This document shows positions 1-64,000 of a DNA stretch of 64,000 bases, one piece after another. The notes beneath the pieces are model-generated. The model was not told the origin of the DNA. It saw only the letters and a list, made by a program, of their open reading frames with translations, and made no database searches. This DNA is from Camelus dromedarius (taxonomy: Eukaryota): positions 54,004,001 to 54,068,000 of the forward strand of contig NC_087436.1 in NCBI RefSeq assembly GCF_036321535.1, in the 5' to 3' direction. Numbering within the stretch: the first letter of the stretch is position 1; each line of letters starts with the position of its first letter. The position numbers and the translations under genes were made by a program.

Positions 1-601
1 TAACATGCTTTAACAACAGTTCATATTCAAATAAAATCAAATAAAAACCAAAAACAACCCATATTTCCTAGACACAGTGTTAAGTTTCTAGAATGAATAG
101 CAGAAGTGTCAGACTTAAGTAATATACATGGAGGCCTGGTGACTCTGAAATATTATTTAAGTAAATATGTGGTCCTAAATCAGAGGATAACCCACACTTA
201 AATTTTGTAGGCATAAAAGTATAAATTGAGGCACAGTAACGGTACAAAGACTACTCAGATTATTAAATCCAAAATAAAATCATCAAGCAAAAGAGCATAT
301 CCTCCCAGATCAGATGTATGTTAGAATGAGACCCAAGTTTACTAATCTCTGAAGATAGAGCACTCAGAAGGCCTGAATTCATGATCACTGTTCATGACCT
401 TTAAACTATCAGAACTTAGTTGAACTGCATTAAGTAAGTAATTTGTGTGGAAAGTTACTAAAAGTACTCCAGATTACTGAAAAATCAAGCTAGCAGCACA
501 CACAAATACTATGTACACTTCTGAACTGTTCCAGGTTACAGCAAAGCAAAAATTAAAAATATAGAATGTCTGATTTAATAAGGTTGAACTGATATGCTTA
601 C

Positions 602-733
602 CATTTCTGGCAAAATTTGCAATTGCCAGTGCTCCAGCAAGCTGTAGCTGGTGGTTGTTTGATGGAATCCAAGACAGTACCTTTTGAAACACATTACCTT
701 TTCCTCCTTCAAATAATTTCTGCATGGATTCAT
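602..733 (-). CDS. RAP1GDS1: RAP1GDS1 exon 9 (132 nt): DESMQKLFEGGKGNVFQKVLSWIPSNNHQLQLAGALAIANFARN
   Basis: Acceptor ctccag|AT, donor ATG|gtaagc; overlaps ORF 474..725. Confidence 0.96.
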
Positions 734-1184
734 CTGGAGGTAAATGAAACAGATATAAGGAAAATCATTAGGGGTAACACATCCATATTCCTAACTGAAG
801 ATCCACTTGGGAAATTACATACTGTATAATCTATAATTCATAGAGGGAAAAGTAATTACTCTTTTTATAATAAACTTTTAGAAGAGACTGGACAAAAGAG
901 TTTAGTCTAAGCCCCAAGTAGCCATCTAGCTAGCTTATAGTCCTTTGGTGCCAAAGTCCTCTTCTATATGACAACTCTTTAAATATTGGAAGATTTACTC
1001 TTTTCCAGGTTCATTATCCCTAGTTCTCTTCCTGATGTGTTTAAGACTTCAAAATCATCACATCAACGGGATTAAATGTCATAGTAAAATGAGAAAATGC
1101 CTAATACCGTATTTATAAAAGAGACAATAAGTTAAAAAAAAATCTGACAACTATGTTCTTTGGTCAGCATAAATTACAACTCAC

Positions 1185-1328
1185 CTCCAAGAAGTAATAA
1201 AACCATTAGATCTGAAGCTGTTTTGAGCTCAGCAATATCTTCTTCTTTGTCACTATCCACTTTCTGCTGAACAATCTCTAGTAGACATTCTACCAGGCCT
1301 GCTTCAACTAGCTGTAGTTTAATAGCAT
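1185..1328 (-). CDS. RAP1GDS1: RAP1GDS1 exon 8 (144 nt): DAIKLQLVEAGLVECLLEIVQQKVDSDKEEDIAELKTASDLMVLLLLG
   Basis: Acceptor ctttag|AT, donor GAG|gtgagt; within ORF 1174..1398. Confidence 0.96.
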
Positions 1329-3248
1329 CTAAAGAAGGTGAATAAAATAAACAGAATTTGAGATGAAACAGGAGTTTTAGTATAAACAAATGATTCATAG
1401 TGAAGAATTATAAAACACCAAGAAAGTGCATGATTTAGATAATACACCTTTGAAGATTTGAGTTTCAAAAGGAAATATCTGACACTGCAGCTTAAATACA
1501 CAAAGCTTTACTTCATTTTTCCATTTGAAATTATGTCACCTTTCACAATGTCTGGCAGCACCTAAACAAACTGATTCTCAGCTCTGAAGGCGAGTAACAT
1601 CACTCTGATGTTTTTCTAGATAGTACCCTTATGTTTAAAAAACAATATATAAAATATCTGAAACTGTTTAAAATAAAACACACATACCTGTTACATAAAG
1701 TTAAAATATATCCAGTTAACAGAGTTTACAAAGTTATAGAAACTTGTTGAATATAAAGTTGCTGAAAAGAGCTTTGAGTAAATTTCAAAGTATATCACAA
1801 GTATGTACATTCATATTTGCATGAATGTTATTTTTTAAGGGCAGTTAATTAATCTGTAACTTTCTGAAACTGAAAAGTCATGTCTTAAAAAAGGGCTTCA
1901 GTTTTTCATTAATTTGAAGCTTTCTTTGGTGATGGGTACATGGTGGTTCATTATACTATTATTCTTTCTACATCTGAACAGGTTTTAAAATTCCCATAAT
2001 AAATGTTGAAAGAAAAAATAACTTCCAAGTTTTCTGATGGATAACTAAGGAATTTTAAAGACAGAATTTAAACCCCAATTACATTTAAAAACATTATCTT
2101 CATAGCAAACTCTACTCGTCTATCAAATCAATATTGTTTACACTTCAATATCTTAAATATTCTTTCATTATAGAACTTACTTCATTGCAGATTTTATATT
2201 CACATCTGTATCTGTCTCCCCCATTACAGCAAATATTCTACCTCATTCACTTTTGTATTTTAATCTAAATTGGCCTACTTAAATGTTTTGGGTGTATTTG
2301 ATACTGCTTAAGATAAATGCTGATCAACTGACCTTAAAAAATTTCTGTGTAGCCAATGTATTTCTAATTTAAATTTTATTTTTAAGCTGGATTTTATTTT
2401 AGTCTTTGGTTTCCCTAAGCTGTATATGCACACATCTACAGCAATGACAATTTAGGCTTGTTATCTCATTCCTGAGACTTTTTCTTTCGGACAATTTTAA
2501 TGTGTAAAAATTCAGCTTTTTTTTCTATCACCAGGACTACTGATCTTCTTTAGAATATTAATTCAGAATACACAGAATATTCAACCTGGAATATTTTTTT
2601 AAAAGGTACACTTGCACTCTGCCATGCTGAAAGTAGGGCGTTTCCTTGGTTACAGAATGATAGAACTAGAAATGTGTGGCGACTAGAATTGAAAGCCATG
2701 ATGAAACAGCTTTAAAAATACAAAAAACCTTGAATTATACAAATCCCAATTTAAATGTTGGAATCACTCTCCATTGCATATAAGGAAAACCAAGGATGAT
2801 ATGCTAAGGATAGTTCAGAAACAAAGTTTTACAGGTATCATTCAATCCACTGCACAGTTATAAAACAGAAGTGAAGGTGGTGAAGGTGAAAACAGAAATA
2901 AAAAAATAAAAACCCTGTTATTATAAAATACTGCAAGGAAGGTTACAGGTCATTCTCTGGCATAAAATTGACTCAAGGTCACAATAAAAATTTCCCATTT
3001 GGCCAAATCGCCAAATGAGATGAAAAATAAATTTCTCCCTAAAGAATAAGATCCAAGGCATTTAGAAAATTTAAATGTGTCAAAATTAAAGTTTACAGAT
3101 CTCTCCTCTCACACTTGGACTATAATCACACATATTTGTGGGAGGCTTAAATTGCCATATTAAAAAGGATTAGCAAGGCAGACAGCCCAGCACACATTTA
3201 TCTATACCATTCTGCCAAAGGACATCTATCTTTATCACCACTGTTTGC

Positions 3249-3325
3249 ATATATATATATATGTATGTACATGTACATACATACACATATAGATATATGT
3301 GTATATGATTGTGTGTGTATACGTA
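3249..3325. repeat. Degenerate (TA)/(TG)/(TACA) microsatellite
   Basis: atatatatatatatgtatgtacatgtacatacatacacatatag... Confidence 0.7.
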
Positions 3326-5850
3326 TTTTAAAAACTTTTCTAAATGATGAAAAAAATCCCACAAAAGCAGACAAGTACATTAAGTATACATTACACTTAA
3401 TCAATTATTATTAAGCAAATAACCATGTAACTGCCACTTAGATCAAGAAATTCATTGCCAACAAGGAAGCCCCTTCATACATTCATTTTTCCTATCACAA
3501 ATCCCTCCCTCACCCCTTTCAAATCACTACCCTGACTTTTATGGTAATCACATCCATCCTTTCACTGTTTCATCAACCAACCATCCCTAAAAACTACAGT
3601 GTAATTTTAGCTTTTCTTGAATTTTACACAAATGGAATCTTATAATATGTATTTTTCAGTGCTGACTTTTTCCTTTTAATACGTTTCTAAGATTCATCTA
3701 CACTCTTGGGTTATGGCTGTCTTCATCCCTTCTCATAACTGTATTATTTTTTCCATGATATGAATATACTATGATTTATTTATCTTACTGTAAATGGGTA
3801 TGAGTTGTTTCCAATTTTTCGTTATTATAAATAATGCTGTTATGAGCGTTCTTGTAATGGCTCCTGGTGCACATGTGCTTGTTTCTGGGTACACACCTAA
3901 CAGTGAAATTGTTGGATCACAGGAACAGGCTGTCTCCAGCTCAGTACTGTCCTCCAAACTGTGCCAATTTATACTCCCACCGGCACCTAAAGAGTTTCCA
4001 CTGTTCCACGCCTTCATCAACAATTGGTATTATCAATTTCTGATGAATATACAGTGGTATTTTTTGTGGTCTTATTTTGCATTCCCTGATTTTTAATAAG
4101 CTGAGCATATTTGTATGTGCTTACTAGCCATTTGAGAAGTGCCTTCTCAAATCATTTGCACATTTTCCCACTGGGTTTTCTACATTTTTCTTAATGATTT
4201 GTGGGATTTTTAAAAACTATATTGTACACATGAGCCCTCTGATGGTCACGTGTTGTATCTTCTCACCTACCGTTATGCTTTTCACTCTTAATGGTATCCC
4301 TTGAGGAACGGACGTTTTTACTTTTAAAATAACCAAATTATCCATTTTCCCTTTATTGTTAGAGCTTTCTATGACTTAAGAAAACTTTCTGTACTCCAAG
4401 GCCATAATGATCTCATGTTTTAAGATAATCTTTCTGGTTTTAATTTTCACATTTAGGTCAATAATCTATCTGAAATGAGATTTTTAATATAGTATAAAGT
4501 GGGACTTTGTATGTGTGTCCAACAGTATTTTTTTCCATTCCCCGCACTGCTTATTAAAGACTGTTCTTTCCCTACAGTTTTGCAGTGACATCTTTTTTTT
4601 CTAATAAAATAAACATCTTTATTAATACACCTACTTGTTTCTGGGCCATCCGGTTCCACTAGCCTTATTGTCCATCTTTGAACCAATACCACAGTGTCAT
4701 TTAAATACTACACTTCTATCAGAATACAATTTTATTATTGTTATGCCGTAAAACCAGTTCTGCTATCTTGTTCTCTTTCATAATATCTTCGCTATTCTTG
4801 GTCTTTTGGTGAGAACTGCAATGAGTCTACAGATGAGTATGGTGAGATATAACATCATTACAAAACTGAGGTTTCCAATCTATGAAAGTGATACAGCTTT
4901 CAATTTATTTAGACCTTACTTTCCCTTGATGATTTTCTACAGTTTTCTGCCAGAGATCTTATACATGTCTTATTAGTCCATTCTTAAGTATTCCATTTTT
5001 TATACTATGGTAAACAAGTATTTTTTAAAATGTATTTTTTAACTTTTTTGATTGTATGTAAAAATACAATGCTTTGAGTTTGTAAATTTTTTATTTGTTT
5101 TGGCTAGCAACCCAACCAAGTTCTAATTTTAAAAAACTTACCTATATTCTTTTGGATTTTTAACATAATCATATCACCTATGAATAATGTTAGTTATATT
5201 TATTTCTTTCCTATATCTCGTCTATCTTTCTTTTTTACTTTACTGCATCAGATTGTTCCTACAATACAATAAGGAATGAAAATGGGGATGACCCTTCTTA
5301 TGTCCAAATCTTATAAGGAAGTGCTTTTTGTATTACTACTGAGTATGACATTTTCTACAGGCTTCTAGTTATGTATACTTTTCATTTTCTTCCAGTGCTG
5401 GTTTGCAAAGTTTTTAAATCATGATGGATGGTTAACCTTAATAAATGTTTTTTCTGAATATGACAAGATTACATGATTCCTTTTACTAAGTCTTAATGTG
5501 ATAAACTATATTAATTGCATTTGGAACTGCTTTACTTTTCCAAAATAAATCCAATTTGGTATGATAGTTAATTTTTAAATATATTATTGGATTTTGTTTG
5601 CTAAAAGTTTATGGGAATTTTGGATCTACGTTCATGGTGAGACTGACCTTTAATTTTTATTCTTGTGTTGTCTTTGTTGGTATTTTATTAGCCTCATACA
5701 ACAAATTGGTGAGCATATTTGCTTTTCCTATTCCCTGAAACAATTTAAGATTACTCAGCTTTTCTATTTCTTGCTTTAAAATGTATTGGCATCAATTTTT
5801 CATAATATTCTCCTAACATCTGTAAGATTTGTAGTGAGATCTCTGCTTTC

Positions 5851-6240
5851 ATTTTTTTTCTTTTTTTTTCCCCAGTTTTATTATGTAGAATTACTACAGT
5901 TCAACTGCACATACACATTATATTGCATGTAAATACATATATTCAGTATACAGCACTTTTTTTAGTTTTCATATATGTACTAGTTATTATTTCTCAGGAG
6001 AGATCAGATATTTAGCTTTTTAAACTTACATAGTTATCAAAGGAATAAAGCCGAATGCAAAATAAGAATCAACAGAATGCGGTAATCCAATCATAAAGGA
6101 CAGTCAATGTGCTTACACATATTCAAGAAATCAAAATAATTATTAGTTCATTTGTGTCATTATTTTATTGTTATTATTTTTTAGATTCTTCATATAAAAG
6201 ATGTCATATGGCATTTTTCTTTCTCTTTCCAGCTCACTTC
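5851..6240 (-). mobile_element. Young 5'-truncated L1 fragment with poly(A) and TSD, nested in old L1
   Basis: Minus strand gaagtgagctggaaagagaaagaaaaatgccatatgacatc resembles ORF2 end of the L1 at 38235-38295; AATAAA then A-tail; TSD tctgctttc at 5842-5850 and 6239-6247. Confidence 0.75.
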
Positions 6241-6667
6241 TGCTTTCTTGATTTTGGTTATTTGTGCCTTCTCTTTTTTTCCTGATTAATCTTACTAGGG
6301 ATTTACTAGTTTTTTGACATCTTTTCAGATTCAACATTAGCAAATATAGGCTTATACTGCACTATGTATTTTCTATTTTATTAATTTCAGTTCTTTGTAT
6401 TTCCTTCCTTCTACTTTCTTTGGGTTTAATTTATGTTTTTCCCCCTTCAATCCCAGCAATTAATACTGAGTTCATTGATTTTAGCTTTTTTCCTTTTCTA
6501 ATATATTCATTTAAAGCAAAGCAAAACAAAACAAAACAGAAACCTTCTAAATGACTTTACCTGCATCACATAAGGTTTGAGATAGTATTTTCATTTGTTT
6601 AAAAAAAACTTATGATTTCCACCATGATTCTTCTTTGACCTCTGAGGCATCTGAAGCATATTTCTTA

Positions 6668-6698
6668 ATACATACATACATACATACATACATACATA
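6668..6698. repeat. (ATAC)n tetranucleotide microsatellite
   Basis: atacatacatacatac..., about 7 units. Confidence 0.9.
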
Positions 6699-9173
6699 GA
6701 TTTTAGTTTAGTTACTACGTAATTCATACTCTAAGACTGCAATCCTGTGAAATTTGTTGAAACTTTTTCCACAATGAGTATACATCTTCTAAATGCTTCA
6801 TATGTACTTGAGAAGAAGGGGCTCTGAAGCTGGGTGCAGTGTTCTAAAATGTCCATTAAATCAATTTTCTTACACGTTGCTCACATTTTCTATATCCCTG
6901 TTTTTTTATGTTTGTTCTACAAATTACTGAAAGGTATTAAAATCACCCATGATTTTTGTGAATTTGTCTGTTTCTCCTCATAGTTCTGAATATTTTTGCT
7001 TTATATATTTTAGGATAATGAATAATTTTTTATACCTTCCAGGTGAATTAAACTTTTCATCACAATAAAGTCACCTTTTTTTTTTTATCTCTAGCAAGTC
7101 TTTTAACATTAAAGTCTACTTTATCTGACATTAAGATGACTACCTCAGCCTTTTTTAGGTTTGAATAGTATTATGTTTTTAGTCTTTTTAATCTCAACCT
7201 TTTGAATCTCCTTGTATTTAAGAAGTGTTGCTTGTTTGAAGTATAGTTGGTTTTTAAATATTCAGTGGATAATTGGTCTTTTAATTAAAGCATTTAGGCC
7301 ATATACATTTATTGTACTTACTGAAATACTGTACCATAAATCTAGTACATTTTTTCTGTCCTATTTGTACCTCTTACTCCATGTCCCCTTATCTCTCCAT
7401 TATTCTATTATTTTGGATTGATGGAGCAGTAAAAAAAAATCTTCCCAGAAATCCTTCTATTATTTTGGTAGTTACACATTGGTTTTAAAAATTATTTTGG
7501 TTCACCTTAAAAATTAAAATCACTTATTAATCAGAGCCTAATAGCACTTTCTTCCAGATAATACTCTTACTTCCCTCCAGATTTATATACTCATTTTGTG
7601 GTATATTTTAAATTATATACCTATATACTTTAAACTTAACATGAATTATTTTTATTATTTTATCCATTCAATGCCCCTGAGATTTACCTATCTATTTACT
7701 CGTTTTTTGCTCTTTCTCCTCCCTTGCATCTATAACCTTCCCTCTGGAATCTGTTTCCTTTTTTTAAAGGGGGGCAAGGGGAGGGTATCATTTTTCTTTT
7801 ATCTAACAAACATCTTTTATAATTCCTTTTACTGAGGGTATATTAGTGGTGAACTTTCTCAGTTTTTAATCTGAAAATATATTTTGCTTTCAGTCTTGAA
7901 GGGTATTTTCACTGGGTTTAGAATTTTAGGTGGTATTTATTTTCTTTCAGCACATACAAAATGTTGGCCATCTGGCTTCCACTGTTGCTGTTGAGAAATC
8001 AGCTGTCAAACTTTTGCCTCTTTTAAGGTAATCTATTTTTCTCCTGGCTCTTTTAAGATTTTTGTCATTGGTTTTTTTTTTGGTTTTTGTGTTTTTTTTT
8101 TGGTAATTTCAGTATGTATCTAAATGTATATTTCTTTTCATCATATTTTAAATTCATTGGGTTTCTTGAACCTTTGATAGCTTTCATAATTTCTGGTAAT
8201 GCTCTGCCAAAATTTCTTCAATCATTGCTTCTGCCCTCCGACCTCTCCGTTTTCTGGGACTCCAAAAAATGTATATGAGGCCTTCTCACTTTATGCTCTG
8301 TACCTCTGATGCTCTTTTATGTATACTGGTTCTTTTTTTCTCTATATTTCTTTCTGGATTTCCTTCCAATCTATTTTCCAGCTCACTGGTTCTCAAACTC
8401 AACTATATTTTACCCATTGTTAAACTCATCCATTAGGTTCTTAACTTTTGTGGTATTTTTCAATTCAGGAATTTCTAATTGTTTCTTTTTCAAATCTACT
8501 TTGTCACTTTTTATAGTTTCTTTCTAAAATTTTGAAGGTTGCTTAAAATTCTTTGAACATAATAAGCATACCTGTTTCAAATCAATGTCTAATAATTCTA
8601 GTATCTGGAGATTTGCTGATGTTGCCTGTTCTTTGTGCTGATTCTTGCTTACAATGTCTTGTCTCCTCATGTGTGTGGTCCTCTTTGATTATGTGCTAGA
8701 CACTGTATTTGAAAAATTATTTATATGGGATGGTTTGTTTAAGCTGGTCTCTCTTATTCCTAGGATGTATCCCCTAAGATTTTTTTGCCCAAAGACAGGA
8801 GTAATTTACCAGTGTCCACAAGGGTTAGCAGGTCTGGTACTCCAACTTTTATCCCCTCTGCCCTGCGAGGATACATAAGTGGAGTTTAGCCTCTCAGCTG
8901 CCTTTTCCAGATTGGCATGAGAATGTGTAAGCTGCAAAACCAACTTTGCCAGGATTTAAAAATCAAAAAACTTGGGAAGTAGCTTTGGCCAACATAGATA
9001 TAGTTATGAAGTAATAATGCAGCTGAAGTTAGAGATAAACAAAATAAAACTTATCACATCATTAATAAAACAAAGAAGAATTTTGATATTAAGAGATGGC
9101 AATTAAATAATATTAGAAAAAAATGGAAGGCACCTACATTATCAAAAATCAAGAGGTATATTTATTTTCTCAC

Positions 9174-9299
9174 CATTTTCTGCCAACGGAGCAAGAACTT
9201 CAAAAACCATTTCCCTCTTATCATGTTCTATTTGTTTCTTGAAGAGTTTTACCAGCTCTTCAGCAATGTTTGTACTGGCAAACTGCTCTTTACTTGACT
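9174..9299 (-). CDS. RAP1GDS1: RAP1GDS1 exon 7 (126 nt): ESSKEQFASTNIAEELVKLFKKQIEHDKREMVFEVLAPLAEN
   Basis: Acceptor tttttgcag|AG, donor ATG|gtgaga; within ORF 9142..9339. Confidence 0.96.
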
Positions 9300-9699
9300 C
9301 TGCAAAAAAATTGGAGGAAAATTTAGAGTAAGCAAACAAAATTAAGTCCAGAATTTGTTTTCGACTACTTTCAATACTTGGTCATTTTGTACCATTACTC
9401 ATAAATACAAACACTCTTCAAATACAGGAACAATCAAATCTATTTTTTAAAAATGCCCCTGAAGGGGAAAAATGTCTAAGGCTTTAAAGAAAATGTTCTG
9501 ACCCAATTATATTTGAGGCTATAAAAATAAATGTTCAGTAGCATGACATATAGGTAACCATAGCAACAATAAAATTACTGTTATAAATTCATAGTTTCAA
9601 GGCTTTTAGTCAAAGAAGAAAAATTACTCATAACAGACTACATTTTACATGGCTGAATTACTGGTGACTTATCTTTATGCCATCAAAGTGGTATGCTTT

Positions 9700-10490
9700 C
9701 GCTCTGTTCCTGACATACCTTCTATCAAAGGCCAATTTCTCATGTGTATTTGGGGTCTCATTCCCTCCTGCCTCTTTACTATCTCCAACCTCTCCTCTTC
9801 ACTCTAGGGCCTCATCATTAGCATTTAAATATGCTTTAATATTTCTCACATAAAAAAGCAATATTAAAAATAAACACCTTCTCTCTACTTTTATTCAACT
9901 ACCATCTAATCTGTTCACTTTCACAAACAAGTTTCTTGACAGCATTGTCTACACACACTCTCTCTAGTTTCTCAACTCACATGCATTTCTAAACCCACCT
10001 CAAATTAGTTTTGGTCACCTCTACACTCTGTACTCTCCTTTGCTTGCTCCTCTTTTCCCCCAGACCTCTATAAATTCTTGTTCCTTGAGACTTGATCCTT
10101 TGTTCTCTCACCTTTTTGGTCCCTATGCTCACACTAAACAATCTAGTTCTCTCCCACGACATCAAAACAGCACCCGATGTTTTGGTGCTTATACAATCAC
10201 ATCTCTACCCTCTTCTGGACTCCACACTACTTATTTAACTGGCCATTTAACATTTCCATTGGAGTATCTGCCTAGCATCCAAACTCTATGTCTAAAATGG
10301 ACTTTTGATACTACCCTGAAATCTTCTTCCTCCAGACTTCCTTAATTTGGTAAATATGTGTACCATCTATCTACCTGCCATGCAGGCAGAAACCTGGGAA
10401 TGACTGCTCACTTCTTCTCACTCAACAATACATCCAATTACCAAGGTCTACCAATCTACCTCCAAAATACAACCAGAATCCATTTCATTT
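9700..10490 (+). mobile_element. L2 remnant
   Basis: ...tggactccacactacttatttaactggccatttaacatttccattggagtatctgcctagcatccaaactctatgtctaaaatggact resembles L2 consensus. Confidence 0.6.
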
Positions 10491-10619
10491 TTTCCAATTC
10501 TTTTCTCAACTTCTTTTGCTACATCAGATATCCTGTCAATTTACTTACAAGTTTTTCTCAAAGAATTCTGACCAAATCCAATCTAGTAGTTGCTCTCAAT
10601 GTTTGTGGGACACAATTAA

Positions 10620-11520
10620 CAGCCTGGAATTTTTATCATTATCTTGATGAATCCTATCTTCTTCCTATGTTAGACACTCTTCCTGATTCCTACATAATCT
10701 TATTTATATAGTCTTATTTATATCCCTTGTTTTGGTGCAATACATCTATCTTCCAGTGGCTTCCAGAGGAAGGGTATGTAGGGTACCAGTTTTCTGAGAC
10801 ATTCATGTTTGACAGTGTCATTATTATAACCTCACACTTGATTGATAGTTTGGGTATAGAATTCTATATTGGAAATAATCTTTCCTCAAATTTTTGAAGG
10901 CAATACTCCATCTTCTACCAGTGTTGTTTTGAGACATCTGATGTCTACTGATTCCCAGTCTTTTGTATTCAAGTTTTTTCCCCTCTCTCTGGAAGTCTGT
11001 AAAAGGTACTCTTTGTCCACATTACACAAAAGTTTCGTATCGATGTGCAATGGTCTGGGGAATTATCTTCATCCACTAGACTAAGCATTTGACAGACTCT
11101 TCCAATCTGGAGAAATGCATACTTCAGTTCTGTGATATCTGAGTTATTTGGCAATTTCCTCCTGTTTACCTCTTTCTAGAACTCTTGCTTTGATCTTCTA
11201 TCTACATTTTCTCTTCTATTTCCATCTGTTTTTTGCTTTACTTCTGTAAATACCTCTTTCACTCATTTTACTGTCTTTCATTTTAGCTATTGTATTTTTA
11301 ATGTTCCAGCTTCTTTGGTTTTCTAAACTAATAGGAAACTTTAGTTTTCTAAACTATTAGTCTCATGCTTACAGAATTTTTCTCATTTATCTGAGGATAT
11401 TAGTTTATTTCCCCCACCCTGCATAGTTTCTGTTTCCTCCAAGTTACTTTTTCCTGTTCATTTCAGCATCTTCCATTTCAGAGGCTGTCTTCACCTCTCT
11501 AGTTGTCTGCCATTGATTAA
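10620..11520 (-). mobile_element. Ancient L1M/HAL1-like ORF1-region remnant
   Basis: gatagtttgggtatagaattctatattggaaataatctttcctcaaatttttgaaggca is typical antisense L1M/HAL1 sequence. Confidence 0.55.
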
Positions 11521-14176
11521 GAATTGAGGTTTAAAAATTAATTAGGAGCTATAAGTATGAGTGGTCTTGCTGACTGCAGGAGTCCCTGAAGATGCCTCTT
11601 TTGTAGAGAAACCCCAGTTTCTTTATTTTCTGGAGGACAAATGGGGTAATTTGGCATATTTACTTTCACTTTATCTATTTTCAGAATAGTACTCTGGTAC
11701 CTCTTACTTCATCTTAGTCTGATGTCCTTAGTCTACCAACCCTGTATTTTCAGTCTCTCCAGAGAATAAATACAGTCTTCTGCTTAGATGGGAAGGGGTA
11801 GTTACCATAATGTGGGATGGGAAAGAGGGTTAGAAATCCTGATGACAACAAATCCTAAACATTTTGAAGATCCCAAAGAGCAAACTGGTTAATTCTTGTC
11901 TTTCCAATTCTGGATTTAGATTTCAAAATTTTGCTAAGTGAGTTACTGCTTGTTTTTCTTCACAGGTTCTAAAATGTTTTTGTGTTACCCCCTCTACTTG
12001 TTTTTTATTTCTCCCTTTCTTTGAGGGCTTAGTACTTTAAAAAGAATCTCTTTACTGTAGTTTTAGTTGGTTCCAGAAGGGAGTGAAATTAAGTGTACAT
12101 TTTCATTCTAACTTCTCTACCCCCAAAATACTAGTATTTTAAGCAGGCAATTTTATTTATAAAAGATTTTGAAGCCAAACAAAAAGGGTAAAAATCCCAA
12201 TCTGTTTAATCTATAATGTTAAATAAGAATGCCAAGTTTAAATAAAATTGTATTTATGCTACAATTGTGAATATAGAAAAATTATGTATGCATATATTAC
12301 TAGGATTCAAAGAGAACAATAAAAGGTAGAGCTGCACATTCCTTTTCTGGCCCCAATTCTGAAACAGATTATACTTGTTAAATTATTTTATATTTTGTCT
12401 TTAAGCTATTATGTATCTTTAGTGAGCAAAACCACACAAATTTTATTAAAAATTTTTGACAAAAAGTAGTAACTCTAGCATTTAGTGATATGCCATACTA
12501 AGAAGTATGTGATATGATCCTGATCTTTACCTGTGTCAATAAAATAATACTAGGTGATTTATTAACTCATGGGCAATAAAGCTCACACTGAAAAGAGAAA
12601 AAGTATTTTGGGGCATACATATTCTATTTCAGTGTTGATGTATAACCTAGCTATTATATGAGCATAACAGATTCATGACTTATACTCTAAAAATCTTAGC
12701 AATAAAGAAATATTTCTCTTTCATCCTTTTTTTCCCCCCTCCATATGGGATAAGGGCAGAAACAGCTGGGAAAAGAGTATCAAATTGGGCTAAACTAAAC
12801 TGGGTGCATATTCAGCTTTTATTATAGCCCATGGAGACAGGGCTGAATTGTAATGAGGTGGTCTATGTAATCTCCCAAACAAATCCTGATTCCTTAATAC
12901 AGTAAACTTATATTAAATGGTGTTTGTTTCTGTTACAAAGGTTATAACATTACCAGGGAGTATAACATGATTTGTTTTATTTCTACAAACTATCCTAAGC
13001 ACAAACTCCTACATTCCATTTTAATAATGGAAAATAACTTGTGAAACAGTAACTGAATGTTCTTCTACTCTTGGTGTTACTTGAATGATAGAAATAATGA
13101 CAGTATGAAAAAGAAGAAAAGCAGAAGAGGAGAGACGATAAGAAACATTCACAAATACCAGGAGATGACCCACTGAATAAAAATGAATTTTAAAAATTAA
13201 CTTTGATAAATAATCCCTATTCCCTTTACTTCTGCTTTGACTTCAAGTTAGGTACTGAAATCAAGATTTTAACGAGTGTGTAAGGACAAGAGCTTTCAGT
13301 TGGGAAAACGAAAGTTAGAATCCTGGTGCTTCTGTTTATTTATTTATAAAATGGGGGTAATTAATAGAATTGATTTACTTGTTTGTTATAGTTATTTTAG
13401 CAATGATGAAATATCATTTGATTTGACTATCCTCATAATGAACAATTTATGAACATGGTTGCAGGGTGGATTCAGACGAGGAGTTGTAACGTTCTATCAA
13501 GAATCATGGGGAGGGAGGAGAAAAAGAAGAAAGAGCGATATACATGACATAGAGAAAAAAGAAACAGGGAAAAAGAGATGGGGGTGCTGGGGTCATCAGT
13601 CCCCTTCTCTGTTAGGACTGGGCTGTGTTACCAGCTCTGGTCTGTTTTTGTCTGCCTTCTGATTTTCAAGAATTTCTCATATTAAAAAAAAATCCTTAAC
13701 AAATATATTCCTATGAAAAATTCTTCTATCATTTTTAGGGATTTTGTAAAACGAAGGGGAAGAACTGTAGTCTGCTAGATTCTTTTCAAATGAGAAGCCA
13801 ATAATTTATACAGAATGTAATAAATTATGAAGTCCTTTATTTTTGCCCCAGAAATACAATATTTGATTTTAAGACCAGCCCTAACCCTCATATAAGAATA
13901 CTAAAGTGGAGATCATTTAAAACATCTAATTCTATAAAATAGTACACAAGTTTAAACCTTAAATGTTAATACATAAAATAATCAGGGAAGCAAAGTAGCT
14001 CCAACTGTAAACAATACTACATTTTTTTTAAACATTGAAGCAAGTATCTACAATGCTTAAAAAAAAATAAACTAATATAATCTAAATGGATTTCCAGGTT
14101 GTTAACATCTAAAGGAAAATTTATTATACGCACAGTAGTAAGTTAATTATATGTTTGATTCACAACAAGGACTTAC

Positions 14177-14305
14177 CAAGTTCTGCTAAATTGCCAAATG
14201 CAACAAGACACATTTCTGTAAGAGCTGCATTTTGGCAGTGGATGCCCAGTAATTTAACTAAGGTAGGAATAACACCCATGTTGATAAGCTGAGCTTGAAG
14301 GGAAT
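14177..14305 (-). CDS. RAP1GDS1: RAP1GDS1 exon 6 (129 nt): DSLQAQLINMGVIPTLVKLLGIHCQNAALTEMCLVAFGNLAEL
   Basis: Acceptor ttttacag|AT, donor TTG|gtaagt; manually translated. Confidence 0.96.
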
Positions 14306-16148
14306 CTGTAAAAACAACAACAACAAAAGTGTTTATGTATTAAATGGACGTTAGTAAGAAGAAAATACCTCTTATTTTCCCTATTGCAAACTCAATACTA
14401 TTTCAATTACAATAAAGCAAGATTAAATCCAGTCATATAATTATCTTGAAAATGTTTTAAGACATTAGTTTAGAAGAGTTGAATTTTAAACCTTTTCAAT
14501 GATGAAAAAAATTTAGAAATGAAAATAATTCAAATAATATGTCAAAACATTTTTTTTAAATAAGGTCTTATAACTATATACAGTAGGCTTTAAAATGTAT
14601 AAATAATTAAATGTTAGCACTGGTTTTTAAGTTTAGAGGTTAGACAAAGTAACATTTACATTACAGGAAATCACAGAGTATATGAAAAGCATAAGGAAAA
14701 AAAGCAAGTTTAATAAAGACCAAGAGAGAAGATAAGAATCTTAGAATCCCTAAAATCCAGCTGCCTCATCATAATGGAAAAGTGCACAATACACACAAAT
14801 TACTGTTTACTTGTAGCAGAGGGTTCTTCGATGGCTGCTAGGACAGAAAGTAGCTTTAACAAGGAAAAAAATGGGTTATTTAAAATATTTTTCTTTGCAA
14901 AGTTCTATTTAAAATGACACTCATCTTAGTAAAGAAAGGAAAATTTGACTTCAGAGGTGAAGCAAACGAGGTCAACATGGCTTTGTTATCATCGCCTGCC
15001 TTCATATTCTAAGAAACTAATTGGTTTTAAACTACTCAGTATGCTTTGGCCTCCAAAATGGCTCTTCATGAACGATAACTGAATACCCATAGCAGAGTTG
15101 AAGGTAAGCAAACCTAAACTAAAACCAAAAGTATTGCCTCTCAGAAAAAGCTAAGAAGACAGAAATACATGTCTATGCAAAACACTATCACTATTAATAA
15201 CTGAGTCATCCAAAGATGTAGGAATGCTTTCAAAACTTTTCTTTTAAAATTTATGCAGTTTTCAAGCTAATAATTTTCTCCAAGTTCTTTTAAGTTACTT
15301 ATTGGGAATCTAAAGATAAAAATCTGTTTCTTATAAAACACATTTTCCTCATGGCATGCTTCCCTTGACAGAGCTGCCTACTAATCTCTTTACCACTCTT
15401 CATAGTTCTTAACCTATAGATAAGGAGGTGGCTGGGTGATTATCAGAAAGAACATAAAGGCAAGGTTAAGCTGTCTCACATGCCAACTGATTACTTGCCT
15501 GGTGGTCCTTGTTAATTTTTCCTGCTTTTAGAGTGAAGTATAAAAAGATAGACAACAGAGGCTTATTGGCCCTGAAAACTGATAATTACAGATATTATCT
15601 GGTTCAGTTGTGGGGGCCCATCTATACTAGAAAGGGGTCTATTACCAAAACAAGAATAGAAAACAGGTTGGATAAAAAGTAAAGTTTACATTTAGAGTTC
15701 AAATAGTCTAAAACAATTTCAAATTTTGCAATGGAATTATGAAGTCTGTCCTAAAAAGTGAGAGAAATCAAAGAATATAATATATTCAACTAAATGATTT
15801 GTTTTTATGCTTTTGATGTTAAACATCTTTTTCAAACTATACCCTTCAGTCATTAATGAATGATTTGCTATACTTAGAGGCAAATTACTTGTTAGACCTA
15901 TAGCATTATACCTGTTATAGTATTATACCTATGTGTTATATTGGCAGAATATTTGTATTATGGTTATAGTATTTTTAATGATCATGCACCAAGAAGCTTT
16001 CCAAGTGAAAAATTATTTTGATTACTTACCAGTAGAGTTCCTTATTATTGAATCACCTCTGCAGATCCTTGTTCTTTAGCAGTATTTTTAACTTTCATTT
16101 TTTAAATTTATTCATTTTGACTACCTCTTCAAATGCTGCAGAGCTGTT

Positions 16149-16259
16149 GAATCATTAAATTTCAGGTACGTAAGCGTGAGCACTAGCGCATGCATTGAGT
16201 GTGAGTCAAACTCCACTATATGTCTGCATATATGTAAGCATCACACACCCCCTCAGTAC
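16149..16259 (-). promoter_or_regulatory. Intronic element complementary to the candidate exon's 3' end and donor (partner 18219-18323)
   Basis: Several collinear blocks of inverted complementarity, e.g. caccccctcagt, agcgcatgc, aggta.gtaag. Confidence 0.55.
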
Positions 16260-16925
16260 TGTTGGTGCAAACAATAAAAACCCAACAGTCCAGGGACATC
16301 AGAGGAATAACAACTTTTCTGAAGGAGATAACTCAACAGGAGAATGCCACGTAGAAGGTGACGTTCTTCACGTTCTCTTAACTTGGCATCTCTACTACTT
16401 TCTTGGACCACTTTTACAATATTATGAATTTTGGTTCCAGGGAAAAGAGGGACAAAAAAGTTAAGAAATATTGCAGAGTTTCATAAAATCTTTGGCTTAC
16501 AAATTGAAGCAGCAATATTTGAAATTGTGGTAGATCAGGAGAAAAAGTAGCATAGCTCCATGGAATATGGTGTGAATTGTCCTAATTCATGAAAATCACA
16601 TTGCTTCATGAAAATGTGTTATCAAGCTACCCAGGAGCCAAATTATTTGTATACTCACATACAACACACATACCACACACAAGTAAAGAGAAAAATATAT
16701 AGTTATCCAATGGACAGAAATCATTTTGGACCACATGGGTGCTTTCTTTTATATCCATTTCTATGATGCTAACTAAAACAAAAATTATACTCTGATAACT
16801 CTAAAATCTGCTCATACCAACTGCAAAGCAAGTCATTCTCCTTTGATAATGAAGGCCCAGAAGAGGGAAAAAACCTGAACAGGTTGATACAAGTTTTCAT
16901 TTCAAGATAAACAGGCATCCTAGAA

Positions 16926-17370
16926 CGTGGTTCCCAAAGTGCAGTCAGAGGATCACTAGGTCAAAACTACTTTCATAAAAATACCACGATTCGATTTGTA
17001 TTGACACTTGCACTGATGGTAAAAAAAACATCAGTGGGTAAAACTGCTGGAGCTTTAGCATTAAACCAGTCAGTGGCACCCAACTTTATTAGTTGTTTAT
17101 ATTCCTCACCATCACACACCCACAGTACAATAAATGCTATTCTCCTCAGCAATTTTTTTTAACTTTGAGAAGTTATTTTTCATAAAAATATGTTATTTAT
17201 GGGTTTTTATTATTTTAAAATGCAAGACTAAATAATTTTTAAAATTGTCTCCATTTTAATTTCTAATACAGTAAATACTGATAGATATAATCTATATATA
17301 TAAACAAATGTTCTTTGAGATCTTCAGTAATTTTTAAGCATCTAAAAGAGCAAAAGTTTAAGAACCACTG
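16926..17370. mobile_element. hAT-Charlie1-like DNA transposon remnant
   Basis: Terminal inverted ends (cgtggttccc...aagaaccactg) and internal gcactgatggt...gtgggtaaaactgctgg motif. Confidence 0.65.
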
Positions 17371-18296
17371 CCAATGGATTACCTAACTTTTATAGGAATT
17401 GGAAAAAAACAAAACAAAACATAGAAAAGAGATTCTGAAAATCAATGATATGCTTGGCAGATGTGATAACAGAAAAAACTAAAATCAAAAAGCATGGTAG
17501 GAATCCTAGATTTTGGTTCTCAGATATTTCAAGCAAATTTAAGCACCTAAACATTTCATTTTGCTTATTTGAGTAAAAATTCTACTTAAGCTTAGGAGAA
17601 TATTCCATGATTAAATCTGTTGCTTATTTCATTACAACTTAGTATGTTATCAACAAATAGTTTTTTCAGGGGTTGAGTAGGGGTCTTGTTTGTGTGGAAT
17701 AAATTAGCATTAATTCTTATTGCTGGAAGCAAATGATTAAGTTTAATCACTTTTTCTTAATGCCCAAAGAAAACTGAATGGACTTCAAAGGGTAGTAGCT
17801 GACACTCATGCTATTATGAATGTTATCAGGAACATGACTTTAAAATCAAAGACTAACTGGAAGAAATTCTTAGAATCAGGAAGAGTTCACATTCTCTAGA
17901 TACATTTGAGAGAGTAAGTGACATAATGCAAGACTGAGACTTTTGCATCCTTCAGCAAGTACCAGCAACTCCAAGGGAATGTTTATCAGAGCTCAACAAA
18001 CACAATCCACAAAAAATGCAACCCAGGCCCATACAGAGCAAACACTTATGTGAGAAAGACAGTCTTGAGACAGCACAATGTCATAAACGTCTGAAGACTT
18101 TGAAAAACTGCTCCTGATGCACATCACAGACAAATACTGACCAAAATACAGAATTACAAAATTACATATCAAGATGACACAGGCCCTGCATGATCTATGG
18201 GGAGGAAGAGGAAGAAAGGCACTGAGGGGGTGCAATACAGATGCATATACAAAGAGATATAAGGCAATCAACGCATGCGCTGGTGTGAACACTTAC

Positions 18297-18368
18297 CTAC
18301 CTACATTTGAATTTCAATGGTTCCAAGTTCTTCAGGTCCCACTCATGGAAACTCCAAAGAATGGAGAT
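18297..18368 (-). other. Candidate poison (PTC-containing) cassette exon in intron 5
   Basis: tcttctctccag|ATCTCC...TGTAGGTAG|gtaagt; 72 nt; in phase 1 reads (D)LHSLEFP-TGA; no expression evidence available. Confidence 0.45.
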
Positions 18369-21300
18369 CTGGAGAGAAGATCTCAAGTTGAAGAACCTTT
18401 TTCCCCCTGAGTTTCAAGTTTAATGTTTAAAACATTGGTACAGATAGATCACAGGTCCAGAAAAATATGCCAAGAATTCCAGTAACTCAATTGAAGTTAT
18501 GTTGATCAACTACTAAAAAGAATAGGTTTCTTAAGATTATAACATGTTTATCTTATTCCTAAGAAAAGGCCCTCATACACAATGCTATAAGATTATTAAG
18601 CTTATTGGTAAATAGGACTTAATGATGAAACTGTGTCAAAACAATTCACAACACAGTCTCTACAGCAGTAATGTATATACGGTGTGTATATTATTCATAC
18701 TATAAAGAGCACAATATTTCTACTCACAGACTTGCATAAAAACCCCATCTACAGTCAAATAAACTATGTACAGTTGAAACAATAAAAACAAGCAGATATA
18801 AATCTTGATGAGAAGTTTTAATACAAACTGTATAAGGATCATCTGGGCATAATGAAGACTGAAGAAAATTACCCTTGTCTAATAGAACATCTATATTTCA
18901 AAAAACTATATAAAAATTAAAAATTAGAAAGGATGTAACAGTGAAGTAGAACTTGCAAGTTGAAGCAAGTTACAACTCTATTATAATGTTGAATAGCAAA
19001 CTGACTTAAATACAGCAACCAAGAGGATGGTTTGTGTTTAAAAACTCTATACATTCACACTGCAGATACAAGACTTCCTTTTCAGTTACTTAGTACCTTT
19101 TTGTTGACTCATCAGGAAAGTGAAGAATTTTTATTCTAAATCTAGTGCTGAACATAAGAAACTAAAAATATTTACAATTGTTTAAAATGAATTTACTTTG
19201 AAAGCCCTCTTTACACAAAATGTGCATTAGATGTTTTGCACCCAGATTACCCCTATAATTGACACCCCAGGTTATACATTTCAGTGACAAATAGCAATTT
19301 CAAAGGAAAATAAAGAGAATCAAGATTCATTAGTATCAAAAATATTGGAGGTCTAAAAACAATACTTTTTTTTTCTTTCTAAAAGTTAACAAAAAATGGA
19401 AAAGAGAGTTCAAAAGCTTTTCTGGGTTCTGAAAATAAGAGAGTCTCTGCAGAGCAAAATTTCCCTTCTGTAAAAGTTCTAGAGTTAAATGACAAAATTA
19501 CACGAGTGAGTATAATGTAAAAACAGCAACAACCAAAACCCCCTAAAGCAAGTCACAAGAGAAAACTCTTATTATTCATAAGAAGCTTATCCATTTACTA
19601 TTCTCAATCCAATGACATCCAGAATGATTATGTCCTAATCTAGTAGATAACTTTTTCCCTAGACTCGCTCCAGGTTAAATTATTTATTATAGATCAACTC
19701 TTGTTATAATAAATACTGCTACAAAGGTTTCACAGATACATCAACTCTGATTAAAGAAAACTCTAGGCTTTTATCGCAGAAAGAAACTGGTCTCTTACAG
19801 GTTAAAATTGGTTTTTTGTGGCCTTTTGTTTTTTGTGTTTTTTTAGAAGAGAACTACTGCCAGCTCTTGCTTAAGTAGCTCTTGTTGGGAGAAATAAACC
19901 CAGTCATGTGCCATTGCTGAGAGAAAGGCCACATCTACATATACATCTAAGTATAAATTTAAGGCCTGTATTTTTGTATAGTAAATTAAGCTAAATACCA
20001 GGTTAATTTACATGATAACATGTCTATCTTACAAACATGTGTTTAAAAACATAAAAATTTTTTGCTTTGCAAAAGGATTTACTGGCTTTAACAACAACCA
20101 AAAAACCCCACAAAACCAAAAACAAGCATTACTAGTTACCTGGGAACATTTCTATGATCAAGTTTTTATACTTTATAATTACATGGAAGTTATTTGCACC
20201 ACACAGACTGTGTTAACAGGAAATATCTACATAACCCAAAGATTTCTGATTTCTAGCCAGTAACAATTCTTAAAACATTATTTAATTAAATTTTTTTTCA
20301 GTAAATAAAATATAGGCAGTTTGTTAACAGAATTTTACTGGAAGTTAGAAAACTGGGTTACTAATTTTTATACAAGTTGATTACACATCATAGTTTTCTG
20401 CCCTGAATTTCTCTCTGAATGAGTATTTTAAGTGGCCTAAATTAAAGATACATTGATATTTGTCCAAAATCCATTATTTATCTATGGCTTTGGCCTTACC
20501 TCTTAAAGGCCAAACAACACCTGACTGCTCACTTCAATGTCATTTCTGGTACCTACAAACTTGTGCATAGGCAATAATCAGGTGTTTGATACCATCATAT
20601 TTCAACTGTTATAGTAACATCAATAATAAAAACAAGGTCTGGTCTTTCAGTTTTACTGTCACTATATGAATATTCATTTTCAAATATAGGTAAGCATTCC
20701 ACGTACAAAGTCTCCTGATGTGTTTCATATGTTGAAATTATATCAGCTGAAATATAAATGAATATTTATATTGCAATATTAAAATGTGGCAATAACTAAT
20801 GATGAAAGCTATACAAATGTAAAAATTAAATCAAGGCAGAATAATAGAGATTAGATTATCTATTCTCTTTAGAATTTACAATAAAAAATAAAATAAATGT
20901 TAGAAGCTGTTGTTGATTTTTAGTTATTTCATTCCATTCAGGCCATGACTGGTTCAACAAAAAGTCCAATTTAAGAATTCTTTACATCTTGTGAGGATGA
21001 GTTAAAATCAGAAAGCCAACTCTGCCACCTCAAATTTTCACTATAAGGAAAATCTCAAAAATAATATTCAATAACATCTATGATAGTTACCGTCAATCCA
21101 GACTAAAGCAAATAAAGAAAAACATGTTAGAGAATGAGGAACCCCAAACATACTTTGTTACTCCACTGCCTGCAGTTAAAATTTGTTATCTATTTAGTAT
21201 CACAATGCTAAATGCACTATTATGAAAGCAATCTAAAAGCTGAAAATGCTGCAAAAAGTATTATTTTTGTATTATAATGCCAAACTTTAAATCATTGACA

Positions 21301-24300
21301 AAAAACTGTAAGAACAATTCCATTTTTTGTGTGTGATAAAATTTCTGATTCTTGGATTCAGAAGTTCAGTCCATAATGGCCAAAGCTGAATATCAATGCC
21401 AATACTGGACCATATGGAATTAAACCAAAATGTGCATTTGGTAAACCTCTACTAAAAACCAAGTTCTTAGCCTGTCCATTAAATAACAGCATTATTATAG
21501 TAATTGTTTAGAAGGATTATGATGAAAAGCTAACCTCAATAATTGGTCAAATTTAATAGGCAGAATTAGCAGGAGGCACAAGAATAATTAACTGCTCTGT
21601 TCATCAGTAAAACAATTTGTTTAAAATGACATTTGTAGCAGAACTTCATGAATGCAACCTGCTTCAGATTGATTACAAAGCTCTGCTGGACAAGCAGTAA
21701 AAATTTAGAAATTTTTTACAAAGAGAACAACAGTTAATAAATAAAGAATTCCAATGTTATTTTTTTTAAAGCCTAAAAGCTTTTCAGTGGCACAATAAAT
21801 CTTCAACACACTTTGTTCGACATACTATAGAGTACTTTAATTTGACAAACCAGGCTTCAAAAGATACAATCGTAAAAGTACATCTTCTATGCTTTTATAA
21901 ACAGAAAAAGTGAACAGAAAATACAATGAAAATACTATATAGGAAAATTAATATTATCACTGAAAAAAGACAATAAATTGCAAAGATAAAATTTTACATT
22001 TTTAATTTTGTTTTGTTTTCTCCCCTTAAAGTTAGGGGAAAAGCTTTTAGTATTTAGGAAATATATGGAATTATTAATTAGCTTATACTCAGAGTAAGTA
22101 AACTTTGGAAACAGTTCTTCACTCATGCAAACCAAATCATTTTCTACACATTCCACATCTAGGAAGTATTCTTCCTTACCTATAATAAAGTAATGCCAAC
22201 ACATAAACAAGTAGCTCAGGCCAAAGTGCTTTTTTAGTTTTTAATCAGGATTATTCCTTATTAATTTCTACTATTCCTATTTTAAGTATAAAGAAAATTC
22301 AAGTAAGCCAAGTCATCGGGCTGAGTTAGCTGGGAAAATGAACAGTATTATGAGAATTGTGAAACTGTTGCCATGGTTGAAATGAAAGTAGCAGCTAAAA
22401 TGAACTGCATACTAAGTGACCTTTAAATTAGAGAAAATATTTTACAGGCTTTTTTTAAACAACTGAATTTAAGTACTTGGCTTAATACTTAAATTCAATT
22501 GTTATGCTCCAATAACATGCTCTGTGTGTTGCACTTCCTAAGTAGCATGGATGGCCTTCCTTCAACCATAGTTTAGTTAGCGTAGGCCCATGAGGCCACA
22601 TAGTAAGAATTATCATGAGAGTATCCCAGAGAGATTTCAGGAACCACAAAAAAAGAGAAATTAGTCTTTCAATAACAAGGCGGTATTAAAATATCACAGA
22701 AGAATCAGCTCTATTTATAAAAATCATATATACATATACAAATATATGTATATATTATATAGGTCACATGAAGAAACCAGCCATAGACTGTGTATATTAC
22801 ATTAGTCATTTTAGAAGGAAATGAATTTTTCCTTTCCTGATGGCATTTCTGTTTCCTTCACTTTTTCCTCTCATGGCATAGCTTATGTAAAACAAGTAAT
22901 TTTAGCCTGCTTTAATGCTTATCATCATTCATTAATAATTTTCTTTAGAATTGTAATAGATTTTCCCCTGTATTTTCTGCCTCTAGCACAGGTATATTAA
23001 GAAAGAATTAAACTCTCAATTACAGAGTTTTCCAGGAGATACATACTGATTAATCATGGTTACTTATAATATAGTAAAAATGGTGACCATCAATAGATTC
23101 CTCAACAAGGTATTAAATTATTCCAGTGCTTTACTTTAGATTACTGGTTTGTTTCTATTCAAACTGCAATCAACTTACAAGTATACATACACAGATTTAT
23201 CAAGTCTGTAGATTACCTATGGTAAATTTTTAACCACAGATTTGGTACTATTACTATCATTGTGTTTTCAATACCACTTTCTCCTACCGCCATGTATGTG
23301 AACAGCAAATATAAACTAATACAGAGGGCAAGAGTTTATAATGCTTCTAACTTGTTTAATGAAGAAAATGCATTCCAGGAACATATTTTTCTTCCAAGTA
23401 TAGATTTTGTTAATAAAACATTTTTAGACAATACTAAGCATCCAGAAAAGTCAATTAATATTTTCCAAACTCCTATTATATGCTAAAATGGTGTTATATT
23501 TGAAAACAGTTGAATATCTGAACAAAATTTTCAGTCTTCACTGCAATGTTTTGGCACTAGGTAACCAAAGCTAGGAAAAAGAGTACCCAAGAAACTAATG
23601 AGATAAAAATATCTACAGTAATGTTTGAGTTCCTTGTTTACAGAATAACTAAAACTTTAAAGTAGTAACTACATAAAAAAAATATAGGAACTTCACATTT
23701 CCTCAAACTGAATGTCAAACTGTCAACACACTTTTCTCTAACCACAACTGTCAAATACTTGGACTATTTTGGAGGGCCACAGAACTGAAGAGTTCTCTTT
23801 TTCCATGGGAAAAACAGGTATGATTTTCCCCAAAAGGATAAATATGAAATGACCTTTACTAAACAAAAAGTTTTATCTTATTCTATTTAAACATGATTTT
23901 ATTTAGCAATATAATTGATACAACTTTTCTAGTTAAGCAATTATAACTTTTTCTATTCAAATATTCCACTCTTACTTGTCTGAGTATAAAAAGTTTTAAT
24001 TGCTTTACCAATGGGGAAACAAAAGAATATACCCAGCTCATAGCTTAAAAATTCTGAGCTGGTTTTAAAATTTCAAAACTCATGAACCTTGAGTTATATA
24101 TAGTTTTATCAAAGGATAGAAATATGCCTTTACTGAGTGTTTTCATTATATACTTGTCTTGCTTCTGTTTAGGAAACCAGATTTCTTATTTAATGGATTC
24201 AAAATTGGATATGCTCAGAGTTGTCCATTATATGGACAGGAATCAAGGTATCCTTAGTCTCAGTCTGGTGTGAATCCACTTTTAGGACTAATAAACAATG

Positions 24301-27015
24301 TGCAAAAGTTTTTACTAGAGAAACCATGTTGGTGAGTCTTGGTGACTATTTTCAGTACTTTCTTATCTTTATATTTAAAAAATTTTTATCTATGAAGCTA
24401 TAAAGTAATCCCTTAACTATGAATGAGTCTTAAGCTATTGGGCCCAAGGGGAGAGTTAATTTCTTGGCTAGAGTAACAGGGAGGTAGTTATCACTCAACT
24501 GCTCTACTCAGAAACTAGCAGAGACCTGTATATTGAAATTCAATAGTAAATACACATGAAAAGGAATTTTCATTTATCAGTGCTAACAAAAAGTGCCTCC
24601 TGAGTTTCAAAAGCTCTGCTGTTTTCTTGTCTTCAGTGACTCATCTGGGTGGATAGGATCAATACCAAATATCTGAAGTTAGCCAAGGAGATCTAAAATT
24701 AAGTTGGAAAGTCTGTAAACACTTATTTTAAAGAAAAGAGTAAGTAAATAACCGACACAACAACAAAGATACTTAATAATTATGCAAAACAAAAGAGGAT
24801 ACAATCTAAGTTAAAGAGCATCATTGACAAAAAGAACCACTTCACAAACTATGATCCCCATGATAGACAAACATAAACGGAAGCAAAGGAAAGAAGATAG
24901 TTACAAGTTTGGCATTTCTTCCTTAAAATACTAAACATAACTTCACTTCTATTTTATCTAAAAAGTTTTGAAAGCTGTATTAAATTGCAGCTTTTAGAAT
25001 AATGGAACAAAATGACCACTGCTCCAGTAATGTTCTGAGAAAAGTTAATATAGCTTTCTAAAGTATCTAAGTTATTTCTTGTGAATACTTGCACACCAGG
25101 GGAAAAACCTAATCTTACAAAAGAAATGTATTATGCATTTAGACTGTGCACTCTGCACATTGTTAACATTACCTTCTCAGAACACTTCCCTACACAGTGT
25201 GATATCCTATTATAGAGAGTCAATCACAAACTCTTTTGGATTAGAATTAGTAATGGTTTTGAAGACCATTTTGCCATTTGATATGTTTTCGTACAGATTT
25301 TTGAACAACAGCTTCCTCAAAGGATAAAGAAATGGTTTAGATGCATAACGAGACTAATTCTTTTATATCCAAAGCTGCTATAATAACTGCATGACTAGTT
25401 TCTTTCATTTATCATTCTAAACCTTCTTCCCACTCAACTCTTGTCCCACTTTCTCAGGTGTCCAAGCCAAAATGTAGTTGAAGGGAAAGGAAGTGACATG
25501 AACAACTGGCCAATGATTTCTGAATGCAATTCAAATACCCATATATCATGTTCAAGTTTCAATTATTTAGGAGCTAGCTATTCATTTTGTAGGTTACCCA
25601 GATATTGTGTTTCTGTTCCTCCTATTTATATTTAGGACACTTTCTCTTCAAAAATGATTCCACCAGAGGGCAAGAAAAATAGAGGTAACTGATCCTATAA
25701 AAACTACCAGTTGTTATTTGCTCAAGTTTAACAGGTAAGCCATTTGATAAATAAGAATACTTTTTTTTATTATTATAACTGATAATTTTAATTCAGAGGT
25801 TTAAAACTGGTATTTCTTGGAAAGGATGTGACCTGAGTACACATTCTGTCTAGCTTTTACAGTGCTAAAAAAGCAAATGTAATCAAACATTTAAAAAACA
25901 GATGTCACATGAAAAGCTAGATTTCTAGCTTCCTCCTATCCCCAAAGTTAAAGATCTGGCAGTATTTGGTCAAATTGCCACACAGAAACAACTGGCTAGA
26001 GGAGAGTAGCAGCTCTCCCCTTTCAATGGGGCAGGGCTAAAGTCCCTACCATCTGCTGTTACAGTAACTAACACCAAGGCCAAATGCCAGTAGCTATTTG
26101 TCACCAATTTTTATTTACTTATTTTTAACTATTGAGAATAATTTCTTTGGACCCATGAAAAAATAAAAATATACCTAAAGGGCCATGTGTTTCTAGAATA
26201 CATGGAACAATACTATTACATGTTCAGTATACAAATAAAGTTATCTCTGTCAAAGATTACAACTTAAAATGCCATTATGAAACAAACCACAGAAAGACCT
26301 CATTAATGTTACATTCTAGGAACCTACCAGAATTTGAGTGTTTGAATCATTCAGTAATTCATGTAAGATGATAAATGGATGAATTTTTTGTGACATTTGA
26401 AAGTACAGTGAAGTCTTCAGATCACTGTTTTTATGTTCATTTAATTAACAACCATATAGACTATCTGAAATTGACATGTCATTTGTTGCTGGGCTCTAAG
26501 AATGTTTTACAGAAAAAAGAAACTTCTGTTACATGTATTTATTAAAATTCTAAAATCAGGTATCTGCAATTGCTTTGAACTTTACTTTTCTAAGGCCAGA
26601 TTTCATTAAAATTTTTTTATTGTTACAAGTAAATCTAGTATCTAAATAAAATAATTTTAATAATATAGACAGTATTTATGTTTTAAAGCTGCTCCTGGTA
26701 TTAATAGAAAGTAATAAACATAAGATATTTTAACACTGTTTATTTTAAAAATATTCGTAGCAAGAAATCTTAAACCATACCATTATGTTGTTTCTTGTTT
26801 TTGGTATTAACATGGACAATCTTTCAACAATTAGTTCCATTTAAATTAGACCATTCTGTATTTTTGAAACATTGTAATTTAATGTTGGCTAATTACTAAT
26901 TTTATGTGCTACTTATGAATGCTTTGTTCATAATTTTTCTAAATTTTTTGTACTATTATAATGATGATTTTTAATTTTTCCCCCAGAGATAAAGCAAGTT
27001 TTCAATTTTGTTTAC

Positions 27016-27162
27016 CATTCTCATTGCTATAGTTCATCAGCATGCCACAAAAGACAGTCAAGAGCTTCTCATTGGCGGGATCTGTTATACTGCACAGTGA
27101 CCTTAAATGGTCAATTACAATCTGTGCACCACCTGCTTGGTCAACTGCACTTCTGCCCTCAT
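27016..27162 (-). CDS. RAP1GDS1: RAP1GDS1 exon 5 (147 nt, cassette exon; 607 vs 558 isoforms): HEGRSAVDQAGGAQIVIDHLRSLCSITDPANEKLLTVFCGMLMNYSNEN
   Basis: Acceptor ttttacag|AT, donor ATG|gtaaac; 49 codons equals the 607-558 difference; manually translated. Confidence 0.96.
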
Positions 27163-27970
27163 CTGTAAAACAAAGAGTTAAATTAAAAATAAAAGAAAAA
27201 AGAAATGTACCTTACAATTTCAATACAAAACATAACAGAGTTATTTCTTATTTAGTGAGTAAGTAGAAAATAAATCTAAGCAGGGCATTAAATGTCTTTT
27301 TGGAAAAAACAAAACAAAACAAACAAACATGGAAATGGGGGTGGGATGGGGAAAAGAGACAATTATTTTTTAGGAGAAAAAAGATTATTCTCATTGGTAT
27401 CAAATAGAAGCTTAAAGAACTTCTCTGTGTCCTAAAGTTTATGACTATGACATGAAATTTTTTGCCTTCTCTTTCACAAATGACAACTCTGTGTAAGAGA
27501 AGAAAAATAGGAACTAATATTCTATCGGAATTTTCTCAGTTTGAAGCAAGTAAATATATCATTCTGTCAATGGTTTCAAAGTCAACTATTATCAAAGACA
27601 AGCATCTGCAGGACAGTATAATTCTTGGTCACAATGTATAATTCCTAAAGATTAGTACCAGGGTCTCTTTAACGGTATTTCCTATAGTACATAATGTTCT
27701 TCTTTTTCAATTCTGAGTAGTTTGTGTTTTATCTCTCCTTATCCTTTCCATTCAAGAGTACATCAATACACTTCAACATCACAATCAGTGGTCAAATGAT
27801 AGTCAAACATACTTTCTGTTACATACACATCTATGTTAAATAGAACAGTCATTTAACTGTTGCAACATATAAATAGCTTGAAAATACTTTCTAACCCTTA
27901 GATATAGGACTGGAAAGAGATGAAAGAAAGAATATATCTTTCTAACTCTGACTTCCTTACATAAAAGTAC

Positions 27971-28281
27971 AAGTGCTGTCCAAAAGAAATATGAGAGCCA
28001 CAAATGTGAGCCATATATGTAATTTAAATTTACTAGTAGCCACATTAAAAACATTAAAAAGATAATAAATTAACTTTAGTAATATATTTTACTCAGCCCA
28101 ATAAAACAAAAATATGATCATCCCAACACACAATCAATACACAAACTATTAATGAAACATTCTACATTCCCTTCTTTTTAATCAATCTTTGAATTCCAAG
28201 TTACATGTCCGTTTGGACTAACCACACTCAGCTGCTCAACCGCCAAATCTGGCTAGTGGCTGCCATACTGGACAGTGCAGC
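27971..28281. mobile_element. MER33/MER3-like hAT MITE
   Basis: gtgctgtccaaaagaaat...ctagtagccacattaaaaa...ggctagtggctgccatactggacagtgcag. Confidence 0.75.
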
Positions 28282-28466
28282 TACAGAAGCCTAACAAAAG
28301 GGTCAGTAAAAGAAATGGCTGACAAAGGAATTACAGCCATGTAGTTAGTTAGTAATGAAAGATTTTCATTTTCCTAATAAAAGAAGTGAAACTAAGGTCC
28401 TATCCTTATCATTGTTGCCAAATCATATTAGCAAATGAAACAACAGACATCATTTCTTGTGGTAGA

Positions 28467-28493
28467 TACACACACACACCCACACACACACAC
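28467..28493. repeat. Interrupted (CA)n microsatellite
   Basis: acacacacacacccacacacacacac. Confidence 0.85.
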
Positions 28494-29920
28494 CACTTAT
28501 GTAGCAAGGCCTCGTAAATACGAGCTTCATAATTTTGAAAAATTTTAAGGAAATTCGTACTAAAATGAAACAAAATAGTTTTGTTCACTGAAGTTTTGCA
28601 CCATGTCCACTTAGCTTTTTTATACTGTTACATAGATGCAGAAGAGGACCCTATGCTAAGTAGCTAATGAGATGACACAAAATTCTTAAGTCCAGGGTAG
28701 CTAGTCAAATGAGCCAGCAAGTACACTGGTCAGATCTCATTTAACAACCTAATTTCTAAGGTTTTCTTTTCCAATAACATAAATGTAAACTGTTGGCAAT
28801 TTGCATGCGGATGATGTCAGATAAAACTAAATATTGGGATTACAAATCTGAATGTTCAGACCTTCAATACTATACATTTATAGTATATCCCATCCCTAAA
28901 TTGTAAAGCTCAAATAGTTTCTTATTCTAACTGCTGAGTAAATAAAGGCCTTTAAAATATAAATTGTGTATGCTTAGAAAGCTAAGTTTCCTGTCAACAC
29001 ACAGCTATTCAATATTCAAAAAATTAAATAATTCAATAAATTTAATAAAAACTTATTCAAAAACTATGTTCACCAAATTTATTAATGCAATAAATAAGAA
29101 CATAACTAAAATTGAAAGGCAAATTTCCTATTTGTGTTTCAGAGCCACAGTATTTTTCTTCCCTTCCTTTGCTTCCTTTCTTTCTTCTGTTCCCCCCTCC
29201 TGCCCTGCCCTGTTTAGACTGTCTACCACAATGCTATGTGTTACCAAGAGTTGGCTGCTGAGCATAAACTCAATCTCTACATTGGAAATTACATTATTAC
29301 CGAATCTGAGAAGAAAAGCAAGGCACATATAGCAATAGATACCTGAGTTGAAGAGAATTTTATTAAAATATTTTAAATAATCTGAAGGTGCAAAGAAATA
29401 AATGATGCTGTGTTCTTTTACTCTACTAAAACCAGTAAGTTTTTAAAGACATCTTACAAATTATTTAAAATACATATTAGAATATCTGTTAATGCACAAG
29501 TCCATATGAAATGTTTTTTCACAGTAAAGGTAGCTCTTTATAGCTTTATGTTTATGATAGTAAAATAACACTGTTTACTTAAAAATAATTTCTAAAAGGT
29601 TCCTTATCCTAAACTTTCATACCTCTAAATGTAGGCTCATTTTTAACACTTCTCATAATAAGTAACTTCTAACTTGTAAAGAATACTGAGTTGTCCCCTC
29701 TAGAAATATAATTTATACCTTTATTTTCCATAATTATGAGGTATGCAACCACTGGAGAAAGTGCAGCCCCACCAACTCTTTAAGCCCTGCTACCTACATT
29801 CTTTAATGATGGCCTGTCACAAAAAGTAGTTTCCAGTACAAGTATGATCTTTTTTCACACTAAGAGCAGAACTTTAAATCTAAAGAGATACTACTCTTCA
29901 ATAGCCAAAAGCAGGAAGCA

Positions 29921-30017
29921 GATGTCACAAAGGATTATTACTTCTGGTGGGAAATAAGTAGTTTGAGCAGATGGATGCATAAGGAAGGTCTTATTATTAT
30001 ACAAATAATTAGAGGGT
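29921..30017. repeat. Inverted repeat arm 1 (partner 30934-31034)
   Basis: 66 bp perfect reverse-complement match, then a 4-nt indel and 3 substitutions. Confidence 0.95.
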
Positions 30018-30699
30018 GAGAGGAAGATATATAAAGTATATATGTAGGCATAATTCTTTTAAAATAGGTTTCTAGAATTTGTGTTTGCTACTGAGAATTT
30101 CTGAGAAGAAATATGAAAAAGGTGATATTTAAACTGCAAAAGTAGAAGGTAGCATGAAAATTGTAGATTTTAGATTGTAAAAATAGATTAGTATTAAAAA
30201 AATTAATTTTAGATAAAATTTGCTATTGCAGATTGGGGGCAATAGCATCCATCATCAAGCTGCTTCCCCAAGTTTCCTCCTTAGTCATGTCAAAGATTTA
30301 AGCCTTCTAAATTCTCTTTTTTGTGGAAAGCTGGCAATGATAAAAAGATATTTAAAAAATAATGTGTTTGCTGATATTATTATATAATATTATTATATAA
30401 TATCAGCATGAATATTAAAAAGTTCCAAATTGTGCCTATCCAGTCATATTATTACATAGGCTTGATAGTCATTTTCTACTAGCTATTTGGCTCTTTTTCC
30501 ATTTTTTTTTCAAATTCTAGTATCTATGTATGCATCCATTTATCTCTCTTTCTCTCTCCCCATCCTTAACTTCAACTGTTATTTCTTCCCTGTAAATGCT
30601 GTATACTCTTGATACTAAATTAACTGTCATTGAGAGTACAGAAAAATCAACTGTCAGCAAAGACCTGCTCCTGTATATTCTGGAATAGGTTAAACCTCA

Positions 30700-30930
30700 C
30701 TCATCAGATTTAAAAATCTAATATGCCAGTGGTAGTGAAGAGGTGAAGCCATAGGAACTCACACCTGCTGGAGGGAATGTACACTGGCTTTGGACACCTG
30801 TTTATCATTATCTAAAAAAGTGGAAGATGTACAGATTCTATGAACCAACAATATCATTTATGTGCTATAAATAATAGCCCAAACCTAAAAACAACCCAAG
30901 TAATAGCAAAAGGATAGACAAATAATTATG
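30700..30930 (+). mobile_element. Old L1M ORF2 3' remnant
   Basis: gaactcacacctgctggagggaatgtacactgg...ctatgaaccaacaat...aatagcccaaacctaaaaacaacccaag. Confidence 0.55.
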
Positions 30931-30933
30931 ATT

Positions 30934-31034
30934 ACCCTCTAATTGTTTGTGTAATAATAAGATCTTCATTCCTTATGCATCCATCTGCTCAAACTACTTA
31001 TTTCCCACCAGAAGTAATAATCCTTTGTGACATC
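30934..31034. repeat. Inverted repeat arm 2 (partner 29921-30017)
   Basis: Reverse complement reads gatgtcacaaaggattattacttctggtggg... Confidence 0.95.
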
Positions 31035-33918
31035 AGGAGTGGTTTCTGTGGTGATGATTATGAGGTAGCACCTTAGAAAATTGTATCTATACAAGAGGAA
31101 TAAACTGCAGGAGCTGATCACACTAATAAGCTTTCATCTAAATTTTGTTAAAAATTAACACTGAGAAACATGAGAAAATTACATGTTGTGGAGATACTAT
31201 TGAACGAATACCTTTTGTGTTTTCAAAGAAGTTTTAGTGACTTAAAGAGTTCATCTTTAACATGTTACACTGTCATGGATTTGTGCACTGCTTCACTGTG
31301 TTTTGTGTAAGAGCATCCTGCACAAACATGCTGCAATTGTTAATTAATGATGCTGGCTCTGCACAGGCTGCACACACACATTACAGTAAGTGCTAGAGTG
31401 TTTGGCATTAATAAGATGGTATGCAGCACAGAGCTACAAAGGTTTTCCAGGGTTACCAATAGCCAAAATTAAAGCTACGGCACTGAGCAGATAGATACAA
31501 ATGACTTTCACTGTAAATGTACTTAAGAAATGATAAGTAAATTAAGAAGATAAATTTTAAATCATATTTCTTTTTCCTCATGTTTCAACTCAGACTTTGC
31601 TTAAAGAAATCATGATGATTAAATACTAGCGTTCAGAACTAAAACTTGGGAAATCTGAATTCTAATTCAATGTTCCCTCATTAAATACAAAAAAGGTATA
31701 TTGAAATACCTTTGCCATTTTGTTCAAAAAGACAGTAACACTGTCTTGGTGTCAATCAAGAATCTTTTTTAAAGATTCATTTCTGAAAAGTCCTTTGGTA
31801 TCTTACCCCCCAAATATCTTTTTAGGGTATCCATGAATTTAAATACTAAGACCAATCTACATTAAACAGCAGCTGTCCAAAATGCCTGCTAAATAGAAGT
31901 TTTTAGACAAAACCTATTACACATATAACTGGTTAAGAGATTAAAAAGGCACAGTACAATAACACAATTTTCATATCCATATCAAAACTCATGAAGAGTC
32001 ACACATCCGTTCACTGAGATCCATTTTGATAGTGAGAAATTTCCAAATCTTTGAGAAAATGTGCTTTAACTAACAATAATTAGAACCACAGCAAAGAATG
32101 AACAAATTGTACAATCTTTAACTTTGTAAAAATTATAGGCCTTATAAGCAAAGACAAGCCTTTAAACTATGCTGCACATCTTTTCACACATTCCTGTCAC
32201 ACTACCCACCATGACCCATCCAAATAGTCAAAACTTTTAAAGCCCCTCCCTTTTCCAATTTCTGTACTCTTAACAGAAACCATGCTTCCTACTTTACAGA
32301 GAAAAAAGATGACATCAGATACAATCTTCCTCACTTTTTCACCCTCTTCACTGTCAGACCTAGTATCAGATGCATTTTTTCCCCAATCACTTTCAGTATC
32401 TCATACTGTAATTAAAACTCAATATAGCTAATTAAGGCTAAAGAAAAGAAAATGAGAAGATTTATTTTCAACAGAAGGTAAGACTTTCTTCTTTGAGTAA
32501 ACAAAGTTGTAGACACACCAAAGATGCAAACCCAAATGGAAAAAACATTTAACAATGAAATACTAGAACTAGTCCTGGTGGTTGGAGCAGGAATTAGATT
32601 TCTTTGTTACCTAAAATTTGACATGTTAAACTTAAGAATTTCAAGTAGGTAAAGTAGAAGCTTTTAATATTTAAAAACTAATTATCATTGAGGTAATGAC
32701 TTATGAAATAACTATAATAAGGTCTTTAAATTTGGAGTTTTGTAAAGTTTGACCATAAGAAAGCCTCTTAACCTCTGTTGATGTCAAATTCCAATCTGGA
32801 AAAGGGGGGAGGGGGGAGCAGGAGCACAATACTGCTGAACTTCTTTTTAGCTTGACATGACTTCAATTTCTACTTTGTCCATGTTGTGCACACAGGAGTA
32901 CTTATATGCTGTGTAGGGTTTTTTAATGTGTTAAATTCTGCTGCTTCAGCTTTCTATATAATTCAGGTACTATCTTTATTTTTCCCAAGTAAATATTACT
33001 AGAAACTACAAAGACTGATGGCAAATAAAAATTCTTTTTACAAGCTAAGCTGGAAAGCTGAGCTCTGAAAGATTATACTGTCTAGAAATAATAATTTTTG
33101 ATGTGCTTTTTCTTAGTGAACAGAAAGGTGATTCAGAATAGATGTTTAAAGTCAAAACAATTATAACTTAAGTCCTTACTAGTGTTAGCTTGGAAAAAAG
33201 TGATAGCATTACAAAGATGCCACAATAAAATTTATTTTAATCACATTCATCATTTTTTCCCCTTCAAACTCCACTATTATGCCACTTTTTAACCTCTAAA
33301 AATAAATACTTTATTATAATAAGATTTGAAAATGTGTAACATATACCAAGCAAGGATTTAAAAACAATAGGCAACATAAATTAGATTCATTTTAAATGCA
33401 GGGACACGAAAACTATTCTGAGACTTTTTAGTCAATACTAAGCTATAACTGAGAATAGAATCCTAGATTTGAATCTTCAAAAAGCCCATTAAGTTTTCAC
33501 TGAATGCCAGTCACATGTGAAATTCAGATGTCTTAGAAAGCTAAATGAAAAATATTATCGAAAATCCCCAAACTATAACATTGCTGAGTTAAGGAAATGA
33601 TTTAATTTCTTAGTTTACCAGAATTTTGCAAGAATAATGCTCCAAATGAGGAGTAAACAGGATGGAGTTTGTAAACATTTTCATTAAAATGTGATTTTTA
33701 GAAACATTACTGGCTATCTTTAAATTTGCCTGAATTGAAAAGGAATCAAATATCAAAATTCTTCCTATAAATTTAAAACACAAATGTATGACACAGAGGT
33801 TTACTCGTGAGTACATTCTTAGCCTGCCTTTTAGGCTCATTAGTTTAGTATCTTTACCTGTTTGAAATAATGCTAGTGATATAGGAGTATGCTTTTGAGG
33901 CACAGACATGATCATTCC

Positions 33919-34404
33919 TGTTTACTGAACTGTGTCTCCCAAAAATATATGTTCAAATTCTAACTTCCAGTACTTTAGACTTTATTTGGAAATAGGATCA
34001 CTGCAGAGAGATCAGTTAAGATGAGTATGGAGTAGGGTCCAATGTAACTGGTATTCTTATAAAAAGAAAAGAGAGATGCAGAGAGAATGCCATGTGAAGA
34101 TATGAAAACACAAAAGGGGAAGACAGCCATGTGAATGAAGGCAGCAGACACTGGAATTTGCTGCTACAAGGAATTTCTGATGCCACCAGGAGCTTGGAAG
34201 AGCCAGGAAAAAAAAAGGGGGGGGATGCCTCTTTGCTTACAGGTTTAAAGGGAGCATGGTCCTACTGATACTTGATTTTGGATACAGCCTCCACAACCGT
34301 AAAATAATAAATTTCTATTGTTTTAAGCCACTCTGTTGTCTTAAGACATTCTGTTGCTTTAGGTTTGTGGTACTTTGTTACAGGAGCACTAGGAAACTAA
34401 CACA
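33919..34404 (+). mobile_element. MLT1 (ERVL-MaLR) solo LTR, MLT1C-like
   Basis: tg...ca termini, gccatgtgaag motifs, aataaatttctattgttttaagcca, ggaaactaacaca end. Confidence 0.8.
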
Positions 34405-34959
34405 CTCCTCTACATAAACAACGTGAAATATATTCCTACTAAAAAAAAAAAAAGAATATTTGACATTAAGTAAGCCTTAAATATATATTCAGATTTTATA
34501 CATCTCACAGAACTTTTACAGTTTTCAGTTTACTAATAATAACATATCTCAAGTATGATTAATATAGGACATTAATTACTTAATCAATAATATAAGACAT
34601 TTAATTATTTAATCAATATATGGTTTTAATTATTTGTTTATTTATTTAATTATCTAGTCACATGTAGCAACTATGATATGGGTATAACCAAAGGAAAATT
34701 ACAGCTTCTTTCCTAATTAATCTATCTCTGAATTTTTTTTCTACTTAGCACCAAAATTTTTAGAAATGGGCTTTTCCTTTATAGACTAAAAAACAATAGT
34801 GATGGATGTTCTGCATAGTGCTTGTCAATAGCACTCTATTTTGGGGAAAGGAACCAGAGATGGAGAGAATCTCCTTGTGGTACAGGCATGCATGAATGGC
34901 TAAAGGCTGAAGAGAAAGCAGGAACACCATAAAGAGTCCTCCAGCACCCTTACTCTAAG

Positions 34960-36330
34960 CACAGAATAAGAACAGCCCACTATTAAAGTTTTGAAAACTA
35001 CAGCACTGAAATAAAGTTATCAAAAGCAAAACATGAACCCAGCTCAACTTATGACTAGATTGGCTGGAAGTACATCCCTTACTAACTGCCTGAAATAAAA
35101 GGAAGTATGCTTATTTATAGTGATTAAATATTGTTAATCTCTACCATTTTTTCCACAATGTCCAGCATTTGATAAAAAATTAAGAGATGCATTTTTGAAA
35201 GAGGAAAAAAAAACAAAACAAAAAACCACAGTCAAGAGGTAAATCAATCATTAGAATGAGACTCACAGGTGACCCAGATGTTAGAATTAACAGAGACTTT
35301 AAAATCCATGAACAGATGTGGAATTTTGCAGAGAAATGGCAACTATAAGAGTTAAATGGAGATGCCAGAAATGAAAGATAATATCAAAGATGAATTATTT
35401 CAAAAGGCTGAACAGTAGACTCAATAAAACCAGAGACTCAGGGAACTTGTAGATCAATAGAAACAATAAAAATTAAAACAAAAAAAGACAAAAAGAGGGG
35501 GGAAACCCCAAAGAACCTAAGAACTGAGAGAAAATAGCAAATGATCTAACATAGGTGTAATTGGAATCTCAGAAAGAGAAGCAATTGAGAACAGCGTAGA
35601 AGAGATATTTAAAGAGTTAACAGCTGAGAATTTTCCAAAAATAATGAAAGACATCATGCTACAAATCTAAAAAGTTTAGGGGCCACCTTTACCCCCCAGC
35701 AAAGAAAACAAAACAAAAACAGACCAAAAAGCCAAGCTGCTGAAAAATTAAAAAAAAAAAAAAAAAGAGAGAGAATCTTTTATAGGCAGCCAGAGTGGGG
35801 GAAAATTTATATTTGGAATAGCAAAACTAAAATACAGCAGAATTCTCATCTAAAACTATGCAAGCTAGAAAACAATGTAAAAACACCTCTTAAGTATTAA
35901 AAGAAAAAAAAAAAGCCTGTTAAACAAATTTTTTTCAGGCAGAAAGTGTACAATACTAGACAAAAATTTGAATCTACCCAAAGAAATGAGGGAGAGTAAA
36001 AATGATAAAAATCAAAGTAAATATAAAAAGTTTTTCTCCTGTTTTTAAAAATAACTGACTGTCTAAAGTATAAATAACAACAATATATTGCAGGGTTTCT
36101 AACATATGTAAAAACGAAATATATGATTATAATAGCACAAAGGATGGGACAGTGGAATTGGAAGTACACAGTTATAAAGATTATTAAACCATATGTGATA
36201 TAATATTTGATGGTAAACTCTGATAAGTTAAAGATATATATGGGTTACCACTAAAAATTTTTTTAAATGTATAAAAAGCCAATAATGAAGATAAATGCGA
36301 GAAATAAAAATTACTCAATTTACCCAAGGA
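34960..36330 (+). mobile_element. Old L1M ORF1/inter-ORF remnant
   Basis: ataggtgtaattggaatctcagaaagagaa...agctgagaattttccaaaaataatgaaagacatca, A-rich. Confidence 0.65.
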
Positions 36331-37149
36331 AAAATGACACATTCAATTATAGAACAGATACTTATTAATATTAACTTAGCCTTTATGTCAGGCAAAGTGG
36401 ATATAAACAGGAGTACAAGAAGGCCTTACTTTTACAGAGTTTCTATTTCAGTGAGGAAGATAGAACAGTAAACAAAATAAAAGCTTCAATACAGTTTTTT
36501 TTTTATAGGGTGTTATGGAAGCACAGAGAAGAGAATATATACCTCTCTAGAGAAACAGATGGAGGAAAAATGAGAAAGTAGGTTTAAATAAAACTTCACA
36601 GAAATTAAATTGTTCGTGATAAACATAAGCATATTCACCTAAGATCTATAAATTATGAATCCATAATAACAGGTAGATTTATACAGTAAAATTAAAGTTT
36701 TCTTTTGCTCATCTGTAATTAAATTAAATCTTATTTAATAGGAGTAATAGTTCCTTAAACTACTGATTAATGATATAAATTACATACTCAGTTTAACTAA
36801 AGTATTTTAAGACCTGGGGCCAAAATAGCATCGATTCTGACTGTTTCAGGGATATCTATGATGCTTCACATACTGAGGTAGGTTTGGACAATACAAAGAT
36901 AAATAATTCACAGTTCAGGAGAGAAAAGCATGAATAAAAATATTTAAGCAGTAAAAACAATTAAGTTTTCAGAGTACAATGAAAGCACAAATAAATAAAT
37001 TTTACCCAGAAGGGTTAGAAAAAGATTCATGCTCATGGTTCACAGAATGTCTTTCAAGTCCTTACTGGCATTTATTATGTGTATTAAAAACAAAAAAAAA
37101 ACTATGTACTGTTTTGTTTAGATTCTGACTGGATTCCCTTCCTTACCAA

Positions 37150-37680
37150 CTCTATTGAGGAAAAATTTATGTAAAATAAGCTACATAGATTTAAAATATA
37201 TAATCAATGAGTTTTGACAACTCTGTCCACCCTAGAAACTACCAATACCATCAAGATACAAAGCATTTCATCACAATCAAAAGATTCCTCATGTCCCTTT
37301 GCAGGCCATCTTTCCCTCCACCCTGGCCCAAACAACCACTGTTTTCTGTCACTTTAAATTAGTTTGCATTAGACATATATTCATATAGTATGGATATAGT
37401 ATGTATTCTTTTATGTCTAGGTTCTTTATCTCAGCCTAATGCTTTTGAGATTCATACACAGTTTCAGGAATGCAAGTGGTTTATTCTTTACTGCTGAACA
37501 ATATTCCATTGTGTGTCTCAATTTTTTAAAAATCTGTTCACCTACATTGGTAAGACATTTGGGATGGTTCTAGTTTGGACCTACTGTGAATATGGCTGCA
37601 CTGAATGTTGATGTACAAGTTTTTGGTTAAATATCTGGAAATTGAATAGCTGGATCTTATAGTAGATGTATGTTTATGAG
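37150..37680 (-). mobile_element. Old L1M 3' end remnant
   Basis: aatgagttttgacaa...ttttgagattcatacac...tgctgaacaatattccattgt...gctgcactgaatgtt, antisense L1 3' pattern. Confidence 0.7.
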
Positions 37681-37755
37681 TATATGGTTATTGAGCACTA
37701 TTACAGTTAAAAGAATGTGATGTGCCACTGAAAAGTTATATTTAAGAAGTTCTCA

Positions 37756-38651
37756 GAGAAATGCAAATCAAAACTACAATGAGGTATCACCTCACACCAC
37801 TCAGAATGGCCAACATAAAAAAGTCCACAAACAATAAATGCTGGAGAGAGTGCGCAGAAAAGGGGACCCAGCTACACTGCTGGTGGGAATGTAGTTTGGT
37901 GCAGCCATTATGGAAAATGGTATGGAGATTCCTCAAAAAACTAAAAATAGACTAAAAAACTTACCATGTGATCCAGCAATCCCACTGCTTGGTATATATC
38001 TGGAGGGAACTCTAATTCAAAAAGATACACGCACCCCAATGTTCACAGCAGCACCATATACAATAGCCAAGACATGGAAGCAATCTAAATGTCCATCAAC
38101 AGATGACTGGATAAAGAAGTTGAGGTATATTTATACAATGGAATACTACTCAGTCATAAAAAGGAAACAAACAATGCCATTTGCAGCAACATCGATGGAC
38201 CTAGAGATTGTCATTCTAAGTGGTCATTCTAAGTGAAGTAAGCCAGAAAGACAAAGAAAAATACCATATGATATCACTCATATATGGAATCTAAAAAAAA
38301 AAAAGAAAAAAGAAAAAAAAAAGAAAAAGGAAAATGAGGACACTAATGATCTCATCTACAAAACAGAAACAGATCCCAATATAGTAAACAATCTTATGGT
38401 TACTGGGGGAAAGAGGGTGGGAAGGGATAAATCTGGGAGTTTGAAAAATGTTAGCCACTATATATAAAAACAGATTTTAAAAAATTTCTTATGTATAGTA
38501 CACGGAACTAATATTCAATATTTTATAATAACCTTTAATGAAAAAGAATATGAAGATGAATATATGTATGTATATGTATGATTGGGACATTATCCTGTAT
38601 ACCAGAAATTGATACATTGTAACTGACTGTACTTCAATAAAATATTTTTTT
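37756..38651 (+). mobile_element. Young 5'-truncated L1 (ORF2 C-terminus plus 3' UTR), camelid-like
   Basis: ORFs 37761..37955 and 37910..38236 give [13 protein letters not shown]...WWEC.LVQPLW, DPAIPLLGIY, KCPSTDDWIKK; AATAAA end; TSD aagttctca at 37747-37755 and 38652-38660. Confidence 0.92.
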
Positions 38652-40129
38652 AAGTTCTCAAATACTGTAAAAATCAGAAATTCTCAAAAGAAAGGACAAC
38701 GTATGTATTCCTGAGCATAAGAGGTACTTAAATAAATGTATATTAAATTGAAGTGAAACCTTAGCCTCAGATCTAGGTAAGCATAGGGCTTCTCCTCCAA
38801 AATCAATGTATACACTATAGAAAAGCATTAGCCTCATTAGCTTTTAATGTATAACTCTCCTAATTAATTTTACAATATGTAGTAGACCTTCATGCAAGAA
38901 TGAGACAATTGATTCCATGCTCAGAAATCATTAAATATTTTCACCTAGCGGCTTGGTTGTTAGTCAGTCAATTTTAACATCAAATTACTTTTAAAAAATT
39001 GCCTGATTTTCATTCAGTTTTGGCTTCATGAAATATATATCAATCTGAAAAATAATTTGGTATATCTTCATTTCTTCCTTTTATTATAAAGCACCTATAC
39101 AATACTGATCTGGTCTAATAAAGATTAGGTGATACAAATAACATATATTAAATACTTAACTGAGCCATATATTATGTGGAAGAAAGAGAGAGAAAAAAAA
39201 CAACCATCACCTGGTTTTCACTTAAATAACAAGCTGTCCAAAGAAAAGAACGTGTTCTTTTATCACTGCTTATTTTAGGAAGGTTTTTCAGGTTACTCAG
39301 GAGCTTTTTTTGCTGCTAATTTGACATGTTATTATGGTTTTGCTGCTTTAAACTCAGATTTATTTATTTTGGAGCACAGTATGAGAAATAATTCTATGTT
39401 AGAGAGCTACTAAATAGAAAAGCTCACTTTGCTATAGCAATAAATTAGAGAAATTTAAAAGTGTGTATCAATCAGCAACAGTTGAATAAAACTGAATTTA
39501 AAATATTTATTAAGATATGTAAGAAAAGAATTTATTTAAGCAAATTAGTAAGAACAGTATAATTTTAATTTTTATTATCTATATGCCTTGTGTGCAGAAA
39601 AAATAGTATAAAGCAGTAGATATTTGTCTGAAAACTTGAAGAGTTTACCTATGGTTTTCTAGCTGATTTATCAAGAATAGTAAAACTCTCAGATTTTTAA
39701 CTGTATTTCCTTAGTTTTACTAAAAATCCTGATCAAGTCCAAACGTTCTTTATTTCCCAATAAATAAAAAGAGAAGTCAGTATTTCACACACTCTACATT
39801 TAGTGGAAGTGACAAGAACAAAGGCTCAAGCATGATAAAGCATGTACACACACATACTTTTTTACATGAAGTTCTCAAATTTGGAAAAATGTGAAAAGCT
39901 TTTCCTTAATCACTTGGTTCTGCTCCACCTTCTTGCAAATGAGGTAAATTTTACTTTTGTGACTAATAACAGATTAAACAAAATATAGGTTTAGGATTAG
40001 CTTTTAGTAAGATTATTACAATATATTCCTGTATCTGCAATTCTAAGAGCTGAACAATGAATATTGAACCATAAAGGTACTGGATGAAGTACTGACATAT
40101 TTATCAAAGTGATAACTTCTTCAGTTATA

Positions 40130-40290
40130 GTACTTAGAGAAAATGAATTAGAGACATGAATTATAGTTCAAACTATCACCAATTTAGTTGTTGATCCTGA
40201 AAAGTCATTTGAACTCTCAGGCCTCAGTTTCCTTATCTGTAAAATTTGGAAGGGGTGGATTAGATGACTTCTAAAAGTCCATTCTATTTA
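40130..40290 (+). mobile_element. MIR remnant
   Basis: aagtcatttgaactctcaggcctcagtttccttatctgtaaaat MIR core. Confidence 0.7.
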
Positions 40291-40589
40291 AAAATTTTAT
40301 AAAGTCTAGGTGGCTTATTTCTCTTAAGCTTTCTCATTTTTCATAGTTCCTTGAATCTACATATTCTATCCAAGTAACATCTGAACATTTTGCTAACATG
40401 AGAAATTATTTAAAATTGTTGAATGTTTATCCCCAAAGCGTGTAAGAATATGAAGATACAGAAATTGCTCGCCTGCCATTTTTATACTGCATATCTCTAT
40501 TAAGAAACTCAGATTTACTACTGTCACCAGCAAAATAAAATAAAATAAAACTAAGCAGCAATCACAAAACTCAGAAAAACACAACAAAA

Positions 40590-41400
40590 TAACCCTCTGT
40601 TCTTTCCTTTATCCGTAGACTGCCTCATCCTCTGTGCAGCTGCTCAAGCCCCAAATCTAAGAATCAATCTTGACTTCTCCCTTCCCCTCATTCCTGATAC
40701 ATCCACAACTCTAAACATTTCCCCAGTTCTTCTGATGCCCCTTATCCTCACCATCACAGACCTAATCCAAGTCATTATCTATTTCCTGGACAAGTCTTAC
40801 AACTGGTTTCCAAGTTCCATTCTTAACTCTTGCATCCTTCTCAGACCACTTTTCTTGCAGCTCCAAGAGTAATGTTCTCAAAATCTATGTCAGATCCCCT
40901 CTAATAGCTTGTCATTATCTGGGATGGCCCACAAGGTTCTCTATGATCTAGGTCTCATTTATTCCTTCCACTTTACTGTACAACACCCTCCCTGTTCACT
41001 GCATCTCAGGAATACCTTGGTCTCCTTCCTGTTCTTTGAAAACACCAAGTTCTTTCCTCACTCAGGGCTTTGCAACTGCTACACTTCTCTAAGGAATATT
41101 CTTCCCCTTCTCTCTAAATAGCTAGTTTATTCCATTTCTTAGACCACATCTCAAATAACACCCTCAGAGAGAACTTTCTTCACCTTCAGATACTCTCCAT
41201 TACATCATCATATTTATTTCCTTGATATCAGTTATTATAATCTGTAAATATCTTCTATTTGTAGTATTTACTTGTTTATTATCTATTCCCTCCTGTACAA
41301 GACCCACAAAGATAGGAATCTTAGAAATAAGATCTAGGAGTCCCTATTACCTGGCACAATGCCCTGAACACAGTGGGCTCAATCAATATTTGTTGATTAA
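40590..41400 (+). mobile_element. L2 3' region
   Basis: ctcagggctttgcaactgct...cctggcacaatgccctgaacacagtgggctcaatcaatattttgttgattaa L2 3' terminus. Confidence 0.75.
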
Positions 41401-44400
41401 AATATCTGTTGCATATGCATACATGAAAGAATACAAAGGCACAGAGTGAGAAGTCCCTGGGATTTACTCATAATCACTACTGGAAAAAAAAACATTCAAA
41501 TCATATGACCCAAGGTGTAGGCACTGAGACTTTCTATAAGCAGGAACATAAATACGTATCTTCAATGACATAAGGTCATGTTTCTATTTCTAATCTCACT
41601 GAGTAGAGATAATTTTTTCCATGTCGTATGGAAGGCTGATTAAAAAAGAAGAGGAAACAGGTTAAATCTTTGCTAGTTTATTATTCTACTATGGTGGCAT
41701 GTCTCTTTTGATTTGCAATCTTTGGCATCATAATACTGGATTTAAAATAAACGTTTTGCAAATGACCAAAGATTATCCTCCAGTATAAAAATTCTAGCCT
41801 TTGAATCTACATGGTATAAATGTATTTTCCTAATAAACAAATTTTGGAAGTACAGTCATTACTGTATGTGAGCTGTATCCTCAAAGGTGGGGGGAACAAT
41901 TATTTCTGGTGCTAAAAAGAGGGTCTTCATATTCAAGAAAGTTGGTAGCCTGCAAAAACTATAATCCTATTTGTTACCGATAACAAGTTGGTAGTCAATG
42001 ATCTAAATCATTAGATGTGGTGTCATATTTTTGTAAGTCAGACATATTGGCTATTCTGATATGCATGATTATAAAGGACTTTTTGTAGTCTTCTTAAATA
42101 TATTGCCTTTTAATTTGGCCTGGTGCTATTTTGCTTTCCTGGAGCAGGGTACTGCTTAATAGACACACCTATATTGTTTTTCAAGATAAAGTCAAAAGAC
42201 ATTTATGAAGTATACTAGGGAAGAAAATTAACTTCTGGTACTTATATTTCCCCATCTAATTTTGTCAAAATAGAGAATTTCTATTATGTACCACAGACAT
42301 ATTCAAATATGTTTTAAGCATTCAAATGAAAAATTTAAACCCATCAACGTCTTTTCTGAAATTCAGAAAACAACTTATTCACCATCCAGGTGCATGTAAA
42401 ATGCATGAAAGACCAGATATAAATGCAAAAGCTATAAATGTTACATCAGTGAAATCATAAAGATGAGTCATGAAATAAACACCATGACTGTTAAAGACCC
42501 ATATATCAAAAAAGAAGTATAAAGCTTGTAATTTTGTGTATTACATTCAGGTTTAAATTTTGCCTTTATTTAAAGCAGACAATTTTCAAATATATTTAAA
42601 TATTTACATCTATAAAGCAGGATCAGGAGAGGAAAGCACTAGATCCACAGATGCAGCTTAAAAATAGGTCACAGTGCAGCATTTAATGGACACAGCTTTG
42701 ATGTGCCTACTGATGTTAGTATTAAATTTTATAGACCATAAATTTCTCACATCAGTAAAAATTGTTGACAATTCTAATTTTTTCAGAAAAGTCTTTATAT
42801 AATAATAGAGCATCTATAAGTCACAATACATTTGCTAAAGAAATCACTGAAGCTACACTATTCCCTATATTTTTTATTATCAGCAAAAGATTGAATATCT
42901 GTATTTCTATAAACAAATTATTAACCAACATCAACTATATCATAAAATTACCTTAAGTGACTTCTGAACATTATTCAGTTAACAACATAAATAATTTATT
43001 GCTCCAATTTATTAGTCTAATTGCTCATGATCAAAATTAAATTTTATTCTAATTATTTTAAATATGAGATGCTTTTGTATCAAACTATTTCATACTTATA
43101 AACTATGCTAGATTATGTACATGTATTGTGTACACATATATATAGTTACGATTTAGAACACTGGTAACAGCACAATTTTTCAAAAGTGCTGTTCCACTCA
43201 CCAAGAAGAATGTGATTATTCACCTATAAATAGTATTCATCTTTTATATTCCTTCCCAGCCAAGGAAAATATCCCAAACTTATAGCATTGATAACTCTGA
43301 TTAAAAGCAGAGAAAGTTTTCAGTACTTCAGGTTGTTTACAAAGAAAAATAGAAAAATAAAACCAGACAGAACACAATTAAGAATAGCAGAGGATAATAT
43401 GTATTAACCAAGTTTTACTAAGCAGACTAGAAATTTTATGTTTAAAGTGTCTATACTTTGAGTTTATCTTTAACAGATCAATTAGGGTAACAAAGGTAAG
43501 TAAAAGGGGAAAAATATATATGACTTCTTATTGAACTAAAGAAAAATCATTAATACTTTTGCCATGTGCAAGGCTCCCTCACATGTTGCCTCCACTTTCC
43601 TTACCTATAAAATTGATCACAACTACCTGAAAAGTGTAATTCCATCTCTTTAACAAAGCATTAGCTTTTTTAAAACATGATACTTAATAGCTAACTAAGC
43701 ACTGGAAAAAAGCAGCTATATAATGTGTTCTTTGCACAAGTTTTATTAAGGTAAAAATTTACAGATTCTTAGATTTTTAAATCATTTTAATAAACAAAAG
43801 GGATCTGAATGTAATATCAAACACAAAACTGGAAAGATCATAGTTCCTCAAAGTATAAACTATTTGAAGGGTTATTAGTTAAATATTTAACACTGTTTAA
43901 ATCTGGTGAAGTACTTTGCAAGAACCAACCAAACTGACGATAAACAATCCAATCTTACTTTAAAATTTAATTTCACTCTTCCTGCTGCAGTCATTTTTTG
44001 CCACAGCATACCTGGCCTACTATAATGGCGTCTTGATATCTCTGCCTCCCTTCTCTTTTCATTTCAATATAAACTATATCCTTCTGTGAAACTGAAAATA
44101 CCAATTCAAGTTATTTTCAGTGGCTCTTTCCTGTCAACTCATTCAAGTACAAAATAACTCCTTAGCCTGCACACACTCTAAGTGCACAACACACACCAAT
44201 AAATGAATGCCAAATCAAGACCTCTAACTACAGTAAAACTTCATTACCATTTTGTTATTTAAAAAGCCATATCTTCATGACTGTTTATAACATGCCCCAC
44301 CGTGCAAGTTCCGAACTCTTCCCCACACCACAAGTTTCCTACCATCACCTTGCTGCTGAATTTTATTAATAATGGGCCTGACTTCTACTTTACTGCAAAG

Positions 44401-45272
44401 ATGAAAGCCATGCAAGAAACATTCTTTTGAATGCCCTCTGTACTACCTTAAATTTTTTTTTTAATACTTTAACATATATTCTGCCATTTTTCTCTAAGGC
44501 AGAAGTGTTTTTTCTCATTCAAACACCAATCCTGTTTACTCGGGTTCAAGATTTCATTTCTTCTTTTTTCATCTATGATCCTTCACCATTAATTATCCCT
44601 TCTAGGAAATTTACTCTGTCCTTGTCCATAGGGTTCTAGCCCAACAAATATGTTACTGTTTACACTACTCTAATTACACTCAAAATGCAGCCCTTTCCAC
44701 AAACCACTACTGTCTCTTTTCTCATTAAACTTTTAGAAAGTCGATACTTTCCCTTCATTTCCTCATTACTCACCATCGCCCCTGAGATTTGATTTCTTTC
44801 TCCACAAGACTCAACTTAAAGATGTTTTTTAAAACCTGAATGTCTGTTAGTCAAAATCATCAAAATTTAGTACTTTTTTTTCTTGGCAGTACCTGACACT
44901 GTTGACTATCCAACTCTTTGGAATCCATGACAAGAAACTTGTTTTCCTCCAATCTTTCAGTGCTTCTTCACAAGCTCCTTCAGTTATATATCCTAAATAT
45001 GGCTGTTTACCTCATGCTTTCCTTTATCTATTCCTTTTATGCCTACGGGTCAACTATCACTTTCAAGTGCATGAATCCCAAAGCTCTGTCACCTGAATAT
45101 GACAACAGCACTTCAACAAATCTCCAAACATACCCATCTGGTTGAGATCTATTTCTGCTGTTAGTGTTATCCAGACCCAAATTTTGGACTCCAAGATTTC
45201 TTACTTTTACTTGAGTCCTTCTTGAATTCTCTCTTTTTTCTCTTTCTTGTCTTTTTCTCTTTTTTCTCTTTT

Positions 45273-45299
45273 CTCTCTCTCTCTCACACACACACACAC
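45273..45299. repeat. (CT)n(CA)n compound microsatellite
   Basis: ctctctctctctcacacacacacacac. Confidence 0.85.
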
Positions 45300-45373
45300 C
45301 TCTTCCTTCCTGTTCTCTTTATTTTTCAAGTTTCAGAAGAAACAATAAGCTTCTAACTGGTTATTCTTCATTT

Positions 45374-45454
45374 AGTCCACTGTCCAATGGCTTTTAAGTA
45401 AGAATGTGCATCAAGTCCACTGTCCAATGGCTTTTAAAGTAAGAATGTGCATCA
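45374..45454. repeat. 40/41-bp direct tandem duplication
   Basis: agtccactgtccaatggcttttaa(a)gtaagaatgtgcatca x2, differing by one A. Confidence 0.95.
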
Positions 45455-46604
45455 GAGTTTTTTGGGGTTTTTTGCAGAAGATAGATGATAGGTTAGATTC
45501 TAGCCTCAGAGATTCTGATTTCTGGTTCTAGGCTGTGGCCAAGAAAATGTACTTGGAAAAAGTTCCCTGTTTCAGATGCATACTTCTTGTTAAGCATGAC
45601 TGCCAATCTTATAATGTACATCTCTTTCAAATTAACTTTTTCCATGGTATCAACTTGAATATTTAACTCTTTTGCTCAGATACCTTCAATGGCTCCCCAT
45701 TGTACAAGGCCTTCTGCAATCTGGGTCCCAGGCATATCTCTCTTTATATTATATTATATACCTTTGAAGATGCTTTTCTGTGCTCCTGAAAAATCTTTTA
45801 ACTCTCTTCTCCACATGTCCAAATCCTATGCAGATTAACTGCTTCCTCCTCTACTAATACCATTGGAAGAGCTCAAACACAAATGAGCTCCCTTCTAGAA
45901 CCCTGCTGTGTATCTTCTTACAGCATTTAACACATAGAGTCCTATTTTTACTTGTTGATATACATGCTTCATTACCCTGAATGCACTATAATGTCTTTAA
46001 ACACAGGAGGCACACACACTTGGACAACTAAACAGAAGTGACTATCAGTAAAAATATTTTTCCCCTCACATTATTTGCATTGGTTTTTCTAGAGCAAAGG
46101 TAAATTATAAACTACTTATAGGCTGATCCTGACTCACCAGAAGTCTCATCGGAAGTAGAGGCTTGTGGCCCAACACAGAAATTCCCTTGAACTAGGAACG
46201 TTAATGTATAACCTATCCCTATAGGTTGCATAGAAACAGAACCTGATGATTACCTATTCTGATCAAGGTCCCAAAAGTATGAACTGCTCCTCTCTAAACT
46301 TTATTTTGGGGCTATCAATTTTTTGTTGATTCTTTTTTCTGAAAGTCAAATTTGGAGGAAGAAAAAATCAGAAGGAATTTTGTCCTCTACTTTGATTACA
46401 CAAACCCAGTAAAACAGTAATTTTCATGCTTGAAATTTTTATATGTATGTGTATATGTATATAAATTTGTGTGTGATATATATATATATGTGTATATATA
46501 TATATGTATATATAATTTTCTCCCTACTCCCTCAAGTAGGGCTGAATGAAATAAGGTCATTTCCCAAAGAAGAGAGAATATGTATGCCTCTTGGAAACAA
46601 AGTT

Positions 46605-46865
46605 TTTTAAACTTTTCATTTTGAAATCATTAGAGGCTCACAGGAAGTAGCGAGAAAAAATAGTACAGACAGGTCCCATGTACCCTCCCATCCATTTTGC
46701 TCCAATGGTAACATTTACATAACTCTGATACAATATCCCAACTAGGAAACTGACAATCTACAGATCTTCTTCAGATTTCATCAGTTTTTATATGCATATG
46801 TGTATGAGCATGTATGGTTCTAAGCAATTTTATCACATGTAGAGATTCATGCAACCACCACCAAT
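46605..46865 (-). mobile_element. L1M (L1MB/MC-like) 3' end
   Basis: ttttcattttgaaatcattagaggctcacaggaagt...gtcccatgtaccct...ccaatggtaacatttacataac. Confidence 0.65.
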
Positions 46866-47656
46866 ATATGGTATTTTTAAATATTCATTTTCATATACAT
46901 CAGAATTTTATCAAATCAATGAGACTTAAAAATCAAAGGTAAGTATATTTTTCAGTCTCAGAAGACAGAACTTGGATACATTATACAACATAGAAATTGA
47001 GCAGGTATAATGAATGCGAAGTAGAATTGTATTTTGGTTTAAAATAAACTAGGAAATATACTCAAGACAAAATTTCTTGAAATTTCTAAGTTGTATGCTT
47101 CAATCAAGATTGACTACCAAAACCTACACATTTGGGATATACTACCCAAATAGAACCACCCTTTGCTAAAGTATTATGTATTATTTCTTGGATTCTGTTA
47201 AAGATTTGGTACAAGAAACAATTATATGGAGAATATTTGAGCAATTTTAGTAGAACCACTATTGAAGACTCTGTCTGTAATGCCAGTCAGTATCTTTTGC
47301 GTATTTTAAGAATGTATGCAGAATTACTTAGGGAGCTAACGATACCTGATGATAAATCTCTTCCAGCATTTGTCTCAACAGTTTTTTGTTTGATTGAAGA
47401 AACAGAAAATTTCTCCTTAGCATTAAATAAAAACTAGATAGCATACCAAGTTTTTTTTTTTCTTCCCACCTTGGCAACTGAGCAGCTCAAATTAAATTAG
47501 TGCTCATTATAGTAAGTATATTACCCTCACTTCTTACTAGGTTTCTCTTTTCCTCTCCTTTTAAGGCTTCTGGCCTTTAGATCTTTATTTTGAATATTTT
47601 GTGTACATTAGTATATGTGTTACATTATGTCACAGCACACTTTTTAGAAACAATAA

Positions 47657-47992
47657 TATTATGGACTGAATGTTTGTGTTCCCCCATAAATTCTATGTTG
47701 ATATTCTAACTCCTGATGTGACGATATCAGGAGATAATGAGATCATGCAGGTAGAACCCTCATGAAGAGACAGGACAGCCTGCTTCCTTTGTCTCTTCTC
47801 TCGCTGCCATGTGAAGATACAATGAGAAGGTGGCCGTGGGCAAACCAGGAGTGTCCTCACCAGATACTGAATCTACTGGTGACTTGATCTTGGTTGGATT
47901 TTCCAGCCTCCAGAATGGTGAGAAACAAATTGGTTTTTTTTTAAGCCACTCGGTCTGTAGTATTTGGTTATAGCAGCCCAAATTGACTAAGA
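47657..47992 (+). mobile_element. MLT1A-like MaLR solo LTR
   Basis: tatggactgaatgtttgtgttcccc...gccatgtgaagatacaatgagaagg...cagcctccagaa...ttatagcagcccaaattgactaaga. Confidence 0.8.
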
Positions 47993-48183
47993 AAAATGAT
48001 CAGACATAAATGCTATGTATTTCCTTTGCATAGATGTTCATAATTTATACTGTAAATTTATATATAAACCTTATTTAATCCACACAACAGTCCACTTTAC
48101 CAATGAGGAAACTAAAACTGAGAAAGATTAAATGACAACTTTGTAAATGGTAGAACTGGAAATCTTATTCATCTATAATATTT

Positions 48184-48266
48184 GGAGAAGGTAATAGCTA
48201 AGTAATAGAGCACATGCTTAGCATGCTTAGCATGCATCAATTCCCAGTTATCTCCATTAAAAAAAA
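48184..48266 (+). mobile_element. Degenerate Vic-1-like tRNA-derived SINE (camelid)
   Basis: ggagaaggtaatagctaagtaatagagcacatgcttagcatg...tcaattcccagttatctccattaaaaaaaa; resembles Vic-1 as recalled. Confidence 0.65.
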
Positions 48267-51200
48267 TTTGTTTAAACACAATATTTGCCTTCTAGAGGGC
48301 ATATTAAAATTTCATTTATTTATAATTTTATTAATTTAAAAATAAATTATTTTATAAGCAAATATGCACTATTTGCTTAATTTCTAAAAAGTGGTTTGAA
48401 TTACTACTCCTATCATCCATTTATTTTCATTCTGATCAGAAACCACATAGGTAGTGTAACTGTCCACAAGTTGTGTTCTTTTGTGCATTTAATTTTCTCC
48501 ACCATATTAAAAGCTCTTTAATGGCATGAACTTTTTTCAGAGCTTATGATAGTGTTACAAAACAACATCTATTTCCAACTACTATATATTTAGGACACCT
48601 TTACAATGGAGTATTTTCATATGATAAAAGCCATAGTTACTGTCTGTAAAAATAGCAGTAGCATATAGTTGTTTATACTTATATACATGATGTACTTTGA
48701 TAATAAATCCATTAATAAAATATAAGAGCTTACTTGATGAAAGCTGAAGAATCTTGTTTTATACTTACTGGCTGATAATTCTATTCTACTCTAAAACTGA
48801 ATACTGAAAAACTGTAAAAAAGTAGTATATAGACCAGCAAATCCTTTAATAATGCAATCTGATACTTAACCTAATTTATATCACTGAAATAAACACTTAT
48901 TTTAAATGCCAGGCATAAACAGTTCCATGTTGAATATAACTGCTGCAATATATTTGGTTACTTAGGCAATTTCAAAGCATATCTGTGTTATTAATATACA
49001 CTTGTCTAACAAACTTACGTTATGAAATACTGTAGAATTATTGTTGATTATTTTTCAGCATTTGCAGTCAGAATAATAAATTCATTCTTCATCCCTTACA
49101 TAAAAATAGTGTAGCATAGTTAGAATCACTAACATACAAATAGATCCATGTATGTATTTGGGCATCCTTTCCATTTATCCTTCTTTAAGTCAATGAAATA
49201 AACTACATTTAGTTCACCTCACCAACAATGGCTTTGGCAAGCCTGATTACCACTTCATTTTGAATATTTATTTATTACTCAATGAGCAAGAATTCAATTT
49301 TCCTTATATCATGTAGGATGGCATATCATGTAAGATTAAGTGTGCATCTTTTTAATAATAGGATTAATTATATAATCATAAGCATTAATTTCATTTCTGT
49401 AAAGAATCGTATTTGTTTAATTTTAATATGTATTAATTTGAATCGTATATTCTTCTTTCTCTGGTAATGCAAAAATGCACAAATACTTACTCTCATGTAA
49501 TCATTTTATTTTAGCTTACACTAAATAACTTTAAACCAGCATTTCCAATATCAACTATTTCCTAACCTCAAGCAGTAACATCTGCAAACAGAGAATCGGT
49601 CTTCAGTCACCAATTTATCCTTACAAAAAAGCATTAAGTACAGGGTGGGAATTTAACACGAAGGTCTTCAATACCATAGAACCATATACATACATATATA
49701 AGAGCAATTTTAAACGTGCACAGCTATATAAACAAACTAATCATAGAAGAGACTACCATAAAGATGGCCACATAAGAGGGGAAAAAAAACCCTCATTTTT
49801 TTCCCATATCATCTTTGAGAGAAATGAGCAATCAAACAGGCCAGAGTATGCATTTCTGAGATTTAATACTATTTCTCTTTATTTAAAGTCACTTTCCCTA
49901 ACATATCCCATCACAGCTCTGCTGACTCCTTTTCAAATTGAAATATAAGTTTTCTCTCTTCTTTAATCTAAAAGATGTCAAACTTCTTATAAAAAGTTAT
50001 TTTGACAAAGTTAAAGGGCAAAAGAGCTTTAAAATATTGCTTCTATCAGAAGTCTGTTTGGATACTTGTAAAGTGAAATCTATAAGCACCTCGGAGGCTC
50101 TCTGGAAGAACAGAAAGCAGACCAGGCATTTTAAATGAAAAATGTCCCCACTAGGTGATCCTTTCATCTCTATATGCAAGAGAGACCGGGATTCAAAAAG
50201 TTCATCAGCAACAAAGCCTCACTCTGTCCGTCCCATTTAGCAGTTACATCAGTCTATTACCTGATGTTAGGATTATATAAGACAGTTTCCTTCCATTAGG
50301 AAGAGTTCCTAAAATGGGCACTGTTAAAGCTGGTAAAACTGAAATCTGACCTACTTTTTTCAAAAGATGTCCATGAATTTTGTGGTAAGTGTAATTCTTT
50401 GCACAGTTGGAGCTCTCCTTTCAAACAAACCATGTTAAGTGAAAAACGCTAGCAAATGCCTTACTTTCTAAGTGTCAAAATTAAAATCTATAAAATATGC
50501 ACACATTTCTTAAATTTTTATCTCTAATACTTAATTTCTTATGGTACTTTCTGCATACATTGGCTTTACTATCTATTGTAAGCCTAACATCATTCTGAAT
50601 AAACCAACAATAAAAAATTATTCATTTGGAGTACATTTATAAAACAAGAGTTTGAGACATGAAAATGTAATGAGAAACGTGTCTCAGGTAAATTTGAAAA
50701 TCAACCACATAGCATTACATTTATAGATTTTGATATCATTCTCGTCATTCAAATAAAGGTGCTGTACTTTTTCCTACAATTATTCTGGAGAAATCACTGA
50801 GACGTTCACAAGAGATTTAACTTCAAATAAAAGGATAAGGAAGCATATAGTCTTATGGAAATTATATGCATTAGACACCATGGCACAATGAACACATTTC
50901 ACCACATGATTTACAGTAATAAATCATCTCTTACATTTACTCACTTTTAAGATTACTAATTTTATCTTCCTAAAAGGTTAAAAGTATAAAAAATAGTCTG
51001 TATTCACTATGCTTAGTTCTCCACTTCACTATAATTTCCACTGAATTAAATGAGAATGAAGTGGTTATAAATATTCAAAAATAAACGAAACAACAACAAA
51101 AAATTTATCTCATAGCCTAAAGCATATCCACAGACTTTATCCTGTATAGCTTATAAGAACAGAATAAATGGATATGATAAACACTATAATGGACTTCATT

Positions 51201-52887
51201 TTCATCAAAACGATAATCTTATTAACTAGACATTTATCACCCTAACTTCAAAGTTCTTTAGAGTACACAGGAAATAAAATTATTCTGTGCCCATGAAAAT
51301 CAGAGCATGATGAGATAATAGATCACTATGGGTATTTCTTCATTGTGCCAACATAAAGTGAAACTCTAGGACAAAAGTACTCAAAATAGATAATAATTCC
51401 TCTGTTCAAACAATGCATAATTCAAGAATATCTAAACTGAATAAAGATTAAAGAATACTTCTTATAGTCTTAAATTCTAGTAATAAACACAGAAGGATAA
51501 GAATAAAAACAATAATGATTAATGCTCTCCAAATACATGCCATCAATCTTTGACTATCATTCTGCACAGATCTTTTTAATATACATTGTTAAAATTAATT
51601 ATATAAAATATACATTCATTCTTGAAAGCTAACATTATAACTATAGTATTTAATAAAAAGTATAGTATTTAATAAAAATCCTAAATATGAAAACACAAAA
51701 TTATAAACATAAAGCACTAGTATTTTGTAAACAAAGCTAATACCCAAGATGATAAGAACTAGAATGAAGGCGCAGATAGGAAAATTTCTAAGCAGCACTG
51801 GGGACAGAAATTCTCCAATTAAAATTCATATTAAAAATCATTCATGCCCTCAGACATAATATAAAATATTCCAGAAAAAGTAGGGAAAGGAGAAATGAGG
51901 CCAGCCTTACCCCTACTGATACAGACAAGTTATAATTAAAAGCTGTAGTTTTAATCTTCTTTTCTTCTACTTCTTTCTTTCATAATAAATGAATGTGTTT
52001 ATAACCTTATTTTCTATCTGGCTTAAATGCACAAATCACTTTTTGAAGCATTGCATGTTATAAAAGAGCTATCTATGCCTTTTATATATAAACTCAATGG
52101 GGAAAATAAACAAAAGTTATCCTACTTATATAAACAGAACTAAATTCCTAGGAGATTTTAAAGGTGAATATTAAAAAGGTGTTTTAGCTCAGAAAATAGA
52201 AAAGTAAGGAAAATCAGGATATGCCTAATAAGTTGAATATACTCAAGATTTTTCCGTATCTTGTTTACATATATGTGGGAAGCAAAAGTAGAAAATGTAA
52301 AATTTTTGCACTGTCTATACCCATTCCCAAGTTCTTGCTTTCTCTTTGCCTACTAGAAACGGTGTATTATAGAAAGTGGTGAGGATGACAATGGCATTAT
52401 GATAAATAGGAATGGAGTCAATGCAAGATGCAATAGGCCAGTCCAGCTCTTGAGAACATAATGGTTTTTATGAATGGTTTTACTAAATTGCAAGTAATTA
52501 AAAATGTAGCTGGACAGACTTAGAAACTAAAAAAATGTGTTATTAAGCATTATCAGTTAGAGATGGTACTTCGATAAAACCTAACTGAAAAGATACATTT
52601 TTCCCTAAAATTAAAAGTCCCAATCCTTAGAAATTGACTTACTTCCCTCTGAAAGTATCATCTGTGATAGTAGGGAAAAGGAATGCCTTTCCAATTAAGT
52701 CATAGTTAAGAACACTATGGCCTAAATTTCCCTCGGTTCTACTGCATAAGCAGAGCTAAGTCATAATTGGCCCGTGTTAGTGTCTTAGCCTACAAAAGAC
52801 AGTTCTAGCACTAAAAGTGGAATTATTATGAAAATCATAATTCTTAAACAAAAGTTTATAAGTGTATCTTGACATTTCAACACTTAC

Positions 52888-53013
52888 GGCTATCGTAACA
52901 TATGTTTCCTAGAGCCCTGCCCGTTTGAAGCAGCACTTCCTGGTCTTTGCTATTTAGCAGCTGCACCAGTGGTGAAATCAATCCAGCATCCACACATGGA
53001 ATTCGCATAAATT
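52888..53013 (-). CDS. RAP1GDS1: RAP1GDS1 exon 4 (126 nt): EFMRIPCVDAGLISPLVQLLNSKDQEVLLQTGRALGNICYDS
   Basis: Acceptor ttttcag|AA, donor GCC|gtaagt; manually translated (not in ORF track); ARM repeat matching SmgGDS. Confidence 0.96.
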
Positions 53014-56000
53014 CTGAAAATAAGAGACATATTGAATTAAAAATCTACAGATTTGCAATTACACAAATAACCTCCCTTAAATAAAATAAACTTAGTATTA
53101 AATGTTTAAGATGGTTACTATCTGAGGTGTATATTTATGTTCAAAAGAACCATTACAACCCTACTAAATACTTCATAAAATAAGTACACAAAAATAAGTG
53201 GGGGTCATACTTTTTTCTTTGCTGACCATCTCTCCATAAACCAAAAGAAGTTTTCATTAACTTTCATTATACCTAATTTATCACTATCTTCTTAAAACTG
53301 GATGTGCCTGGAAAGCAACAGTTGATGACAGAAACACCAGCAATGTTCTTTCCACGAGCCTGATCATTGAAGTACTGCAGTTACATACGAGGCCATCAAT
53401 TTGTGTCATTTTTCACTATCTGTTCTCTAAAGAGCCAAAATACAAAACATTTTAAATGGTTCTAGTTAATGATTAAGAATATGTCCTTTTCAATTGGTAA
53501 GACTAGTGGAACTATCTATTCCTTATCTTCATTCCTACTCTTTATTAAAATTCATGTTATGCATCACTCACATCAGCTGCTGCAACCACGCATTCACGAG
53601 TCTAAAGCACCAAATCAAATGCTACGCTTTCTTATACTTCAAACCCATTTTTTCTCCTTAGCTTTATAGTAAACCACTCTCAGTTTATTGATTCCCAATG
53701 ATTCCATTACAGTCATGCTTAGACAAACTTTTTTACAGTGTCTCATAAGAGACTACTACAAAATCTAAGGATAACGAAGGTATCTAATTGATGAAAATTC
53801 TTCAATAGCCAACATTAGAATTATCATTTTGGAGTTCATGACTTACTGTAAGGATGTTCTGGTCTCTTATTAACAAAGATCTAATTTCTCAGCCTAGAAG
53901 CCATCTTACTTAAAAATCACTATCTTTTCATTCTCACTTTTAATGGGGGAGGGTTCCACTTCTCATTCTGTTTCACAAGTGGCCTCATAAGCAATCCTCC
54001 CTCTCTCTTCTTCACTTTCAAATTTTTAGAGCATATCCTACAGGGTTGTTATGTGAGCTGTTAACCTCTGAAACAACTTCTTTTCCCCAGTATAGCTATA
54101 AGTCATAGAGGTATTCCTCTCTACCTAAATAAAAGACTGCATTCCTATCATCTCTCTTACTTACCACTATATTACTGAAAATCCTCTATAATTCAAACTT
54201 CCAAGACTAAGAGTACTTCCTACTTTTAAAGCTAACCTTTAAGTTTATTTATTTATTCATTTTTTAACTCAGTAGCATGAGGTATCCCATCACCTATTAG
54301 GAAAACAAATTATGTTACATACTTCCATGAGTTCAATGACCATCCACAGGAGATGACACATTAATCTACTTGTCTACCTCTTAAATGAATGGTTACTTGA
54401 GAATCTTTATAGATTTCAAATCTTAAATTAACTGTCACCAACTTAAATTAATGAAATCAAAGACATATTCATTACCCTTTCCACCTGTCCCTAAACTTAG
54501 TTTCCAACAGTGGGATCATTTCAATGACTACTAAAGTAAGAAATTTAGGAATAGTCTGTTGCACTCTTCTTCCAAAAATGGAATCTGCTATTACATCTTA
54601 TTGCTTTGTATGTTCGTTTTCTTCTTGCTGTTCTTCAGGCAATGGCGACATTAATGAATTACTATTTTTCTTCGCTTTTTATGTTCTAATTGTCTATATG
54701 ACACCAATTTATCTTTCAAGCTTTTGATGCTACAATCAATAGCTTCATGTATTCTTGAAATGATAAAGGGTAAGTAATTATAGGAAAACTGTAGAATCAA
54801 ATAAAAATGTTTTGAATGTTTTTTTATTCAAAAGCATATAAAGAACATCTTAAACATGCACAATGTTATATGCCAATTATGTCGTGGTTTTTTTTAAAAT
54901 ACAAAAGTAAAACAAAACTAGCATATTCCTCAGCTTTCAGTCAATGTAAAAGCAACACTGCCAGTCCCTGGGGAAAGTAAACCCCTTCTAAAACCTTTTG
55001 CTTTTCAGCCAATTTGCTTTTTAACTGAGGAGTACAATCCTCCTTAGCTAGTTTTAAAGACATGGAGTTACACACTTTAGAGGAATATATGTAAAAATAT
55101 ACCCAAAATTTATCAGGATATGTTTAAAGTAATATATAGTATAATACTGGAGAACAACTGTAACAGTCATCCTCGTTCAAAGGGGCTTCCAGTACACATA
55201 CCTCTAGTTCACACCACATGAATCTATTACCCGATTACAGCCGGCTAGACTCTGACTCAAGTCCAGCCTGTATACAGGCTGGCCAACAGTCTATCAGATG
55301 GTCTAGTTTGAAAGATCAGGCTAAACATGATAATGAACTAAAAAAAAAAAAAAAAAAAAAAAAAATCAGGTTCTCGCTCAGCAATTTTAAATTCAGACAG
55401 ACAACTGAAAAGTTCTTGGGAGGTGGAGGGAAGGACAGTCAGAGAGGGGTTAAAACAAAGATACATACAGAATGAAAGTGAATAGAAACCAAAGTCAGTG
55501 GAAGCCATTAGGTAATAGAAGGCAGAAACATAAAGTAGCTGTATGTGTATATGCATGTCTGCACGAGATAAAATCTATTTGTTTTCTGGATAATGTGTGG
55601 ACTTCAGTGAAAACATTCAATACCTCAATAGCAACCCAGACTTAGTAATATAAAGTTGACTTATATGTAAGAGTAAGTTTTTTAATTTGATTGTAGCAAT
55701 AAATAAATGCTTCTTATTTGATTATTTCTATTCTTTCTAAATCTAGTAGTAATTCTTTTATTTTTTACTTTTACTTTCCTAAACTTACTTGAAGTATACA
55801 TTCATTTAGCATTTTCATAAAGTGTAAGCTATGATGAAAACCACAAAAAGTGTTTTCTTTTTATATAGACTGAGATTCATAAAATCTTTTTATATATCTA
55901 CTTCTCAAATATTTAAAAACTGATTTTATGTACTTTCCCATTTTTAACTACCTGAAGGAAATGAGTCTTTTATTAAAACTTTTTAAACTCTGTAAGCCAA

Positions 56001-56635
56001 ATAAAAACACAGTGCTAGATTCTACCTTAATGTTTGTTAGGCTAAACAGTAATATACATTGAGTTTCAAATTTTCTCTAATACTTTTCTATAATTAATTC
56101 TTAGCTTTTTACATTTTTCTTTAGAAGAACAAGAAAAAACTATGAGGCATGAATATAAAAGAATGAGTGACTTTTATATGTGGGTTGTTGACTTCACATT
56201 TCTCATTCATACTTTGTATTGCCTTTGAAAAACGGTAATACTGATAACTGTAATAGATTCTTACAAAATGAGGTTAATTTCCAACACTAAAGTGGCAATG
56301 TATATTTAAGCAACCTGACAACATGGTGCATTTTTTTGACTATCAATTTTACTCAGTGATTTTTCTAGGTATACACATGTTTTATACTGAAATAAACATA
56401 TACTTGCTATGGAGCAGAGGGTAAAGTTAAAATAAACTTATACAACAAAACAGGAGATTTTATGTTTTTGGTGGTGCCCTCACTAGTCCATCCTCTGTAT
56501 ATACTTTCTTTTGTTGTTAAGAGCATTCAAGTGGAAAAGTCTGATAAACACTTTTGCAGTATGATTAAGTACAGATAGGGAGGGAAAAGCATGATATTGA
56601 TCCAGCCCACTAATTCCATATTACGTTAGACTGAG

Positions 56636-56820
56636 TTTGGTTCTCAAGCTTTATAGGCATCCGAATCACCTGGAGGACTTGTTAAACTAAATGGCTGAAC
56701 CCAGCTCCTAGAGTTCCATTTCCAGTACGTATGGGTGAGAGGGTCCAAGAATTTGCATCTAACAAGTTCCTAGTGATTCTGATACTGCTGGTCCAAGACA
56801 GGAAATCAGTATTTTGGAGT
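56636..56820. mobile_element. MER5A-like hAT MITE
   Basis: tggttctcaagctt...gcatccgaatcacctggaggacttgttaaa...gaatttgcatctaacaagttcctagtgattctgatactgctggtcc. Confidence 0.75.
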
Positions 56821-57064
56821 AATAGAAGAATAAGAATAACAGTAATGACTACAACAACAACAATTAGGAGGAAGACTAGAAGAATAAGATGTAAAGTTTT
56901 GTTTGCTTTTACACATTTTCAACTTCAGTTATCAGCCTAATCTTTCAAACCATACACTCAGACCATTGGTACACTTTCCAAGGCTATCATAAAATCTCAT
57001 TTACTGAAGAGAAATGAAAGGAGAGAAAACAAGATGAAGTATAAATTCCAACTATTATCACACA

Positions 57065-57240
57065 ACTGATTTAATCCCAGCTTATCACCAACTAGTTGTG
57101 TAAGATTGGCAGGATATGCAATCAAATTTCTCATGTGTATAAAATAACCCTATCTCATATGAAGTTGTTATGAGAATCTGAAATAATGTATATAACACCT
57201 GCTATGCTGGAGACACATAATAGCATTTAGCTATTACTTA
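57065..57240 (+). mobile_element. MIR remnant
   Basis: aatcccagctt...actagttgtgt...gttgttatgagaatctgaaataatgtatataacacct. Confidence 0.55.
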
Positions 57241-58775
57241 GAAATTCATCATTACTATTATTACTACTATGAGATACCTTGAGAGTACAATCTGAAAAGG
57301 ACAAAACATTTCTAGATAATTCCTGTCTTATTTTTTCCTTTGCCTCAACTCAGTTTTAAATCTGTTATATAGGGGACTACTTTATTTAAAGGTATCAAAA
57401 TCTTGCAAATTACTGCAATTTATGGTCATAGCTATGCTCCCACATTCATCTTGTTCATGAAATTTCTTACTAATTCTCTGGAATTTTGAGCATCAGCACA
57501 CAGATCTGTTCATTTTTAGAGGATTTTTTTTGTACGTGCAAATTTAAACATAATTATGTTTTACAGTTAATCCAAATCTAACAAGTATATGCTAATATCG
57601 TTCCTCTACTGTTATATAAGGTGCAGAGCAGCATGACGATGAACACATCAACTTCTAATTTCTTTTTTTTTTTTCTGGTTCACGTAATCTTTTTCCATTG
57701 TTAAATTTCTAACAAGAAGAAATATAAGCCTAATTAATTCTCTTGGGTCATGTCACATTTCTGAAGATACTTATTTTAAAAAGGAGACTCTAATCCACTT
57801 TCTCAGCCAGTCATATAAAAAAAAAAAAAAACCAATGTGGTGATTAAGCAATAAATAACCATTTAAACATATCCCATTTATTTTAATGAGTAGAGATTAG
57901 TGATATGCCCTTAACAAGCCTCTGATTAAATGTATAAAGGTTACAAATTATGTCTTTAGAACACAGCTCTCATCTACTAGAATGTTATTTGAAGCAATCT
58001 CAAACAGCAGAATTATCATGAAACTGTGACAAAGTATTATAAGGACTGATATTAAGTAAGATCATACAGGACTAGCAATCTACTTCAAAAGAATCTGTTC
58101 AAAATTTCTGAATCTATGTTATAGTGTGTGTGTTCATTCTTAAGAAAATAGGTTTTAAGATAAAAATCGATTTCTGGAAATCCATACTGTGGTTCTAATG
58201 AGGTTGAAAGTAAGCTACTTGATTTAAAAAAATCAAGCTGCTTTGCACCTAAGAAGATTTAGATAGTGGTTGGTCTAGGTTAACAAACAATGCCTGGAGG
58301 GGTTCCATTGTTCAAACTAGATCTGCTTCAGTTCTTTGTGGTCCCAAGGGAATTTCTATCTATTCAGAGCAGGTCAAATCTACTTCAAGTACACTAAATA
58401 CTCCCAGACCACTAGGAATCTCTGAACTTTTATGACCAGCCTGAATCTGAATAACAGCACAGTGATTATAATTACAATAGCTTAGATGTACAAACAAACA
58501 ACAGATGGTCAGTTTTCACTAACAACCAAAAGATGATTTACCAATATAGAACCTCAATGGAACCTGAAAGATATTTGGAGCACCTCTAAACACATGAAAA
58601 AATTTCACGCCAATGTTCTTTTTGGTAATACACGTATGAACAAGTTGTTTTACTAGGCCAAAAACAACAGATATTGGTACTTACAATGCCAACTGCCACA
58701 GTGATTACATAATGTATAAAACTGTGTAAAACTGAAGCCAGAATTTTTAAGTATCTTCTCTTTAAAGTGTAATAA

Positions 58776-58840
58776 TATAATATAATATAATATAATATAA
58801 TATAATATAATATAATATAACATAACATAACATAACATAA
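58776..58840. repeat. Compound pentanucleotide microsatellite (TATAA)9(CATAA)4
   Basis: Counted directly from the sequence. Confidence 0.95.
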
Positions 58841-59621
58841 CATATATGCAACTTACTAAAATAAAAGGACTAAAAATCATATCAAATTTTGACAAATAGA
58901 GGTATAGTACTGGCCTTCCCTTAAACTTAAAAACTGCTTTAAGAAGTCAGTGTTTCTCTCGAACTGAATGAACTAAAATCATGTACAAATATTTCTGCTA
59001 CAATATAATTTTCCCAAAGAAATCTCCTCTCACTGGATGTAAGCCACATACAATCAGGTGGATTAGATATTATATAATCTAAGCTTTGCTGTCACTTGTT
59101 TTTCCAGAGTATATTCACATGGAAACCTAATAAATAAATATTCCCCAGGAAGGTGAGTTCAGAGAACAGTATATTCCAACTGTACTGTTGCAGTCAAGTG
59201 CCAATATCAGAAGGATAGGCCAAACTAAAAAAAAAAAAAAAAAAGAATAGTGAGTTTATCTGGGTATAACACAAACCAACGTATACATTGAAAAAGACAA
59301 GCTCTCCTGTGACAGTGAAGATGAATGACTCAGTGGCAGCTCAAGATCCTATAATCAAAGTAATAAATGATAGAGGTACAGCAGGGACTAGCAGTGCTGT
59401 TCTTTAACTCTACTCGGAAGGAATGGAATAGCAAATGGAAAATGTATGACTGTAACTATAGTCATTTTAAACAATCACATGAAAAAAGTCAAAGAAAAGA
59501 GAAATAGAAATAAAAAATTTCTAATCTATAAAATTAAAACATAAATTAATAAAACATACTGACAAGTAGGGTGTAAAACTGAAGATGTTCCCAGCAGAAA
59601 AGTTCTTGAGGAAAACCTCAC

Positions 59622-59744
59622 CATTTTTGGCTATTTCTGCTATGATGTTAGCTACTTTGGCTGTGCAGGAAGACTGTGGAATCAACAGACTGGCGAACAG
59701 TTGAAGTATTCCACTTCCTTGGATTTTTTCACTTGTTTCCATAT
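59622..59744 (-). CDS. RAP1GDS1: RAP1GDS1 exon 3 (123 nt): (N)METSEKIQGSGILQLFASLLIPQSSCTAKVANIIAEIAKN
   Basis: Acceptor ctttcag|AT, donor ATG|gtgagg; translation matches SmgGDS; overlaps ORF 59521..59763. Confidence 0.96.
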
Positions 59745-60835
59745 CTGAAAGAGATACATACAAAGATCTTCAGTGAAAATCTTCAACATTAACACTAACT
59801 TCATCTAAAATAAACTTTTAAAGAATTTTCACCATCCATAGTGAAAGTTAGTTCATTACATATTAAAATGTATACATTTATATAAAATTACTTCAGTTCC
59901 ATAACCTGCTTTTATCCAGAGTTTTCATTTACACAAAACACTTTTAATACAATCATTTGTCTATCTAGAACAGATTATAAAGGAACCCTTTCTGAATATA
60001 CCATTTGCATAACAAACTTACTTTTCAATGTTATTTCCAACCCCATCTATTCAAATCAAGAATGCTCTTTTTTCTACTTCACTTCTGAATTCTCTAACAG
60101 CACATTATTTTATTTATATATATTTATATATATATACACACAAATTCTATGATTTCCTATAATGCTACAGCAATTAAAAATAACAGCAATTAAATGAACA
60201 AAAAATTCACCTTATATCATTTTATATGGAGTGATACAGGAGAATATGCAACTACATAGGACTACTATGTTTCTCACACAACCTACTCAAAACCACCACT
60301 AATGAAAATGGGATACAGTAATCAGCAATAAGACCATGGTATTCAGAGATCTATATGGTGATAAAGAAATTCAAGAGGCCCCTGCTTCTTCCCTTTCCTC
60401 ACCATCTTTGTTAAAATACAACTAAAGAGCCTGGGTATGAAACCAATCCACCTCACGTAAAAGGTATGACCTATTAAAATAAAAGAGAACAGGAACACCT
60501 GGAATGATAATGGAAATAAAGAAAAGCTCAAGGAAATAAAACTTAAAATTACTATTTGACTCTGAACAATAAAGGGGAATGACATGTGTTTAAAAATAGA
60601 GAGTTATAAGGCTCATTAAAACATTCCACTTAAATTTGTTTCTATGTGTTGTTCCTCTATATCCTCTACATCCTTTGGCAGATATACCAGTAAGAGAACT
60701 CTAATGATTTCTTGTTAAGTAAATGGCACCTGCTGTGATCAATAGAGAGTAAGAAAACAATTTTTAATAGAATAATTTGAGAAAGTCTAAAAAAAAAAAA
60801 ACTATTTCTTTATAGTAAGTGCTGACTGTTCAGTT

Positions 60836-61089
60836 CAGTGTTTTTCAAACTACAGGTTCCAATCCATTAAGAATTCTGAAGTCAATCGGGGGAACAAGGA
60901 CCAGCAATTTCTTAAAAAGAGAAATAGAATTAACAATATTTGTAACAACAAAGAAACAGAAAAGAATTTCACACATAGTAAGGTAAAACACTGAGTGAAA
61001 CTTCAGTTCAAATTACATGTATGCTTACTGAATGTAAAATGTATTACTAATCATAGGTTCTGTTAAAAAAAAAAAGTTAAAACACAATG
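60836..61089. mobile_element. hAT-Charlie-like MITE remnant
   Basis: cagtgtttttcaaact ... aagttaaaacacaatg terminal inverted ends. Confidence 0.5.
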
Positions 61090-61171
61090 TTCTGTGCAAC
61101 CCTTGACTACCCAGGATTTTGGGTTAAAGAACCATAATCCTCTTAACATCATCATCAGAACTGTTGAATAT

Positions 61172-61243
61172 CTGAAGCAATAGAAAATTATGTGGAAAAC
61201 TGAATGGCTGAAGCAATAGAAAATTATGTCTAAAACTGTAAAT
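61172..61243. repeat. 36-bp-period imperfect tandem duplication
   Basis: ctgaagcaatagaaaattatgt at 61172 and 61208. Confidence 0.85.
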
Positions 61244-64000
61244 CTGTAAAAACTGAAAGTTGTAAAAATGTCAGGGATTTACTATCTTAAAAACATTGAT
61301 TCGCAATTACTGTAGTTATGTGTGTGCCTGCGTGTTTACCTATGACATTAGTACAAAAGATCCAGTATGAAGATTATTCAGTGTTGAAACAACATCCATG
61401 CATTTCCTTTTCCTACCATAAGCCTAGTACACTTTACTACAGCTAATAATATTTCAGTTTCTTACATTTTATGTACTATAATAAAATGGCTGTTTTGGAG
61501 ATACTTCAAAACAACCTTATTTATTAGGTGAAGAAACAGAAGCCCAGAAAGATGAAGCAAACTTGTCTAAAGGTCACCAATCATACTAATCACAAGAGCA
61601 TAAACAGCAAATTCAGATTCTACTACACTAACAAATCAATGTGTGTCACCTGGCTGGTAACACTGGTGTTAATTTTTAGAACAGAAAACTTACTTAAGCA
61701 TAAACAAAACTTGTCTTTTTGTATGCTGTTACTCACCAGTTTCTCGCAATTCAGATTATTATAAACGTAAAGTATACCTAGTGGTATATAAACACAGCAG
61801 CTGTCCTTTCGTTCAGTAAGCCCATTTATAAAATATAATGTGCCTTTTTGCTTTTATTTTGCTTCTCGGGTTAAAAAAAAAATACGTTTTTAAGGTACCA
61901 CCTGAGAATCTGACACCAAATTTCCATTAATTATTATTTATTTATTTATTTTTAGCAAGAAGCCAAAAAGAACTGAACTCAATTTGCCATGTTAAAAATC
62001 TTTTTTCTGACCACTGCTGCCAAAAGATGTACAACCTTAGAGCACTGGGGCAGACTACCCCAGGGGTCTTGTCCCACCATCTGTTGGTGCTGGGATGACA
62101 GCAAGAATCTGGCATAAGGCATGAATCATGATTAGATGTGAAGCTGAGGCATTTGTGTATGTGGAGGCGAGCAGTTAACTGCAAATCACCCATGCATGTC
62201 TCATTTTAACTATAACTAAGAGAATGGCTTAACATCAGAGCTGAATGTCAGGGGCAAAGAAAAAAAAGAAAACAATATAAAACTCTTGCTCTCTGATGAG
62301 TTTCCACGGATTATAATCCAAGTAATCAGGAGAATAGTTGTAATAAATGACTCAAGATTTGGGAATAGTTATTTTTTTTAATGCTATTGTCAGAAAATAA
62401 AAGGAAAAAATATAATCTACTTCTTCACATAAATCTGGTTTACAATTTAGAAAAATCTAAAAGGAATTCTATGTACTTGCTAGCAAGCGGATTTCTATAT
62501 AGGTTTAGAATTTAAATTAAATAGCTGAGAATTACTTTCTTTCATTTAGCATAAAAACAAAGAACCAAACACTGCTTACCGTTAAAACACCACCATCCAA
62601 TAAATAATTACAAAGTTTCAGCCTCATTTCATGTATACCTTCTACACTGACATTCTACTGCATCTCAAAATGCTTATCTGTGAACTAAATATGTTCTCAG
62701 ATATCTTGAAATGATTTTAAGATTTAGTAGTAGTCAATGGTTGGTGTTTGCAGGTCTAAATGAATGACTGCTTGTAAAAAAAAAAAAATCATTCACTGTG
62801 ATCAGGAGTTCTAAAAAAAAAAAAAAAGGCAGACTTCTCATTATCTTTAGCCAGACTAGTACTGACCTTTCAACTACAGCCCTTTAAATGTTTAACTACA
62901 CCCAGGAATCAATTCAAGTTCTTTCTCCCCCTTCACACTTAGGTGCAGGCATAAAAATGTTCAAGTATGCCTACAAAATTACAGGCAGCTAGCAGTCTTT
63001 GAATTTGGAAGAACCCATATAAAGGGCAACTGCTACTCTAAAATAATAACTGTGGGCACCACCCAGGATAGTAGCCCTTGCAGTTCTGCAGGCACTCATT
63101 CTGTCTCGGCAGTCCTTGGCCCACACTCCACCTGACCTCCCGATGGCAAGGAGGCAGCTTCGTTATAAAACTGCCAGTGACAGAAAGAAGAAAGAACTGG
63201 GCAATCCAGTCAGAGAAACTTGAAAGAAGAGTAAATCAAAGAGCTGGGCTACAATGCACAACTCAAAGAATTTCTCAAGGCCAATAACTCAGTACAAGGG
63301 AGGAAGTAGGTAGAATGGGAAGGAACACATATAATTTAAGATACAGCTTGAGAAAGACTCAAGTTCCCAAAAATGCTGCCAGGTAAATACATTAAAATAA
63401 TAGGCTTCACTGTAAAACAACAAGAGGGGTTTTTCAGGTATGCTACTATAATAAGGTGAATTTACAACTTATGCGAGCATATAGGCTTCATGAGGATAAA
63501 TTAATGAAAAGCATTTGATTACCAATTTACAGTAAACTCCAAGTTAGAAAAACAAAAACAATAATTGCTATTACTGTGACTCTATTCAATTAAAAATGTA
63601 TTTGGATAAGATTGATAGTATTGTTTACTCAGAGTTATGAAAACAATAAAGAACTGCTATTTTTATATTATACGTCCAAGGATATTTACAACAGATTGTG
63701 AAGATAAGACTCAGATTTGGGATTGACTGTAAGGACCAAGAACATGACTCGAGGGCTATGTATATCCTTGTCTCTGGGGAACCATTTATTTCTCAAGGGG
63801 TAGATTTTTAGAATAGTATAATAAGAGTCCTAGTCCTGTGCCTGGGAGATCTGATCCAAATCCAAGGCTTCATTTACTACCACAGAGACACGTCCCTAAT
63901 CCTCCTTTTACCCTACTGAAAACAAAGTATGTGCAGTTGGATACACCATAAATGCCTCAAATTTAACATTCCCCAAATCAAACACAGCCTCTTTCCTTTC

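Follow-up and report, generated by a model that had tools for sequence, protein, structure and literature searches.

Intron 5 of the dromedary RAP1GDS1 gene contains two stretches of about 120 nt, here called arms, that are inverted copies of one another and lie about 2 kb apart; in the pre-mRNA they could pair with each other across a near-perfect 5′ splice-site motif. This arrangement raises the question of whether the arms form a selected RNA structure that keeps the splice site hidden, as an earlier note on this DNA proposed, or whether their pairing is a by-product of an inverted duplication. The window in which they were analyzed is a 64,000-nt stretch of the Camelus dromedarius genome (assembly GCF_036321535.1, contig NC_087436.1, positions 54,004,001 to 54,068,000 of the forward strand), and all coordinates given here are those of the window. 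We lean toward the second answer, namely an old local inverted duplication that survives as a neutral relic and whose duplex, if formed, would be an incidental ADAR substrate.

RAP1GDS1 is read from the minus strand of the window. The minus-strand open frame at 14163-14339 matches residues 49-94 of chain 5ZHX_A, the human Rap1 GTPase-GDP dissociation stimulator 1 (E = 1.9e-23), and the minus-strand frame at 9145-9381 matches residues 88-135 of the crystallised RAP1GDS1 chain (E = 7e-21). The 49 residues of exon 5 are missing from the crystallised chains, which pass from the residues of exon 4 directly to those of exon 6. Exon 5 encodes ARM C, and its skipping yields SmgGDS-558 (PMC8242357, in the sections available to us; also PMC5879922). 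In their order along the pre-mRNA, the features of the locus are the following:

27016 to 27162, minus strand: RAP1GDS1 exon 5, the 147-nt cassette of 49 residues (ARM C) that distinguishes SmgGDS-607 from SmgGDS-558, identified by its translation and splice borders and from PMC8242357.
14306 to 27015, minus strand: RAP1GDS1 intron 5, 12,710 nt, which holds both arms and is delimited by splice borders and exon identities.
18220 to 18336, minus strand: arm B, the 5′ arm in the pre-mRNA, with a consensus donor and two CpGs, defined by sequence, alignment, and fold; it has no genomic copy besides arm A.
16259 to 18219, no strand assigned: the 1961-nt spacer between the arms, in which an ancient dispersed repeat occupies about 17001-17371; it holds no recognizable coding remnant.
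16136 to 16258, minus strand: arm A, the second (3′) arm of the pre-mRNA, where it reads as the reverse complement of the plus-strand blocks quoted in the earlier note, with three CpGs, defined by sequence, alignment, and fold.
14177 to 14305, minus strand: RAP1GDS1 exon 6, identified by the match to residues 49-94 of 5ZHX_A and by its splice borders.

The exon 5 donor lies 8,680 nt ahead of the start of arm B, and about 1,830 nt separate the end of arm A from the exon 6 acceptor. The protein matches, the exon borders, and the identity of the cassette exon agree with the placement of the arms in RAP1GDS1 intron 5 that the earlier note had made from the sequence. The proteins that control exon 5 are described as “currently undefined” in the portion of PMC8242357 that we consulted; that the intron follows a regulated cassette exon of this kind is an observation that speaks against a neutral relic.

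The two arms are homologous in inverted orientation, far above chance. A gapped local alignment of 16136-16257 on the plus strand with 18335-18221 on the minus strand spans 109 aligned columns with 80 identities (73%); the arms differ by 15 transitions and 14 transversions, along with three indels (1, 6, and 12 nt). The local score of this alignment is 35.5, as against control maxima of 16.5 among 300 shuffles and 20.5 among 587 random genomic pieces, and a repeat search reports its core as a 48-nt inverted pair that is 75% complementary. Homology stops sharply at both ends, and the K2P distance between the arms is 0.33. The blocks of inverted complementarity quoted in the earlier note were all recovered in place, and the gapped alignment reaches slightly further outward than they do. 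Exhaustive tiling of both strands of the window with both arms revealed no third copy there, the best non-arm tile scoring 21.5. This score also disposed of an idea drawn from the look of the arms, which resemble an exon end followed by a donor: a third copy at an exon-intron junction of RAP1GDS1. A coding relic was rejected as well; the frames of 94 and 99 codons that begin inside the arms are without a Pfam match and diverge completely past the arm.

The arms likewise belong to no repeat family that six pattern searches and two DNA searches of the camel's own genome could detect, which bears out the impression in the earlier note that neither arm was a recognizable repeat. Two two-block patterns that allow for CpG decay matched the two arms only in the 2.3-Gb assembly (reversed controls, 0), as did a 35-place pattern with N wherever the arms differ and up to three mismatches allowed (controls, 0). 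A pattern for the distal block gave one extra match, with no extension beyond the block. Single-block patterns stayed at control level (four non-self matches vs. two in the control, and three vs. three), and none of the seven loci aligned past the seed. DNA searches with each arm returned only the query, at a sensitivity that was less than full, the partner arm itself having been missed. When the spacer was used as the query, the same search produced 355 first-look candidates, 40 of which were scored, and so detected an old dispersed repeat: all 39 non-self scored matches fall within query positions 743-1113 (the repeat at about 17001-17371) at 69-83% identity, and the search is therefore able to detect old families.

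A second inverted pair in the same gene bears on the origin of the arms. The strongest inverted pair of the window, 29921-30017 vs. 30934-31034, is 93% identical over 101 nt and has a 917-nt spacer; it is found in intron 4, with exon 5 following 2.7-3.8 kb downstream. Like the arms, this pair has exactly two copies in the genome, and it lacks target-site duplications. That one gene should carry two unique inverted duplications of about 100 nt, of very different ages, suggests that the mutational process behind them recurs. Inverted copies and hairpins are documented products of replication template switching, mostly in shorter events (PMC5453318, PMC8794818, and PMC7954356, in the parts consulted), and both RAP1GDS1 pairs have the features expected of it: two copies in cis, inverted, close together, and without transposon hallmarks. 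The citable published events are mostly much shorter than these, a point that counts against a template-switch origin.

The history that we propose would begin with a single inverted duplication, local to RAP1GDS1 intron 5 and about 120 nt long, probably by a replication or repair template switch. The two copies would then have drifted apart largely neutrally. The duplicated segment presumably happened to hold a strong donor-like motif, and its inverted copy would by the same event have become complementary to that motif. As a result, about 78 bp of interrupted duplex can form over the motif in the intron RNA; if it does so in vivo, this duplex would be an ordinary, incidental substrate of ADAR. 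The mutational mechanism, the neutrality, and the age of the duplication are each put forward here as probable.

The capacity of the arms to pair as RNA is high. Their sense-strand duplex is calculated at -100.7 kcal/mol (a hypothetical perfect copy would give -226.8 kcal/mol, for scale). The cofold gain is -57.6 kcal/mol, as against -9.2 ± 3.4 kcal/mol, with a minimum of -21.4, for 100 random pieces of intron 5; among the duplex controls one reached -96.4 kcal/mol, and this piece is most likely arm A itself, which had not been removed from the control pool. The minimum free energy (MFE) structure of a 2401-nt pre-mRNA has 78 arm-to-arm pairs, and in this fold the mean pairing probability is 0.60 across arm B and about 1 in the cores. 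Within the duplex of about 78 bp lie predicted helices of 15, 14, and 8-9 bp. In silico, this is dsRNA of sufficient length for an ADAR substrate, and the presence, within a single pre-mRNA, of two complementary regions that are predicted to form a stable duplex is also characteristic of the PCCR type of intronic structure (discussed below). The antisense RNA is slightly more stable than the sense RNA (-103.9 vs. -100.7 kcal/mol). Of the words sampled from 14100-19000, contigs of three RNA-seq runs contain fractions of 0.82, 0.80, and 0.40, which are not taken as evidence on expression, splicing, or editing.

Much of what the earlier note had said of the duplex survives this analysis. The uninterrupted 15-bp and 14-bp helices with G·U pairs are present in the predicted fold, and a comparison with controls favors the arms clearly, the cofold gain lying far outside the range of the 100 intron pieces. 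The A-C mismatches that it had noticed are also there, although they number five on the transcribed strand rather than “a couple” and are accompanied by 14 transversion mismatches and the three indels. Its statement that many differences become G-U wobbles holds for 10 of the 15 transitions; 19 of the 29 substitutions and all three indels break pairs. The GGUAAGU donor that it placed within the arms is covered by the duplex at a predicted probability of about 1 in the 2.4-kb fold. This donor and the exon that it might define are:

18291 to 18298, minus strand: consensus 5′ splice-site motif AG/GTAAGT in arm B, with the putative exon end at 18297 and an overlapping second GT 4 nt upstream.
18297 to 18368, minus strand: candidate pseudoexon of 72 nt (68 nt with the upstream GT), proposed from sequence only, with a pyrimidine-rich acceptor at 18369/70.

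The motif is one of 2 occurrences of AGGTAAGT and 6 of GGTAAGT on the sense strand of the window. It is the best donor consensus of the intron and is closer to consensus than the real donors of exons 4-7. Positions 18301-18289, which hold it, are paired at a probability of 0.95-1.0 in the 2401-nt fold, save for one mismatch. Read in the phase-1 frame of intron 5, the candidate pseudoexon would reach a stop after eight codons. That the best donor consensus of the intron lies in arm B with a plausible acceptor 72 nt upstream is a further observation that speaks against a neutral relic. The location of the donor inside the duplex is nevertheless not independent evidence, because an inverted duplication of any donor-containing segment buries the motif by construction. 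At least one further GGTAAGT of the same intron (at 16030) lies outside the duplex.

CpG retention in the arms is real but modest. Arm A has three CpGs (observed/expected ratio 0.51) and arm B two (0.38), as against a ratio of 0.11 for the intron, and the earlier remark that both arms keep CpGs in CpG-depleted DNA is accurate. At least three CpGs occur in 1.4%, and at least two in 7%, of 1524 non-exon windows of 120 nt; among GC-matched windows (n = 160) the corresponding shares are 3.8% and 18%. The arms share one identical CpG-containing 9-mer, which is found nowhere else in the 64-kb window, and three further CpGs lie at 16350-16371, just inside arm A. Retention of this kind could reflect constraint or germline hypomethylation, and the CpG excess in the arms is an observation that does not sit easily with a neutral relic.

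The main alternative to an incidental duplex is a selected long-range intronic structure of the PCCR type, which would hide AG/GUAAGU from the U1 snRNP and thereby exclude the 72-nt, stop-containing pseudoexon. Arm A would pair with arm B after about 2 kb more of transcription, and the structure may in this way link RAP1GDS1 output to elongation speed or to ADAR activity. We regard this alternative as unlikely, although it can draw on the stability of the duplex (-100.7 kcal/mol, a cofold gain of -57.6 kcal/mol, 78 pairs, and a donor paired at about 1), on the strong donor motif and its usable acceptor, on the CpGs retained in the arms, and on the fact that the arms are not a dispersed repeat. 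Arm A is also transcribed ahead of the exon 6 acceptor, from which competition would appear possible in the order of events. The class itself is documented, including obstructed cryptic splice sites and an enrichment of editing sites (PMC8052449, in the sections available to us). A comparison of the arms with each other, which is of low power, gives no sign of a substitution bias toward pairing. Of the 15 transitions, 10 appear as G·U and 5 as A·C oppositions on the transcribed strand (binomial p ~0.3), a ratio that is reversed on the opposite strand, and many G·U pairs are to be expected in any case since transitions between two old copies produce them. The ratio of transitions to transversions is about 1:1, and, as noted above, 19 of 29 substitutions and three indels break pairs. 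The sense duplex is no more stable than the antisense duplex. Comparable pairs are also common in the genome: with the same BLAST settings, 4 of 20 random 10-kb regions contain inverted pairs that reach 39 bits or more with the two copies no further than 5 kb apart, the survey yielding seven pairs of such strength in 200 kb, and within the window the arms rank only sixth among inverted pairs, with direct pairs scoring similarly. The GGTAAGT at 16030, in the same intron, is left uncovered, and the splicing of the pseudoexon is a prediction made purely from sequence. The name RAP1GDS1 occurs 0 times in five supplement files of PMC8052449, the full catalogue not being among them, and the authors of that study themselves put the false discovery rate of the class at up to about 47%, in the text that we consulted. 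On the strength of the transition counts, the ts:tv ratio, the pair-breaking changes, the stability of the antisense duplex, and the base rate, the claim of the earlier note that the structure is selected is not supported. A search for copies in other species by two metagenome pattern scans gave 0 and 1 matches, the single match (59% GC, without BLAST similarity to the window) being attributable to chance.

Two other explanations account for the arms at the level of DNA. The arms could be the relic of a very old, very low-copy mobile element, being either the terminal inverted repeats (TIRs) of one DNA transposon of about 2.2 kb or two opposite insertions of a decayed family. Arms of about 120 nt that bound a unit of about 2.2 kb do resemble long terminal inverted repeats, and their divergence is typical of ancient mammalian repeats. 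The pattern test, moreover, is weak for old families: with three mismatches allowed, about three matches would be expected from a family of about 45 copies at 25% divergence or about 150 copies at 30%, and at 30-35% divergence only 2% to 0.5% of copies pass, so that families of fewer than about 150-590 copies could escape. We nonetheless judge a mobile-element relic improbable, as neither the six pattern searches nor the two DNA searches produced a further copy and the arms are without transposon hallmarks. At their outer ends, target-site duplication does not rise above background (the closest approach to one is a 6-mer lying offset from where the alignment ends, and 46.5% of 200 random position pairs do equally well). 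There is no transposase-like frame, none of the 14 surrounding open frames having a Pfam match with E below 0.07, a test that very old remnants could escape. Rfam at gathering thresholds gave 0 matches in the window and a tRNA scan none, and a permissive Rfam search over 15900-18600 gave one chance-level match to a plant miRNA family (23 bits vs. a cut-off of 80). The younger pair in intron 4, finally, has the same architecture and is strictly two-copy, which would be unexpected for a transposon family. The second explanation is a duplicated regulatory element, such as an intronic enhancer or a hypomethylated site, in which a TF-binding sequence is conserved and RNA complementarity is a by-product. 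It could explain the CpG ratios of the arms (0.51 and 0.38 vs. 0.11), the three CpGs at 16350-16371, and the CpG-containing core that both arms share and that is unique in the 64-kb window; this core resembles what we take to be the palindromic NRF1 site. However, the CpG excess is modest after GC matching, and the longest identical runs (9-12 nt) are about what chance would give for 73% identity over 109 columns (about 11 by our own estimate), and we consider a regulatory element very improbable.

The boldest form of a functional reading would have a conserved duplex, downstream of the medically relevant cassette exon 5, cover a near-perfect 5′ splice site and thereby keep a 72-nt, stop-containing poison exon out of use. 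Opening of the duplex, by faster elongation, by helicases, or by ADAR editing of A·C and A-U positions, would then reduce the amount of SmgGDS made or shift the balance of the 607 and 558 forms. We give this reading little credence. If the duplex were functional, it would be a concrete cis-element and a target for antisense agents in a gene whose exon 5 regulators are undefined, according to the sections of PMC8242357 available to us, and whose ratio of isoforms is a current target in cancer. It would at the same time be a further example of a mechanism already catalogued, and even the boldest reading would leave the known class one member larger. As it stands, the result serves mainly as a caution. 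Long helices, many G·U pairs, and a buried copy of any motif that was duplicated all follow automatically from an inverted duplication, and pairs of such strength turn up in roughly every fifth 10-kb stretch of this genome; taken singly, these features are no sign of selection.

Among known systems, the arms invite comparison above all with the conserved intronic complementary regions of Kalmykova et al. (2021; PMC8052449), which, in the part of that study consulted, are enriched over cryptic or inactive splice sites and over editing sites. Like these PCCRs, the arms are complementary stretches in one intron that lie kilobases apart, outside annotated repeats, and over an unused consensus splice site, and their duplex energy is far beyond the floor of -15 kcal/mol used for the catalogue. 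The two differ in that both arms of a PCCR lie by definition in vertebrate-conserved elements, whereas the arms here are paralogues with 73% identity and many pair-breaking changes and are known from one genome. In Ate1, too, long-range intronic base pairing is proposed to steer a splice choice (PMC7797038, in the sections seen). There, however, the elements are conserved, validated by mutation and compensation, and placed so that they flank the regulated exons; in RAP1GDS1 the arms share a single intron at a distance of 8.7 kb from the cassette exon, and the pairing is predicted.

Our literature search found nothing that ties RAP1GDS1 to long-range RNA structure or to a cryptic or poison exon, one general review (PMC11171328) containing both the gene name and the term “cryptic exon.” The gene name is absent from the supplement of PMC10691357 (one file) and from the 11 of 24 supplement files of PMC5991522 that the search covered. 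In human RAP1GDS1, according to the main text of the latter study as far as it was available (Hsiao et al. 2018, PMC5991522), the use of an alternative 3′ splice site depends on ADAR1.

The likeness to template-switch inverted duplicates (Löytynoja and Goldman 2017, PMC5453318; Mönttinen and Löytynoja 2022, PMC8794818; both consulted in part) is of another kind. In such events a reverse-complement copy arises near its source and hairpin potential is gained in one step without selection, and the arms resemble them in being strictly local and two-copy and in recurring within the same gene as the intron 4 pair. The events described in those parts of the two papers are mostly tens of bases long and short-range, whereas the arms of the two RAP1GDS1 pairs measure about 100-120 nt and the distances between them 0.9-2 kb. 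Inverted pairs of interspersed repeats, such as SINEs, resemble the arms in forming an imperfect long intronic duplex that is likely a promiscuous editing target, and differ from them in being drawn from a dispersed family.

At stringent BLAST settings, the whole 64-kb window (32% GC, CpG observed/expected 0.13) contains no direct repeat pairs and a single inverted pair, and is therefore almost devoid of young interspersed repeats. Beyond arm A and arm B, the inverted copies that lie in intron 5 of RAP1GDS1 and are predicted to pair as an RNA duplex, the following elements are present:

16024-16030, minus strand: second sense-strand GGTAAGT of intron 5
16186-16193 and 18273-18281: CpG-bearing core common to arm A and arm B
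about 17001-17371: ancient dispersed repeat with genome-wide copies, within the spacer between the arms
29921-30017 and 30934-31034: younger inverted repeat in intron 4 (93% identity over 101 nt, spacer of 917 nt)
59524-59769, minus strand: exon-like frame of armadillo type, upstream of exon 4

The inverted repeat of intron 4 precedes cassette exon 5 by 2.7-3.8 kb, and its only genome-wide matches are its own two arms; a search for a target-site duplication at this repeat found none. This pair would form a far better predicted dsRNA than the arm A/arm B pair. It is also much the younger of the two, and the regulated exon 5 is nearer to it. Farther upstream, the armadillo-type frame has no match in the solved chains of SmgGDS, the RAP1GDS1 protein, which could be explained if the N-terminal part is missing from the crystallised constructs.

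Within intron 5, the second GGTAAGT is positioned about 100 nt past arm A on its outer side, where the duplex does not reach. The spacer repeat has 355 first-look candidates genome-wide, with 69-83% identity among the copies scored. The CpG-bearing core of the arms, which we take to resemble the palindromic NRF1 binding site, does not occur elsewhere in the window. Three additional CpGs fall within 22 nt at 16350-16371, about 100 nt from arm A on the spacer side; with the three of arm A itself, this gives six CpGs in about 200 nt (34 in the 12.7 kb of intron 5 as a whole), a patch that may be hypomethylated or constrained.

Follow-up and report, generated by a model that had tools for sequence, protein, structure and literature searches.

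The pre-mRNA elements that most resemble the locus described here fall into a few known groups. An mRNA whose premature termination codon (PTC) precedes later junctions by more than 50 nt is subject to EJC-dependent NMD, and exonisation of repeat-derived sequence, as in inverted Alu pairs, can be repressed by an inverted neighbouring copy of the repeat. Deep-intronic poison cassettes have been catalogued with a median length of 94 nt, as exons absent from reference annotation that are supported by split reads and conservation scores. The closest single cases are exon 5b of BRD3 and exon 3b of BRD2, described as small unannotated intronic exons with canonical sites that introduce a PTC on inclusion and are predicted to be repressed by long-range complementary regions, which flank the exon and loop it out (PMC10789245). 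Conservation of these regions is evident from phastCons, and experiments with antisense oligonucleotides and with compensatory mutants validated them.

RAP1GDS1 encodes SmgGDS, which governs the prenylation and activity of small GTPases. Splicing of this gene, as treated in PMC11171328, concerns skipping of exon 5, and the SmgGDS-607/558 ratio is presented there as a splice-switching target in cancer. A recessive RAP1GDS1 splice mutation that lowers the mRNA is reported to cause a developmental syndrome (PMC7318102).

We analysed a window of the dromedary camel genome (the whole stretch of DNA examined, 64,000 nt) that holds a candidate poison exon in intron 5 of RAP1GDS1. Like the BRD2 and BRD3 exons it is small, unannotated and intronic, has canonical sites, carries a PTC and is accompanied by long-range complementarity predicted to be repressive. 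Unlike them, one of its complementary regions (arm A) overlaps the exon end and the donors instead of flanking the exon, the two regions originated by inverted copying and are now 73% identical, and their pairing is computed only. The candidate is similar in length to the catalogued deep-intronic cassettes and likewise absent from reference annotation, but is a candidate predicted from sequence, and the one supplement file searched from that catalogue has no entry for RAP1GDS1. With inverted Alu pairs it shares a donor that comes from one repeat copy and could be masked by the inverted copy; it differs in that the RAP1GDS1 repeat is a single pair in the window, about 73% identical and without a family match. 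A human catalogue that applies a threshold of 3% lists three NMD events for RAP1GDS1 (chr4:98296918-98296990, 98343139-98343319 and 98343320-98352475; PMC7347940), with which the candidate would share unproductive splicing in the same gene, but all three lie upstream of exon 4. It differs from the skipping of exon 5, which keeps the frame (PMC13078869, PMC11171328).

Results

The window spans exons 3-9 of RAP1GDS1 on the minus strand. Proteins named RAP1GDS1 matched the exon-5 peptide with identities as high as 100%, and the mapped exons, all of phase 1-1, spliced to an open frame; over 260 residues the window protein differed from that of the right whale at 4 positions and from that of sheep at 7, and the residues shared would put the animal among the hoofed mammals but not in the ruminants. 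Exon 5 (27016..27162, minus strand, 147 nt) corresponds to the SmgGDS-607/558 alternative exon, a role taken from the text of PMC11171328, and exon 6 (14177..14305, minus strand, 129 nt) follows after an intron of 12.7 kb, compared to 12.8 kb in human (coordinates in the PMC13078869 tables). The candidate lies 8.6 kb downstream of exon 5 and 4.0 kb upstream of exon 6, a distance at odds with the initial annotation, which had placed it next to the regulated exon. The upstream flank of exon 5 itself (27211-27164, minus strand) shares 15/15 translated residues with manatee, strong conservation of the kind expected of a regulated alternative exon.

An acceptor tcttctctccag| at 18368 and a donor TAG|gtaagt at 18297 bound a 72-nt exon on the minus strand (18297..18368), the main form of the candidate, supported by its splice motifs and by an orthologous peptide in a sheep gene model (P0087). 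Read from either exon 5 or exon 4 it translates as (D)LHSLEFP-TGA, with the TGA at 18343..18345 in the phase-1 frame; donor, acceptor, length and frame were all reproduced as originally annotated. The main 3' splice site (18369..18382, minus strand) has a short pyrimidine tract, an extra AG at -13 (18381) and an AG-exclusion zone of 11 nt compared to 21-77 nt in the real exons, and no YTNAY branch motif occurs within 70 nt of it, which bears out the two caveats (an AG about 13 nt upstream, no clear branch point) attached to it from the start. Three tandem donors (18291..18305, minus strand) give exon ends at 18305 (AAT|gtaggt), 18301 and 18297, with U1 pairing of -6.7, -11.8 and -12.4 kcal/mol, respectively. 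They overlap a TAG that is the in-frame stop of both the 110-nt form and the sheep-type frame.

A weak acceptor at 18406 (9/20 pyrimidines) adds an upstream extension (18369..18406, minus strand). Joined to donor 18297 it gives a 110-nt exon with TAG as its last codon, again as annotated, and joined to donor 18305 a 102-nt exon that is in frame and stop-free, although its acceptor is very poor. This 102-nt form is the sole open one among 18 acceptor/donor combinations; whether spliced from exon 4 or from exon 5, the other 17, which include every combination using acceptor 18368 in this genome, contain a premature stop, and on inclusion a later junction follows the PTC at a distance above 50 nt. 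The open frame of the candidate itself is no longer than 38 aa. The annotation's claim that every combination would end in a PTC or frameshift thus holds for 17/18. The candidate has the canonical AG/GT sites within the intron of a coding gene that a poison exon requires. We consider the chances roughly even that sheep, at least, share with the camel a minor cryptic cassette exon here, one that acts as a small NMD leak and is a poison exon in the camel.

The splice motifs and stop alone are near chance level, as they would be in a silent pseudo-exon that is never used, with the sheep model an artefact of ab initio prediction, which would have settled on the one frame that is open. Of random 72-nt segments 80% contain an in-frame stop, the donor 8-mer AGGTAAGT has two occurrences per strand compared to 1.4 expected, and the local fold of the exon was no better than that of shuffled sequences (z -0.12). 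The main acceptor, already marked by its AG at -13 and missing branch motif, scored at the low end of the real acceptors, and 98 of 4139 intronic AGs scored at least as high. The donor was rarer, with only 2 of 3420 intronic GTs reaching its matrix score, and its U1 pairing was stronger than that of all seven real donors. As a pair the candidate ranked sixth among the intronic acceptor/donor pairs in the window, where 95 intronic donors have a partner such that both scores are at least those of the weakest real site; the weight matrix is crude and serves ranking only.

Part of 18240-18460 was present in 23 of the 24 sequencing runs listed. For the organism that matched best, runs of RNA or probably of RNA contained a share of 0.82-1.0 of 22 sampled words, with exon and flanks present together, which indicates coverage of pre-mRNA or DNA, not splicing. 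Shares of 0.50-0.82 in runs of three other organisms were not used as evidence of conservation.

The published catalogues place unproductive splicing elsewhere in the gene. Human intron 5 (98379163-98391951 by the coordinates in PMC13078869) houses none of the three catalogued NMD events, and for RAP1GDS1 the tables for mouse and human brain and for cycloheximide-treated human neurons show only frame-preserving exon-5 skipping among the matches listed from eight supplement files (PMC13078869). Three further catalogue supplements hold no RAP1GDS1 entry. An NMD exon in intron 5 is absent from the human and mouse catalogues searched (PMC7347940, PMC13078869, in the tables covered), and its absence from five catalogue supplements is what a pseudo-exon would predict. 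No description of it was found in the RAP1GDS1 literature searched, although bioRxiv supplements, VastDB or current GENCODE/Ensembl may list it. Two reported events were set aside: the ADAR-dependent RAP1GDS1 acceptor of PMC5991522 is a different event, its primers, as given, pointing to the start of the coding sequence, and the RAP1GDS1-L1PA2 chimera concerns intron 2.

The sheep gene model argues that the candidate is more than chance motifs. P0087 (KAI4572531.1, KAI4585794.1; models MJG53_006028 and MJT46_005599), an automated model from an argali x domestic sheep hybrid, carries 22 aa inserted between exons 5 and 6, with an acceptor and phase identical to those of the candidate, and the protein is recorded from two assemblies. 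Two blocks of the insert match the candidate at 7/7 and 11/11 full codons. It is 2 nt longer mid-exon, has a Cys codon in place of the TGA and ends at the 18305-type donor, which is the weakest of the three and the sole frame-preserving one, the choice that an ab initio artefact would make. The early TGA is thus missing in the sheep form, while a later stop persists: in the sheep-type sequence the first donor would yield an open 66-nt exon, and use of the later donors, provided that they are retained, would either shift the frame or end the exon on a stop.

P0087 was the one carrier of the insert among the 120 listed of 196 exon-5-peptide matches, which included no RefSeq isoform with the insert, and a query with the insert region gave no second full-length carrier among the 120 listed of 155 matches; the reindeer, deer, cattle and yak models among the matches listed lack it. 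When all 28 shorter candidates (28/28) were examined, one carrier (P0159) was found, the tail of which has the form seen in sheep and then continues with C-R-end, like the window sequence over its tandem donors. P0159, an ENA entry, is a bacterial ECF-type membrane protein ORF on a 1092-nt contig; the contig is a chimeric assembly, and the last 22 residues are mammalian intron-derived sequence. Degenerate-motif scans for orthologous DNA found 0 loci in metagenome contigs, viral contigs and prokaryote genomes, the lone bacterial match (L001) being a chance match.

The form found in sheep and P0159 leaves 20 of about 22 codons as they are in the camel, and over 260 residues of coding sequence camel and sheep differ at 7 amino acids. 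The probability of at most 2/22 changed codons is 0.16, 0.08 and 0.03 at neutral divergences of 10, 12 and 15%, which are assumed values, and the test counts two altered middle codons; this is no more than suggestive of conservation of the exon. As the two matching blocks lie in different reading frames in the camel window, their identity cannot reflect selection on one protein. We infer that P0087 was produced by the project of PMC9528982, whose annotation, according to that report, gave weights of 10:1:5 to evidence from transcripts, ab initio prediction and homology. With transcript evidence weighted 10 times ab initio prediction, an extra exon would survive more easily with transcript support, and such support behind the P0087 insert is plausible. 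The sheep gene model and the inverted repeat described below lift the candidate above a pseudo-exon, a reading that we regard as rather unlikely.

Arm A (18221..18335, minus strand) of an old inverted repeat takes in the exon's 3' half together with all donors and some 75 nt of the intron beyond them. In the pre-mRNA it is complementary to arm B (16136..16257, minus strand), about 2 kb downstream. The two arms are identical at 80/109 aligned bases (73%; nhmmer E 2.8e-7). Their predicted duplex reaches -105.1 kcal/mol compared to -69.1 for the next best among 905 windows, and in a computed fold of the whole 2380-nt span 74/115 bases of arm A pair with arm B, donors included, so that stable long-range complementarity over the exon is found computationally. 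The donor motif has a counterpart in arm B, which indicates that the donors largely came with the repeat.

Arm A has one inverted partner only within 64 kb. None of 17 frames between and around the arms reached the Pfam cut-off, Rfam gave 0 matches in the window, and metagenome contigs contained no further copies of the repeat, which may derive either from decayed transposon ends or from a local inverted duplication. The stretch at about 17370-16925, between the arms, has the look of what we take to be a Charlie1-type hAT DNA transposon. A younger inverted duplication is present in intron 4 (29881-30017 / 31075-30934; copies 93% identical over 101 nt and separated by about 1.1 kb), and such pairs thus arise here without known function.

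A conserved regulated poison exon, in which the duplex would act as a BRD2/BRD3-type switch, with inclusion and thereby total SmgGDS tuned by Pol II speed, helicases or ADAR, appears improbable to us. The duplex does span all three donors, the poison outcome would be retained in the sheep-type frame through a different stop if the strong donor were used, other NMD events are listed in the same gene (PMC7347940), and the BRD2 and BRD3 exons, as described, provide a precedent (PMC10789245). The duplex itself, however, carries no sign of selection for pairing, as either G-U bias or strand asymmetry: transitions within it are G-U and A-C in a ratio of 10:5 (p=0.30), and the antisense duplex is as stable as the sense one (-105.6 and -105.1, respectively). 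The similarly spaced inverted duplication at 29.9/31.0 kb and the absence of the exon from the human and mouse NMD lists also weigh against a switch. Of the AS-NMD switch originally proposed, the exon-like status is upheld by the sheep model and by the PTC in all forms using 18368, but regulation is unsupported; a regulated step in SmgGDS dosage fits poorly with the absence of the PTC codon in sheep, the distance to exon 5 and the location of the catalogued human and mouse events elsewhere.

That the stretch is a coding mini-exon of restricted lineage (66 nt, adding 22 aa between ARM repeats), open in sheep and disabled in the camel by the 2-nt difference and the TGA, is very unlikely. The in-frame, stop-free sheep model and its amino-acid identity in two blocks speak for it, but the model comes from a single annotation project, has no counterpart in the listed models of the other ruminants named above and matches this genome in two different frames, and use of the stronger donors nearby would either break the frame or bring in a stop.

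Discussion

A minor cryptic cassette exon in intron 5, leaking a small share of transcripts into NMD, remains our preferred explanation of these observations. The 3' half of the exon and its donors would have derived from one arm of the old inverted repeat. Exon 5 (or 4) would occasionally be joined to 18368, and 18297 or 18301 to exon 6, and the resulting PTC-containing mRNAs would be degraded. The weak acceptor would hold inclusion at a trace to a few percent, and once arm B is transcribed the duplex would probably compete with U1 for the donors. The outcome would be a small, mostly unregulated leak rather than a dosage switch.

A more elaborate history can be drawn from the same elements, in which the old inverted duplication made both a poison exon and, 2 kb downstream, its own antisense repressor, giving a switch of total SmgGDS sensitive to transcription speed across hoofed mammals, from which the 2-nt change in sheep lets one form escape decay with 22 additional residues between ARM repeats. 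We find this combination harder still to credit than the regulated switch.

Other inserts occur in the same region of orthologous proteins. In RefSeq isoforms of macaque and baboon (P0046, P0049, P0050), exon 5 is followed by an unrelated-looking insert of 11 aa, which resembles the window at about 22650-22615 (minus strand) in intron 5, where the matching AG and GT appear absent. A third insert, about 25 aa long, separates exons 5 and 6 in turtle isoforms (P0069, P0070, P0073-P0076). Gain of exons in single lineages seems to come easily to intron 5.

At the start of intron 3 (59619-59527, minus strand), a read-through translation is identical to a manatee gene model at 28/31 aa, and an NMD-inducing extension of exon 3 is among the human catalogue entries (PMC7347940). 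This is probably a better-supported conserved AS-NMD event in RAP1GDS1 than the candidate of intron 5.

If the exon of intron 5 were only a trace leak or silent, it would be an ordinary exon-like stretch. If it is used, its unproductive splicing, being downstream of exon 5, would hit both SmgGDS isoforms and, should the human gene have the exon (roughly at chr4:98,387,800-98,387,960 in hg38 if the introns are collinear), would offer an antisense handle on total SmgGDS dosage. The locus would then also be a clean case of an exon and its repressor born together from one inverted duplication.
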